Shown here: positions 1 to 32,000 of the stretch, piece by piece | How positions within the stretch are numbered: the stretch's first letter is position 1 | Layout of the letters: each line of letters opens with the position of its first letter | NCBI RefSeq assembly: GCF_000007985.2 | Contig: NC_002939.5 | Span: 2,130,001 to 2,162,000, forward strand | Origin: Geobacter sulfurreducens PCA | GTDB lineage: Bacteria; Desulfobacterota; Desulfuromonadia; Geobacterales; Geobacteraceae | Direction of reading: 5' to 3' | Length of the DNA: 32,000 nt | Notes under the pieces: generated by a model | The model's input: the letters and a program-made list of their open reading frames with translations, nothing else | Told to the model about the DNA's origin: nothing | Database searches by the model: none | Position numbers and translations under genes: made by a program

Positions 1-62
1 GAGCGGGAAAGGCGGCTTCGTTTCAGGACCTCCGCACAGCGGGGTCCCCGATCAGGGATCGG

Positions 63-3000
63 TTACCAGGTCGTCAGACCAACCGCCCGGCGCAGAAGAA
101 TCAGTACATCGTTGATGTCAATCTTGCCGTTGCCGACCGGCTTGGAGGTAACCGGATCGACCGGCGCCACATCACCCATGCTCTGCACTGTCGAGGTCAA
201 CAGGGTGGGATCCGCGACCGCCTTGAGAACGATGAGCGCGTCATTGGCCGTAATCGCTCCGTCGCCATCCACATCGCCCTTGATGATCACGATGTTATTG
301 ACGGTTACGGTTACGGCGGTCGAAACCTTCGAGTTGCCGGCCGCATCATAGGCCTTGGCGGTCAGGCTGTAGACGCCGTTAGCAACGGTGGAGGTATCCC
401 AGCTGTAGCTGTAGGGAGAGGTCGTATCCGTGCTCGCGAGGACATTGTTGACGTAGAATTCGACTTTGGCAACTGCCAGGTTGTCCGTTGCGGTGGCATT
501 GACGGAGACGACACCGCTTACCGTTGCGCCGCTGGTCGGGGCCGACAGTGACACGGTCGGCGCGGTTGCATCGTTGGCGACCTTCACCGTCACGGTTGTC
601 TCGCCGATATTGCCTGCCGCATCATAGGCCTTGGCGGTCAGGGTATGGGTGCCATCACTTACGGAGGTCGTGTTGAGGCTGTAGGTAAAGGGCGAGCTCG
701 TGTCGGTGCGCTTGAGCACGTTGTCCAGGTAGAACTCGACCTTGGTCACCTTCACGTTGTCCGATGCACTGGCGCTGACGGTAATGCTTCCTTTGACGGT
801 CGCGTTATTGGCCGGAGAAGTGATCGATACGGTCGGCGCAGTGGTGTCGCCGATCTGGTTGTTCACCGTTACCGATACGGAGGTAGATTGGCCGATGTTG
901 CCGGCAGCGTCATAGGCCTTGGCAGTCAGGGTGTAGGTGCCGTTGGCCGAGGTCGTGGTGTTCCAGCTGTAGCTGTAAGGGGCGGTTGTCACCGTGGAAG
1001 CGACCGTGCCGTTCACCATGAATTCCACCTTGGTCACGCCCACGTTGTCAGAGGCTGTTGCGCTGACGGTCACCGTTCCGCTCACGGTCGCACCATTAGC
1101 CGGGGCACTCACCGCCACCGTCGGAGCAGCAGTATCGGACGGCAGATTGTAGGTTACCACCAGTTTCGGCCGCAGATTGGTATCGGACGCCTCGCTGGAA
1201 GCGAAGAGCCTGTAGCTGTCAACGGCGGCCTTGTTGGAGGAGTTGAGCAGAACACCCCTGTTGGCGGCCGGCGTCGCCAGCCAGGTCTTGACCAGATTGG
1301 TTATATTCCAGGCTTTATAACCAACGGTCTTGTCAACCAGAGGTGCATCAACCGGCGTGTCGATATCGGACTGGGCCAGGGGCACCCCGCCGTAAGCCAC
1401 ACTGCTCGCGGTCCAGGCATTGGTCCCGTCGTAGGTATTGCCAGTGCTTGAAGCGACAACCGGGTTCTTGTTGATGATGGCGGAGACCGGAATTTCGTAA
1501 GCGTCGTCACCACCGCCTTCAGTCAGGTAGAGGTAGAGCGTGGCGCTCTGGATCTCGGCATTGGCAGGCAGTGCGGAAACGTCCCACTTCATCACGACTG
1601 CGTTGGCCGGCGTGGCAGCGGGCCAGGTATAGGTGCTGAGGCTTACGCCGGTGGCGTTCACGTCGTCGTTGATATTCAGGAAGGTGTCTTCCACGGTATT
1701 CGGGAAATTGGCGCCAAAGGCATTACCGAAGATGGCCGTGTTGCTTCCCGACGGGGGAGTCGTCACATTGTTCACGCTCACGGTTACGCTGCTCGACTGC
1801 CCCACATTGCCCGCCGCGTCATAAGCCTTGGCGGTCAGGGAGTAGCTGCCGTTGACCGTGGAGGTGGTATCCCAGCTGTAGTTGTAGGGAGACGTCGTAT
1901 CCGACCCTTTGAGCACGTTGTTCACATAGAATTCGACCTTGCTCACACCGACGTTGTCCGACGCCGTGGCGGCCATACTCACCGTACCGGTCACGGTTGC
2001 ACCATTGGCGGGGGAGCTCACGGCAACGGTCGGAACCGTGGTATCGGCGACCGTATTGCTTACGGTGACCGTAACCGAGGAAGACTGACCAACGTTGCCC
2101 GCCGCGTCATAAGCCTTGGCGGTCAGGGAGTAGCTGCCGTTGGCCGTGGAGGTGGTATCCCAGCTGTAGTTGTAGGGAGACGTCGTATCCGACCCCTTGA
2201 GCACGTTGTTCACATAGAATTCGACCTTGCTCACACCGACGTTGTCCGACGCCGTGGCGGCCATGCTCACCGTACCGGTCACGGTCGCGCCATTGGCGGG
2301 GGAGCTCACGGCAACGGTCGGAACCGTGGTGTCGGCGACCGTATTGCTTACGGTGACTGCCACCGAGGAAGACTGACCAACGTTGCCCGCCGCGTCATAA
2401 GCCTTGGCCTGGAGGGTGTACGACCCGTTGGCATACGACGAGGTGTTCCAGGTTATCGAGTAGGGAGCCGAACCGTAGGTCGCGTAAAGGGAACCATTAA
2501 CATAGAGCTCCACCTTTGACACGCCCATGGCGTCGGTGGCGGAAACGTTTACCGTAACGGTTCCCGACACGGTTGAACTGCTGGTCGGAGAGGTAATGGA
2601 AGCCGTAGGAGCCGTCGTATCATTTACCACTGTCACGGAAAACGCCGTGGACTGTCCCACGTTCCCGGCGGCGTCGTACGCTTTGGCCTGGAGAGTGTGA
2701 GTGCCGGCGGAAAGCTGGGTGGTGTTCAGGCTCACACTGTACGGAGATGAGGTGTCGGTTCCTTTGAGGACGCCGTCCACATAGAGTTCAACCGATGTGA
2801 CGCCCACATTGTCAGTGGCGCTGATGGCAACGCTGGTGGTACCGGAGATGGACGAGCCCGAGGCGGGGGATGTAATCGAAACGGTGGGGGCAGTTGCTTC
2901 GGCCGCGCTTACGATATTTGAGTAGGTGCTTTCAGTGCCGGTGGCATCGTAGGCGGTGACGGCGAAATAATAGGTCTTGCTCGGGTCGAGACCGGTGAGA

Positions 3001-3206
3001 GTGGTGGAGGTCACTTTGCCGACCGTTCCGGTCCCGCTGAAGGGAGGGCCTGCCGAGTCGGCGTTGTAGTAGACCTTGTAGCCGGCAACGGTCGTTTCAG
3101 TGTTTGCATCCCACTGCAGGGTCACGTCCCGGGCCTGGCTGGCTGCCACCATGGTAAAACTGAGCAGCCAGGCAAGAATAAGAGTTGTTAGCGTGCGGGT
3201 TTTCAT
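63..3206 (-). CDS. Large secreted surface protein: signal peptide, FN3, 4 Ig-like repeats, DNRLRE/CBM-like beta-sandwich module, 3 Ig-like repeats, C-terminal dockerin-type repeat pair
   Basis: The ORF spans 63..3281. I place the start at ATG 3206, giving MKTRTLTTLILAWLLSFTMVAASQA, a typical signal peptide, with AAGGAG 7 nt upstream. Seven repeats end in the AKAYDAAGN motif. The central block runs from WDVSALPANAEIQSATLYLYL to SSEASDTNLRPKLVVTY. The tail carries GDVDGDGAITANDALIVL and GNGKIDINDVLILL, which are dockerin-like Ca-binding repeats. Confidence 0.85.
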   Translation of the reverse strand: MKTRTLTTLILAWLLSFTMVAASQARDVTLQWDANTETTVAGYKVYYNADSAGPPFSGTGTVGKVTSTTLTGLDPSKTYYFAVTAYDATGTESTYSNIVSAAEATAPTVSITSPASGSSISGTTSVAISATDNVGVTSVELYVDGVLKGTDTSSPYSVSLNTTQLSAGTHTLQAKAYDAAGNVGQSTAFSVTVVNDTTAPTASITSPTSSSTVSGTVTVNVSATDAMGVSKVELYVNGSLYATYGSAPYSITWNTSSYANGSYTLQAKAYDAAGNVGQSSSVAVTVSNTVADTTVPTVAVSSPANGATVTGTVSMAATASDNVGVSKVEFYVNNVLKGSDTTSPYNYSWDTTSTANGSYSLTAKAYDAAGNVGQSSSVTVTVSNTVADTTVPTVAVSSPANGATVTGTVSMAATASDNVGVSKVEFYVNNVLKGSDTTSPYNYSWDTTSTVNGSYSLTAKAYDAAGNVGQSSSVTVSVNNVTTPPSGSNTAIFGNAFGANFPNTVEDTFLNINDDVNATGVSLSTYTWPAATPANAVVMKWDVSALPANAEIQSATLYLYLTEGGGDDAYEIPVSAIINKNPVVASSTGNTYDGTNAWTASSVAYGGVPLAQSDIDTPVDAPLVDKTVGYKAWNITNLVKTWLATPAANRGVLLNSSNKAAVDSYRLFASSEASDTNLRPKLVVTYNLPSDTAAPTVAVSAPANGATVSGTVTVSATASDNVGVTKVEFMVNGTVASTVTTAPYSYSWNTTTSANGTYTLTAKAYDAAGNIGQSTSVSVTVNNQIGDTTAPTVSITSPANNATVKGSITVSASASDNVKVTKVEFYLDNVLKRTDTSSPFTYSLNTTSVSDGTHTLTAKAYDAAGNIGETTVTVKVANDATAPTVSLSAPTSGATVSGVVSVNATATDNLAVAKVEFYVNNVLASTDTTSPYSYSWDTSTVANGVYSLTAKAYDAAGNSKVSTAVTVTVNNIVIIKGDVDGDGAITANDALIVLKAVADPTLLTSTVQSMGDVAPVDPVTSKPVGNGKIDINDVLILLRRAVGLTTW
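1809..2384. repeat. Two near-identical 288-bp tandem units inside the surface-protein gene; a third copy begins at 2385 but diverges within a few dozen nt
   Basis: The anchor string gcccgccgcgtcataagcc occurs at 1809, 2097 and 2385, a period of 288 nt or 96 aa. Manual alignment of units 1809-2096 and 2097-2384 shows about 9 mismatches. The protein repeat is TVADTTVPTVAVSSPANGATVTGTVSMAATASDNVGVSKVEFYVNNVLKGSDTTSPYNYSWDTTST.NGSYSLTAKAYDAAGNVGQSSSVTV. Confidence 0.9.
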
Positions 3207-3279
3207 AAACGGGCTCCTTTGTACTTCTTTCGGCGTCCGCTTCTCCTTTTCCTGCCCGCGCCTTTCGAGTCGCGAGCAC

Positions 3280-3337
3280 AAAAAAGAGAAACAGCCCGCC
3301 TTAGTCTTTTGATGGACTAATGAGGAACCTGTTTCTC
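3280..3337 (-). terminator. Intrinsic terminator forming the expression platform of A-type aptamer copy 1
   Basis: On the minus-strand RNA, GAGAAACAG (3337-3329) pairs with CUGUUUCUC (3294-3286) and is followed by UUUUUU (3285-3280). The 5' arm contains the aptamer's 3' P1 strand GAAACAG, so P1 and the terminator are mutually exclusive. Confidence 0.7.
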
Positions 3338-3428
3338 GCCAACCCGGCTATCCTGAAAACCCTAGGACATTTCAGGACCCGTAGCTTTGTGTCCCCAGGT
3401 TACCCTGGGTTTACCCCTTCGGAAACAG
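3329..3428 (-). promoter_or_regulatory. GEMM-I class (c-di-GMP-I / cGAMP family) riboswitch aptamer, A-type copy 1
   Basis: The minus-strand RNA reads CUGUUUCCGAAGGGGUAAACCCAGGGUAACCUGGGGACACAAAGCUACGGGUCCUGAAAUGUCCUAGGGUUUUCAGGAUAGCCGGGUUGGCGAGAAACAG. It matches the remembered Vc2/GEMM-I pattern GGGCAAACC-[hairpin with GNRA loop]-GGGACGCAAAGCC-[P2]-AGCNGGGUU. P1 is CUGUUUC/GAAACAG. One hairpin is CCCAGG-GUAA-CCUGGG and P2 is UCCUGAAA/UUUCAGGA. Confidence 0.75.
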
Positions 3429-3482
3429 TACTGCTTGATTATTCCTTTTGTTGGTATTATCGGCCCTGTTTTGCAGAACCGT

Positions 3483-3498
3483 TGTGACTCGTATCACC
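3483..3498. promoter_or_regulatory. CRP/FNR-type palindrome TGTGA-CTCGTA-TCACC between the two aptamers (copy 1)
   Basis: It matches the TGTGA-N6-TCACA consensus at 9 of 10 positions. The same motif with the same flank (TCACCAAA) recurs at 6219..6234. In both copies its centre lies about 60 nt upstream of the 5' end of the A-type aptamer P1. Confidence 0.45.
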
Positions 3499-3570
3499 AA
3501 AACCGGCCATGTCGCAAAAAAGATTCAACCACATGATTTACCGTCTATTTTCGTTGCGGTTGGCTTCCCG

Positions 3571-3629
3571 AAAAAAAACAAAAAAAAGCCGGGGCCGTAT
3601 ACCATTTCAGGCATTTCGGCAACCCGGCT
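3571..3629 (-). terminator. Intrinsic terminator overlapping the 3' strand of B-type aptamer copy 1
   Basis: The minus RNA reads CCGGG-UU-GCCG [19-nt loop] CGGC-C-CCGG, followed by CUUUUUUUUGUUUUUUUU. The 5' arm is the conserved AGCCGGGUUGCCG strand of the aptamer. Confidence 0.65.
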
Positions 3630-3697
3630 GTCTCTGTGAGACCCTGTAGGCTTTCCGCCCCATCCTCGCGGATGGTTGAGTATTATCGTGTACCGCC
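3613..3697 (-). promoter_or_regulatory. Divergent GEMM-I-like aptamer, B-type copy 1
   Basis: The minus RNA reads GGCGGUACACGAUAAUACUCAACCAUCCGCGAGGAUGGGGCGGAAAGCCUACAGGGUCUCACAGAGACAGCCGGGUUGCCGAAAU. It has the GEMM-I layout: AACC, then a GNRA-capped hairpin (CCAUCC-GCGA-GGAUGG), GGNNGNAAAGCC, a short P2 (GUCUC/GAGAC) and AGCCGGGUUGCCG. The junction strands are non-canonical. Confidence 0.6.
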
Positions 3698-3717
3698 TAT
3701 TCAATTTTCAGCTGCTG

Positions 3718-3746
3718 TTGATACACCCCTTTGTCCCCCCTGTCAA
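3718..3746 (-). promoter_or_regulatory. Candidate sigma70-type promoter for leader cassette 1
   Basis: The minus strand reads TTGACA (3746-3741), a 17-nt spacer, then TATCAA (3723-3718), about 20 nt upstream of the B-type aptamer. The analogous TTGACT-17-TACTAA occurs in cassette 2. Confidence 0.4.
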
Positions 3747-3838
3747 CCTTTTTAACCTTGGGGGGCGCTAAAGAATTCAACAGCATATGCACCGAACGAC
3801 CTCCCGGTGCGTGCATCAGGGGGGGCGTTCACTCCTCG

Positions 3839-3859
3839 AAACCCTCATCGTGTTGAGGG
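3839..3859 (-). terminator. Weak hairpin terminator downstream of the 3870..4835 gene
   Basis: The minus RNA forms CCCUCA-ACACGA-UGAGGG followed by UUU. It lies directly after the stop codon at 3870-3872 and before the cassette-1 promoter. Confidence 0.35.
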
Positions 3860-3869
3860 CATCAGCCTG

Positions 3870-4835
3870 TTAGGGCACGACCTTGAAAATCCTGAGATTC
3901 TTCGGCGCCGACAAAACTTCCGGCGGCACCGATCCGCAGCCAATGGGCTGGGTCGATACGACTACGTTATCGATAAGCTCTCCGACGGTTGAATGGGTAC
4001 CGTCATGATGATAAAGGCTCAACCAGAGATTCCGGATTTTGAGGGACGATGTGGTTCTGATCCACAGATCCTGATAGTCACCCAGCAGCTTTGAATCCAG
4101 CCAAGTCGCCAGGCGACCGTCCGCTCCCACCCCCGTAGTGGTTGGCGTGCCCATATCGAGCATTTGCTCGACGCAGTACCACTGCCCCGCCACCAAGTTA
4201 GGAAGGGATTCTGTCGGACGATGCTGCGGTTGTTTGCAGTAATATGCCCCGCTGTCGTAGACGCAGGGCAATGAGTCGCCCCAGCAATTGCCAGACGGAT
4301 TGGAGCAGTCCTGGTACATGCCCCGGTAGTAGCTGTAGGCATAGGGCGTTGCAGGACCTTCCATGTACTGCACGAAAAAGCCGGCCCAGTCACTACCGGT
4401 TGGCCTGATGCCGGATGCTCCGACCAGATTCCGGTCTCCAGCCGCCAAACCACCGCCGTGATTACGGGCACTGAAGTTGAACCCTGGTTCATACATGAAG
4501 TACCAGCGAGCATAGAGTTTGTCATACCCGGAAGATAGGACTTTAAACAGATCGGATCCCCCGCCCTGCCCTGCAGGCACCCGCAAACGGATTGCCCGGT
4601 TCGCAGGATCACCTGCTGGTCCCGTGTTGGTCACAATAAGGTTTTCCGTGTCAGGATTGCCGTCGTAGTCGCTGAAGTTGGCCTTGGGATTAGTTCCCTC
4701 GAAATCCTCGCAAAAAACTGTTCCTGCAGGGGGATTCGAGCATTCGTTCCGCGAGATGCCTGCCGACGCCATGCCGGCGGCGAGCAACAAAAAGGCTGAA
4801 ACGAGGCAACCTGTTCTCGTGAATGAAAGTTCCAT
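3870..4835 (-). CDS. Secreted hypothetical protein, possibly a jelly-roll (ConA/LamG-like) glycan-acting fold
   Basis: The ORF spans 3870..4856. I prefer ATG 4835 (MELSFTRTGCLVSAFLLLAAGMASAG, a signal peptide) because GGAG lies 8 nt upstream. It is Cys-rich. The C-terminal strand GELIDNVVVS is typical of lectin/lyase jelly rolls. Only 14-35 nt separate it from the upstream gene, so it is likely co-transcribed. Confidence 0.7.
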   Translation of the reverse strand: MELSFTRTGCLVSAFLLLAAGMASAGISRNECSNPPAGTVFCEDFEGTNPKANFSDYDGNPDTENLIVTNTGPAGDPANRAIRLRVPAGQGGGSDLFKVLSSGYDKLYARWYFMYEPGFNFSARNHGGGLAAGDRNLVGASGIRPTGSDWAGFFVQYMEGPATPYAYSYYRGMYQDCSNPSGNCWGDSLPCVYDSGAYYCKQPQHRPTESLPNLVAGQWYCVEQMLDMGTPTTTGVGADGRLATWLDSKLLGDYQDLWIRTTSSLKIRNLWLSLYHHDGTHSTVGELIDNVVVSTQPIGCGSVPPEVLSAPKNLRIFKVVP

Positions 4836-4870
4836 GCGCTTCACTCCGGCTCCCATAGAGACTGTTCGAA

Positions 4871-5950
4871 TCAGTTAACAACCTTGAGACCACTGGGAGG
4901 CGCTATTGTTGCGGTTCCCCCACCCGAGCTGGTACCAAACGTAATCTGCTTGCTGGCGCTGGGACTACCATTGGCATCAACCACATAGAGATACGCCGTA
5001 GAGTTGGTGGGAAAACTTCCTTGGTTAACCGTAACCTGCAACTGCCCGTCAGTCCAGGTATTGGTGGGAATCTGCATTTCGCATTTAGTTGCACTGGAGA
5101 AGTTGGCATTGTCACATATCATGACACGAGAGAAGGTGTTATCAACATATATGTCGTCCATCCACGAAGTGATTGCTGGTGGAGAGTTTCCGCCAGCATC
5201 CCACCCAATCATCCAAACATAGTCAAAGTTAAACGCTGCACAATTAGCCCAAGAAGAATTGTTAGCTAAATATTTGCCATTTATTTTAAGCGAATACGTT
5301 CTGCTAGCACCATCAATCATTACTTCGTGAAAGTTCCATTGGCCAACATTGCCATTCCAATTAGCCCAGCCTTCGTTATTACAATAACCTGTATCGCTTC
5401 TATAAATATAATTGTGCATCTGGGTCCATGACATGGTTTTGTTAGACACATCAGAGCTACTGGACAATCTTATAAACTTACTGGAATGATCACCTGATAC
5501 TGGATTGGTTCCAGGCTTCCACCACCAAGAGACATAGATTTTATTAGTTCCAGCAATTCGCCGACCCTCCAGTAATCCCTGGGTTGTACTTGTGGCTCTG
5601 TAAGTCGCTGTGCTCAACCCACGCTGTTCGCTGGCCGTAGTTGAATACTTTACACAAGCGCCGCCATCCCAGGTGCATTGTGTTTCCCAAGGCTTACCTG
5701 ACCCAGTCGGGACAGTTGCCCCATTGGCAAGTCCCGAATACGCTGATTGGTTTTCCACGGTATCCCAGAACTGGGGCGCCACCGTAGTCTTTGCGCCAAA
5801 TCCGCTACCCGAGATGGTAACTACTTGGCCATTGGAGAGCGTTGAGTTACTCACCGATGTAATCGACGGGGCAGCGAGAGCGCCGAGCGGAACCAGAAGT
5901 GGAATGAGGAGTGACGGGACTAACGCCTGAAGAGTCCTCTTGGTTTTCAT
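4871..5950 (-). CDS. Secreted IPT/TIG-like + LamG/ConA-like domain hypothetical protein
   Basis: The start is ATG 5950 with GGGAGG upstream. MKTKRTLQALVPSLLIPLLVPLGALAAP is a signal peptide. SITSVSNSTLSNGQVVTISGSGFG is IPT/TIG-like. The central region WWWKPG..., WMDDIYVDN is jelly-roll-like. A second IPT-like beta domain lies near the C-terminus. Confidence 0.75.
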   Translation of the reverse strand: MKTKRTLQALVPSLLIPLLVPLGALAAPSITSVSNSTLSNGQVVTISGSGFGAKTTVAPQFWDTVENQSAYSGLANGATVPTGSGKPWETQCTWDGGACVKYSTTASEQRGLSTATYRATSTTQGLLEGRRIAGTNKIYVSWWWKPGTNPVSGDHSSKFIRLSSSSDVSNKTMSWTQMHNYIYRSDTGYCNNEGWANWNGNVGQWNFHEVMIDGASRTYSLKINGKYLANNSSWANCAAFNFDYVWMIGWDAGGNSPPAITSWMDDIYVDNTFSRVMICDNANFSSATKCEMQIPTNTWTDGQLQVTVNQGSFPTNSTAYLYVVDANGSPSASKQITFGTSSGGGTATIAPPSGLKVVN

Positions 5951-6016
5951 GTTTAACTACCTCCCTGCTACTCAATAGTTTACTCGTTTTCCCGGCGTAC
6001 ACCGAGACTTTTCCCA

Positions 6017-6070
6017 ACAAAAAACAGCCCCCCGCGGCAATGGTACGACTTGTCGACAGATGGGCTGTTT
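6017..6070 (-). terminator. Intrinsic terminator forming the expression platform of A-type aptamer copy 2
   Basis: On the minus RNA, AAACAGCCC (6070-6062) pairs with GGGCUGUUU (6030-6022), followed by a U-run. The 5' arm overlaps the aptamer 3' P1 strand. Confidence 0.65.
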
Positions 6071-6166
6071 CTTCGCCAACCCGGCCATCCTGAAATACCT
6101 AGGACGATTTCAGGACCCGTGGCTTTGTGTCACCAGGTTACCCTGGTTTTACCTCTTCGGAAACAG
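6065..6166 (-). promoter_or_regulatory. GEMM-I class riboswitch aptamer, A-type copy 2
   Basis: The minus RNA reads CUGUUUCCGAAGAGGUAAAACCAGGGUAACCUGGUGACACAAAGCCACGGGUCCUGAAAUCGUCCUAGGUAUUUCAGGAUGGCCGGGUUGGCGAAGAAACAG. The architecture is the same as 3329..3428. Two differences are compensatory: CCCAGG/CCUGGG becomes ACCAGG/CCUGGU, and GCUA/UAGC becomes GCCA/UGGC. Confidence 0.75.
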
Positions 6167-6218
6167 AGCGAATATTTTTTTATTTGTTTATACTTTCGTC
6201 CACCTGCTAAAAATTAAA

Positions 6219-6234
6219 TGTGATTCGTGTCACC
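6219..6234. promoter_or_regulatory. CRP/FNR-type palindrome TGTGA-TTCGTG-TCACC (copy 2)
   Basis: The half-sites and the 3' flank match 3483..3498 while the spacer bases differ. It occupies the same position relative to the A-type aptamer. Confidence 0.45.
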
Positions 6235-6258
6235 AAAGCCCCATTTGACCTATCAGAC

Positions 6259-6310
6259 AAAAAAAATGCCGGGAGCCGCTACCCATGAACTGGTATTTCG
6301 GCAACCCGGC
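6259..6310 (-). terminator. Intrinsic terminator overlapping B-type aptamer copy 2
   Basis: The minus RNA reads GCCGGG-UU-GCCG [loop] CGGC-U-CCCGGC followed by AUUUUUUUU. Confidence 0.65.
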
Positions 6311-6379
6311 TGTCTCGTGGAGACCCTATAGGCTTTCCGCCCCATTCTCGCGAATGGTTTAGTATTATCGTCTACCGCC
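6295..6379 (-). promoter_or_regulatory. Divergent GEMM-I-like aptamer, B-type copy 2
   Basis: The minus RNA reads GGCGGUAGACGAUAAUACUAAACCAUUCGCGAGAAUGGGGCGGAAAGCCUAUAGGGUCUCCACGAGACAGCCGGGUUGCCGAAAU. Relative to copy 1, the hairpin changes from CCAUCC/GGAUGG to CCAUUC/GAAUGG, which is compensatory. Confidence 0.6.
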
Positions 6380-6391
6380 TGCTTTGTGCTT

Positions 6392-6420
6392 TTAGTACAT
6401 GAGTTGACGGTTCAAGTCAA
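6392..6420 (-). promoter_or_regulatory. Candidate sigma70-type promoter for leader cassette 2
   Basis: The minus strand reads TTGACT (6420-6415), a 17-nt spacer, then TACTAA (6397-6392). The layout parallels cassette 1. Confidence 0.35.
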
Positions 6421-6517
6421 CACATAACAATTTCATTGTAATAATTTTAATAGATTATTAAGCTGCATATACACAATATACCTCCCCGATCGACTGCATC
6501 ATCGGGTGTCGGTGAAA

Positions 6518-6535
6518 TTTACATGTGCATGTAAA
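6518..6535. promoter_or_regulatory. 18-bp palindrome TTTACATG-TG-CATGTAAA in the divergent AT-rich intergenic region (candidate operator)
   Basis: The 8-bp arms are perfect with a 2-nt spacer. It is flanked by repeated GAAA(A)ATTT strings. It lies between the cassette-2 promoter and the PEP-CTERM gene. Confidence 0.3.
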
Positions 6536-6586
6536 GAAAATTTGAAAAATTTCAAGCAACTACCTACAACGCTCTGAATTACGGGG

Positions 6587-6592
6587 TATAAT
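6587..6592 (+). promoter_or_regulatory. Possible -10 box (TATAAT) for the PEP-CTERM gene
   Basis: It is a perfect TATAAT about 85 nt upstream of ATG 6676, but no good -35 is visible. Confidence 0.25.
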
Positions 6593-6675
6593 AACAGCGG
6601 AACGTAATCGTTTTTACGGTACACAAATTGCTAATACCCTATACATACTCAAAAGATACATGAGGAGGGTCAACA

Positions 6676-7350
6676 ATGATACCCCCAGGCAAGTTATCTC
6701 TTATTATGCTTTTAACATTGTTACTGGCGGGGCCTTCCGCGTGGAGCTACCCCGTGCAATACACGTTGGATGGGTACGTAATTCAGGGCCCCGGCATTGA
6801 TGATTCGGCAGGCTTTCTTGACAATATGGGGATTACCGTGGGAAGTCATGTTTCCTACACCGTTGTCATAGACCTGGATGCCAGAGGGACGGTGTTAATG
6901 AGTGACGGCACCGTAACCGAGCGGACAGACCCGTATGGTAGAGGGACATTCTATGCTCACTACGCCGGGGGCTCGACCATCACTTCTGACAATTATCTGA
7001 GCTCATACAATGGAATATCCGAAAACAACTATGGCGGGAACAAGTGGTTGACCAGCACCTTTTCTGAACGCTGGCTCAGTGTGAGCAGTGGAAACAACTA
7101 TCTTTCGTTCTACGACATGCTGCTGCAACCGGATGCCCTCGGGGGGTGGTCGGCAAGTTCCGCTCGCGCTTTCGGGGCCGGCACCATGCGCAACACCATT
7201 TTCGACGAGTTCGGTAACAGTTCCAAATTCTACTTCCTGGCTCAAATAACGAACGCAGAAACCGTTCCCGTGCCCGAACCATCAACCTTCGCACTTCTTG
7301 GGGCCGGACTTGCCGGAATTATCCTTCTCAGAAGAAAGAAGTACTTTTAA
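6676..7350 (+). CDS. PEP-CTERM sorting-domain secreted protein
   Basis: GAGGAGGG lies upstream of the ATG. There is an N-terminal signal peptide (LLTLLLAGPSAWS). The C-terminus VPVPEPSTFALLGAGLAGIILLRRKKYF has the VPEP motif, a TM helix and a basic tail. Confidence 0.9.
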   Translation: MIPPGKLSLIMLLTLLLAGPSAWSYPVQYTLDGYVIQGPGIDDSAGFLDNMGITVGSHVSYTVVIDLDARGTVLMSDGTVTERTDPYGRGTFYAHYAGGSTITSDNYLSSYNGISENNYGGNKWLTSTFSERWLSVSSGNNYLSFYDMLLQPDALGGWSASSARAFGAGTMRNTIFDEFGNSSKFYFLAQITNAETVPVPEPSTFALLGAGLAGIILLRRKKYF

Positions 7351-7415
7351 CTACTAGTTCGGCACAACCTGAATCATGGCCAGAAACAGGTCATGGGGTG
7401 GAATATTTTATCCCT

Positions 7416-8756
7416 TCACCTGCCGACTTTCGACACGACGAATCGACGTTTGTTCGATCTTTCAAGCGGTATTTCGTCCACCAGCTTCATGTCTATGACC
7501 AGTTCCGGATCACCTTTTTCAAGGATTTCGGACTTGAGGCTAGTCCAGTGTTCGGGCTTGAAATCCGGTCGAGGCACGATCAAAACGGTGATCCGGGCCC
7601 GTTCCTCCTGAATGACCTTGAACGTATCAATGGACTTGTAGTACTCGAATATCCCCGTAAAAAAATGCACGATCAGCCGGTTGCCCCGCGGCGTCACAAC
7701 CACATCGGTGTCACGTCCCTCAACCTTGGCGAGCAGTTCGAACCCCCGCCCGCACGGGCAGGTTTCACCGGCGCTTTTAACGCCAAGGTCTCCCACGCGG
7801 TATCGTATCAGTGGCATGGCGCCGGGGTGCAGGCGAGTCAGCACAATGTTCCCCACCTGACCGGGAGGCACTGGGTTGCCCTCATCATCCACCACCTCCA
7901 GCGCCACATGGGGCATGAAGATGTGGTATGCACCGTCGCTTCTTCCACACTGGGCGGCGATCTGGATGCCCTCTCCGCAACCGTATGTGTCGGTAACGCG
8001 GCATTTAAACGCGCTTTCGACCCTCTCGCGATAATGGGCATAGAGATTGTCGCCCCACGAAACGATTCCGGTCAGGGGCCTGTTGAATCCCACCTCCAAC
8101 GCTCTCGTGGCCACGCAATAAAGGCTGCCGGCATACCCCATGACGTAGTCCAACTTTTTGCTGTCGATGAGGTCCAGGTACCTATCCAGTACCCGATCCG
8201 ACAAATCAAAGGCAGAGGCGTATTCTACTCTCAGAAGGATGTCCTTCAGCTTCTTGACCGCTCCCCTCTCCAGGGTCATGCCGGTCTGGAGGAACGGGTC
8301 ACCGATGTTCCAGCCCGAGTAGTTGGCCCTGAGAAACATCAGTGCCCGGGCCATGCTCATCGTTTCGTTATCCACCCGAACGGCAAAGGGGCTTCCCGAT
8401 GAGCCGCTGGTACAATACTCGCGCCAGGGCCACCCGGTATCCCTGGTGCATGAATGGGGATAAGCTTCCCTGAGCATGTCCTTTGTCACCATCGGCAGCA
8501 AAGACAGATCTTCAGCCTTGAGGACGCCGGCGATGTTCACCCCGTGCCTGTCATAGAGTTCGCGATAAAAGGGTATGTCTGCATAGGCGGTCCGGACAGT
8601 CTCGCGCACCAGTTCGTCTTGGCGGCGCTGAAGCTCTTCCCTGCCCAACCACTGCATGTCACTGTACAGACGGTAATAATGCATGGTGCAGTTCCGGGTC
8701 GCATAATCTGCAAGGGGCAACAACACATTCTCGCACATGGCTGTATATATCGACAT
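7416..8756 (-). CDS. PaaK/CapK-like adenylate-forming enzyme (phenylacetate-CoA ligase / F390 synthetase family)
   Basis: The first codon of the ORF track is TTG at 8759. ATG 8756 has AAGGGAG 7 nt upstream. It carries the TSGSSGSPF AMP-binding P-loop-like motif and has the family-typical length. Confidence 0.8.
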   Translation of the reverse strand: MSIYTAMCENVLLPLADYATRNCTMHYYRLYSDMQWLGREELQRRQDELVRETVRTAYADIPFYRELYDRHGVNIAGVLKAEDLSLLPMVTKDMLREAYPHSCTRDTGWPWREYCTSGSSGSPFAVRVDNETMSMARALMFLRANYSGWNIGDPFLQTGMTLERGAVKKLKDILLRVEYASAFDLSDRVLDRYLDLIDSKKLDYVMGYAGSLYCVATRALEVGFNRPLTGIVSWGDNLYAHYRERVESAFKCRVTDTYGCGEGIQIAAQCGRSDGAYHIFMPHVALEVVDDEGNPVPPGQVGNIVLTRLHPGAMPLIRYRVGDLGVKSAGETCPCGRGFELLAKVEGRDTDVVVTPRGNRLIVHFFTGIFEYYKSIDTFKVIQEERARITVLIVPRPDFKPEHWTSLKSEILEKGDPELVIDMKLVDEIPLERSNKRRFVVSKVGR

Positions 8757-8803
8757 CAAGGGACTCCCTTAGTGGCTGGGTTAAATATTCTTTTTAAGCG
8801 ACA

Positions 8804-9874
8804 TCATGACTGATGGTTTGCGGTGAGGCGGCTCTTGATGGCACCCTCAAGCATAGACCGCCATACCCCCGCCCTGTATTTCCCGCAGTTACGAAGCATG
8901 TGCAAAAGGGTCAGCACCTGGTGGCGGCGCAGCGCATGCCGCGCCAGACGGTCATAGGAACTGCCACTCAGTTTTGAGTACAGTTGCTTGTACGTATCGA
9001 ACGGATCGGGAACCGTACCGTCAAAGTCGGGGAAGTAATCGTCTCCGATCCTTCCGTGCACAATCTCCCATTTCGAGATTGCACCGTCAGTGAACTCCAC
9101 GTAAAGATAGCCCGTTTTACGGGTGCTTTCGTTCCAGATCATATCGCAGATGAAGTTACCCAGACTATAGGCGATCAGGCCGCTGCCATACTCCTCAACC
9201 TCCCGCATGACATGGGGGTGGTGCCCCACGACCACCTTCGCCCCCGCATCGATCATCCTTCGCGCAATCCGCTTTTCGTCTTCACTGGGGATCTCGATGA
9301 ACTCGTCCCCCCAGTGCAGGGAAACGCAGACGATCGGATGTGCTTTCGCCGCCTCGGCTATCTCCCCATAGCAGTTCGCTTCGTCGAATTCGCGGTACGG
9401 TGGTTTATCGGAGAATCCCTGGCGGGGCCGTGCTGACCAGCCGAGAAAGCATACGGAGCGGTCGCCGGTTCCGACTATATTTGAACTGCCACCATTGCGC
9501 CCCAGCCCCACGATGCCGATCCCTTTGTCGGCAAGCACCTTCAGAGTCTTGTCGAATGGATCAATCCCATGCTGGTAAATGTGGTTATTGGCGATATTGA
9601 CGGCATTGAAACCCGCCTGCTCCAGAAAGTCGGCATATGCCGCTATCCCCCTGCAGTTGAGCTCCTCGTGCGACGCGGCCGTCAACTCGGCAGTCCCGAG
9701 CGTGAACTCCAGATTGCCGAACAGGATGTCGTGTTCGCAGCCTCTCCGGAACAGCGCGTGTGCCTTATCCGGTGGAACGCCGTCGCGGTACCTGGAATAG
9801 AAACCGAACCCGACTGATTTCGGGTGATCCCCAAGAGCGATATCGCCGACAAAGATGCACTTAATGGGCTTCAT
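8804..9874 (-). CDS. CapA/PgsA-family metallophosphatase-fold protein
   Basis: Family motifs are present: FVGDIALGD, ANNHIYQHG, HWGDEF, GHHPHV and SLGNF. GGGGAG lies upstream of ATG 9874. Confidence 0.8.
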   Translation of the reverse strand: MKPIKCIFVGDIALGDHPKSVGFGFYSRYRDGVPPDKAHALFRRGCEHDILFGNLEFTLGTAELTAASHEELNCRGIAAYADFLEQAGFNAVNIANNHIYQHGIDPFDKTLKVLADKGIGIVGLGRNGGSSNIVGTGDRSVCFLGWSARPRQGFSDKPPYREFDEANCYGEIAEAAKAHPIVCVSLHWGDEFIEIPSEDEKRIARRMIDAGAKVVVGHHPHVMREVEEYGSGLIAYSLGNFICDMIWNESTRKTGYLYVEFTDGAISKWEIVHGRIGDDYFPDFDGTVPDPFDTYKQLYSKLSGSSYDRLARHALRRHQVLTLLHMLRNCGKYRAGVWRSMLEGAIKSRLTANHQS

Positions 9875-9888
9875 GGCAACTCCCCGGA

Positions 9889-10848
9889 TTATCGGTCCAT
9901 CCCCAGTGTCGTTCTGAGCACATCCCGTCGTTCATTCTGCGTTCGTACAGCTCGCCCTTTCCACTCCCGGATATTATCCCTCAGGCGGAAACGGTCCCGA
10001 TACGCTTCCCTTATCGCCTCAGCGATACTGGAGCTATCGTGTGCGGTGAACACCGTTCCCTGATTGAAATATTCCCGCAAACAGGCCCTGTCGGACGTGA
10101 CCAGCGGCCGTTCAGCAGCCATGGCTTCGTAGGCACCGCATACGAGACAGTTCTCGTGCTCCGTCAGATCGAGAACGATATCCGACTGGTAAAGCCTCTC
10201 ATAAAAGTGCTGTTCCGGCACAAATCCCAGGAAGCTCACATGGGGGTAATCGGACGGATCAATGCCGACCTTGGCGTAATTGCCGGAGACATAAAATCTG
10301 AAGTTTTCGGCAGAAAGCTCACGGGCAGCCTCGAAAGCCGACTCGTACGGTTCGTCAATGTCAAAGGAACAGATAAAAAAGACCGACCTATCCTCAGGGG
10401 CGGCACCAGAATCATAGCGGGCCAGGTCGGGCAGCGGGTCCTCGCATACCAGCGCCTGCCCACCGATGGATTCCACATGGGCGGCATGGTCCCGATTGGT
10501 AACGATGACCAGATCCGCCGATCTGTTGCAGAGATCGAGAGCTTTCTGAAACAGATAATTGCCGTTGTACGCGATGACGCCCCCGAAGTGGGCATCGGTG
10601 ACAAACCTATACCCGAACAACACCCGAGCCAGCAACAGCAGGTAGTTCAGGACGATGGAAGGGTTCTGGGCGAACACCACATCGGGCTTTTCCCTGCGGA
10701 CCGCGGCTATGGTGTTGTATGCGCAAAAGAGATAGCGCCGCAATCTCGCACCGCTGTGAGCAATAACATGAAGTTCCGCACCAAGCATGGCAGCCATCGA
10801 TTTGTTGCGTATCTGATGTTCCCAGGTAATCCAAACAGCTTTTTTCAT
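9889..10848 (-). CDS. Glycosyltransferase (GT-B, GT4-like)
   Basis: The C-terminal half contains CGAYEAMAAERPLVTSD, an EX7E-like region. The N-terminal half is Rossmann-like. No finer assignment is possible by eye. Confidence 0.55.
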   Translation of the reverse strand: MKKAVWITWEHQIRNKSMAAMLGAELHVIAHSGARLRRYLFCAYNTIAAVRREKPDVVFAQNPSIVLNYLLLLARVLFGYRFVTDAHFGGVIAYNGNYLFQKALDLCNRSADLVIVTNRDHAAHVESIGGQALVCEDPLPDLARYDSGAAPEDRSVFFICSFDIDEPYESAFEAARELSAENFRFYVSGNYAKVGIDPSDYPHVSFLGFVPEQHFYERLYQSDIVLDLTEHENCLVCGAYEAMAAERPLVTSDRACLREYFNQGTVFTAHDSSSIAEAIREAYRDRFRLRDNIREWKGRAVRTQNERRDVLRTTLGMDR

Positions 10849-10874
10849 TCAGTGGCCCCGCAGCTCATAATTCC

Positions 10875-12710
10875 TTACTTGAAAAATTGTTCCCGCCAGA
10901 TTGCATAATTGACCAGGGGCCATAACACATCGCCATGGTTATATCTTCGGCTCGCATGCTCCGCAATCAACTGCTCAATCCGCGGTCTGCTGACGCCGTT
11001 GATGCCACGGGCGGTATCGAGGAGAAGATCAAGGTACCTGCCCAAACCGCTATGGTCACGCAGCCATTCGTCCACGGGCACACCGAAGCCGACCTTTTTC
11101 TTGTAGACGATCTTTCGGGATATATGCCTTTCCGCAACCTTCTTGAACACGTGCTTGGGAGTGAAGTGCCGGACTTTGTACTGATACGGAATTGTGTTGG
11201 CCACGTCCAGCATCTCGTTGTCAAGGACCGGGACCCTGGACTCAACTGAGGCGGCCATGCTCATCTTGTCCTGCCGCATCAGAATCGGCTGAAGATAGGA
11301 CTTCTGTTCATAGAGGAGCAGATTGTCGAAAAGACTCAACTCATCGTTCCAGACGCTGTCCACCAGGGCGGATCGGGCATCGAGAGTGACATCGCCGGAA
11401 TCCAGCAGCCAGGAAACCTTCTCCTTAGTGGTAAAGGATGAATTCCACAAGGCCAGTTCACGGGCACCAAGACCGAGGTTGTCGACTATTTTGACGATCT
11501 TTCGTGCAGGAACGCCCTTCAGGACCGACTTCACCAGCGAAGCAACACTCGGATTCAACTTGTTATATGCATCGCCGAACCTGCAAATCTGATAACGGGG
11601 ATAACCGGCAAAAAGTTCATCGGCCCCTTCGCCGGTCAGCAGGACCGTCACAAACTGTCGTGCATACGTGCACAGCAGGTACATATGCACGGAGTTGGCA
11701 TGACAGAGGGGCTCGTCGTGATACCAGATAACCTTGGGCAGAGTGTCGGCAAAGGTCTTGCCGTCGACTCTGATCTGGTGATACTCAAGCCCCGCCGAAT
11801 CCGCCAGCAGCCGTGCATAGGCTGACTCGTCATAGGCACTTTCGAAAAAACTGACCGTAAAGGTCTTCAGTCCGGGTGAGTATCCAGCAGCCAGTTTGCT
11901 GACAAGACTCGAATCGACCCCCCCGCTTAGTTGAGTGCCAAGGGGAACGTCCGTCATCATCTGGCGCTGCACCGATGCTGTCAACGCGGCATCAACCGTC
12001 TCGACGAGATCTCCGTCTTGAGCATAGTTCAACACGTACTTGGATAAATCCCAGAATTTTTCGAACGTACAACCGTTAGGAGAAATTTTGATATACGTGC
12101 CCGGCTCAAGGGCGTTGACGGAAGAGAAGAACGTCCTGAAATTTGCAACATACCTGAAACAAAGGTATTCCGCCAGGCAGTCATTAGCCTCCTCGGTTAC
12201 AACCTCGCCAGACGCCAGAATACCCTTTATCTCCGAACCGAAAATAATGGCTTCCTTGTTGAGATGATAGTAGAGGGGCTTGATGCCGACCCTGTCTCTC
12301 GCAATGAACATGACGTCGTTGCGTGTGTCGTAGAGACAGAATGCAAACATACCGTTGAGCTTGCTTATGAACTCGATCCCGTATTCTTCGTACAGGTGAA
12401 TAATTACTTCACAATCACTCCGCGTGGAAAACACGTGGCCCTTGCTTTCCAGAAACGGAACGAATTCCTTGTAATTGTATATCTCCCCATTGGCAAGCAG
12501 GACGATGGTTTTTGTTTCATTATAAAGTGGCTGATGGCCTGAAACCGTATCAATAATACTCAGTCTCTGAAACCCGAGCGCAGCCCTCCCATTTATGTAT
12601 TTCCCCGAGGAATCAGGACCCCGATGGTAAATTGCCTGCATCATTGCATCTATATCACTGCTGTCACCGGCATTTTTATTAAAATAATATTTACCTACAA
12701 TTCCGCACAT
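10875..12710 (-). CDS. asnB: Asparagine synthase (glutamine-hydrolysing) family amidotransferase
   Basis: MCGIVG supplies the N-terminal nucleophile Cys. SGGVDSS is the PP-loop. The protein is 611 aa, and AGGA lies upstream of ATG 12710. Confidence 0.9.
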   Translation of the reverse strand: MCGIVGKYYFNKNAGDSSDIDAMMQAIYHRGPDSSGKYINGRAALGFQRLSIIDTVSGHQPLYNETKTIVLLANGEIYNYKEFVPFLESKGHVFSTRSDCEVIIHLYEEYGIEFISKLNGMFAFCLYDTRNDVMFIARDRVGIKPLYYHLNKEAIIFGSEIKGILASGEVVTEEANDCLAEYLCFRYVANFRTFFSSVNALEPGTYIKISPNGCTFEKFWDLSKYVLNYAQDGDLVETVDAALTASVQRQMMTDVPLGTQLSGGVDSSLVSKLAAGYSPGLKTFTVSFFESAYDESAYARLLADSAGLEYHQIRVDGKTFADTLPKVIWYHDEPLCHANSVHMYLLCTYARQFVTVLLTGEGADELFAGYPRYQICRFGDAYNKLNPSVASLVKSVLKGVPARKIVKIVDNLGLGARELALWNSSFTTKEKVSWLLDSGDVTLDARSALVDSVWNDELSLFDNLLLYEQKSYLQPILMRQDKMSMAASVESRVPVLDNEMLDVANTIPYQYKVRHFTPKHVFKKVAERHISRKIVYKKKVGFGVPVDEWLRDHSGLGRYLDLLLDTARGINGVSRPRIEQLIAEHASRRYNHGDVLWPLVNYAIWREQFFK

Positions 12711-12768
12711 TATAGTTTCCTTGAATCATTCATGTTATATTTCTTGTCGTCATAACCACAAATTTAAA

Positions 12769-14100
12769 TTAAAATTTAACAAAGTTACTTTCAATTTTAT
12801 TGAACATAGAATGGAGTGAGAAAGTCATTCCTATAGCAAACCACCAGTAAATCTCATAAAGATCCATTCCGAACAAACCAAGAGTGAGTCTTATAATCAA
12901 AAATCCTATAATTGATGAGGCAACAGCTTCTATAAAACAGAGGTCTTCTTTAATTCTGGCCGAACCGCCATTAACACCTAACTGATATAAACTATGTTTA
13001 CTTTTAGTTCGGATATAATTCAAAATGCTAAGCATTTTATATATCATAAGCCCTACAACGATCAGCCCCTGTATTCCTAGATTAGTAGCTATTTCAAGAT
13101 ACAGGTTATGTGTATCCTGCGATCTGCCGAAATGCTCCGCTCTCACCTTGGGGAACGCCGCGACACCAACGCCGAATGGATAATCCGTGAAGATTTCCCA
13201 CGCATCTTCGAGTATTTGTATTCTTGCTTCGCTTGACCGCCCCTCCTTTTCCTCAAGGGTGAAGATGGATTTGAATCTATCCTGATAATCAGACGGAATC
13301 AGCGGTACGGACAGTGCTAAGACCAACACAATGTAACCAATAAACTTCCTCTTGTAGTTCGAGGTGTAAAATGCAAACGCAACAAATGCCAATATACCTA
13401 AGTATGCCGTCCTGGAGCCAGTATACAGCACAATATGCAGCGAGAGGCCGGCAAGTGCCAACAAAACAGCCTTGATATATTTGTTGCTCAGCGGCCAGAG
13501 AAAATAGACAAAGGGCAGCGTTCCGAGCGCCATACCGGCAAAGGAGTTTGGGTGGGCATAGAGGGGAGTTGAACCATGGAGACGTGGAATTCCCTGATTT
13601 TCCCAGATCAACCCACCCGATATTCGCCCAACAAATCCTTCCTGTCCCATCTTCAGGCAAGCCAAGAGGAATGCCCCCAGGAAATACTTCATGTTATTCG
13701 GGCTGCGCACAAATGAAACGATGAAAAACGCCATGAAGGCAAATTTGACAATCCGGTCGACAAATACGTCCCACGATCTGGCAAAATCATGAGAAAATGG
13801 TACTTGAATAACTATCACCAGAAAGTACAACAAAACATACGGGAGAAGAGGACACTTAGTGTCGACCTTTGGCGTCGCCAGAAATGCCAGCGCTGTCAAC
13901 ACCAACGCGTAAATAAACTCGAACCTTATGTCACCAAGGGCTGGAATCCTGTAGCCTAGCTGCAGATACCACGTAAGTACATAACCGCAGAACAGCAACA
14001 GCAGCGTTTTACCAACATACGGGTATTCGACCGGACGGTTGTCCGTATATTCCCCACTCGGCCCAATGGCCGACCGGCGGTCTAATGTCATATCCTGCAT
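12769..14100 (-). CDS. O-antigen ligase/polymerase (Wzy-like) family membrane protein
   Basis: It is polytopic and hydrophobic throughout. It carries GSRTAYLG and DTHNLYLEIATNLGIQG, which are Wzy_C-type motifs. An alternative start at ATG 14091 forms an ATGA overlap with the upstream stop. Confidence 0.8.
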   Translation of the reverse strand: MQDMTLDRRSAIGPSGEYTDNRPVEYPYVGKTLLLLFCGYVLTWYLQLGYRIPALGDIRFEFIYALVLTALAFLATPKVDTKCPLLPYVLLYFLVIVIQVPFSHDFARSWDVFVDRIVKFAFMAFFIVSFVRSPNNMKYFLGAFLLACLKMGQEGFVGRISGGLIWENQGIPRLHGSTPLYAHPNSFAGMALGTLPFVYFLWPLSNKYIKAVLLALAGLSLHIVLYTGSRTAYLGILAFVAFAFYTSNYKRKFIGYIVLVLALSVPLIPSDYQDRFKSIFTLEEKEGRSSEARIQILEDAWEIFTDYPFGVGVAAFPKVRAEHFGRSQDTHNLYLEIATNLGIQGLIVVGLMIYKMLSILNYIRTKSKHSLYQLGVNGGSARIKEDLCFIEAVASSIIGFLIIRLTLGLFGMDLYEIYWWFAIGMTFSLHSMFNKIESNFVKF

Positions 14101-15449
14101 ATTGAAAACCGATACTTTCCTGAAGCTTCAGGCAGGATGGCTTCGACGGCCGTGACTTCTATCTTTGTCTGTCCGCCAAAAAGCTCCTTGAAGTAGTCAT
14201 GTAGTTCACGCCGTGTAGCATCATTGAACTCAGCGCCGGGCACCACCCTGACAACGAGCGAATCTACAGCCTCCTGCACAAGTTGCATCTGATCGATCCC
14301 CGGAATCTTCGTCAGGGTGTTTTCGATCAATGACACCCCCGCCACTCGCGACCCGTCGCTCTTCACCAGGAAATCGGCCACCCTCCCGGTAACGCTCTCC
14401 ATGAGAGGAAGTCCCCGACCACAACTGCATTTTCTATCTGTCGGCACTCCGACATCCTCAACCCGATAGCGGATAAACGGCATTGCCCGATTCATCAGGT
14501 CGGTCACAACGATAGCACCCGGTTCTCCGGAGGCCGCAGGGCTGCCGTCATCGCGAACGAACTCGATATAAAGGTGCTCGATATTCAGATGCATCCCCTC
14601 GTGCTTCTCACACTCGGAGGCGATCAAGCTGACTTCCTCACACCCGTAGCGGTCCGTCACCTTGATGCCGAACACCGACTCAATGGTCCTGCGTTCATGG
14701 GGCATAAGCATCATCGACGTCGACAGAATTCCAGTCGGACGTATGCCGGAAAGTTTCAGGTCTCTAACGTACTGAGCCAGTACATAGATGGAATGGGCGT
14801 GCCCGAACAACAACGTAGGACGGACCCGCTTCCATTCGTCGGCAAAGCGCACGATCGCCTCTTCCGATATGCACATGGTATCCAGGTAGATCATCGGAGA
14901 AACGAGCCAATCCCTGAGTTTCTGTTTCACACCGTGCGGCAGATAGGGATTACCCCACACGGCTGCAATCGGCTCCCCCGACTTCCAGCCGGTCCAGAGG
15001 TCGTGACGCCGCGCGCAGGAGTTTCTCAACTCACTGCACTCTTCGGTAACATAGATATCGAGCGATTTGCCCGTTGAGCCGCCGGTCTTGAAATTGAGCA
15101 ACTCCCCACGGTCAAATCCGCGGCTGATCATATCGGCTGTATGAGAGCGAATGTCAGCCTTGGTAAGTATCGGAATTTTTGCAATACAGTCATCAGTGTC
15201 CAGCATGCCGGGCGTTACGCCGGCACTCTCGAATCTGGAGCGGTAAAATGCGTTGTTTTCCCAAGCATACCGGAGAAGATCACGCAATCTTCGCCGTTGC
15301 CTTTCACGCAGCACCGTTTCAGGCAGATACTGCGTCTGTTCAAGGGTTATCCAGTAGTCCAGAAATGGACTGCCAGCCCTCAAATAATAGAGAGGCTCGA
15401 ACACAGCACGTCTAAGCCATGACAATCCATTTCCATTTAGCGCCATCAT
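14088..15449 (-). CDS. Second PaaK/CapK-like adenylate-forming enzyme
   Basis: It carries the KTGGSTGKS motif and has family-like length and C-terminal domain. The start is ambiguous between GTG 15461, ATG 15449 and ATG 15446. Confidence 0.8.
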   Translation of the reverse strand: MMALNGNGLSWLRRAVFEPLYYLRAGSPFLDYWITLEQTQYLPETVLRERQRRRLRDLLRYAWENNAFYRSRFESAGVTPGMLDTDDCIAKIPILTKADIRSHTADMISRGFDRGELLNFKTGGSTGKSLDIYVTEECSELRNSCARRHDLWTGWKSGEPIAAVWGNPYLPHGVKQKLRDWLVSPMIYLDTMCISEEAIVRFADEWKRVRPTLLFGHAHSIYVLAQYVRDLKLSGIRPTGILSTSMMLMPHERRTIESVFGIKVTDRYGCEEVSLIASECEKHEGMHLNIEHLYIEFVRDDGSPAASGEPGAIVVTDLMNRAMPFIRYRVEDVGVPTDRKCSCGRGLPLMESVTGRVADFLVKSDGSRVAGVSLIENTLTKIPGIDQMQLVQEAVDSLVVRVVPGAEFNDATRRELHDYFKELFGGQTKIEVTAVEAILPEASGKYRFSICRI

Positions 15450-15485
15450 AGAGCTAGCCACCGCATCAAGTTATCAACCATCCCG

Positions 15486-16109
15486 TTATTGAGTAACCAT
15501 CCTCGCCAACTGTTTATTTATTTTTTTGCCAATTATATCCAAGTGGATATGCATTGCTTCCCTAACAAATCCCATTCTTTCATATGTCTTCTGTGAAACC
15601 AGATTACCGGTTTCAATAATGGCGATCAGCTCTGACTTACCGAGCCCATTCTTGAAGAAATCTATCGATTCCTGAATCAAAGCCCTTCCCACGCCAGACT
15701 TGCGCCATTCGGGAATCGTATAGCTGTCATAATAAAAAACCTGATTATCCTTTATGGGAACTTCGAAACCAAAACGTCGTTCAACGTGAACCGGCCCTTC
15801 TTGCCCCCACAAATACGCGACGGGATCATTGTTGACATATGCCACAAAACCATAATGGCCCATCTGGAATCTTTCGCCAAAAATGTCCGGTTTGTCCTGA
15901 ACCCTGATCAAATCCCCCATTGAATCACTCTTAACCTGCACGACTTTCAGGTTCCCAACTGACAACTGCTTCCGGACCAGTTTGTCAAACGGTAGACGGT
16001 AGACGTAATACACACATACCGCTCGAACACCCGGAAACCGTGAGATCAGCGCGAGGACGATACCCTGAATCCCGTTTTCCCTGTATTTCTCAAGAATCCT
16101 ACTAAGCAC
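15486..16109 (-). CDS. GNAT-family N-acetyltransferase
   Basis: WRKSGVGRALIQ is a motif-A-like segment. The track start, TTG 16136, has no RBS. GTG 16109 has AGGA 8 nt upstream and overlaps the upstream stop by a few nt. Confidence 0.75.
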   Translation of the reverse strand: MLSRILEKYRENGIQGIVLALISRFPGVRAVCVYYVYRLPFDKLVRKQLSVGNLKVVQVKSDSMGDLIRVQDKPDIFGERFQMGHYGFVAYVNNDPVAYLWGQEGPVHVERRFGFEVPIKDNQVFYYDSYTIPEWRKSGVGRALIQESIDFFKNGLGKSELIAIIETGNLVSQKTYERMGFVREAMHIHLDIIGKKINKQLARMVTQ

Positions 16110-17202
16110 GCAGATATTCCTTTTCGTGGGACTCAATCATCGTTGCCCGGTCAAAGCGGGTTATCATCTGTTTCGCATTGGCGGCAAACAGGTTCCTCGT
16201 CCGGTCATCTGCAATAAGCTTGAGAATGCAGTCGGCCAGGGCATTCACATCTCCGGCTTCGTACAGAAAACCGGTCTCTCCGTCGTCCACCAATTCCGGA
16301 TTGCCTCCGACCTTTGAAGCTACGACCGGCAAGCCGGCGTCGAGATATTCCATCAGTGTATTGGAGAACCCCTCAGAGGCTGAGGTCAGCACCCCGATAT
16401 CAAATCTTTCCAAAGCTCCCCGTGGCTCAGATACGGGACCGGTAAAATGGAAATCCGCTTCAAGGTGATGCCGTTTCAGCAACTCTCGGAGAGAGTCTGT
16501 GTAACCGTCACTCTGCAGATGCCCGACGACATAGTACTGAGGATGGTAGCCATGCTCGACGATCAGGCTCGCCGCCCTGATGAGATCTTCTACACGCTTG
16601 ACGGGCCGCACGTTGGCGACGAGGATGATGTTGATGTTCTTTCCTTTCTCCGGAGCCCAGTCACAGGAGCAGGACGAAGGGTCGACATTGAAGCGATTCA
16701 TGCCGTTGTATATCACCCGTATCGACTCCTTGGCCTTCCATTCCTGCTCGAACGTAAACTTCGCCACCGCAATGCTATTGCAGATCAACCGGATGCTTGA
16801 AAACCTGAAAAGTCTTAAAAACAGCAACTTGGCCGGGGAATACCATATCCCCATGTCTCTTCGCGAGGTGAAAGTCTTTACGTTTGAACCCAGCATCAAC
16901 GGCGGTAATGACAGGGCAACATCATTGAAAAAACCATGCAGAACATCAACGTTATCGGCGATGATCCGCTTTCTGAACTGAATCAGTCGAATAAGCCCGC
17001 CTGGCGACAGAACCGACTCAACATTCAAGCAATGAACCGGGCAGGGAAAATCCGGCAGATTTTTAGTAAATTCCGTATCTCTGAACACATAAAGATCAAC
17101 AGTATGTCCACGGGACACCATACCCTCTATGAGCATATAGAGCTGTCGTTCAGTCCCTCCGTTTACGCTGTACAAGTAATCTATAACATACGCAATTTTC
17201 AT
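16102..17202 (-). CDS. GT4-family glycosyltransferase
   Basis: The N-terminus reads MKIAYVIDYLYSVNGGTERQ. The C-terminal half contains EGFSNTLMEYLDAGLPVVASKVGGNPELV, the EX7E region. Confidence 0.85.
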   Translation of the reverse strand: MKIAYVIDYLYSVNGGTERQLYMLIEGMVSRGHTVDLYVFRDTEFTKNLPDFPCPVHCLNVESVLSPGGLIRLIQFRKRIIADNVDVLHGFFNDVALSLPPLMLGSNVKTFTSRRDMGIWYSPAKLLFLRLFRFSSIRLICNSIAVAKFTFEQEWKAKESIRVIYNGMNRFNVDPSSCSCDWAPEKGKNINIILVANVRPVKRVEDLIRAASLIVEHGYHPQYYVVGHLQSDGYTDSLRELLKRHHLEADFHFTGPVSEPRGALERFDIGVLTSASEGFSNTLMEYLDAGLPVVASKVGGNPELVDDGETGFLYEAGDVNALADCILKLIADDRTRNLFAANAKQMITRFDRATMIESHEKEYLRA

Positions 17203-17225
17203 CGTATCAACTCTATCAATCTATA

Positions 17226-18206
17226 TTACACCCATCGTGAGATGAGTGCTTTAAAACTGGTAATAGTTTCGAATCGTCCGACGCCAACTCTCGGAATCTC
17301 CATCATGCTCACCTCTCCCGACCATAAGCCTGATGCAGTTGTGACAGCGGTTTCAAATCCAGACTGTTGAACAATGCCGCGTACAACCTGATTAACGTTG
17401 CCGTTGGGGTAGGCAAAATGTCGAGGATGCGTTCCCGTGATACGCGTGAGCAGGTCGCTTGAAAGACGTAGCGTCTCGCCCGCCTCACGGGGGCTGATCC
17501 GATCGAGCAGTTCATGACCGTGGGTATGACAGCCAATAGTGACGCAACTCGATGCAGAAAGCAGCCGTAACTCCTCCTCGGTCAACATCTTCAAGGGCGA
17601 GTCCGACAAGCTGAGGTCGGCGGCAATTTCGCTTGCCGTCGCGTCCCGCTCTGCCGCCGGCATGAGCTTCATGCGGCTCAGGAGCCTCTGCACATGCACC
17701 CAGCGACCATCTTCTCCGGAAGAAGGGATTGTGTAGCTCTCCGGGGTGCCATTCACCTTCACCGTTACCCGTATCTCCCTATTGACGGCCAGTGCGCTTA
17801 TGACCCGGTCGTACCAGTAGAGATCATTCTCGACGATTGCCCTGGTTGCCGCATAAACGGTAAAGGGAAGCCCCATCCGCTCCATTATCGGCAACACGGT
17901 ACGCGCATTCCCTTGGTAGCCGTCATCAAACGTCACAACGGCAAATGGCCGCGTTGACGCAGCCTTTCCGGAAACCCGGTCCACGGCCTCGTCAAGAGAC
18001 ACGACATCGAAATGCGTTGCCAAGCATTGCATTTGCCGATGGAAATCAGACTCCCGGACGACCGTCCACGCGGGCAAGGCAATATCGTCAGGCAACACCT
18101 CGTGGTACATCAGCACGAGCCCTGATGCCGGGGGAAAGCGGCGGATAGCCGCGGCAGCGACGGCATCAGGGAAAAAGTGTCTGCTTATCCGAGTCTTAAT
18201 TCCCAC
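17226..18206 (-). CDS. Polysaccharide deacetylase (NodB homology, CE4)
   Basis: It carries the VVTFDDGYQGN and HTHGHELL motifs. The start is GTG at 18206 and overlaps the upstream gene. Confidence 0.85.
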   Translation of the reverse strand: MGIKTRISRHFFPDAVAAAAIRRFPPASGLVLMYHEVLPDDIALPAWTVVRESDFHRQMQCLATHFDVVSLDEAVDRVSGKAASTRPFAVVTFDDGYQGNARTVLPIMERMGLPFTVYAATRAIVENDLYWYDRVISALAVNREIRVTVKVNGTPESYTIPSSGEDGRWVHVQRLLSRMKLMPAAERDATASEIAADLSLSDSPLKMLTEEELRLLSASSCVTIGCHTHGHELLDRISPREAGETLRLSSDLLTRITGTHPRHFAYPNGNVNQVVRGIVQQSGFETAVTTASGLWSGEVSMMEIPRVGVGRFETITSFKALISRWV

Positions 18207-19257
18207 GAGACATCAACCCCATTGCCCGCTTGACGTAACCTCTGGATTCCTCCACGGCGCTGAACACACGGGAGCGCCACGTGCTTCGATTGAGTACGCA
18301 GCGATAGAGTATCCTCGAATCGTTGGTCCAGATGCCTTTATAGGTTTCATCTCCCTGGAGGAAGTTGAATTCCGTCAGTCCGTTGACGCAACAGGCTTCA
18401 ATCACGAGATAGAGCAGCACCGTCCCCGGGCTGAGGTGGCCATGGTCCGGGTCGTGGGCCACCTGGTAGTAGAAAAAGCGATTGCAGAACTCGAAGCCGT
18501 AGATCACAGCTATCATCTGCCCATTGAGCCTGAGTCCGAAAAACCTCACATTATCCGACGCAGCAACAAGGGCTCGGTGGAGCGATTGCACCCTCGGTCC
18601 AGTGAAGCTGCTGTCCAGCGACCTTTCGCTCGCCCTTTTCTCATGCAGGAAAAACAAGGCGTCCAGATACGCTATGTTCGATTCCGGCCCCGAAGAAGCA
18701 GCAAGCTCTCCACCGGCATCAAGGAGCTTTTTCACCATCGCTCTCAGGTTGTAGCGCTTTTTCTTCTTGAACTCTCCCAGCAGCTCGGAAAAGTCCCGTG
18801 GCAGCACTTTAAACGGCGCCACTGAAACCGGCTTGCCGGGCAGAGTCCAATCAGCCGGTTCGTCCTCCAGCAGAAAGTCCAGTATCAATCGGTCCCAATC
18901 GGGGGCATTGAGTAGATGGTTTCTCAGGGCAGCGGCACAATCGGCCCGATCGGCAGGCGAACAGATCAGGCCAAGCGGATCGGGATAAAAATCCGAGCCC
19001 AGGTAGTGCAGGTCGGTACCTCCGAGGGCGTTGCGCTTTCTGACCAGGGGGAGCACCCCCCGGATGTCGTCGGCATCTTTGGCCAGAAGGATATACGCTT
19101 CGTCCCCCGGGCACAGATTCTCCGCCGCAACCTTTAACCAGTCACCGCTGCAAAAGAAGCTGGGGTAGACCATGGTCCGGGCAATGGCGCTACAGTGCGC
19201 CCACACCTCATGCGGATTGCTCCCGTCGAAACGTTCTACGGTAAAAGCCGGTTTCAT
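18196..19257 (-). CDS. FemAB/CelD(BcsL)-like GNAT acyltransferase
   Basis: The C-terminal region reads RFFGLRLNGQMIAVIYGFEFCNRFFYYQVAHDPDHGHLSPGTVLLYLVIE...FNFLQGDETYK. The start is either ATG 19257 or GTG 19284. Confidence 0.7.
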   Translation of the reverse strand: MKPAFTVERFDGSNPHEVWAHCSAIARTMVYPSFFCSGDWLKVAAENLCPGDEAYILLAKDADDIRGVLPLVRKRNALGGTDLHYLGSDFYPDPLGLICSPADRADCAAALRNHLLNAPDWDRLILDFLLEDEPADWTLPGKPVSVAPFKVLPRDFSELLGEFKKKKRYNLRAMVKKLLDAGGELAASSGPESNIAYLDALFFLHEKRASERSLDSSFTGPRVQSLHRALVAASDNVRFFGLRLNGQMIAVIYGFEFCNRFFYYQVAHDPDHGHLSPGTVLLYLVIEACCVNGLTEFNFLQGDETYKGIWTNDSRILYRCVLNRSTWRSRVFSAVEESRGYVKRAMGLMSRGN

Positions 19258-19290
19258 ATGATTCTGTCCGGCGTGCTGTTGCACAGAGAA

Positions 19291-19878
19291 TTACGCCACA
19301 TCGTCTGCCACCGTATTCACCACATACTCACCGGAACCCTTGGTGGAAACCACTTCGCCGGGGATCCCCACCACCACGCCGTGGTCGGGAACCGGCTTCG
19401 TCACCACGCAGTTCGCGCCGACGGCCGCGTGGCTGCCGAGGGTGATGCCTCCGATGATCTTGCTGCCGGGGCCCAGGTAGACGTTGTTCATGATGACGGG
19501 GGTACCGGGATATTTCCCGCCATAGGTGGCGCCGACGGTCACTTCCTGATTAATATTGCAGTTACGGCCGATCGTTGCCTCGGCATTGACGATGATGCCG
19601 CCAAAATGCCCGATGTAGAGCCCGGGGCCGATGTCGGTGTTGTACGGAATGCTGATGCCGTACTTGTACTGGTAGTGGTTCAGCAGAAAACGGGAGAGCG
19701 CGTAGAGAGGCAGCAGGAGCGTGCCCCGGCTTTTCAGGTATTTTGCCGTGCGCATGAGAAACGTGTACCTGAAACCGGGAATGCAGGCGAGGCTCTTCAG
19801 GAACGCGGCCCTGTCGCGCCGGCCGCCGTAGCGGTAGAGATCGGCTGAAACCGTATATGTGTAGTCAGACCATTTCAT
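19291..19878 (-). CDS. Hexapeptide-repeat (left-handed beta-helix) O-acetyltransferase, serine acetyltransferase/WcaB-like
   Basis: IGPGLYIGHFGGIIVNAEATIGRNCNINQEVTVG are hexapeptide repeats, and the N-terminal helical region is typical of this family. Confidence 0.8.
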   Translation of the reverse strand: MKWSDYTYTVSADLYRYGGRRDRAAFLKSLACIPGFRYTFLMRTAKYLKSRGTLLLPLYALSRFLLNHYQYKYGISIPYNTDIGPGLYIGHFGGIIVNAEATIGRNCNINQEVTVGATYGGKYPGTPVIMNNVYLGPGSKIIGGITLGSHAAVGANCVVTKPVPDHGVVVGIPGEVVSTKGSGEYVVNTVADDVA

Positions 19879-19893
19879 GACTGTTGCCTTTTC

Positions 19894-20781
19894 CTACATG
19901 TTGAGGAAGTTCTTCACCAGCCCCACGTAGGCTCCGATTTCGGCCGGGTTCTTGGCCAACGCGTTCAGAAAGAAACCGTTGGACCGTTTGCGGTCGATCT
20001 TCCGGAACTGATTGCCCCGCCGGCAGTAGGAATAGGCCATGGCCTTCCTGACCACGCTGTCAGGAACGATGCCGGGGTTTTCTTCGAGAAAGCGGTCGAA
20101 AATCAGATCCGCGCACCGAACGCTCCGCTCCACATTGGAGGTCAGCTGCCCCGGGTGACCGATCCGGTAGATGAGCAGGTACTCGTCCACAAAGTCGAAT
20201 TCGTACTCCCGGGATATCCGCAGCCACAGGTCCCAATCGAGGCCGTTCTTGTATTCGGGGTTGAACATCCCGAATTTGTCGAAACACTCCTTGCGCACCA
20301 CGGTGGATGAGTAGGGAATGAAGTTTTCGAACAGGAGGGCATCTGTCACGCGGCCGGAACGGGGGGTGTAGTATTTGCCCTCCAGTTGCATATCAAGGGT
20401 ACACCCCTCCGCGTCCATGAATCTGATGCGGCTGTAGACCACGCCGATGGAATCGCGGTTGAACAGGCGGACCTGTTTCTCAAGCTTGGTGGGCTCCCAC
20501 AGATCGTCCGCGTCCAGAAAGGCAATCAACTCTCCGGCGGCGGCCGCAATACCGTTGTTGGTGGCAATGGCTTGGCCGGTGTTCTTCTGGTTGATGTATC
20601 TGACTTTGTCATTATCGAGGAACCTGGAGATAACCTCGTCGGTGTTATCGGTGGAGCCGTCGTTGATGATCACCAGTTCGAAGTCCTGATAGGTCTGGTT
20701 GAGAATGGACGCCAGGCACCCTTCCAGATACGTGGCGTAATTGTAACAAGTAACAATGACGCTGACTTTTGGCTGTTTCAT
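19894..20781 (-). CDS. GT2-family glycosyltransferase
   Basis: The start is ATG 20781, with AGGA 5 nt upstream; the track start is TTG. It carries VSVIVTCYNYATYLEGCLASILNQTYQDFELVIINDGSTDNT and a DADD motif. Confidence 0.85.
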   Translation of the reverse strand: MKQPKVSVIVTCYNYATYLEGCLASILNQTYQDFELVIINDGSTDNTDEVISRFLDNDKVRYINQKNTGQAIATNNGIAAAAGELIAFLDADDLWEPTKLEKQVRLFNRDSIGVVYSRIRFMDAEGCTLDMQLEGKYYTPRSGRVTDALLFENFIPYSSTVVRKECFDKFGMFNPEYKNGLDWDLWLRISREYEFDFVDEYLLIYRIGHPGQLTSNVERSVRCADLIFDRFLEENPGIVPDSVVRKAMAYSYCRRGNQFRKIDRKRSNGFFLNALAKNPAEIGAYVGLVKNFLNM

Positions 20782-20814
20782 GCCGTTCCTGCCTTTCCGA
20801 TTCAAACTGGGCTG

Positions 20815-21753
20815 CTATTTCCCGCCACTGGTGAGGGCCATGACCGCAAGCTTTGCCATCGCCTTGTAGGTCCCCAAACAGGCGGGCCTCAGACTCAATG
20901 AAGCCCGGTATTCGGCCAGCGCCTCGCCATAGCGGGCGTTTTCCCGGTAATGATACGCGAGGGCTCCGTGCAGGCCAGCCACCTTGTCAATCAGCCGCTG
21001 CTGGGCTTTGGACGATTTCGGTGCGCTGAGATGCCCACCAAAGACCCTGAGGCTTCTGGTGAGGATCTTCTCCGCCTTGGAGGTCATGTTGCCGTCGTGC
21101 AGGCGACGGTGATGCCCGATCCTGTTGATGAAGCCAAGGGCATGCGTGCGCGCCACCCGCAGGGTAAAATCGATGTCTTCGCTGACTTCCAGGGTTTCGT
21201 CGAAGGGGCCAGCCTCGTTGAACAGGCTCTTTCTGAACATCATGGCGGAGCCGCCGATGAAATTCTCCACCAGAAGAGTCTCGTAGGCAGCGGTGCTGCT
21301 GATCACATAGGCATCTTCGCCGACCTTCTGTTTAGGCAGGCTGTTGAAGATCGGACAGGTGGTGATGTGGCTGGCCAGGACCTCGGCGCCGCGGAAATCA
21401 CAAAAATCGGTGAACACGAAATCCACATCGGGGTTGCGGTCGAGAAAGTCCATCTGGCTTCTGACCTTGCCGGGCTTCATGATGTCGTCGGAGTCGAACA
21501 TGGCAATGTATTCGCCGGTTGCATGGCGAATGCCGACATTGCGCGGCTTTGAGCAGCCGCCGCTGTTTTCCTGCCACAGGTAGACGATACCCCGGCCATA
21601 GCCTTCAACAACATCCCGCGTGTTGTCGGTGGAGCCGTCGTCAACGACAATCAACTCGAACGGCTCGCAGTCCTGGCTGAAAATGCTGTCCAGCGTCTCC
21701 GGCAGAAGGTGGGCGTTGTTGTAGGCCGGTATGATGATGCTCAGTTTAGGCAT
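20815..21753 (-). CDS. GT2-family glycosyltransferase with helical C-terminal extension
   Basis: The start is ATG 21753 with GAGG 6 nt upstream. It carries LSIIIPAYNNAHLLPETLDSIFSQDCEPFELIVVDDGSTDNT and a DSDD motif. Confidence 0.85.
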   Translation of the reverse strand: MPKLSIIIPAYNNAHLLPETLDSIFSQDCEPFELIVVDDGSTDNTRDVVEGYGRGIVYLWQENSGGCSKPRNVGIRHATGEYIAMFDSDDIMKPGKVRSQMDFLDRNPDVDFVFTDFCDFRGAEVLASHITTCPIFNSLPKQKVGEDAYVISSTAAYETLLVENFIGGSAMMFRKSLFNEAGPFDETLEVSEDIDFTLRVARTHALGFINRIGHHRRLHDGNMTSKAEKILTRSLRVFGGHLSAPKSSKAQQRLIDKVAGLHGALAYHYRENARYGEALAEYRASLSLRPACLGTYKAMAKLAVMALTSGGK

Positions 21754-23302
21754 TATTGACCTCATGCTGGCCAGGCAGCAGCTTTTTCCCTCTCAGGAGG
21801 GGAATAACGGCCAGAAACATCATGGATGCGAGCATGTTGAAGAAGAGCGAAACCACCAGCCCCTCCTTCATCCTGAACAAGTGGATCAGTTTGCCGGATT
21901 TCCACTCTCCCAGAGGGGTGCCCTGCAGAAAGCCGGTCACTCCGGGCAGCAGGTATTCCCGGGCATAGACCGCCGGACCGAAATGCTCATAGCGGTTGCC
22001 GTCCAGCAGAGCAAAGATAATGACGGCTCCGCCCACCATGACCCCAATACGGCGGTATTCAAGGGGAATTCGGTAAAGACACTGGGATCTATGGAATATC
22101 CATACTAGGGTGACCGCTTCGATGATCAGCGCCGAATAGGCCGCGCCCGACAACCCCCACAGGGAGATCAGCGTAAAGGCGAGAGCTATCTTGACCGGGG
22201 TGAGCACCGACTTAACATAGGTAAAAACCTTGGTTTCCTTGCGGTAGAGGATTCCGAACGACAGGAACGTGGTACATCCCGTGAGGATGGTGGTGACGAT
22301 TTCCACCTGGGCGATCCGCTTGGCTGACCAGAACGACTGAGGTGTCATCAGTTCCAGAATGTCCTGCATGACCACGGCCAGGACGAGCCCGGCAAAAATC
22401 ATGAAGAACAGGTAGCGGGTAAACATCTCGCCCATGACACGGGGCGCGTCTTCCTGCTCGGCGATTTCGATGCTCTTGGTGCGCCAGCTTCTGCCAAAGG
22501 GGATATTGATCAGCAGGTTCAGCAACGGCGCGAACTTATAAGCCATCTCCAGGACGCCCATCCCTTCGAGTCCGATCAGAAACCGGACCAGAACCCGCTC
22601 GGCCTGACGCCCGAGAAAACCGACCAGTTCACCGGGAAGCAGGGGTAATTGGAACCTGAGCAGGCTCCCGGCAATCTGTCGGTCAAAGCCGAAACCGTGG
22701 TCTCTCAGGGCCACCACATGGAATATCAGAGTGCTCACGGCGGCGGACACCAGGGAAGAGATGAATACCCCGATAAGACCGACCTGAAGGATGACCACCA
22801 GCCAGATGTTGAGGGAGAGGCCAAGAAAGAGACGCACGAGACCGACCGCGGAAAAGAGCAGCGATTTCTGCCGGATAATCAGAAAGGTACTGGCACTCTG
22901 ACCGGCCACGTCGATGACGAACGTTACCAGCGCGAGACAGACAAGGGGGTAGTACTCGGCACTGCCCAGGGCGAACCGGCTGATGGGTGAGCTGAAGAGG
23001 ATGGGCAGCACTACGGTCAAGGCGCTCAAGCCCCACACCAGGCGAACTCCGGTGCCGAGGGCCAGTTCCTTGCGATGGACCTCCTGCTCGTGGTAGATGC
23101 GCAGGATGGCCATCTGGAAGCCGCCGGTGAACAGGACCGTCAGGATGCCGAGGCTGGCATCGATCATGCCGATAACGCCGTATCCCTTTGTCTGGAAGAT
23201 GTGCGCATAGAAGGGCAGCATCAGGAAGCTGGCAAGCTTTCCGACTATGGTCGCCGCACTGTAGATGGCGGTATGTTTGAATATCTGGCGACCCAGGCCC
23301 AT
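21746..23302 (-). CDS. Wzx-like oligosaccharide flippase (PST/MOP superfamily)
   Basis: It is a 518-aa polytopic membrane protein. The N-terminus FKHTAIYSAATIVGKLASFLMLPFYAHIF is typical of polysaccharide biosynthesis (PST) proteins. Confidence 0.8.
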   Translation of the reverse strand: MGLGRQIFKHTAIYSAATIVGKLASFLMLPFYAHIFQTKGYGVIGMIDASLGILTVLFTGGFQMAILRIYHEQEVHRKELALGTGVRLVWGLSALTVVLPILFSSPISRFALGSAEYYPLVCLALVTFVIDVAGQSASTFLIIRQKSLLFSAVGLVRLFLGLSLNIWLVVILQVGLIGVFISSLVSAAVSTLIFHVVALRDHGFGFDRQIAGSLLRFQLPLLPGELVGFLGRQAERVLVRFLIGLEGMGVLEMAYKFAPLLNLLINIPFGRSWRTKSIEIAEQEDAPRVMGEMFTRYLFFMIFAGLVLAVVMQDILELMTPQSFWSAKRIAQVEIVTTILTGCTTFLSFGILYRKETKVFTYVKSVLTPVKIALAFTLISLWGLSGAAYSALIIEAVTLVWIFHRSQCLYRIPLEYRRIGVMVGGAVIIFALLDGNRYEHFGPAVYAREYLLPGVTGFLQGTPLGEWKSGKLIHLFRMKEGLVVSLFFNMLASMMFLAVIPLLRGKKLLPGQHEVNNA

Positions 23303-23343
23303 GCCTCAATCTCCGTCCCGGCCGGCAGGCAATGCGCCCGGCA

Positions 23344-24426
23344 TCAGGAAACGACCTCGATGTCCATCCCCTTTGACACGTAAAGCGAATACACCTCGTC
23401 AACACTCTCATGGTTCTTGAGGAGATCGGAAACATGCAGGTAAAACGCCTTGATATCGATACGGTTCCCGAAAATTACGGCAAAATTCTCCAATGCTGAG
23501 GAGAAGAATGATGCGATGCACTGGGGCCGGCTGCCGCCTACGGTAACGGCGTACTCGACCGGAACGTCAAATCGTTTCGTTTCAAAGCCGAACTCATCCC
23601 GTGCCAAGTCGATATACCTGCCCGACTCACGCGGATGGGGAATATAGAAGACCGGTCGACCGGAGAAATACTGCTTCACCTTTGCCAGGTAACGGACGTA
23701 GACTTCATGGGTCAGGTATTCCTGCTCCACCAGCGGCTGGGCGATGAACCAGACACAGTCGGAGACTGCCGCCCTATCGGCGAGCGACTTGAAATAACGA
23801 TAGTCGTTCTTGATGACTCGATCCGGGTCGGATACCTCGAAATCATAGCTGGTGAAAAAGGTAAGCGAGTCCACACCGGTCCCGTCCCACTCCACCAACT
23901 TGTCGCGAAGCATACTTTTCAACGATTTAGCCGGTTCATCCCCGAGGACACCGGAGCCGGCATTGTGTTCTTCAATCCTCTGCCTGCCGATTTCGAGAGT
24001 ATCCGTTCCCACATCTATCAGGAACAGTCTGTTGTGATCGACATTGTTGGCGATGTGCCTCATATGAATGTCGTAATACCGCCGGTAACTGCCCAACACA
24101 AGATTGTCAACCCGGCCCAACGACCGGCACATGTTATTGATGACCTTTTTCTTGACTGATCGATCCAGCGTCAAGTAAAGCTCCTGCATCCTTTCATAGA
24201 CGTTCTTCGGCGGATGAAGTCCGAAATCACTGTTGGTCAATTTATAGCGAAAAGGGATATACCTGACTTCCTTCCACTGTTTCTTGTCGATAATTCTTTC
24301 ATAGCTTTCCTTGCTGAAAAGTCCTGACAACAATACTATGAGGACATTGTCTTTGAATTTGAAATGATGGACCGCCTCTATGGCATTCATCACCTGAAAT
24401 GGCGATTCTATTACAAATACTGTCAT
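23344..24426 (-). CDS. Hypothetical protein, candidate sialyltransferase-like (GT52/GT38-type) nonulosonate transferase
   Basis: The preferred start is ATG 24426, with GGAG 7 nt upstream, giving MTVFVIESPFQVMNAIEA. FLIDVGTD resembles the D/E-D/E-G motif. FYIPHPRES resembles the HP motif of bacterial sialyltransferases. This is motif-level evidence only. Confidence 0.6.
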   Translation of the reverse strand: MTVFVIESPFQVMNAIEAVHHFKFKDNVLIVLLSGLFSKESYERIIDKKQWKEVRYIPFRYKLTNSDFGLHPPKNVYERMQELYLTLDRSVKKKVINNMCRSLGRVDNLVLGSYRRYYDIHMRHIANNVDHNRLFLIDVGTDTLEIGRQRIEEHNAGSGVLGDEPAKSLKSMLRDKLVEWDGTGVDSLTFFTSYDFEVSDPDRVIKNDYRYFKSLADRAAVSDCVWFIAQPLVEQEYLTHEVYVRYLAKVKQYFSGRPVFYIPHPRESGRYIDLARDEFGFETKRFDVPVEYAVTVGGSRPQCIASFFSSALENFAVIFGNRIDIKAFYLHVSDLLKNHESVDEVYSLYVSKGMDIEVVS

Positions 24427-24461
24427 AACGTGCTCCGGTGCATGTGGGGATCCTTCTTCAA

Positions 24462-25748
24462 TCAGGCAGTTGTTGCCGAGCCCGGGAATTGTTTCAGATA
24501 TGTCACGTTGTCCCAACAGTTCTTCGATTTTTCCTCAGCCCATAGCTTCAGCTGATGCCTCAGCCCATCTCCTTGTGCAATGTAGCTCATGAGCTGCTGT
24601 CCCATCCGTTCCTTCTCCTGATCGATGCTCAAGGCGTCAAAGGTGCACGACGCCAGCCCCGACATTTCGATCAGCGCCTGCATTTTGAAGGTCTTGGATG
24701 ATATGGGAACAACCGGAGTCCCGCCGCGCAGGGCGAAAATACTCGGATGCCATCTCCCTCCCACGTAGGCCTGGGCATTGCCGATGATATCGACGGCCTG
24801 CTGCACCGGCGTCGTCAGGCCCACCAGGGGCAAATTCAACTGCTGGGCAATGGGGCGGAAGACCGCCTGATCTACAATGTCCGAGACGGTCAGGACAATC
24901 TGCCCCCGGTAGATGGAGCCGATATGGGTTACCAGCGCTGCAACGCGCTCGATCAGCTCCTGCGGCGTGCCGTTGTACGAGAAAATGGACGAGCCGCCGA
25001 TGCAGAGGTAGGGCTTGGCCGGGTCGAAGCAGGCCGTATCGGGCCACACGTCGAAATAGGTAGGGCGTTGAGCAACGGGCAGCCAGTCGGCCAGGGGCGC
25101 GGGCTTGAACAGGAACGCCGTGTCGGCGCTGAATCTGCCGCGGCACAGAGACGTGCAGCGCTGGGCTGAAATGGGATCGCGGAACACCACGTCATCGAAC
25201 AGCGGGTAGACATTCTCGGCCATGGCGCGCAGTGTGGGGTGATCGAAATCCGCGGTGTGATTCACCATGATCACCGGCTTGCCGAACCGCTTTTTGATCA
25301 GGTAGCTCAAAAACAATTCGGCCCGCGCAATCCGGGTATTGCCCACCATGCAGCCGTCGCCGTGGATCACCGCCAGATCAGCATCTTCGATCACCTTCAC
25401 CAGGGAGGAGCGAACATGGGGGTCCCTCAGGACCGTATCGGCTGCGCTCTCGAACTGATCCCACGAAGCAGGTATCATATCGTCGCTGCCGGCAGCGGGC
25501 AAAATCCTGTCAATCAGCATCCTGGCCTTGGTCACCAGCGGTGGGATGAACTGCTTGACGATTTTCTGCGCCAGGCTCTCCGTCGGATCGCTCTGCTTGT
25601 ACAGCAGCGAAAACTTGAGGTCATCTTCGGTTACCGCACCGACGATCCGGGCACCGCTGGCGCAGATCATCTTCCTGAGGGCGATGGCGGCGGCCCGGTC
25701 TCCCCAGTTGTGGTTACTCGTGGAGTCATTGATGAAGAAGACTTTCAT
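24462..25748 (-). CDS. Polysaccharide pyruvyl transferase family protein (CsaB/WcaK-like)
   Basis: It carries N-terminal [13 protein letters not shown] (an N.GD motif) and C-terminal [26 protein letters not shown]. There is an ATGA start/stop overlap with the upstream gene. Confidence 0.7.
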
Positions 25749-27088
25749 ACGCCGGCCTCCACGACGTCTCGGGAGGAGAGGTCCGCCGCCTGCTCGACCA
25801 ACAGACCGGCGGCGGCCAGTTTGCCAATTATCGGGTAGAGCCGGCCGACCGGCGCCTGAATGGTGTTGCTGATGTCAATCAGATCGTTGGTTCCGTCCGC
25901 GTAGGCGAGGACGTTAAGCATATCGGCCACCTGGCTGTGGGAATCCCTGGTGCCCACGGTGGGGAACAGCCCTCTCCTGCCGAGTTGGGGTTCGCCGAGG
26001 CACGTTGTCCGGTAGACGCGGTTGTTTTCCAGAAGTTCGAGACAGTCCCGCACCGCCGAAAATCCCCCCTGCAGGCCGGCCGGCGTCACGAGGTCCAGAT
26101 TGTCCAAGGAGGTATGATACTCCGGGTACTCGCGGTATTTGGAACGCATGACCGACACCACTGGGAGGTCGACCCCTGGGCTGCAGTACTGGCGCTCGTC
26201 GCTGCCGCGGTCGAGGAAGGAGTACCTGATGAAGTCCGGATGCTTGTGCCCCAGTATATTCAGGGCTGCCCGGTCGGCCAGGGTCGAACCGCTTCGCGAG
26301 GGGAGGAAGGAATAGGCCCGGTCGTCGCCGATGCAGGTCAGGTTGAACCCGGCCACGATGCTCTCCTTCATCCGGTCCAGATTCCTGCTCAGATACGTCA
26401 AGGAACCGATCGTCTCGGGGACGAAGACGATGCGGTAGGTGAACCGGCGCGGCCGGCTCATGATCCACCTGGCCAGCATGGTTGCCACCACCGGCCCCGA
26501 CAGCTCATTGTTGGCCATGGACGGGTGGCAGACATACGTTGAAAGGAAGATCTCCCGGTCGGTCTCCCCCGGAATGATCAACTCGCCATAGGTCAGATGG
26601 CCGTCTTTCAGTTCGCTGTCGATGAAGACCCGGTATTCGCCGTCGGGAAGGCCGGAGCGCTGGCGGTGCGTAAGACAGAACCCCCAGCGCTCCTGGTAGT
26701 AGGATGTGACGTACGGGATGGCGTCGGGCATAGTTTCCAGCGAATAGAGGTGGTTCTGTAGTTCGGCAAGGCTTATCGTCCTGTCCACCGGCACGGAATA
26801 GCCGACCACGTGGAGGTTATTACTCCGGAAATCGACAATCCGTTTGCCATTGCTGTCGCTGATATGGGCGTCGCGGATCGCCCATTCGCGGGGAACGGTC
26901 CAATCGAATACCTGCGTGCCGGTGGGCACCTCCACGAGCCGGAGAGGGATCTGCCCCTGGATGATCCGGAGGGTTTCCCGGACACCGTCGCCGGTAATGC
27001 TGCGACAGAGGGGAAACAGCTCGGCCAAGAGCCGGTACATCTCCTCGCCGCAGGCAGTGAAATCAAAGGAAGTGATATCAATCGGCAT
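25745..27088 (-). CDS. Aminopeptidase-like domain protein (COG4310 / DUF4910-type) with C-terminal winged-helix-like tail
   Basis: The N-terminus [44 protein letters not shown] is as remembered for this family, which recurs in glycan loci. The start is ATG 27088; the track start is TTG 27097. Confidence 0.65.
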
Positions 27089-27127
27089 ACAGTTCAATCC
27101 GTCATCAACGTTTTGGTCTGCGCCGTC

Positions 27128-28210
27128 TCAGCGCAGACCGCTGTCCAGCCCCTGCCGGAACAGAAGGGAGGACGTTTGCCGGTACCGGTTATACACATAG
27201 ACCGGAAGGGTACTCAGGGCGAAGATCACGAGGGACAGGGCGGTGAGCCCTGCCTCGCCGAACATGGAATCCATCCGCCAGGCCACGGGTCTGAACAGAT
27301 AAATGACCAGCACGTGCAGGGAAAATATCTGCAGCGAATGCCGACCGATATATTCGACATACGGCACGAAGAAATCGCGGGGCACGTTCTGGAGCATCTG
27401 GCGGAGCAGCACCATGAGAAAACAGAAGTTCAGCAGGCGATGTATCGGCAGCTTGCTCCTGTCGACCAATAGCGAGTGATTGACCGCCAGATCGGAATGC
27501 CTGAAGGCAAAAAATACAAGGCAGCACACTGCAACGGTAGCCAGCATCATCTTATTGGCGCACAGCCTGTCCAGCCATTGGCCGGATATGCCGAGACAGA
27601 GACCGAGGGTAAACAGAAACTGCCATGAGATCAGGTTGAAGAAGCCGGTACCATACTGGGCGCCAAAGGAACTGGCAATGAGCTGCATCGGATCGACAAA
27701 CTGGCCGGCAACCCAGAAACCGAAACTGACGGCCAGTACCGGAACCGCTCCCACCCGGCGCACCAGAAGAAGCAGCGCGGGGCACAACAGCAGCAACCAG
27801 GCATAGAGCGGCAGGATATCGAGATAATCACCCTGGTGGAGGAGCACCAGATCGAGCAGGACCGTTTTCAGCGGGGCCACATCGTAGGGGTGCAGAAGTT
27901 CCATCCACGACCGTTGGTACGGAGGAATCAGCAGCGCCAGCAGGGGCAGCAGCAGCGCCACGGCAATGTGGTACCGGTAGATGAGGAAGCTTCTCCTGAA
28001 GGTCTTTGTCAACAACTGCCTGGTGTTGTCCAGGTATCGGCCATAAACCTTGGCGCAGACGAACCCCGACAGGAAGACGAACCCTTCCGCAGCCGAGACA
28101 TACCCCAAGGTCTGTGCCGTGGCCAGCTTCAGGTAGCCCCCCACGTGGTCGATGATCATGATCGCCACCAGCAGGCCGCGAATGGTATCAATTCTCCGGT
28201 CTCGCTCCAT
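27128..28210 (-). CDS. OpgC/acyltransferase-3-like integral membrane protein
   Basis: RIDTIRGLLVAIMIIDHV sits at the N-terminus and about 10 hydrophobic segments follow. The start is uncertain: ATG 28210 is preferred because it avoids overlap with the upstream gene, and 28288 and 28327 are alternatives. Confidence 0.6.
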   Translation of the reverse strand: MERDRRIDTIRGLLVAIMIIDHVGGYLKLATAQTLGYVSAAEGFVFLSGFVCAKVYGRYLDNTRQLLTKTFRRSFLIYRYHIAVALLLPLLALLIPPYQRSWMELLHPYDVAPLKTVLLDLVLLHQGDYLDILPLYAWLLLLCPALLLLVRRVGAVPVLAVSFGFWVAGQFVDPMQLIASSFGAQYGTGFFNLISWQFLFTLGLCLGISGQWLDRLCANKMMLATVAVCCLVFFAFRHSDLAVNHSLLVDRSKLPIHRLLNFCFLMVLLRQMLQNVPRDFFVPYVEYIGRHSLQIFSLHVLVIYLFRPVAWRMDSMFGEAGLTALSLVIFALSTLPVYVYNRYRQTSSLLFRQGLDSGLR

Positions 28211-28262
28211 GGTCAGCAGGCTCCCGCCATGCCGCCCGGCAACGGATGGTTGTCGGCGCACA

Positions 28263-29693
28263 TCACTGTATCTTTCCGCTCCGCACATCTTCCTGGGCCT
28301 TCTGGTAGTCCTCGTGCCGCCCCACATCGAGCCAGTACTCCATGATGGGGAAGCTGACCACGGAGCGGCCCTCGTCCAGCAGCTTCTGGATCAGGTCGGT
28401 CATGTCGAAGCGCTCCCCCTCAGGGATCAGATCGCAGACCGACGGTTCCAGCAGATAGATTCCCGCGTTGATGAAAAACGTGAGGGACGGTTTTTCCTTC
28501 AGCCCCGTGATCCTGACATCATCACATTCCACCACGCCGAAGGGGACCTGAACCTCGTATTTCCGGACCCCCACGGTGATCTCGGCGCCGTTTTTGCGGT
28601 GGTAGGCGAACATCTCCTGGAACGGAACGCCGGTGAGGATGTCACCGTTCATCACCAGAAAGGGGTCGCTCGCCTTTTTCATCAGCTTGAGCCCGCCGGC
28701 GGTGCCCAGGGGATGGTCTTCCTTCAGGTAATTCAGCTTCACGCCGAACGAATCACCGTCACCGAAATGCTCCACGATGCTGTCGGGCAGGTAGTGGGTG
28801 GTCAGGTTGACCTCCCTGATGCCCGACCGGCGGAGCTGGTCGATGGTCCGCTCCAGCAGGGGCCGATCACCCACCGGGAGCATCGGCTTGGGAACCTGTT
28901 CCGTGAGGGGGAGCAACCGCTTGCCGTACCCTCCCGCCATGACAACCGCCGACAGATTGAGTTGGTCATCGGCGATGAGATCCCTGCGAAGCAGGAAGTC
29001 GACGACCCGGCCCGTGTCGTCCACCACCGGCAGATGGTTGATATCGTGCTGGTTCATCAGGTGGAGGGCCTGGGCTGCCGAAAACGAGGGTTCCACTGTG
29101 ACGGGCCTGCGGCTGGCGACATCCTGGCAGGGAGCATCGAGGGAGATGCCGCGGAGCACGGCCCGGCGGATGTCGCCGTCGGTCAGGAGACCGTGGAGCC
29201 GGTCCCCTTCCGAGCAGAGCACCAGCGCGCCGGTCCCTGCCCTGTCCAGCTGGGCGATGGCCTCGGCGATGGAGGCGGAACAGGGGATGACGACGCTGTC
29301 GAGCCGGCGTCTTGCCCGGGCGGCCAATTCGTCCTCGGCAACCAGGTCGCGGCGCAACAGGAAATCAACAACCCTCCCCTCGGCATCCAGCACCGGCAGG
29401 TGGTTGATGTCGTGATGGTTCATGAGCCGGAGGGCTTCGATCGGCAGCAGCGGCACGAACGTGATTACCGGCTTCCGGTTGGCGATGTCGCCGCACGGCG
29501 CACCCATGTCGACCGCCTTGAGCAAGGCGCGGCGCACGTCACCGTCGGTCAGTAGGCCGTAGAGCTTTTTGTCCGCCGAGCAGACCACGAGGGAGCCGGT
29601 ACCTGCCCTGTCCAGCTGGGCGATGGCCTCGGCAATGGGGACGTCGGGAGAAATGACGACCTGTTCGAGAATGGCTTTGATATCGGAGGTCAT
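28263..29693 (-). CDS. Four-CBS-domain sugar-phosphate nucleotidyltransferase (PtmE-like)
   Basis: AGGAG lies 6 nt upstream of ATG 29693. Two tandem CBS pairs occupy aa 12-121 and 134-243. They are followed by VVMAGGYGKRLLPLTEQVPKPMLPV, the NTP-transferase G-loop. Confidence 0.85.
   Translation of the reverse strand: MTSDIKAILEQVVISPDVPIAEAIAQLDRAGTGSLVVCSADKKLYGLLTDGDVRRALLKAVDMGAPCGDIANRKPVITFVPLLPIEALRLMNHHDINHLPVLDAEGRVVDFLLRRDLVAEDELAARARRRLDSVVIPCSASIAEAIAQLDRAGTGALVLCSEGDRLHGLLTDGDIRRAVLRGISLDAPCQDVASRRPVTVEPSFSAAQALHLMNQHDINHLPVVDDTGRVVDFLLRRDLIADDQLNLSAVVMAGGYGKRLLPLTEQVPKPMLPVGDRPLLERTIDQLRRSGIREVNLTTHYLPDSIVEHFGDGDSFGVKLNYLKEDHPLGTAGGLKLMKKASDPFLVMNGDILTGVPFQEMFAYHRKNGAEITVGVRKYEVQVPFGVVECDDVRITGLKEKPSLTFFINAGIYLLEPSVCDLIPEGERFDMTDLIQKLLDEGRSVVSFPIMEYWLDVGRHEDYQKAQEDVRSGKIQ
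28965..29660. repeat. Internal 366-nt (122-aa) tandem duplication encoding the CBS pair
   Basis: The string ctgccctgtccagctgggcgatggcctcggc occurs at 29237 and 29603. The protein units share IAEAIAQLDRAGTG..L.GLLTDGD.RRA..., HDINHLPV.D..GRVVDFLLRRDL. Confidence 0.85.
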
Positions 29694-29696
29694 GGC

Positions 29697-31085
29697 TCAC
29701 TCCTGGTGGCTGGCGGATGATGTTCCATTCCAGTGGCGTCTGGTAACCGTACCGGTCGCTGTGTCCATCACGGCCACGGTCGTAGTGCCCGCGGCATTGT
29801 TGGCGGCGACCCCCACGGCGCTCAGGGCTTTCAGGGGGAACGTTTCCTCGTCGAACACATACTGCCAGCGGTGGAAAGGTATCTCGATGTCGAAGTTGTC
29901 ATAGTGGTACGTTCCGGCCGCCGTTTTAAGGGCAAGCCAGGGCTGCGGGCCAAAGGTCGGCGTTTCGGAGCTGACCTCCAGCACGTGGGCCGAATCGCCG
30001 ATGGTGGTCAGGGTAAGGTCAAGCTCGCAGGGCGGCGGCAGGGGCAGGCCGAGCGCGCCACGCATGGCCTCCAGCGCCTCGGCGAACCGGAACGGGACAT
30101 CCGGGAACTCGGCGGCCACGCGGCCGAGCAGGTGCAGTACGCCTTCGATGTCCGGCCGCATATCGCGGAAATCATGATTGGTGAATGAAAGCACCACGGG
30201 CTTGCCGTCCCGGGCCTCACGGAAGGCCTGGCGCACATCGTTTTCGGTCATGAGCCTGAACCGCGTGCCCACATTGAGGCAGCGCGCCACCCAGCGGCGG
30301 CAGGAGCCGGGCACCTGATAATCATCGGGCGCGGGATGGAACGGCTGCCAATTCACCGGCGACCGGCGCCAGTCGCCGAATCGTCCCCCCTTGAGGCCGA
30401 ACTGGGCCCTGTCGTCATCGGTCGGGACCATGGCCTGGCTGGAAAAGTCAAAGGGGATGAACTGCTCCAGGAACCAGTGACTGTCCGGCCGGATCACGTG
30501 GAACCCGGGCCGGTGGGCAGACGGGAACCAGTTCCGGTCAATGACCCGTCGCGACAGGATTTGGGGCAGGCTGTCCGAATTGGCCCACCAGTGGGTTGCG
30601 CAGCGATGCGCCTCTCTGTTGAAAGGGTGCGGATGGTAGTGGAAGTGGAGACCGTCCTGCATCGATCCCGTTTCACGCATCAGGTGCCGGTAGTGATCGA
30701 AGACGTTGTGGTATCCCATGTCCCGCCGGCGAGGATTGTAATCGTAATCCACATGATCAACGCAGAACCAGTTGTAGACCCATCCGCCGCCGAAGGAGTC
30801 GCGCACCCGCATGCGGAACTCGTCCGAGAGGCATTCCGCCAGCATGGCATCCACCTTGTCCCAGGTATCGTTGTAGGCAAGGAGATGGGGGTCCACTACC
30901 TTCATTACCGCCGACTCGATCCCTCCCAGGTCCACCTCGCCGGCCTGCAGACGGCGCAGCAGGGCGGTGCTCGGCTCCAGATCGAGCTTGAAGATCGATT
31001 TCAGACGATCGAATGTGGCCTCGGTCGATTCGTGCAAAGGACCTTCGGTATCGATGCAATGAACGACATACACGGTTTCAGACAT
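29697..31085 (-). CDS. Hypothetical protein (His-rich; possible glycoside hydrolase/deacetylase-like fold)
   Basis: The preferred start is ATG 31085, with GAGGTG 6 nt upstream; ATG 31103 is the alternative. The N-terminus reads VYVVHCIDTEGPL. It carries the His cluster GLHFHYHPHPF. I do not recognise the family. Confidence 0.6.
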   Translation of the reverse strand: MSETVYVVHCIDTEGPLHESTEATFDRLKSIFKLDLEPSTALLRRLQAGEVDLGGIESAVMKVVDPHLLAYNDTWDKVDAMLAECLSDEFRMRVRDSFGGGWVYNWFCVDHVDYDYNPRRRDMGYHNVFDHYRHLMRETGSMQDGLHFHYHPHPFNREAHRCATHWWANSDSLPQILSRRVIDRNWFPSAHRPGFHVIRPDSHWFLEQFIPFDFSSQAMVPTDDDRAQFGLKGGRFGDWRRSPVNWQPFHPAPDDYQVPGSCRRWVARCLNVGTRFRLMTENDVRQAFREARDGKPVVLSFTNHDFRDMRPDIEGVLHLLGRVAAEFPDVPFRFAEALEAMRGALGLPLPPPCELDLTLTTIGDSAHVLEVSSETPTFGPQPWLALKTAAGTYHYDNFDIEIPFHRWQYVFDEETFPLKALSAVGVAANNAAGTTTVAVMDTATGTVTRRHWNGTSSASHQE

Positions 31086-31151
31086 CAAGCTCACCTCTGA
31101 CATTCACGCGGCGCGCGCCGCCCATCCCTTGCTCATGCCGCAGTAGACGCA

Positions 31152-32000
31152 TCACACCAGATCCTCCCAGCGGATAACGTCATCTTCCTGCATGTCCCGG
31201 GCCAGTCTGCGGCCAAGGGCATAGGTCATCTCGGCGGGAGAAATGCCGGTACCGGGACGCTTGGCGTCCAGATCCGCTTCCACGAGCACATGCCCCTGAG
31301 GAAGGGCGCGGCGCGTCACCAGGCTCCGCCTGAATTTCTTGCGCTTTTCCATCTCGGCTTCGGTGACGATTCGCTTGCCGCCGCCGAGCGCTATCCGGAT
31401 GTTTCTCCCCTCCTCCACGATGGTCCGCAAATCGGTCGGCGTGGCGGAGATGGCGTGATCCCATCCCTCCATGTCCTGGTCGAGGGTGAAGTGCTTCTCG
31501 ATGACGCAGGCTCCCAAGGCGATGGCCGCGAGGGGGATGGCCGTGCCCATGGTGTGGTCGCTGAACCCGACCGGGACATCAAACGCCTGCTGGAGCGTGG
31601 CCATGTTGCGCAGATGGATCATCTCGTAGTCGGGCGGATAGATTGATACACAGTGCAGCAGCACGACCTGATCGTTACCTTCGGCACGCACGGTTTCAAC
31701 GGCCGCCTCGATTTCCGCCAGGGTCGCCATGCCGGTCGAGAGCAGCATCGGCCGCCGCTTGCGCGCCACGTACTTCAGAAACGGCAGATGGACGATATCC
31801 ATAGATGCGATCTTAAAGAAGGGCACATCCAGCGATTCCAGCAGATCGGCCTCTTCGGGCGAAAAGGGGGTGGAGCAAAAGGCTATCCCCCGTTCGCGGC
31901 AGTAGGCATGGGCCTCCCTATGCTGGTCTGTCGTGAGCTGATAGGTCTTAACCATATCCCTGAGCGAACCGAAGTGACGCTTTTTGTCGGAATACTCGGT
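31152..32000 (-). CDS. N-acetylneuraminate/legionaminate/pseudaminate synthase family (NeuB-like), 5' end outside the window
   Basis: FKIASMD, LLHCVSIYPP and GFSDHTMG are NeuB signatures. The C-terminus is a SAF domain. The reading frame stays open upstream of the track's Met to base 32000, and about 70 N-terminal residues expected for the family are missing. Confidence 0.85.
   Translation of the reverse strand, partial: TEYSDKKRHFGSLRDMVKTYQLTTDQHREAHAYCRERGIAFCSTPFSPEEADLLESLDVPFFKIASMDIVHLPFLKYVARKRRPMLLSTGMATLAEIEAAVETVRAEGNDQVVLLHCVSIYPPDYEMIHLRNMATLQQAFDVPVGFSDHTMGTAIPLAAIALGACVIEKHFTLDQDMEGWDHAISATPTDLRTIVEEGRNIRIALGGGKRIVTEAEMEKRKKFRRSLVTRRALPQGHVLVEADLDAKRPGTGISPAEMTYALGRRLARDMQEDDVIRWEDLV

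Follow-up and report, generated by a model that had tools for sequence, protein, structure and literature searches.

Two paralogous leaders of Geobacter sulfurreducens with a GEMM-Ib-type aptamer and an apparently undescribed G/A/G GEMM-I aptamer in series ahead of secreted-protein genes

Two paralogous composite tandem leaders, A (3746-3207) and B (6420-5951), are present on the minus strand of the window, that is, the whole stretch of 32,000 nucleotides that was analysed (Geobacter sulfurreducens PCA, contig NC_002939.5, positions 2,130,001 to 2,162,000). Each carries a GEMM-Ib-type riboswitch followed by a second riboswitch whose aptamer is apparently an undescribed GEMM-I variant with G, A and G at positions 20, 47 and 92. 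The best explanation, to which a probability of roughly 0.6 is given as a whole, is that both leaders, located where an exopolysaccharide locus ends, control secreted proteins with Ig-like/fn3 domains according to the logic (P2 OR (P1 AND cGAMP)) AND ligand 2, with P1 and P2 as predicted upstream and internal promoters.

At the RNA level, bacteria sense cyclic-dinucleotide signals chiefly through GEMM-I riboswitches. Work on cGAMP signalling in Geobacter began with the finding that a single change, G20 to A, shifts their response to cGAMP. The locus described here holds a second conserved change, C92 to G together with a linked change at the A18-equivalent, at the other base-recognition site.

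Architecture of leaders A and B

The elements of leader A and its gene are as follows.

3718..3746, minus: promoter P1, predicted from sequence; -35 TTGACA (3746-3741), 17-nt spacer, -10 TATCAA (3723-3718)
3610..3694, minus: aptamer 1, GEMM-Ib type; A20 = 3681, A47, C92-equivalent = 3619
3571..3629, minus: terminator 1; stem 3629-3587, U-tract 3586-3571
3483..3498, no strand assigned: Crp/Fnr-type palindrome GGTGA-TACGAG-TCACA, conserved in leader B
3456..3461, minus: -10-like hexamer GATAAT of the inferred promoter P2, with an inferred start near 3449
3329..3428, minus: aptamer 2; G20 = 3415, A18-equivalent = G3417, G92 = 3339
3280..3337, minus: terminator 2; GAGAAACAG (3337-3329) pairs with CUGUUUCUC (3294-3286), followed by U6 (3285-3280)
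3219-3214, minus: ribosome-binding site AAGGAG
3206-63, minus: coding sequence of 1047 aa

The elements of leader B and its operon are as follows.

6392..6420, minus: predicted promoter P1, aligned with that of leader A; TTGACT (6420-6415), 17-nt spacer, TACTAA (6397-6392)
6292..6376, minus: aptamer 1, GEMM-Ib type; A20 = 6363, C92-equivalent = 6301
6259..6310, minus: terminator 1; stem 6310-6268, U8 6266-6259
6219..6234, no strand assigned: palindrome GGTGA-CACGAA-TCACA
6192..6197, minus: -10-like hexamer GAAAGT of the inferred P2, aligned with GATAAT of leader A
6065..6166, minus: aptamer 2; G20 = 6153, A18-equivalent = G6155, G92 = 6076
6019..6072, minus: terminator 2; stem AGAAACAGCCC...GGGCUGUUU and U-tract 6024-6019
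3870..5965, minus: operon with a ribosome-binding site (5965-5960) and two coding sequences
5950-4871, minus: first coding sequence, 359 aa, signal peptide and IPT/TIG domain
4856-3870, minus: second coding sequence, an ORF of 328 aa (321 aa in public assemblies)

Leader B lies 2.7 kb upstream of leader A and precedes another operon for secreted proteins. Identity between the two leaders is 78%; the aptamers are conserved, the terminators have diverged yet still fold, and the spacers differ in length by ~56 nt. The order of promoter P1, GEMM-Ib aptamer, terminator, palindrome and G/A/G aptamer is found in leaders A and B, in a strain variant (L002) and in a diverged locus (L133), which reproduces the full tandem arrangement and has TTGACA-17-TACATT as its equivalent of P1.

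The leader A product has a signal peptide. Pfam assigns to it an fn3 domain, seven or more Big_7 Ig domains (E = 2.8e-147 over seven stretches) and, at the C-terminus, a weak dockerin-like match (Dockerin_1, under its cut-off). A sequence-only reading of this region had taken it for a giant surface protein; it is large and secreted, but at 1047 aa not giant. In the leader B operon, the 328-aa ORF gave no Pfam family match, and a protein-based scan of genome contigs found no relatives of the 359-aa TIG protein.

Covariance-model searches with Rfam c-di-GMP-I (RF01051; gathering score 35 bits) gave four gathering-level matches in the window. Rfam-based pipelines call all four "c-di-GMP-I", which hides the two pocket types. 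The pocket letters at positions 20/47/92, by which variants are named in the Rfam variant consensus sequences, were computed from a structure-based alignment that comprised 158 aptamers at first and 171 distinct ones once more had been added, with the register of position 20 set by a covariance model, R1, and model-based alignments. The two-hairpin junction fold (P1a with a GNRA loop and P1b, closed by stem P1) is maintained in the alignments. Terminators were assessed by targeted folds against shuffles. A consensus promoter/terminator scanner listed none of the four long-loop terminators and neither of the two promoters, leader A P1 being passed over because its -10 has no T at position 6. 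The P1 -10 hexamers TATCAA and TACTAA are both weak.

The sequence-only reading had also proposed two non-identical GEMM-I-fold aptamers in series in leader A, each overlapping its own intrinsic terminator. Both parts held: RF01051 scored 43.1 bits for the upstream aptamer (3691-3615) and 61.1 bits for the downstream one (3425-3335), both above the gathering score, and the folds of terminators 1 and 2 reached -30.2 and -21.2 kcal/mol. TTGACA-17-TATCAA is present on the minus strand as described there (3746-3718), with a promoter role that is predicted from the sequence, and the distance put at ~140 nt is 143 nt from the end of terminator 1 to aptamer 2. The 3' strand of stem P1 in aptamer 2, GAAACAG, was confirmed to lie inside the 5' arm of terminator 2; it pairs with CUGUUUC (3428-3422). 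The duplication of the leader, the palindrome and -10 element in the spacer, and the G at the C92-equivalent (3339, 6076) had gone unseen. A GlsR24 snoRNA match in leader A (12.3 bits) was set aside as noise.

Upstream GEMM-Ib aptamers and the downstream G/A/G class

Both upstream aptamers carry A/A/C at positions 20/47/92, which is the GEMM-Ib signature. Stem P1 of leader A aptamer 1 consists of GGUA (3694-3691) with UGCC (3613-3610), plus CG/CG, and the aptamer scored 82.1 bits with R1; leader B aptamer 1 scored 45.7 bits with RF01051 (6373-6297) and 82.5 bits with R1. The variant family c-di-GMP-I-GGC (RF03167) was rejected for the two aptamers at 46.0/46.8 bits against a gathering score of 59, and they have A, not G, at position 47. 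The upstream aptamer of leader A had been considered divergent, but its A20/C92 signature and scaffold are common to 107 of the 171 distinct aptamers collected. Judged by sequence, the upstream aptamers are typical Geobacteraceae GEMM-Ib members, and cGAMP would be their probable ligand. A20 on its own is no guarantee of selectivity: among natural aptamers with A20, some accept c-di-GMP as well as cGAMP (PMC6140456).

The 5' arm of leader A terminator 1, AGCCGGGUUGCCG, takes in the 3' strand of P1b, the C92-equivalent and the 3' strand of stem P1 from aptamer 1, and the fold is well outside its controls (z = -5.07; 0/200 shuffles equally stable). Leader B terminator 1 folds at -24.6 kcal/mol (z = -3.44), again with 0/200 shuffles equally stable. 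In silico, the ligand-pairing C lies inside both predicted terminators 1 (3629-3571, 6310-6259).

Both downstream aptamers have G/A/G at positions 20/47/92, with C92 replaced by G; A47 is present in all four aptamers of the window. Stem P1 of leader A aptamer 2 is formed by CUGUUUCCG (3428-3420) with CG-A-GAAACAG (3338-3329). Leader B aptamer 2 scored 60.7 bits with RF01051 (6163-6072) and differs from that of leader A by a compensatory C-G to A-U change in P1a. The fold of terminator 2 has z = -2.70 in leader A; in leader B it reaches -28.5 kcal/mol with z = -2.49 (-23.5 kcal/mol in a separate class-wide fold). The position of G92 is outside the terminator stem. The downstream aptamer had been described as the more canonical one, and its overall score is indeed higher, but it carries G at the equivalents of C92 and A18/A12, and a variant family, RF03168, fits it about as well (62.1 bits) as RF01051 does. 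The suggestion that the two aptamers may differ in ligand fared better: they differ at the contact positions 20/47/92, which makes different specificities plausible.

The G/A/G variant was found in at least 12 diverged loci, with 10 full-length distinct members. Nine members were retrieved with a pattern requiring G92, while two (L136 and L145) were found by protein homology and not by this DNA pattern. The RNA is ~100 nt long. Among the full-length members, 268 of 270 pair cells are standard, and compensatory double changes are present. The pairs of the stem P1 3' strand and of the terminators were counted with explicit anchors, and formal pair counts are confined to the well-aligned aptamer core, where 99.1% of the cells are paired and four pairs have changed on both sides; 0/500 shuffles match this, and slid controls gave 28-47%. 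A terminator that uses the P1 3' strand is present in 10/10 full-length members (-16 to -23.5 kcal/mol), with unrelated inner sequence. Outside the class, position 92 is C in 160 of 161 aptamers, and the A18-equivalent, which is G or C in all 10 members, is A in 147 of 160 other aptamers. As the members are rather close to one another in sequence, G92 could be a tolerated change passed on by descent and not one favoured by selection. A literature search, with the founding GEMM-Ib and variant papers, where a G/A/G variant or a mixed A20/G20 tandem may appear, outside its reach, returned no mention of a C92G change.

The register that places G at position 92 is supported by G74, C75 and C76 among the ligand contacts of structure 4YAZ (A12, A14, A41, G74, C75, C76; PMC7288161). 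A 1-nt shift, which would make the C of GGCG the ligand partner, was judged less parsimonious, because the junction strand lengths equal those of the closest C92 relatives (L012, L067, L069) and because it would break up the invariant CG/CG at the top of P1.

In the known pocket, G20 forms a Hoogsteen pair with G-alpha and C92 a Watson-Crick pair with G-beta, and A14 of GEMM-Ib corresponds to G20 (PMC6140456). Ligand 2 would be a cyclic dinucleotide, most likely c-di-GMP or cGAMP. It is a tentative proposal, held at less than even odds, that the downstream aptamers form an undescribed GEMM-I specificity class (G20/A47/G92 with a base other than A at the A18-equivalent), perhaps reading a cyclic dinucleotide other than c-di-GMP. 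Candidates are 3',3'-cGAMP bound the other way round from GEMM-Ib, so that G20 would recognise G and G92 would recognise A, and a pyrimidine-containing dinucleotide that pairs with G92.

That the G/A/G aptamer still senses c-di-GMP is a serious contender, though one to which we would assign well under half of the probability. Each leader would then integrate cGAMP upstream and c-di-GMP downstream, with G92 either tolerated or facing a G-beta that is read on its Hoogsteen edge, as G-alpha is by G20. The retention of G20 and A47 and the RF01051 scores of all members (55-64 bits) are consistent with this, and the affinity of the parent aptamer is picomolar (PMC6140456), so that a weakened variant could respond at physiological concentrations. 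However, C92 makes the Watson-Crick pair with G-beta and ranks with the most highly conserved positions (PMC3764141, PMC6140456), in line with the count of C at this position outside the class. In addition, the A18-equivalent, a second ligand-contact position, co-varies with G92, and since G92 is not part of the terminator stem, the expression platform does not explain it.

A possible but rather doubtful reading is that the G/A/G aptamer evolved as another way of sensing 3',3'-cGAMP, in which case both switches of a leader would answer to the same signal with a sharper, digital response. G20 would read guanine as in Vc2, and G92 would pair with adenine through a G-A imino pair. The leaders of fn3/Big_7 orthologues carry GEMM-Ib in eight cases, G/A/G in three and a canonical G20/C92 singlet in none, which places both types in the same regulatory niche. 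Homotypic tandems also dominate, both among 30 clusters (AA 16, GG 7, AAA 1) and in the literature (PMC9481103, PMC6456294). The argument for the pairing is, however, purely stereochemical, and two paired purines span more width than the Watson-Crick pair that they would replace. Moreover, one locus (L117) has a canonical G20/C92 aptamer downstream of GEMM-Ib riboswitches, ahead of an fn3 gene.

Spacer palindrome, inferred promoter P2 and proposed logic

In class II Crp/Fnr-dependent promoters, TGTGA-N6-TCACA is centred at -41.5. The spacer palindromes agree with this motif at 9-10 of 10 positions, and the first base of the -10-like hexamer lies 30 nt past the palindrome centre in both leaders, which is class-II geometry; the leader B hexamer is a poor -10. 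The core GTGA-N6-TCAC, with a background of 1 per 20.7 kb, was found 17 times within 200 nt upstream of 173 aptamers, in all cases 52-67 nt from the aptamer start. The sequence CGATAnn at the 30-nt spacing occurs also in L130, L134, L136, L137, L138, L117 and L145, and the sequence of the palindrome and its spacing to the -10-like hexamer appear to fit in at least 15 loci. The module precedes singlet riboswitches with no riboswitch upstream in L130, L132, L134, L136, L137, L138, L140 and L145, and those of L130, L132, L134, L136 and L145 belong to the G/A/G class. From the fixed placement of the palindrome, the downstream switch probably has its own promoter, P2; alternatively, the palindrome may bind a repressor or act as a roadblock. 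A Crp-family regulator gene adjoins homologous fn3/Big_7 genes in Geomonas oryzae (L139), a single case. A tblastn search with this regulator against all the loci collected and the window gave only the self-match, and there is no Crp-family gene among the ORFs of the window.

In the preferred composite model, P1 (sigma-70-type) would start a transcript that enters the GEMM-Ib aptamer. In the absence of ligand 1, terminator 1 would stop transcription, and with ligand bound, read-through would follow. The palindrome, centred 41.5 nt upstream of the inferred second start, and the GATAAT-like -10 would constitute P2 as an activator-dependent internal promoter. Next, the P1 3' strand of the G/A/G aptamer would double as the 5' arm of terminator 2 and create a second ON switch, with the ribosome-binding site and the gene as the last elements. 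The downstream switch would thus gate all expression, and the upstream switch P1 transcripts only. Two ON switches in series had been predicted by the sequence-only reading, and the modelled folds are in keeping with this: in both units the ligand-stabilised fold and the terminator are mutually exclusive, so that ON behaviour would be expected, and the design is that of the G. metallireducens pilM riboswitch (PMC9262584). We infer both promoters, the ON behaviour in vivo and cGAMP as ligand 1; the aptamer folds, the pocket letters and the terminator overlaps come from computation, as does the finding that the class and the promoter module are conserved.

The AND logic of the sequence-only reading stands in part. 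The two serial terminators were found, but a single-promoter AND gate agrees poorly with a spacer that has a conserved Crp/Fnr-type site and a -10-like element. It is unlikely that P1 is the sole promoter and that the leaders are pure series gates in which both ligands are needed and the palindrome, whether RNA hairpin, roadblock or repressor site, is irrelevant to initiation. Such a gate would suit the presence of both terminators between P1 and the gene, the conservation of the tandem order in leaders A and B and L133, and the imperfect P2 -10 elements that the consensus scanner did not list. On the other hand, the module also stands ahead of singlets, where no riboswitch comes before it, and its distance from the aptamer is fixed at 52-67 nt, so that it resembles a promoter and not an RNA element; as an RNA hairpin, the palindrome would have a stem of 4-5 bp only.

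It is quite improbable that the upstream unit is separate, mainly producing a short terminated RNA or insulating against read-through, with the gene driven essentially by P2 and the downstream riboswitch, which would make the tandem arrangement incidental. Most G/A/G riboswitches are indeed singlets with their own promoter module, and leaders A and B differ in spacer length. Yet the same order of elements recurs in leaders A and B, L133 and the strain variant L002, a short RNA shows no ORF and no other evident role, and tandem GEMM-Ib leaders of Geobacter are documented to control read-through (PMC6456294). That the downstream aptamers are c-di-GMP riboswitches in decay, no longer functional, would account for the mutated core ligand-pairing nucleotide, but is very hard to credit when at least 12 diverged copies retain the fold with compensatory changes, are associated with the same genes and have a matched terminator that changes in concert with stem P1.

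Significance and comparison with known systems

The G/A/G class comes with a gene set (secreted fn3/Ig-like proteins) and a promoter type of its own, and here it occurs twice behind a cGAMP-type switch. If its specificity is altered, it would be a new receptor, possibly pointing to a new signal, and the leaders would provide a natural case of two cyclic-dinucleotide inputs and a transcription factor acting on one leader. Should the new specificity class be true, the class together with GEMM-Ib and a Crp-type promoter would make a natural multi-input controller of biofilm-matrix proteins. If c-di-GMP is still bound, the "invariant" Watson-Crick partner would be dispensable.

The upstream aptamers are closest to the GEMM-Ib riboswitches of Geobacter, including Gs1761 pgcA and G. 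metallireducens pilM, with which they share A20/A47/C92 and the terminator-based ON design. The pilM riboswitch is an experimentally characterised cGAMP ON switch in which the terminator sequesters C75 (PMC9262584), and cGAMP-dependent termination in tandem GEMM-Ib leaders of G. sulfurreducens has been reported by RNA-seq (PMC6456294). The shared Geobacteraceae scaffold is ACGAUAAUACU.AACC...GGGGCGGAAAGCC...GACAGCCGGGUUGCCGAAAU, and by sequence there appears to be no essential difference in the upstream aptamers.

Tandem c-di-GMP-I riboswitches with separate expression platforms comprise 347 doublets and 12 triplets, including a triplet of Bacillus thuringiensis (PMC9481103). These and the tandem GEMM-Ib leaders of G. 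sulfurreducens (GSU2885a/b; PMC6456294) likewise have two complete riboswitches per leader with their own terminators, ahead of extracellular or surface genes. The leaders described here differ from them in that the pocket types are unlike, A/A/C followed by G/A/G, and in that a promoter-like module is placed between the aptamers. The logic-gate table of the former study contains no pair of c-AMP-GMP and c-di-GMP-I riboswitches (PMC9481103). In the survey of 30 clusters, three mixed tandems were found outside this genome, L054 and L078 (G then A) and L117 (A-A-A-G).

The orphan family c-di-GMP-I-UAU (RF03168) has the scaffold of the downstream aptamers, which score 62.1 (leader A) and 59.8 bits (leader B), both below its gathering score of 65.9 bits; one G/A/G member (L135) reaches 66.7 bits. 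The letters are U/A/U in that family but G/A/G here, with blanks in the match line at both altered positions (20 and 92), and the top of P1 (CG) is kept in the downstream aptamers here, unlike in RF03168. Desulfobacca acetoxidans similarly has several riboswitch clusters within a few kb, with G20 and A20 aptamers in one locus and their own terminators (PMC9481103). There, the partner is an AdoCbl OFF switch, and A20 and G20 aptamers do not share one leader, as they do here. Finally, the palindrome and its spacing to the -10 are like those of class II Crp/Fnr promoters, whereas the site in leaders A and B lies within the transcribed leader, downstream of a riboswitch.

Tandem aptamers in two paralogous leaders

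Both leaders lie on the minus strand of the window, with aptamer 1 upstream of aptamer 2. Bit scores refer to RF01051, the Rfam c-di-GMP-I model (gathering score 35).

Features of the two leaders and a neighbouring gene
3746-3718, minus: leader A, candidate promoter P1 read from the sequence (TTGACA 3746-3741, 17-nt spacer, TATCAA 3723-3718)
3691-3615, minus: leader A, aptamer 1, RF01051 match, 43.1 bits
3629-3571, minus: leader A, terminator 1 (stem 3629-3587, U-tract 3586-3571), -30.2 kcal/mol, z = -5.1
3425-3335, minus: leader A, aptamer 2, RF01051 match, 61.1 bits
3337-3286, minus: leader A, terminator 2, GAGAAACAG (3337-3329) with CUGUUUCUC (3294-3286), then U6, -21.2 kcal/mol, z = -2.7
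6373-6297, minus: leader B, aptamer 1, RF01051 match, 45.7 bits
6163-6072, minus: leader B, aptamer 2, RF01051 match, 60.7 bits
6676-7350, plus: PEP-CTERM protein gene, divergent from the exopolysaccharide locus

The sequence-only reading had placed two GEMM-I-type aptamers in series in leader A, and the covariance model bore this out with a significant match, above the gathering score, for each of the two claimed segments. The TTGACA-17-TATCAA motif that it took for a candidate promoter is present, and its claim that each aptamer overlaps its own terminator agrees with the two predicted hairpins. On folding, the 5' arm of terminator 1 is AGCCGGGUUGCCG, and the GAAACAG in the arm of terminator 2 doubles as the 3' strand of the aptamer closing stem P1, pairing with CUGUUUC at 3428-3422. 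Since both units have strands common to aptamer and terminator, the two folds compete for the same nucleotides.

The second leader, absent from the earlier reading, occupies 5951-6420 (minus) and consists of a GEMM-Ib (cGAMP-type) aptamer, a terminator, a palindrome, a variant aptamer termed G/A/G and a second terminator. Folding gave -24.6 kcal/mol (z = -3.4) for its first terminator and -28.5 kcal/mol (z = -2.5) for its second. End-to-end alignment of leader A (3760-3207) with leader B (6440-5951) showed 78% identity, with nearly identical aptamers and divergence in terminator interiors and spacers.

The gene behind leader A encodes a secreted protein of 1047 aa that combines fn3 with at least seven Big_7 Ig domains and has a weakly dockerin-like end. 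Leader B is followed by genes for a 359-aa secreted IPT/TIG protein and a 328-aa ORF without a family match. A large exopolysaccharide locus lies on the same strand at 7416-31955 (minus), encoding NeuB, a CBS-nucleotidyltransferase, an OpgC-like acyltransferase, a pyruvyl transferase, a polysialyltransferase-like protein, a Wzx-type flippase, GT2 and GT4 glycosyltransferases, a deacetylase, Wzy, an asparagine-synthase-like enzyme, PGA_cap and CapK. Together with the PEP-CTERM neighbour, this locus sets a biofilm-matrix context for the proteins under riboswitch control. The closest protein and RNA relatives were from Desulfuromonadaceae, Geobacteraceae and Geomonas. A second strain (L002:1934-2238, Logan SRR15998595) has a copy of leader B (the counterpart of window 6376-6065) that differs at a few bases in aptamer 1, together with the same 359-aa protein without any change. 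On the upstream side, however, it has a HAD hydrolase rather than the PEP-CTERM gene, so leader and gene have been moved or rearranged together as one cassette.

Ligand pockets and the G/A/G class

Pocket letters denote the nucleotides at ligand-contact positions 20, 47 and 92. G20 reads G-alpha via its Hoogsteen edge, C92 is the Watson-Crick partner of G-beta, A47 intercalates between both ligand bases, and cGAMP riboswitches have A in place of G20, which is A14 in Gs1761 (PMC6140456). The contacts listed for 4YAZ (G8, A11, A12, U13, A14, C15, A41, A42, G74, C75 and C76; PMC7288161) identify the C92 equivalent as the first C of UGCCG. The names of Rfam variants follow the same positions, the consensus being U...A...U in UAU and G...G...C in GGC.

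Using the upstream aptamer's 3' strand, 120 genomic stretches were gathered, and every match was aligned to our own covariance model, built from 63 aptamers with GEMM-I structure. Among the 158 aptamers first aligned, A/A/C occurred in 100, G/A/C in 53, C/A/C in 1 and G/A/G in 3, the last being both downstream window aptamers and the strain copy. The upstream window aptamers (A20 at 3681 and 6363) read as ordinary Geobacteraceae GEMM-Ib sequences. The downstream aptamers keep G20 (3415, 6153) and A47 and have G at position 92 (3339, 6076). This G92 lies outside the terminator stem and is therefore not dictated by the expression platform. A second ligand-contact position, two nucleotides ahead of position 20 (A12 in Gs1761, A18 in Vc2), varies along with position 92: 147 of 160 C92 aptamers have A there, against none of the G92 class, which has G in 8 cases and C in 2.

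A metagenome scan with the G92 3' strand, whose pattern demanded G92 by design, yielded 9 contigs, all confirmed as GEMM-I by our own model and by RF01051 at 55-64 bits. Because G92 was built into that scan, a second sampling free of this bias was made through homologues of the leader-A protein N-terminus. Their leaders included the G/A/G variant in L136 and L145, the latter carrying GCCGAGUU, beyond reach of the scan pattern, and GEMM-Ib in eight cases (L137, L138 twice, L139 twice, L140, L146 twice); none of them contained a canonical G20/C92 singlet. Across 10 full-length distinct members, standard pairs filled 268 of 270 pair cells; P1 and P1a contain double changes that compensate each other, and the distal P1b hairpins are variable. 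In the aptamer core 99.1% of cells were paired and four pairs had changed on both sides; none of 500 shuffles did as well, and slid controls reached 28-47%. All ten have a terminator reusing the P1 3' strand (-16 to -23.5 kcal/mol) with unrelated inner sequence, and clear fn3/Big_7 orthologues lie downstream of seven members. The G/A/G aptamer is thus a conserved class and not an accident. Several metagenome contigs end exactly in or just upstream of it (L128:1-90, L135:1-90, L127:1301-1377), a pattern that assembly breaks at repetitive riboswitch sequence would produce, so upstream tandem partners may be under-counted.

Ligand-1 is most likely 3',3'-cGAMP; A20 aptamers can bind c-di-GMP as well (PMC6140456). 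For ligand-2, one candidate is cGAMP, its G occupying the alpha site and its A facing G92, which would explain the alternation of the G/A/G class and GEMM-Ib on orthologous genes. Another is c-di-GMP, provided that the pocket tolerates G92 or recognises G-beta via its Hoogsteen edge, and a third would be another dinucleotide.

A probable internal promoter and the likely switching logic

The sole conserved block in the leader spacers is GGTGA-N6-TCACA, at 3498-3483 in leader A and 6234-6219 in leader B. In the 974 kb surveyed, GTGA-N6-TCAC has 47 copies; 17 of these fall in the 200 nt preceding one of 173 aptamers, always 52-67 nt from its start. A CGATAnn-type -10-like hexamer starts 30 nt past the palindrome centre, with L145 as one further case, a spacing that matches class II Crp/Fnr promoter geometry and suggests an internal promoter, P2. 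The module precedes 8 of the 9 G/A/G riboswitches with upstream DNA present, including singlets with no riboswitch upstream (L130, L132, L134, L136, L145), and also GEMM-Ib singlets of the same gene family (L137, L138, L139, L140, L146). It resembles a promoter module shared by a whole regulon of fn3/Ig-like protein genes under riboswitch control. One further stretch, L133, has the full window order, with TTGACA-17-TACATT, GEMM-Ib, terminator, palindrome, G/A/G aptamer and terminator. In Geomonas oryzae (RAHW01000002.1), a Crp-family regulator gene (cNMP_binding and HTH_Crp_2; L139:4143-4868, minus) directly adjoins palindrome-bearing, GEMM-Ib-controlled fn3/Big_7 genes, and its product is a candidate to bind the palindrome; no Crp-family regulator gene was found in the window or the other flanking loci surveyed.

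Each aptamer-terminator unit would act as a terminator-based ON switch. The pilM cGAMP riboswitch has the same design experimentally, its terminator capturing the ligand-pairing C75 (PMC9262584), and it fits RNA-seq results from G. sulfurreducens, where termination in tandem GEMM-Ib leaders depended on cGAMP (PMC6456294). The AND gate proposed earlier assumes a single promoter, but a conserved promoter-like module lies between the two units. With it, the likely logic would be (P2 OR (P1 AND ligand-1)) AND ligand-2, where P1 is the outer promoter, and this would reduce to a pure AND gate if P2 were silent. Promoters, termination and ligands are all predicted here from sequence.

Relation to known families and tandem riboswitches

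Three clan families (parent, GGC and UAU) matched each window aptamer. The G/A/G class is a neighbour of the orphan family c-di-GMP-I-UAU, which gave 62.1 and 59.8 bits for the downstream aptamers, below its gathering score of 65.9, and 66.7 bits, above it, for the G/A/G member L135; in the class, G takes the place of that family's two defining U's. Our literature search, which did not cover the 2015 and 2017 primary papers, found no description of C92G or the G/A/G class.

In our 30 tandem clusters, AA occurred 16 times, GG 7 times and AAA once; the mixed clusters were window-type AG (3, including the strain copy), GA (2; L054, L078) and A-A-A-G (1; L117). The upstream member of a tandem in the Geobacteraceae MAG L054, at 1361-1440, has a GEMM-Ib scaffold (…AAAUGCUCAACC…GGGGCGGAAAGCC) that carries G, not A, at position 20, and a normal A20 GEMM-Ib follows it; the specificity position seems to have undergone a natural reversion. 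In MAG MFD02923.bin.1.133 (L117:1434-2243, plus), a four-riboswitch array with a palindrome at 1604-1621 lies ahead of an fn3-like secreted protein. It begins with three GEMM-Ib aptamer-terminator units and closes with a canonical G20/C92 GEMM-I (74 bits), which appears to use a Shine-Dalgarno-sequestering platform (CCUCCUC...GAGGAGG) and no terminator. Geobacter sp. UBA698 (L026:5550-7997, plus) is another dense cGAMP-riboswitch region, where two doublets and one singlet bring 5 GEMM-Ib aptamers together within 2.5 kb. An odd GEMM-like element (17.6 bits, own model) precedes more distant fn3 homologues (35-36% identity) at L142:2340-2460 and L144:2350-2440; it keeps P1b and the 3' junction (GCCGGGCUACCGAAGG) without a normal P1a hairpin, and L142 has a gene for a sigma-54 activator upstream.

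A tandem census that pools pocket types counted 347 doublets and 12 triplets of c-di-GMP-I riboswitches, more than for any other tandem type; a pair of c-AMP-GMP and c-di-GMP-I switches is absent from its logic-gate table (PMC9481103). Geobacter was already known to have GEMM-Ib leaders in tandem (PMC6456294). Overall, tandem riboswitch leaders and the cGAMP-type switch are known, and what appears to be new is their combination with a probable Crp-type promoter inside the leader and with a GEMM-I pocket variant that is conserved and apparently uncharacterised.

Follow-up and report, generated by a model that had tools for sequence, protein, structure and literature searches.

Two leaders in the window, a stretch of 32,000 nucleotides of Geobacter sulfurreducens PCA, each carry a tandem pair of GEMM-I riboswitches, one pair upstream of GSU1945 and the other upstream of the GSU1948-GSU1947 operon. 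The best explanation of both leaders, in which we have high confidence, is that they are the annotated GEMM-I pairs, that every aptamer is an ON switch with its own terminator, and that the upstream aptamer of each pair (a) is a cGAMP sensor. Family, structure, terminator overlap, conservation and published identity carry this explanation in our analysis, and the in vivo dependence on cGAMP comes from the literature. We further infer what the downstream aptamer (b) may bind and that a second, activator-dependent promoter may lie between the two switches. The four aptamers had already been annotated and studied experimentally, as switches that turn on genes for surface proteins in response to cGAMP, so that the observation is correct and without novelty.

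Two leaders share one riboswitch cassette

Using Rfam cmscan with the gathering score of 35, we obtained four matches to RF01051 (c-di-GMP-I, GEMM-I) on the minus strand, all of which span the full model (positions 1-87). Their scores range from 43.1 to 61.1 bits, and they form two tandem pairs (Table 1). The matches coincide with annotated GSUR3009-3012 (supplement of PMC6456294), GSUR3010/GSUR3009 being the leader pair of GSU1945 and GSUR3012/GSUR3011 that of GSU1948-GSU1947; the genes GSU1945, GSU1947 and GSU1948 were assigned by matching CDS lengths and offsets, and Geobacter assemblies contain a GSU1948 protein that is identical or 88% identical. The genome has been described as carrying 17 riboswitches, spread over 13 transcripts, and tandem GEMM-I arrangements have been reported in it.

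An earlier note on this DNA had proposed that a single cassette is duplicated here. The order of elements that it described is indeed found in both leaders when these are read on the minus strand: promoter-like hexamers, aptamer a (its B-type), a U8 terminator, TGTGA-N6-TCACC, aptamer b (its A-type) and a U6 terminator. The two aptamer types that it distinguished are not new; they are the annotated RF01051 members GSUR3009-3012. The promoters were located by eye and the terminators by folding; a simple scanner returned none of these (the terminator loops exceed 8 nt). The pattern TTGACT/TTGACA-17-TAnnnA likewise lies 5' of the a aptamer at two loci from other assemblies, L199 and L201, and the promoter of the GSU1945 leader is kept in G. 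anodireducens and in a second G. sulfurreducens strain.

Table 1. Features of the two leaders and their downstream genes, in window coordinates
Feature	Position	Strand	Description
GSU1948	4871..5950	-	Secreted; signal peptide, N-terminal IPT/TIG Ig domain, concanavalin-A-like jelly roll
GSU1947	3870..4835	-	Operon gene 2; secreted hypothetical protein; coordinates match
GSU1945	63..3206	-	Large secreted repeat protein: FN3, seven Big_7 Ig, DNRLRE, dockerin-like C-terminus (Pfam, NCBIfam)
Sigma-70-like promoter, GSU1948 leader	6392..6420	-	Predicted, read from sequence; -35 TTGACT (6420-6415), 17-nt spacer, -10 TACTAA (6397-6392)
Aptamer a, GSU1948 leader (GSUR3012; B-type of the earlier note)	6293..6380	-	RF01051, 45.7 bits at 6297-6373; GEMM-Ib type
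Terminator of a, GSU1948 leader	6259..6310	-	Stem 6310-6268, A, U8 at 6266-6259; -24.6 kcal/mol
CRP/FNR-like palindrome, GSU1948 leader	6219..6234	.	TGTGA-TTCGTG-TCACC (minus strand: GGTGA-N6-TCACA)
-10-like elements, GSU1948 leader	6187..6197	-	GAAAGT (6197-6192), 21 nt past the palindrome, overlapping TATAAA (6192-6187); predicted start near 6180-6185
Aptamer b, GSU1948 leader (GSUR3011; A-type of the earlier note)	6065..6166	-	RF01051, 60.7 bits at 6072-6163; J1/2 AAGAG, J1/3 GG
Terminator of b, GSU1948 leader	6019..6073	-	5' arm AAGAAACAGCCC, 3' arm GGGCUGUUU, U6 at 6024-6019; -25.4 kcal/mol
Sigma-70-like promoter, GSU1945 leader	3718..3746	-	Predicted, read from sequence; TTGACA (3746-3741), 17 nt, TATCAA (3723-3718)
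Aptamer a, GSU1945 leader (GSUR3010)	3610..3697	-	RF01051, 43.1 bits at 3615-3691; GEMM-Ib type; annotated in PMC6456294
Terminator of a, GSU1945 leader	3580..3628	-	Stem 3628-3588, U8 at 3587-3580, then G and 8 U; -25.8 kcal/mol
CRP/FNR-like palindrome, GSU1945 leader	3483..3498	.	TGTGA-CTCGTA-TCACC; identical in L068, L073, L074
-10-like GATAAT, GSU1945 leader	3456..3461	-	21 nt past the palindrome, site centre 29.5 nt upstream; predicted start near 3449
Aptamer b, GSU1945 leader (GSUR3009)	3329..3428	-	RF01051, 61.1 bits at 3335-3425; J1/2 AAGGG, J1/3 GG
Terminator of b, GSU1945 leader	3280..3337	-	5' arm GAGAAACAG (3337-3329), 3' arm CUGUUUCUC (3294-3286), U6 at 3285-3280; -22.4 kcal/mol

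The aptamer folds are under selection

An end-to-end alignment of both leaders gives a mean column identity of 78%, as might be expected of a recent inert duplication whose copies resemble each other through shared ancestry alone. However, identity is concentrated in the aptamers (91-92%) and the 16-nt palindromic site (88%), against 26-74% in the spacers, terminator loops and UTRs, in agreement with the claim that the elements are conserved while the spacers differ. Moreover, no substitution between the copies breaks a base pair (0/9 in a and 0/7 in b; P = 0.004 and 0.007, respectively, under random substitution). Other strains retain both leaders, and that of GSU1948 is kept at distant homologous loci as well, where the whole cassette recurs 5' of GSU1948 homologues with no more than 50-55% identity (L201, L199). 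Finally, loss of gacA affects both downstream operons. An inert duplication is therefore extremely improbable, and the unbroken pairs, the retention of elements amid diverged spacers and the recurrence of the cassette uphold the earlier argument for selection on RNA structure. Together, these data support the conclusion that both cassettes are structured cyclic-dinucleotide aptamer pairs under purifying selection on structure.

Of three stem differences put forward as compensatory, two are true double changes, namely CCCAGG/CCUGGG versus ACCAGG/CCUGGU in the A-type hairpin and CCAUCC/GGAUGG versus CCAUUC/GAAUGG in the B-type hairpin, the latter with a U.G intermediate in G. anodireducens. The third, GCUA/UAGC versus GCCA/UGGC, had been read in a register other than the consensus; in the GEMM-I consensus register the U-to-C change converts U.G to C-G, and the A-to-G change falls in an internal bulge. 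Across the six distinct b-type sequences the four-pair helix of the alternative register is 87.5% paired, versus 97.8% for the family-register P3 (15 pairs, including the distal stem present in both registers), and it is not favoured.

The wider alignment gave the covariation that selection on structure would produce in the a type. In 21 distinct sequences (12 from a metagenome pattern scan and 9 from other loci), 97.9% of P1/P2/P3 cells are paired and four pairs covary, a result matched by none of 500 shuffles, and slid-register controls are 33-49% paired. The b type is also 97.9% paired, and its two covarying pairs, equalled in 61 of 500 shuffles, are statistically weak with six sequences. 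None of the metagenome-scan matches listed, which are mostly chance matches in coding DNA, is a new b-type sequence, and the orthologous leaders of G. sulfurreducens and G. anodireducens are near-identical and thus uninformative for covariation. A contig search by C-terminal pattern with an alignment of GSU1948 homologues yielded no G. sulfurreducens and, for the most part, distant homologues from Patescibacteria, Nitrospirae and other groups; among its loci, only L038 and L066 have GEMM-I matches.

Every aptamer overlaps a terminator

Folding revealed that all four aptamers are followed by terminator hairpins of -22 to -26 kcal/mol with tracts of U6-U8, the 5' arms of which are built of the aptamer 3' strand, as the earlier note had held. 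In the GSU1948 leader, the 5' arm of the a terminator (GCCGGG..GCCG) consists of the P3 3' strand, J1/3 and the top of P1, and the 5' arm of the b terminator, AAGAAACAGCCC, overlaps the P1 3' strand GAAACAG. The corresponding arm of the b terminator in the GSU1945 leader, GAGAAACAG, is itself the P1 3' strand. Because the terminator 5' arm overlaps the aptamer 3' strand, aptamer and terminator are mutually exclusive, so that each aptamer is an ON switch. Ligand would keep the 3' strand within the aptamer, the terminator would be blocked and RNA polymerase would read on; a transcript from the upstream sigma-70-type promoter would have to pass both switches.

The downstream genes belong to the published cGAMP regulon

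The protein encoded by GSU1948 matches Pfam TIG (E = 1e-7), and its AlphaFold2 model (pLDDT 86) is matched by Foldseek to the concanavalin-A-like domains of BoNT Hc, Cip1 and AbnA domain 4 (E of about 1e-6 to 1e-7). For GSU1947 there is a weak polysaccharide-lyase-14-like Pfam match (PF21294, E = 0.002) that lies below the curated cut-off. The genes scanned in the window include EPS and PEP-CTERM genes.

All four aptamers, GSUR3009-3012, are listed as cGAMP riboswitches by Hallberg et al. 2019 (PMC6456294, sheet 'cGAMP regulon'). In the same study, deletion of the cGAMP synthase GacA lowers expression of the three downstream genes 4- to 22-fold (log2 relative to wild type of -4.49 for GSU1945, -2.23 for GSU1948 and -1.88 for GSU1947). 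Deletion of esnD, in which c-di-GMP is down and cGAMP is up, raises the same three genes (log2 of +0.67 to +1.06). The values in wild type, esnD deletion and gacA deletion are 359, 751 and 16 for GSU1945, 272, 527 and 58 for GSU1948, and 261, 414 and 71 for GSU1947 (PMC6456294). The earlier proposal that these genes form one second-messenger regulon is thus correct and had already been put to experimental test, and two switches in series fit this published GacA dependence.

Two features of the published data (PMC6456294) speak against such a scheme. In wild type the GSU1948 CDS value of 272 far exceeds that of its b leader (13), which simple serial attenuation does not explain, and a-leader RNA itself drops from 67 to 4 in the gacA deletion, which would not be predicted from termination control alone. 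RNA of the b leaders falls from 83 to 4 and from 13 to 1 in that deletion.

The upstream aptamers have the pocket of the cGAMP subclass

All four copies share with RF01051 and Vibrio cholerae Vc2 the three-helix junction of P1, P2 and P3, a P2 capped by a GNRA loop (GCGA in the a copies and GUAA in the b copies), the conserved J2/3 adenine (A47 equivalent) and the conserved P3 3' strand AGCCGGGUU. The fold is thus that of the family in each case, and none of the four has the canonical c-di-GMP pocket (G20, A47 and C92 with A18). In the a copies position 20 is A, with A47 and C92 present. The junctions of GSUR3012 are J1/2 AUAAUA, with A at the G20 position, and J1/3 GC, and both a copies carry ACG-AUAAUA-CU, which corresponds to G8, A9-A14 and C15 of Gs1761 (numbering of PMC6274999). 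In Gs1761, A14 is the equivalent of Vc2 G20 (PMC6274999); the adenine of the cGAMP subclass at this position is present in the a copies only, and the b copies have G.

By sequence, then, the a aptamers are canonical GEMM-Ib 3',3'-cGAMP sensors with a pocket as in the crystallised Gs1761 (PDB 4YAZ). With this riboswitch from the G. sulfurreducens pgcA leader they share J1/2 AUAAUA, the C-G first pair of P2 and J1/3 GC, as well as the genome, the ON-switch terminator logic and the dependence on GacA. Unlike here, where a second, different aptamer that lacks A at position 20 follows each a copy, Gs1761 is a single riboswitch. Ligands were assigned to individual aptamers from sequence and from the later supplement (PMC6456294); cGAMP binding is reported for 12 of the 17 G. 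sulfurreducens aptamers.

The downstream aptamers have a different pocket

The b copies keep G20 and A47, and cmscan aligns G to model positions 9 (A18) and 83 (C92); the CUAA internal loop that the family has in P3 is missing from them as well. At these two contact positions, whose residues read the beta nucleotide of the ligand, b thus fits neither the c-di-GMP nor the cGAMP pocket. Both substituted G's are invariant in all six distinct b-type sequences. The contact positions are accordingly A20/A18/C92 in the a type versus G20/G18/G92 in the b type, each set being invariant within its type across diverged lineages. The nearest canonical relatives, at locus L133, combine the b architecture with AAAAG and GC. 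No mention of the b-pocket G's was found in the published literature searched, and a literature search on the Rfam variant families c-di-GMP-I-GGC and -UAU yielded nothing usable.

Why each leader should have two aptamers can be explained in more than one way. If a and b both sense cGAMP, the pair would merely sharpen the dose-response into a more digital switch, as is expected of same-class tandems, for which 347 c-di-GMP-I doublets are catalogued (PMC9481103). Consistent with this, all four aptamers are labelled cGAMP riboswitches (PMC6456294), a- and b-leader RNAs move with the downstream genes, down in the gacA deletion and up in the esnD deletion, and the G at C92 could in principle pair with the adenine of a cGAMP bound in the opposite orientation. 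However, b has G rather than the GEMM-Ib-defining A at G20/A14, with G also replacing A18 and C92, and binding is reported for only those 12 of 17 aptamers. In addition, loss of cGAMP leaves the CDS/b ratio of GSU1945 where it was (4.3 in wild type, 4.0 in the gacA deletion) whereas b/a goes from 0.82 to 0.19, ratios based on very low counts (4, 1 and 16; n=2). We regard two cGAMP sensors in series as quite possible, if a little short of an even chance.

Alternatively, the leader could be a two-input gate, a Boolean AND, in which a senses cGAMP and b senses c-di-GMP through G20 or some other dinucleotide through an altered beta-site, so that full-length mRNA from the upstream promoter would require both signals. 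The two pockets differ at three contact positions, each set invariant within its type, and the relatives at L133 show the b architecture with a canonical pocket. The CDS/b ratio also drops slightly in the esnD deletion, from 4.3 to 3.0 (low counts, n=2), and a gate of the c-di-GMP/cGAMP AND type is missing from the tandem logic gates catalogued by Sherlock et al. in 2022 (PMC9481103). Against such a gate, overall expression rises when esnD deletion lowers c-di-GMP, and b is labelled as sensing cGAMP in the published table (PMC6456294). Plain c-di-GMP binding by b is not expected either, because G at C92 removes the Watson-Crick partner of the beta guanine. We consider the gate a tentative explanation, well short of an even chance.

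The same genome has two GEMM-I aptamers in series within one leader in the tandem GEMM-Ib of the omcAHG operon (GSU2885a/b) and in GSU0183a/b, and there too the RNA-seq signal of each aptamer falls in the gacA deletion. The tandems catalogued in PMC9481103, among them a triple c-di-GMP-I from Bacillus thuringiensis, likewise consist of aptamers of one class that have separate expression platforms; in contrast, the aptamers described here differ at ligand-contacting positions and have a promoter-like element between them.

A palindrome between the switches may mark an internal promoter

The sequence TGTGA-N6-TCACC, which had been listed as an element of the cassette, is conserved in both leaders and is better read as a promoter element acting at the DNA level than as part of the RNA. 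The 32 kb contain just two matches to it, each lying between aptamers, versus 0.19 matches expected. In orthologues its half-sites are kept while the N6 and the flanks drift. It also lies 5' of GEMM-I aptamers in L072, L199, L201, L038 (two), L118 and L066, and it is present in all six b-type lineages; in L072 the palindrome, a -10 element and a b aptamer form a module by themselves, which is not preceded by an a aptamer.

Nine lineages have a hexamer resembling a -10 element that begins exactly 22 nt past the palindrome (a 21-nt gap): GATAAT, GAAAGT, AATAGT, TATTAA, GATAGT, GTAAGT, GATAAA, GATAAC and TATAAT. The mean match to TATAAT at this offset is 4.0, compared with about 2 at most offsets (the next highest being 3.67 and 3.33), and position 2 is A in 8 of the 9. 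Class II CRP/FNR promoters have a site centred at -41.5 and no -35 element. The arrangement here, a 16-bp palindrome with one mismatch to TGTGA-N6-TCACA and the hexamer 21 nt on in nine lineages, resembles them in geometry only, and the promoter is putative. On this sequence evidence, palindrome and hexamer may together form an internal promoter. A 2004 study of delta-proteobacterial regulons placed CRP-like TGTGA sites in Desulfovibrio and not in Geobacter. There is no CRP-family gene among the window genes scanned; a literature search on a Geobacter CRP regulon yielded nothing usable, and no mention of the class II spacing was found in the published literature searched.

We give about an even chance to an arrangement of stacked modules, in which a class II CRP/FNR-type promoter would start b separately and the output would be (b ligand) AND (cGAMP OR active regulator). 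The confinement of the palindrome to the two inter-aptamer regions, the drift of its N6 and flanks around conserved half-sites, the -41.5 geometry in nine lineages, the free-standing module of L072 and the presence of the site in all six b-type lineages favour it. On the other hand, b-leader RNA is nearly gone in the gacA deletion, and under the conditions used any internal promoter must thus have been either weak or dependent on cGAMP. Because the lineages are related, their conservation is not fully independent, the palindrome could also be a repressor or roadblock site or an RNA hairpin, and among the matches listed from the metagenome sample the site is missing at most other GEMM-I aptamers.

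It seems unlikely, though worth stating, that b is a conserved GEMM-I pocket variant (G18/G92) and that a class II promoter of the CRP/FNR type accompanies each of the six b-type sequences. In that case b would sense a signal distinct from that of a, either a different dinucleotide or cGAMP in the opposite orientation, and each leader would respond to three inputs, namely cGAMP, the ligand of b and a regulator that binds DNA.

Significance

The cassettes amount to a rediscovery, from raw sequence, of the published cGAMP/GEMM-Ib regulon of G. sulfurreducens; the approach of the earlier note works, and this part adds nothing to the field. That regulon controls extracellular proteins linked to metal-oxide respiration. 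Beyond it lie the pocket variant of the b aptamers and the CRP-like, class II-spaced site between the riboswitches, which is also found 5' of related Geobacteraceae riboswitches. If real, these would shift the reading of the leaders from two identical serial switches to a mixed protein-and-RNA logic device.

Tandem GEMM-I riboswitches precede GSU1945 and the GSU1948-GSU1947 operon

Searching the whole window with Rfam cmscan returned exactly four matches to the c-di-GMP-I family (GEMM-I, RF01051; gathering score 35 bits), all on the minus strand, and none to any other family. The matches fall in pairs within the GSU1945 and GSU1948-GSU1947 leaders, and we refer to the upstream member of each pair as a and the downstream member as b. 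Both leaders, read on the minus strand, have the element order described in the earlier note: promoter, a aptamer (77 nt), terminator, palindrome, b aptamer (91 nt), terminator, an untranslated region of 60-70 nt and the start codon. The riboswitch system is already known: it belongs to the annotated and published GEMM-I/GEMM-Ib family, in a genome with documented tandem copies, and the dependence of its genes on cGAMP synthesis has been demonstrated. In supplementary RNA-seq data for Geobacter sulfurreducens PCA, Hallberg et al. (2019, eLife, PMC6456294) list GSUR3009-3012 as 'cyclic diguanylate-responsive riboswitches'; all four elements are labelled cGAMP riboswitches in the published table (PMC6456294).

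Features of the two leaders, their genes and related loci (window positions unless a locus is named)
Feature	Position	Strand	Detail
GSU1945 leader promoter, sigma-70-like	3746-3718	-	TTGACA-17-TATCAA
GSU1945 a aptamer	3615-3691	-	RF01051, 43.1 bits
GSUR3010 (GSU1945a in PMC6456294)	3577-3694		published annotation, coincides with Rfam match
Terminator 1945a			-25.8 kcal/mol, U8
Palindrome with -10-like hexamer, GSU1945 leader	3483-3498 with 3456-3461		
GSU1945 b aptamer	3335-3425	-	RF01051, 61.1 bits
GSUR3009 (GSU1945b in PMC6456294)	3328-3428		published annotation, coincides with Rfam match
Terminator 1945b			-22.4 kcal/mol, U6
GSU1948 leader promoter, sigma-70-like	6420-6392	-	TTGACT-17-TACTAA
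GSU1948 a aptamer	6297-6373	-	RF01051, 45.7 bits
GSUR3012 (GSU1948a in PMC6456294)	6257-6376		published annotation, coincides with Rfam match
Terminator 1948a			-24.6 kcal/mol, U8
Palindrome with -10-like hexamer, GSU1948 leader	6219-6234 with 6187-6197		
GSU1948 b aptamer	6072-6163	-	RF01051, 60.7 bits
GSUR3011 (GSU1948b in PMC6456294)	6064-6166		published annotation, coincides with Rfam match
Terminator 1948b			-25.4 kcal/mol, U6
Palindrome with -10-like hexamer, relatives	L072 ~5563-5610; L038 ~3621-3665, ~5736-5780; L118; L066 ~2375-2420		
GSU1945	63-3206		PCA 2135385-2138528 in PMC6456294; same length and spacing, offset 2,135,322
GSU1947	3870-4835		PCA 2139192-2140157 in PMC6456294; same length and spacing, offset 2,135,322
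GSU1948	4871-5950		PCA 2140193-2141272 in PMC6456294; same length and spacing, offset 2,135,322

GSU1945 encodes a secreted repeat protein of 1047 aa with FN3, seven Big_7 Ig domains, a DNRLRE domain and, at its C-terminus, a dockerin-like match below threshold. GSU1948 has a signal peptide, an IPT/TIG domain and a beta-sandwich whose confident AlphaFold model (pLDDT 86) matches concanavalin-A-like lectin/glucanase domains (BoNT Hc, Cip1, AbnA domain 4), which supports its earlier description as jelly-roll-like; GSU1947 gave only a PL14-like match, below threshold. Upstream lie a PEP-CTERM protein gene and a polysaccharide/exosortase-type cluster (CapK-like ligase, PGA_cap, glycosyltransferase, asparagine synthase). 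Two inverted repeats (TTTACATG-TG-CATGTAAA and the FNR-like TTGAA-AAAT-TTCAA; 6519-6556, plus strand) lie in the AT-rich stretch that separates the GSU1948 leader promoter from the divergent PEP-CTERM gene at 6676, which stretch also holds a TATAAT at 6587-6592. Just 3' of the GSU1947 stop codon, a short hairpin (CCCUCA-ACACGA-UGAGGG then UUU; 3838-3860, minus strand) is possibly a weak terminator between the operon and the GSU1945 leader promoter.

Differences between the copies preserve the family fold

Identity between the leaders is 91-92% in the aptamers, 88% in the palindrome, where both differences lie within N6, and 26-74% everywhere else. The a aptamers differ at nine positions, comprising one double change (pair 27-34, U-A vs C-G), one U-A to U.G change and six differences in loops, bulges or junctions; in G. 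anodireducens the hairpin shows the intermediate state of the double change, U.G. The b aptamers differ by seven substitutions and two single-base indels, again with one double change (pair 20-35, A-U vs C-G) and one C-G to U.G change, the other substitutions being unpaired. No pair is broken between copies in either type (P = 0.004 for a, 0.007 for b, with the same number of substitutions placed randomly).

Two of the three compensatory examples proposed earlier are thus true double changes: CCAUUC/GAAUGG vs CCAUCC/GGAUGG in a and ACCAGG/CCUGGU vs CCCAGG/CCUGGG in b. The third, GCUA/UAGC vs GCCA/UGGC, was not established, as it needs a non-consensus pairing register; in the GEMM-I consensus register an invariant G is the partner of the U/C position, and the AG bulge contains the A/G position. 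Across six distinct b-type sequences the proposed four-pair helix is 87.5% paired and the family-register P3 helix 97.8%, figures that are not like for like because the latter, with 15 pairs, includes a distal stem that the two registers share.

Many assemblies encode an identical GSU1948 protein, and Geobacter anodireducens is the named source of a homologue with 88% identity. Leaders of the orthologues in that species and in another G. sulfurreducens strain hardly differ and are therefore uninformative for covariation. More distant loci with GSU1948 homologues 55% (L199) and 50% (L201) identical keep the entire cassette from promoter to second terminator; another (L072, 57%) has only the palindrome, b aptamer and b terminator. 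With further relatives added from among the matches listed in a metagenome pattern scan, the a type (21 distinct sequences) is 97.9% paired in the family structure. Both sides have changed in four pairs, among them a G-C/A-U/G-U series in P1; no column shuffle out of 500 reached the observed value, and slid registers were 33-49% paired. The b type is also 97.9% paired, with two covarying pairs, in six sequences, too few for significance. Since GEMM-I structures are already solved, these counts confirm family membership and not new structure.

Several related loci differ in arrangement. At the same syntenic locus in another G. sulfurreducens strain (L073:3001-4092) and a G. anodireducens strain (L074:3001-4095), GSU1948 is only 42% and 47% identical to PCA, with nearly identical leaders and an 89%-identical GSU1947; in L073, similarity to PCA ends inside the b-terminator loop. 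This suggests allelic replacement of the surface protein just 3' of the riboswitch. L002:1792-2360 has an identical GSU1948 protein and b leader, a different promoter region and, as a different upstream neighbour, a HAD hydrolase; P1 of its a aptamer contains an A.C mismatch, and the aptamer's Rfam score is 40.6 rather than 45.7. In Oryzomonas japonica (L038), three a-type, GEMM-Ib-like aptamers (3684-3771, 5271-5358, 5794-5881) surround a distant GSU1948 homologue, the second being a pattern match absent from Rfam matches at the gathering score.

All four units are predicted ON switches in a cGAMP-dependent regulon

Folding of each unit placed an intrinsic terminator after each of the four aptamers. 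In the a units the terminator 5' arm (GCCGGG..GCCG) is formed by the P3 3' strand together with J1/3 and the top of P1, and in the b units by the P1 3' strand (GAGAAACAG or AAGAAACAGCCC, vs P1 GAAACAG); the earlier note was correct on the slight shift in arm placement between copies. Because aptamer and terminator share a strand and would exclude each other, all four are predicted to be ON switches.

ON-switch logic fits the published loss of expression without cGAMP. In the wild type, the esnD deletion and the gacA (cGAMP synthase) deletion, expression was 359, 751 and 16 for GSU1945, 272, 527 and 58 for GSU1948, and 261, 414 and 71 for GSU1947 (PMC6456294). The expression check proposed for a shared second-messenger regulon had therefore already been published, with the predicted result; GSU1945 and GSU1948 are also among 13 riboswitch-bearing transcripts of a later paper and are named as GEMM-I-regulated genes in another. 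The original observation is confirmed and its interpretation supported. In the same data, the GSU1948 coding region greatly exceeds its own b leader (272 vs 13 in the wild type, 58 vs 1 in the gacA deletion) and its a-leader RNA is 17-fold lower in the gacA deletion than in the wild type. Neither is explained by attenuation alone; another promoter, RNA processing or differences in RNA stability may be involved.

The b aptamers have a non-canonical ligand pocket

In the Vibrio cholerae c-di-GMP-I riboswitch Vc2, G20 reads the alpha base of the ligand, and the beta base forms a pair with C92; cGAMP riboswitches carry A in place of G20 (A14 in Gs1761, the crystallised pgcA-leader riboswitch of G. 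sulfurreducens). From the Gs1761 boundaries (P1 G1-G8/C76-G84, J1/2 A9-A14, P2 from C15, J2/3 A41, J1/3 G74-C75) and ligand contacts (A11, A12, A14, C75; PMC6274999), we mapped Rfam model positions 9, 11, 38 and 83 to A18/A12, G20/A14, A47/A41 and C92/C75. The a aptamers (ACG-AUAAUA-CU and UU-GC-CG) fit Gs1761 residue for residue at the reported positions G8, A9, A11, A12, A14, C15, G74 and C75, and are by sequence canonical GEMM-Ib.

The b aptamers (CCG-AAG(G/A)G-GU and UU-(G/A)G-CG; 3329-3428 and 6065-6166, minus strand) carry G at the A18, G20 and C92 positions and a normal A47. Because of the G at the A18 and C92 positions, their predicted pocket matches neither that for c-di-GMP nor that for cGAMP. 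Neither residue varies among the six distinct b-type sequences (including L072:5641-5736, L199:457-558 and L201:1786-1885). An alternative alignment takes the next C as the pocket cytosine, with a 3-nt J1/3, and the G at the A18 position persists. The closest canonical relatives among the matches listed, on metagenome contig L133, share the b-like P1 and P2 design but have AAAAG and GC; there (1600-2700, minus strand), two types of GEMM-I aptamer alternate, four copies in ~550 nt, as a duplicated tandem pair with a canonical pocket.

In the published RNA-seq, the b/a ratio of GSU1945 is 0.82 in the wild type and 0.19 in the gacA deletion, with its CDS/b ratio at 4.3 and 4.0, a hint, from two replicates with values as low as 4, that cGAMP dependence is confined to step a. 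A later paper reports cGAMP binding for only 12 of the 17 G. sulfurreducens aptamers.

A conserved palindrome probably marks a promoter serving riboswitch b

The TGTGA-N6-TCACC palindrome occurs only twice in the 32 kb (0.19 expected), in each leader 3' of the terminator-a U tract and 52-54 nt ahead of b P1. Several Geobacteraceae-like lineages also carry the motif ahead of GEMM-I aptamers: a b aptamer standing alone in L072, the b aptamer in each of L199 and L201, two a-type aptamers in O. japonica, one a-type aptamer in L118 and, in L066, a more distantly related GEMM-I. Across nine lineages, related to one another and each counted once, a -10-like hexamer (GATAAT, GAAAGT, AATAGT, TATTAA, GATAGT, GTAAGT, GATAAA, GATAAC, TATAAT) lies at one fixed offset (21-22 nt) past the palindrome, across unconserved sequence. 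The mean TATAAT match there is 4.0 vs ~2 at most other offsets (next highest 3.67 and 3.33), and eight of the nine have A at position 2.

The palindrome centre lies 29.5 nt ahead of the -10. Class II CRP/FNR-activated promoters have this site-to-10 geometry and lack a -35 element. Because of this shared spacing, the palindrome probably marks a putative activator-dependent promoter serving riboswitch b, which would make each leader two stacked modules. In the gacA deletion b-leader RNA was almost gone (PMC6456294), so the putative internal promoter contributed little under those conditions. A comparative delta-proteobacterial regulon study reported CRP-like TGTGA sites for Desulfovibrio and none for Geobacter. 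The residual interest of these leaders thus lies in the non-canonical b pocket and in the conserved, class II-like putative promoter between the two switches.

Follow-up and report, generated by a model that had tools for sequence, protein, structure and literature searches.

The element at positions 6297 to 6373 on the minus strand of the stretch of Geobacter sulfurreducens PCA DNA analyzed here (32,000 nucleotides of contig NC_002939.5, termed the window) is very probably a GEMM-Ib aptamer that senses 3′,3′-cGAMP and works as an ON switch; the GSU1948 leader contains two riboswitches, of which this is the upstream one. The element is already known: it is annotated as GSUR3012 and counted among the cGAMP riboswitches in published RNA-seq work, which disposes of the novelty implied by the first-pass annotation. 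The window contains four matches to the Rfam family RF01051 (c-di-GMP-I; gathering score 35), all on the minus strand: two of A-type and two of B-type. Read 5′ to 3′ on this strand, each leader consists of a B-type aptamer, a terminator, an A-type aptamer, a terminator, and the gene. GSU1948 is the first gene under the tandem leader running from 6373 to 6072, with GSU1947 (3870–4835) next, and GSU1945 lies under the tandem leader running from 3691 to 3335. The features are as follows:

6297–6373, minus strand: B-type aptamer GSUR3012 (GSU1948a), probable GEMM-Ib or cGAMP-type GEMM-I, matching the full RF01051 model (1–87)

6259–6310, minus strand: predicted intrinsic terminator of this B-type riboswitch, from the minimum free energy fold of 6252–6381

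6072–6163, minus strand: A-type aptamer GSUR3011 (GSU1948b), RF01051 score 60.7 bits, alignment UUGGCGAA, terminator to about 6019

4871–5950, minus strand: GSU1948, secreted IPT/TIG-domain protein (Pfam TIG), exact match to AAR35324.1

3615–3691, minus strand: B-type aptamer GSUR3010 (GSU1945a), RF01051 match, with its own terminator ending in a U-tract near 3580

3335–3425, minus strand: A-type aptamer GSUR3009 (GSU1945b), RF01051 score 61.1 bits, same pocket variant as GSUR3011

63–3206, minus strand: GSU1945, surface protein with fn3/Big_7 repeats (Pfam), exact match to AAR35321.1

The sequence of the first B-type copy (6373 to 6297) is AGACGAUAAUACUAAACCAUUCGCGAGAAUGGGGCGGAAAGCCUAUAGGGUCUCCACGAGACAGCCGGGUUGCCGAA; the second copy (3691 to 3615) contains, in this order, AAUACUCAACC, GGGGCGGAAAGCC, and GGGUCUCACAGAGAC. 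The junction strands of the B-type read AAUACU(A/C)AACC and GGGGCGGAAAGCC. The register was fixed by covariance-model alignment to RF01051, in which the B-type has no insertions or deletions up to position 44. This places three pocket residues of the first copy:

6363 (3681 in the second copy), minus strand: A at the position of Vc2 G20 and Gs1761 A14, model position 11

6336, minus strand: A at the position of Vc2 A47 and Gs1761 A41, model position 38, the residue that intercalates between the ligand bases

6301, minus strand: C at the position of Vc2 C92 and Gs1761 C75, model position 83, the Watson–Crick partner of G-beta

Both B-type copies carry A/A/C at G20/A47/C92 in this alignment. The guanine at G20 of canonical c-di-GMP-selective GEMM-I aptamers, which reads the Hoogsteen face of G-alpha, is replaced by A in both. 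The first-pass annotation had aligned these strands by hand and allowed that correct gapping might restore canonical pocket residues; the covariance model gives A/A/C instead. The G20-equivalent residue reads the alpha base and determines cGAMP recognition (PMC6140456), and what defines GEMM-Ib is an A in place of G20 alongside retained A47 and C92 (PMC6140456; PMC9481103).

The departures from the consensus that had been described as common to both B-type copies—the lack of a G-run, GGCGG in place of GACGC, and the distal helix GUCUC/GAGAC—are indeed common to both, and the strings quoted for them (AUACUAAACC or AUACUCAACC, GGGGCGGAAAGCC, and GUCUC/GAGAC) are all present. Two details had to be corrected: the lack of a tetraloop receptor is no mark of the B-type, as the A-types also lack the CUAA/UAUG receptor columns in the covariance-model alignment, and the second A-type string reads GGUGACACAAAGCC, not GGACACAAAGCY preceded by G. 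The missing G-run, and GGCGG instead of GACGC, follow from the B-type junction pairs C12–G37 and U13–G36, which are G–C and C–G in Vc2. The view that the pocket departs from the canonical one therefore holds at G20; the word "remodelled" does not, as the rest is the normal scaffold of the class (C–G/U–G, GGC). GGCGG alone is not the cGAMP determinant, because G20 also occurs with CC/GG (10 sequences) and CU/GG (3 sequences) and A20 also occurs on GU/AC (4 metagenomic sequences).

Positions 34 and 81 (G6340 and U6303 in the B-type of the window) are unpaired in the Rfam consensus structure, yet vary jointly. Among the matches listed, 176 aptamers carry G/U (113), A/U (50), A/C (11), or G/C (2) and no other combination at these positions, a pattern that suggests an unannotated junction pair of Watson–Crick, wobble, or A·C type.

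The closest described system is Gs1761 (PDB 4YAZ), a GEMM-Ib or c-AMP-GMP riboswitch upstream of pgcA (GSU1761). Its segments are P1 (G1–G8/C76–G84), J1/2 (A9–A14), P2 (C15–G40), J2/3 (A41), P3 (A42–U73), and J1/3 (G74–C75), and its ligand contacts are G8, A9, A11, A12, A14, C15, G40, A41, A42, and C75. The segments of the window RNA correspond to these: the last base of P1 is G, the 6-nt J1/2 reads AUAAUA, P2 (26 nt) opens with C and closes with G, J2/3 consists of a single A, P3 (33 nt) opens with A and closes with U, and J1/3 is GC, with a C after it. The matching layout puts the same base at every named contact residue—10 of 10, when mapped by the published numbering and segment boundaries and not by sequence alignment. 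Besides these contacts, the two RNAs share the organism, the fold, the P2 length (26 nt), GCGA-type loops, a terminator-based ON platform, and GacA-dependent expression. The window RNA differs from Gs1761 in a P3 longer by 1 nt owing to the internal loop UAUA, in a few covarying stem pairs, and in being the first member of a tandem whose second member is another aptamer type. By this comparison, the B-type pocket appears to be the known cGAMP pocket and not a newly remodelled one. Of the two ligands that had been considered, 3′3′-cGAMP—as in Geobacter GEMM-Ib—is favored by the A/A/C pocket and the contact identity with Gs1761, and "something else" loses its ground, as every named contact residue is that of Gs1761.

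Vc2 of Vibrio cholerae, the canonical c-di-GMP-I aptamer, shares with the B-type the three-helix junction, the A47 and C92 equivalents, and the Rfam family RF01051. In contrast to Vc2, the B-type has A at G20, junction pairs C–G/U–G instead of G–C/C–G, a central GGC instead of GAC, and a short distal helix without the 11-nt receptor motif; its putative ligand is cGAMP instead of c-di-GMP. The G20-to-A signature is said to have defined cGAMP riboswitches in 2015, in work on G. sulfurreducens attributed to Kellenberger and to Nelson.

The minimum free energy fold of 6252–6381 (−50.6 kcal/mol, z = −4.2) contains a terminator hairpin, in which GCCGGG..GCCG pairs with GCGGC.CCCGGC, followed by a U8 tract. 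The 5′ arm of this terminator, GCCGGGUUGCCG, comprises the P3 3′ strand, the C92 equivalent, and the P1 3′ strand; the 3′ arm is GCGGCUCCCGGC, followed by AUUUUUUUU. Since the arm GCCGGGUUGCCG is common to aptamer and terminator, the two folds are mutually exclusive. A terminator-based ON switch, as predicted from this folding, is very probable. Terminators were assigned from folding and from reading the sequence; the loops of the four riboswitch terminators are longer than 8 nt, so a simple terminator scanner reported none of them.

In the proposed mechanism, by homology to Gs1761, the ligand would sit in the three-way junction. The adenine of the ligand would be paired through its Hoogsteen edge by A6363 (the G20 equivalent), the guanine would form a Watson–Crick pair with C6301 (the C92 equivalent), and A6336 would be stacked between both bases. 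Binding would stabilize P1 and P3 and keep GCCGGGUUGCCG in the aptamer, so that the terminator at 6310–6259 would be blocked and RNA polymerase would read through. The read-through transcript would next meet the A-type riboswitch with its own terminator, and then GSU1948; the same arrangement in the second copy would control GSU1945. The mechanism resembles that of the pilM cGAMP riboswitch of Geobacter metallireducens, likewise an ON switch whose terminator pairs with the aptamer 3′ strand and sequesters the ligand-pairing C—for pilM, the sequestration of C75 by terminator formation was established by NMR and ITC (PMC9262584). A like overlap is seen in the window at 6310–6299. The pilM system differs in that it controls a pilus assembly gene by a single riboswitch, and kinetic parameters are known for pilM only.

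The dependence on cGAMP in vivo comes from the literature. GSUR3012 maps to PCA 2141579–2141698, and a constant offset of +2135322 leads from window coordinates to those of the PMC6456294 supplement; this offset fits GSU1945, GSU1948, GSUR3009 (GSU1945b), GSUR3010, GSUR3011 (GSU1948b), and GSUR3012. The legend of the expression table of Hallberg et al. 2019 (PMC6456294) states that cGAMP riboswitches are highlighted. RNA of GSUR3012 amounts to 67 in wild type, 153 in ΔesnD, and 4 in ΔgacA (PMC6456294 supplement; n = 2). Deletion of the cGAMP synthase GacA hence lowers GSUR3012 RNA about 17-fold (PMC6456294), a drop that is measured on the riboswitch region itself and could include promoter or RNA stability effects. 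GSU1948 falls from 272 in wild type to 58 in ΔgacA (PMC6456294 supplement), and the ON-switch model agrees with this loss of downstream RNA. GSU1948 and GSU1945 both stand in the 13-gene riboswitch table of a 2022 follow-up paper, the main text of which refers to these as the 13 GEMM-Ib riboswitches; according to the same paper, 12 of 17 G. sulfurreducens GEMM-I RNAs bind cGAMP. GSUR3012 itself presumably binds cGAMP directly and selectively. The aptamer sequence strings, used as queries in a full-text literature search, returned unrelated papers only.

Putative sigma-70-like promoters were read by eye just upstream of the B-types on the minus strand: TTGACT-17-TACTAA (6392–6420) and TTGACA-17-TATCAA (3718–3746). 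A consensus promoter scanner reported neither of them, and its own matches in the window are not credible. The riboswitch-controlled surface-protein genes adjoin a PEP-CTERM protein gene, beside which lies a long gene run with a glycosyltransferase, an asparagine synthase, PGA_cap, and an AMP-binding enzyme (window 6676–7350, plus strand, and 7416–31955, mostly minus strand). The region 6676–31955 looks like an exopolysaccharide or exosortase-type locus.

An aptamer of the same fold and mechanism might be bispecific, taking both cGAMP and, with the A at the G20 position protonated, c-di-GMP. Precedents exist: both ligands are bound by the Vc2 G20A mutant and by certain natural GEMM-Ib RNAs, Cbe 1-2 for example, and c-di-GMP binding via a protonated adenine was seen for Gs1761 too (PMC6140456). 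For GSUR3012, bispecificity is nonetheless improbable, as its pocket and scaffold match those of Gs1761 with its roughly 1200-fold preference for cGAMP, and its expression collapses in ΔgacA with no significant change in c-di-GMP levels. A pocket remodelled for another ligand, such as c-di-AMP, cUMP-AMP, pGpG, or 2′3′-cGAMP, is very unlikely. What speaks for it is only the earlier impression that several junction bases are unlike Vc2, and all of these differences are common to Gs1761 and more than 100 relatives; in addition, the C92 equivalent, which demands G in the beta site, is retained, and expression depends on the cGAMP synthase.

One genome per species was scanned with the pattern GGCGGAAAGCC-N(10–40)-ACAGCCGGG, which yielded at least 120 stretches, among the matches listed mostly from Geobacter, Geomonas, and other Desulfuromonadales. 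A covariance model, R1, was made from 44 of these sequences and the window copies and was run over all fetched genome and metagenome loci. Among the matches listed from genomes and metagenomes, 176 distinct GEMM-I aptamers could be parsed. The search of relatives for the B-type variant that the first-pass annotation had envisaged thereby finds A/A/C at G20/A47/C92 in 117 of the 176, and the CU/GG scaffold of the window in 114 of these 117, mostly in Geobacter and other Desulfuromonadales, in each case among the matches listed. The share of A/A/C pockets makes the B-type the ordinary Geobacter form. Four metagenomic aptamers on a GU/AC scaffold like that of the A-type (L130, L151, L158, and L232) have A at the G20 position and near-identical siblings with G; their sequences suggest separate G20-to-A changes on a scaffold other than the Geobacter CU/GG one.

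The B-type copies score 45.7 bits (E = 4.8e-6; 6297–6373) and 43.1 bits (E = 2.1e-5; 3615–3691) with RF01051. The lower Rfam score of the B-type compared with the A-type arises because the model is dominated by c-di-GMP-type sequences. With R1, made from relatives, the scores are 98.8 bits for the first copy and 97.8 bits for the second, the top score anywhere being 102.6; the B-type family scores are far beyond chance. In the alignment of 44 relatives, 95% of cells are paired and 14 of 24 pairs are changed on both sides. None of 500 shuffles matches the observed values, and slid controls are 37–47% paired. The three-way junction—two hairpin arms on the P1 stem—is supported by this covariation. 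Truncated or scrambled B-types, whose 5′ half is lost or rearranged, occur next to intact tandem copies at L021:4941–5005 and L123:6725–6800 and show the look of a genuinely decayed family member. That GSUR3012 is a decayed, non-functional copy is hardly credible, as nothing specific speaks for it beyond an RF01051 score below that of the A-type copies, and its family-model score is near the maximum, its helices and terminator are intact, and the truly decayed copies look different.

The A-type aptamers had served as the canonical reference for the B-type, a role for which they are unsuited: they have G at the C92 position. Both contain the equivalents of G20 and A47 and have G at position 83 (C92) at high posterior probability. 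The consensus UUG-C-CGA is UUG-G-CGA in the A-types, and the C92-equivalent bases lie within UUGGCGA near 6077 and 3339. Both A-types also have G at model position 9, which corresponds to Vc2 A18 and Gs1761 A12; A12 of Gs1761 hydrogen-bonds the ligand. The terminator of GSUR3009 consists of GAGAAACAG and CUGUUUCUC-U6 and extends to about 3280.

When metagenomes were scanned with no base fixed at position 83 (GACACAAAGC-N(25–55)-GCCGGGTTG), C83 was found in about 50 genuine aptamers of the GU/AC scaffold, and G83 only in sequences with the whole A-type scaffold (L135, L141/L237, L168, and L229). The canonical aptamers nearest to the latter (L144, L155, L156, and others) share their length and P1 and have C instead of G at position 83, so the register of the A-type is not in doubt. 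An alternative register, in which C84 would pair with the ligand and G6 would be unpaired, was rejected, as the canonical relatives of the same length and P1 differ only at position 83. Among the leaders of GSU1945 orthologues, L366 is a further G83 copy, and L367 and L368 have A83, with the A-type after the B-type as in the window. L182, on an unrelated scaffold, has U at position 83. All G83, A83, and U83 sequences have G at position 9; of the G20-class aptamers that keep C83, 50 of 51 have A at position 9. The association of positions 9 and 83 has, in the parsed aptamers, a Fisher p of 1.7e-7 without phylogenetic correction and occurs in at least two independent lineages. As read from these sequences, the A18-to-G change and the loss of C92 appear to be a coupled change of the pocket that includes a second ligand-contacting residue. 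Direct pairing of positions 9 and 83 is unlikely, as G9 is never found with C83, and the variety of bases at position 83 (G, A, or U) argues against a single fixed Watson–Crick partner.

Four related contigs have the A-type as the sole aptamer ahead of the orthologous gene, with its own terminator overlapping P1, so that it functions as an ON riboswitch by itself. Candidates for its ligand are c-di-GMP recognized differently, cGAMP in a flipped orientation, or something else. The ratio of the GSU1945 gene to riboswitch "b" is about 4 in wild type and ΔgacA alike (PMC6456294), which, at tiny counts, is a hint that cGAMP is dispensable for the A-type. A literature search for the A-type pocket (C92G, A18G, Rfam variants) returned nothing, and a scan of viral contigs for aptamers carrying G or U in place of C92 returned 120 stretches, of which none proved to be a true GEMM-I aptamer.

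Tandem arrangements within 400 nt were tallied over all loci: 20 are A20 followed by A20, besides two triples, four are G20 followed by A20, and one is G20 followed by G20. An A20 aptamer followed by one of the G/A/G type occurs in the window only in that tally; L367 and L368, found later, have A20 followed by the A83 form. In other Geobacterales, the leaders of GSU1945 orthologues contain B only, A only, B–B, or B–A, and this variety indicates that, over evolution, either aptamer type can replace or supplement the other at that gene. L038, L081, L092, and L109 have a G20 aptamer on a B-type scaffold (AAUGCU...) and an A20 aptamer about 110–140 nt later, for example L038:1358–1442 and 1552–1636; their sequences make them candidates for two-input leaders responding to c-di-GMP and cGAMP. 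The tandem riboswitch logic gates of Sherlock et al. 2022 (PMC9481103) likewise consist of two complete riboswitches in series, each with a terminator. That review lists homotypic c-di-GMP-I tandems and AdoCbl/c-AMP-GMP gates, and the accessible part of its Table 2 has no entry for a pair of c-AMP-GMP and c-di-GMP-I type. The window differs from the gates given there by its combination of an A20 aptamer and a following G20 aptamer without C92.

It is possible, if doubtful, that the A-types form a small conserved clade in which the site of the beta base has been rebuilt, with a new recognition mode or a ligand other than those of c-di-GMP-I and GEMM-Ib, and that the tandem leaders are two-input gates as a consequence.

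The B-type finding is of little significance in itself—the G20-to-A change was rediscovered from raw sequence at an annotated locus. It serves as a positive control: chemical reasoning from sequence reached the right ligand. The A-type, which lacks the C that pairs with the second guanine of the ligand and carries the coupled A18-to-G change, is worth attention if uncharacterized. Should the tentative reading of the A-type be true, the leaders of GSU1948 and GSU1945 would be natural two-input gates that respond to cGAMP and a second signal, and the A-type clade would add an undescribed specificity to a classic riboswitch.
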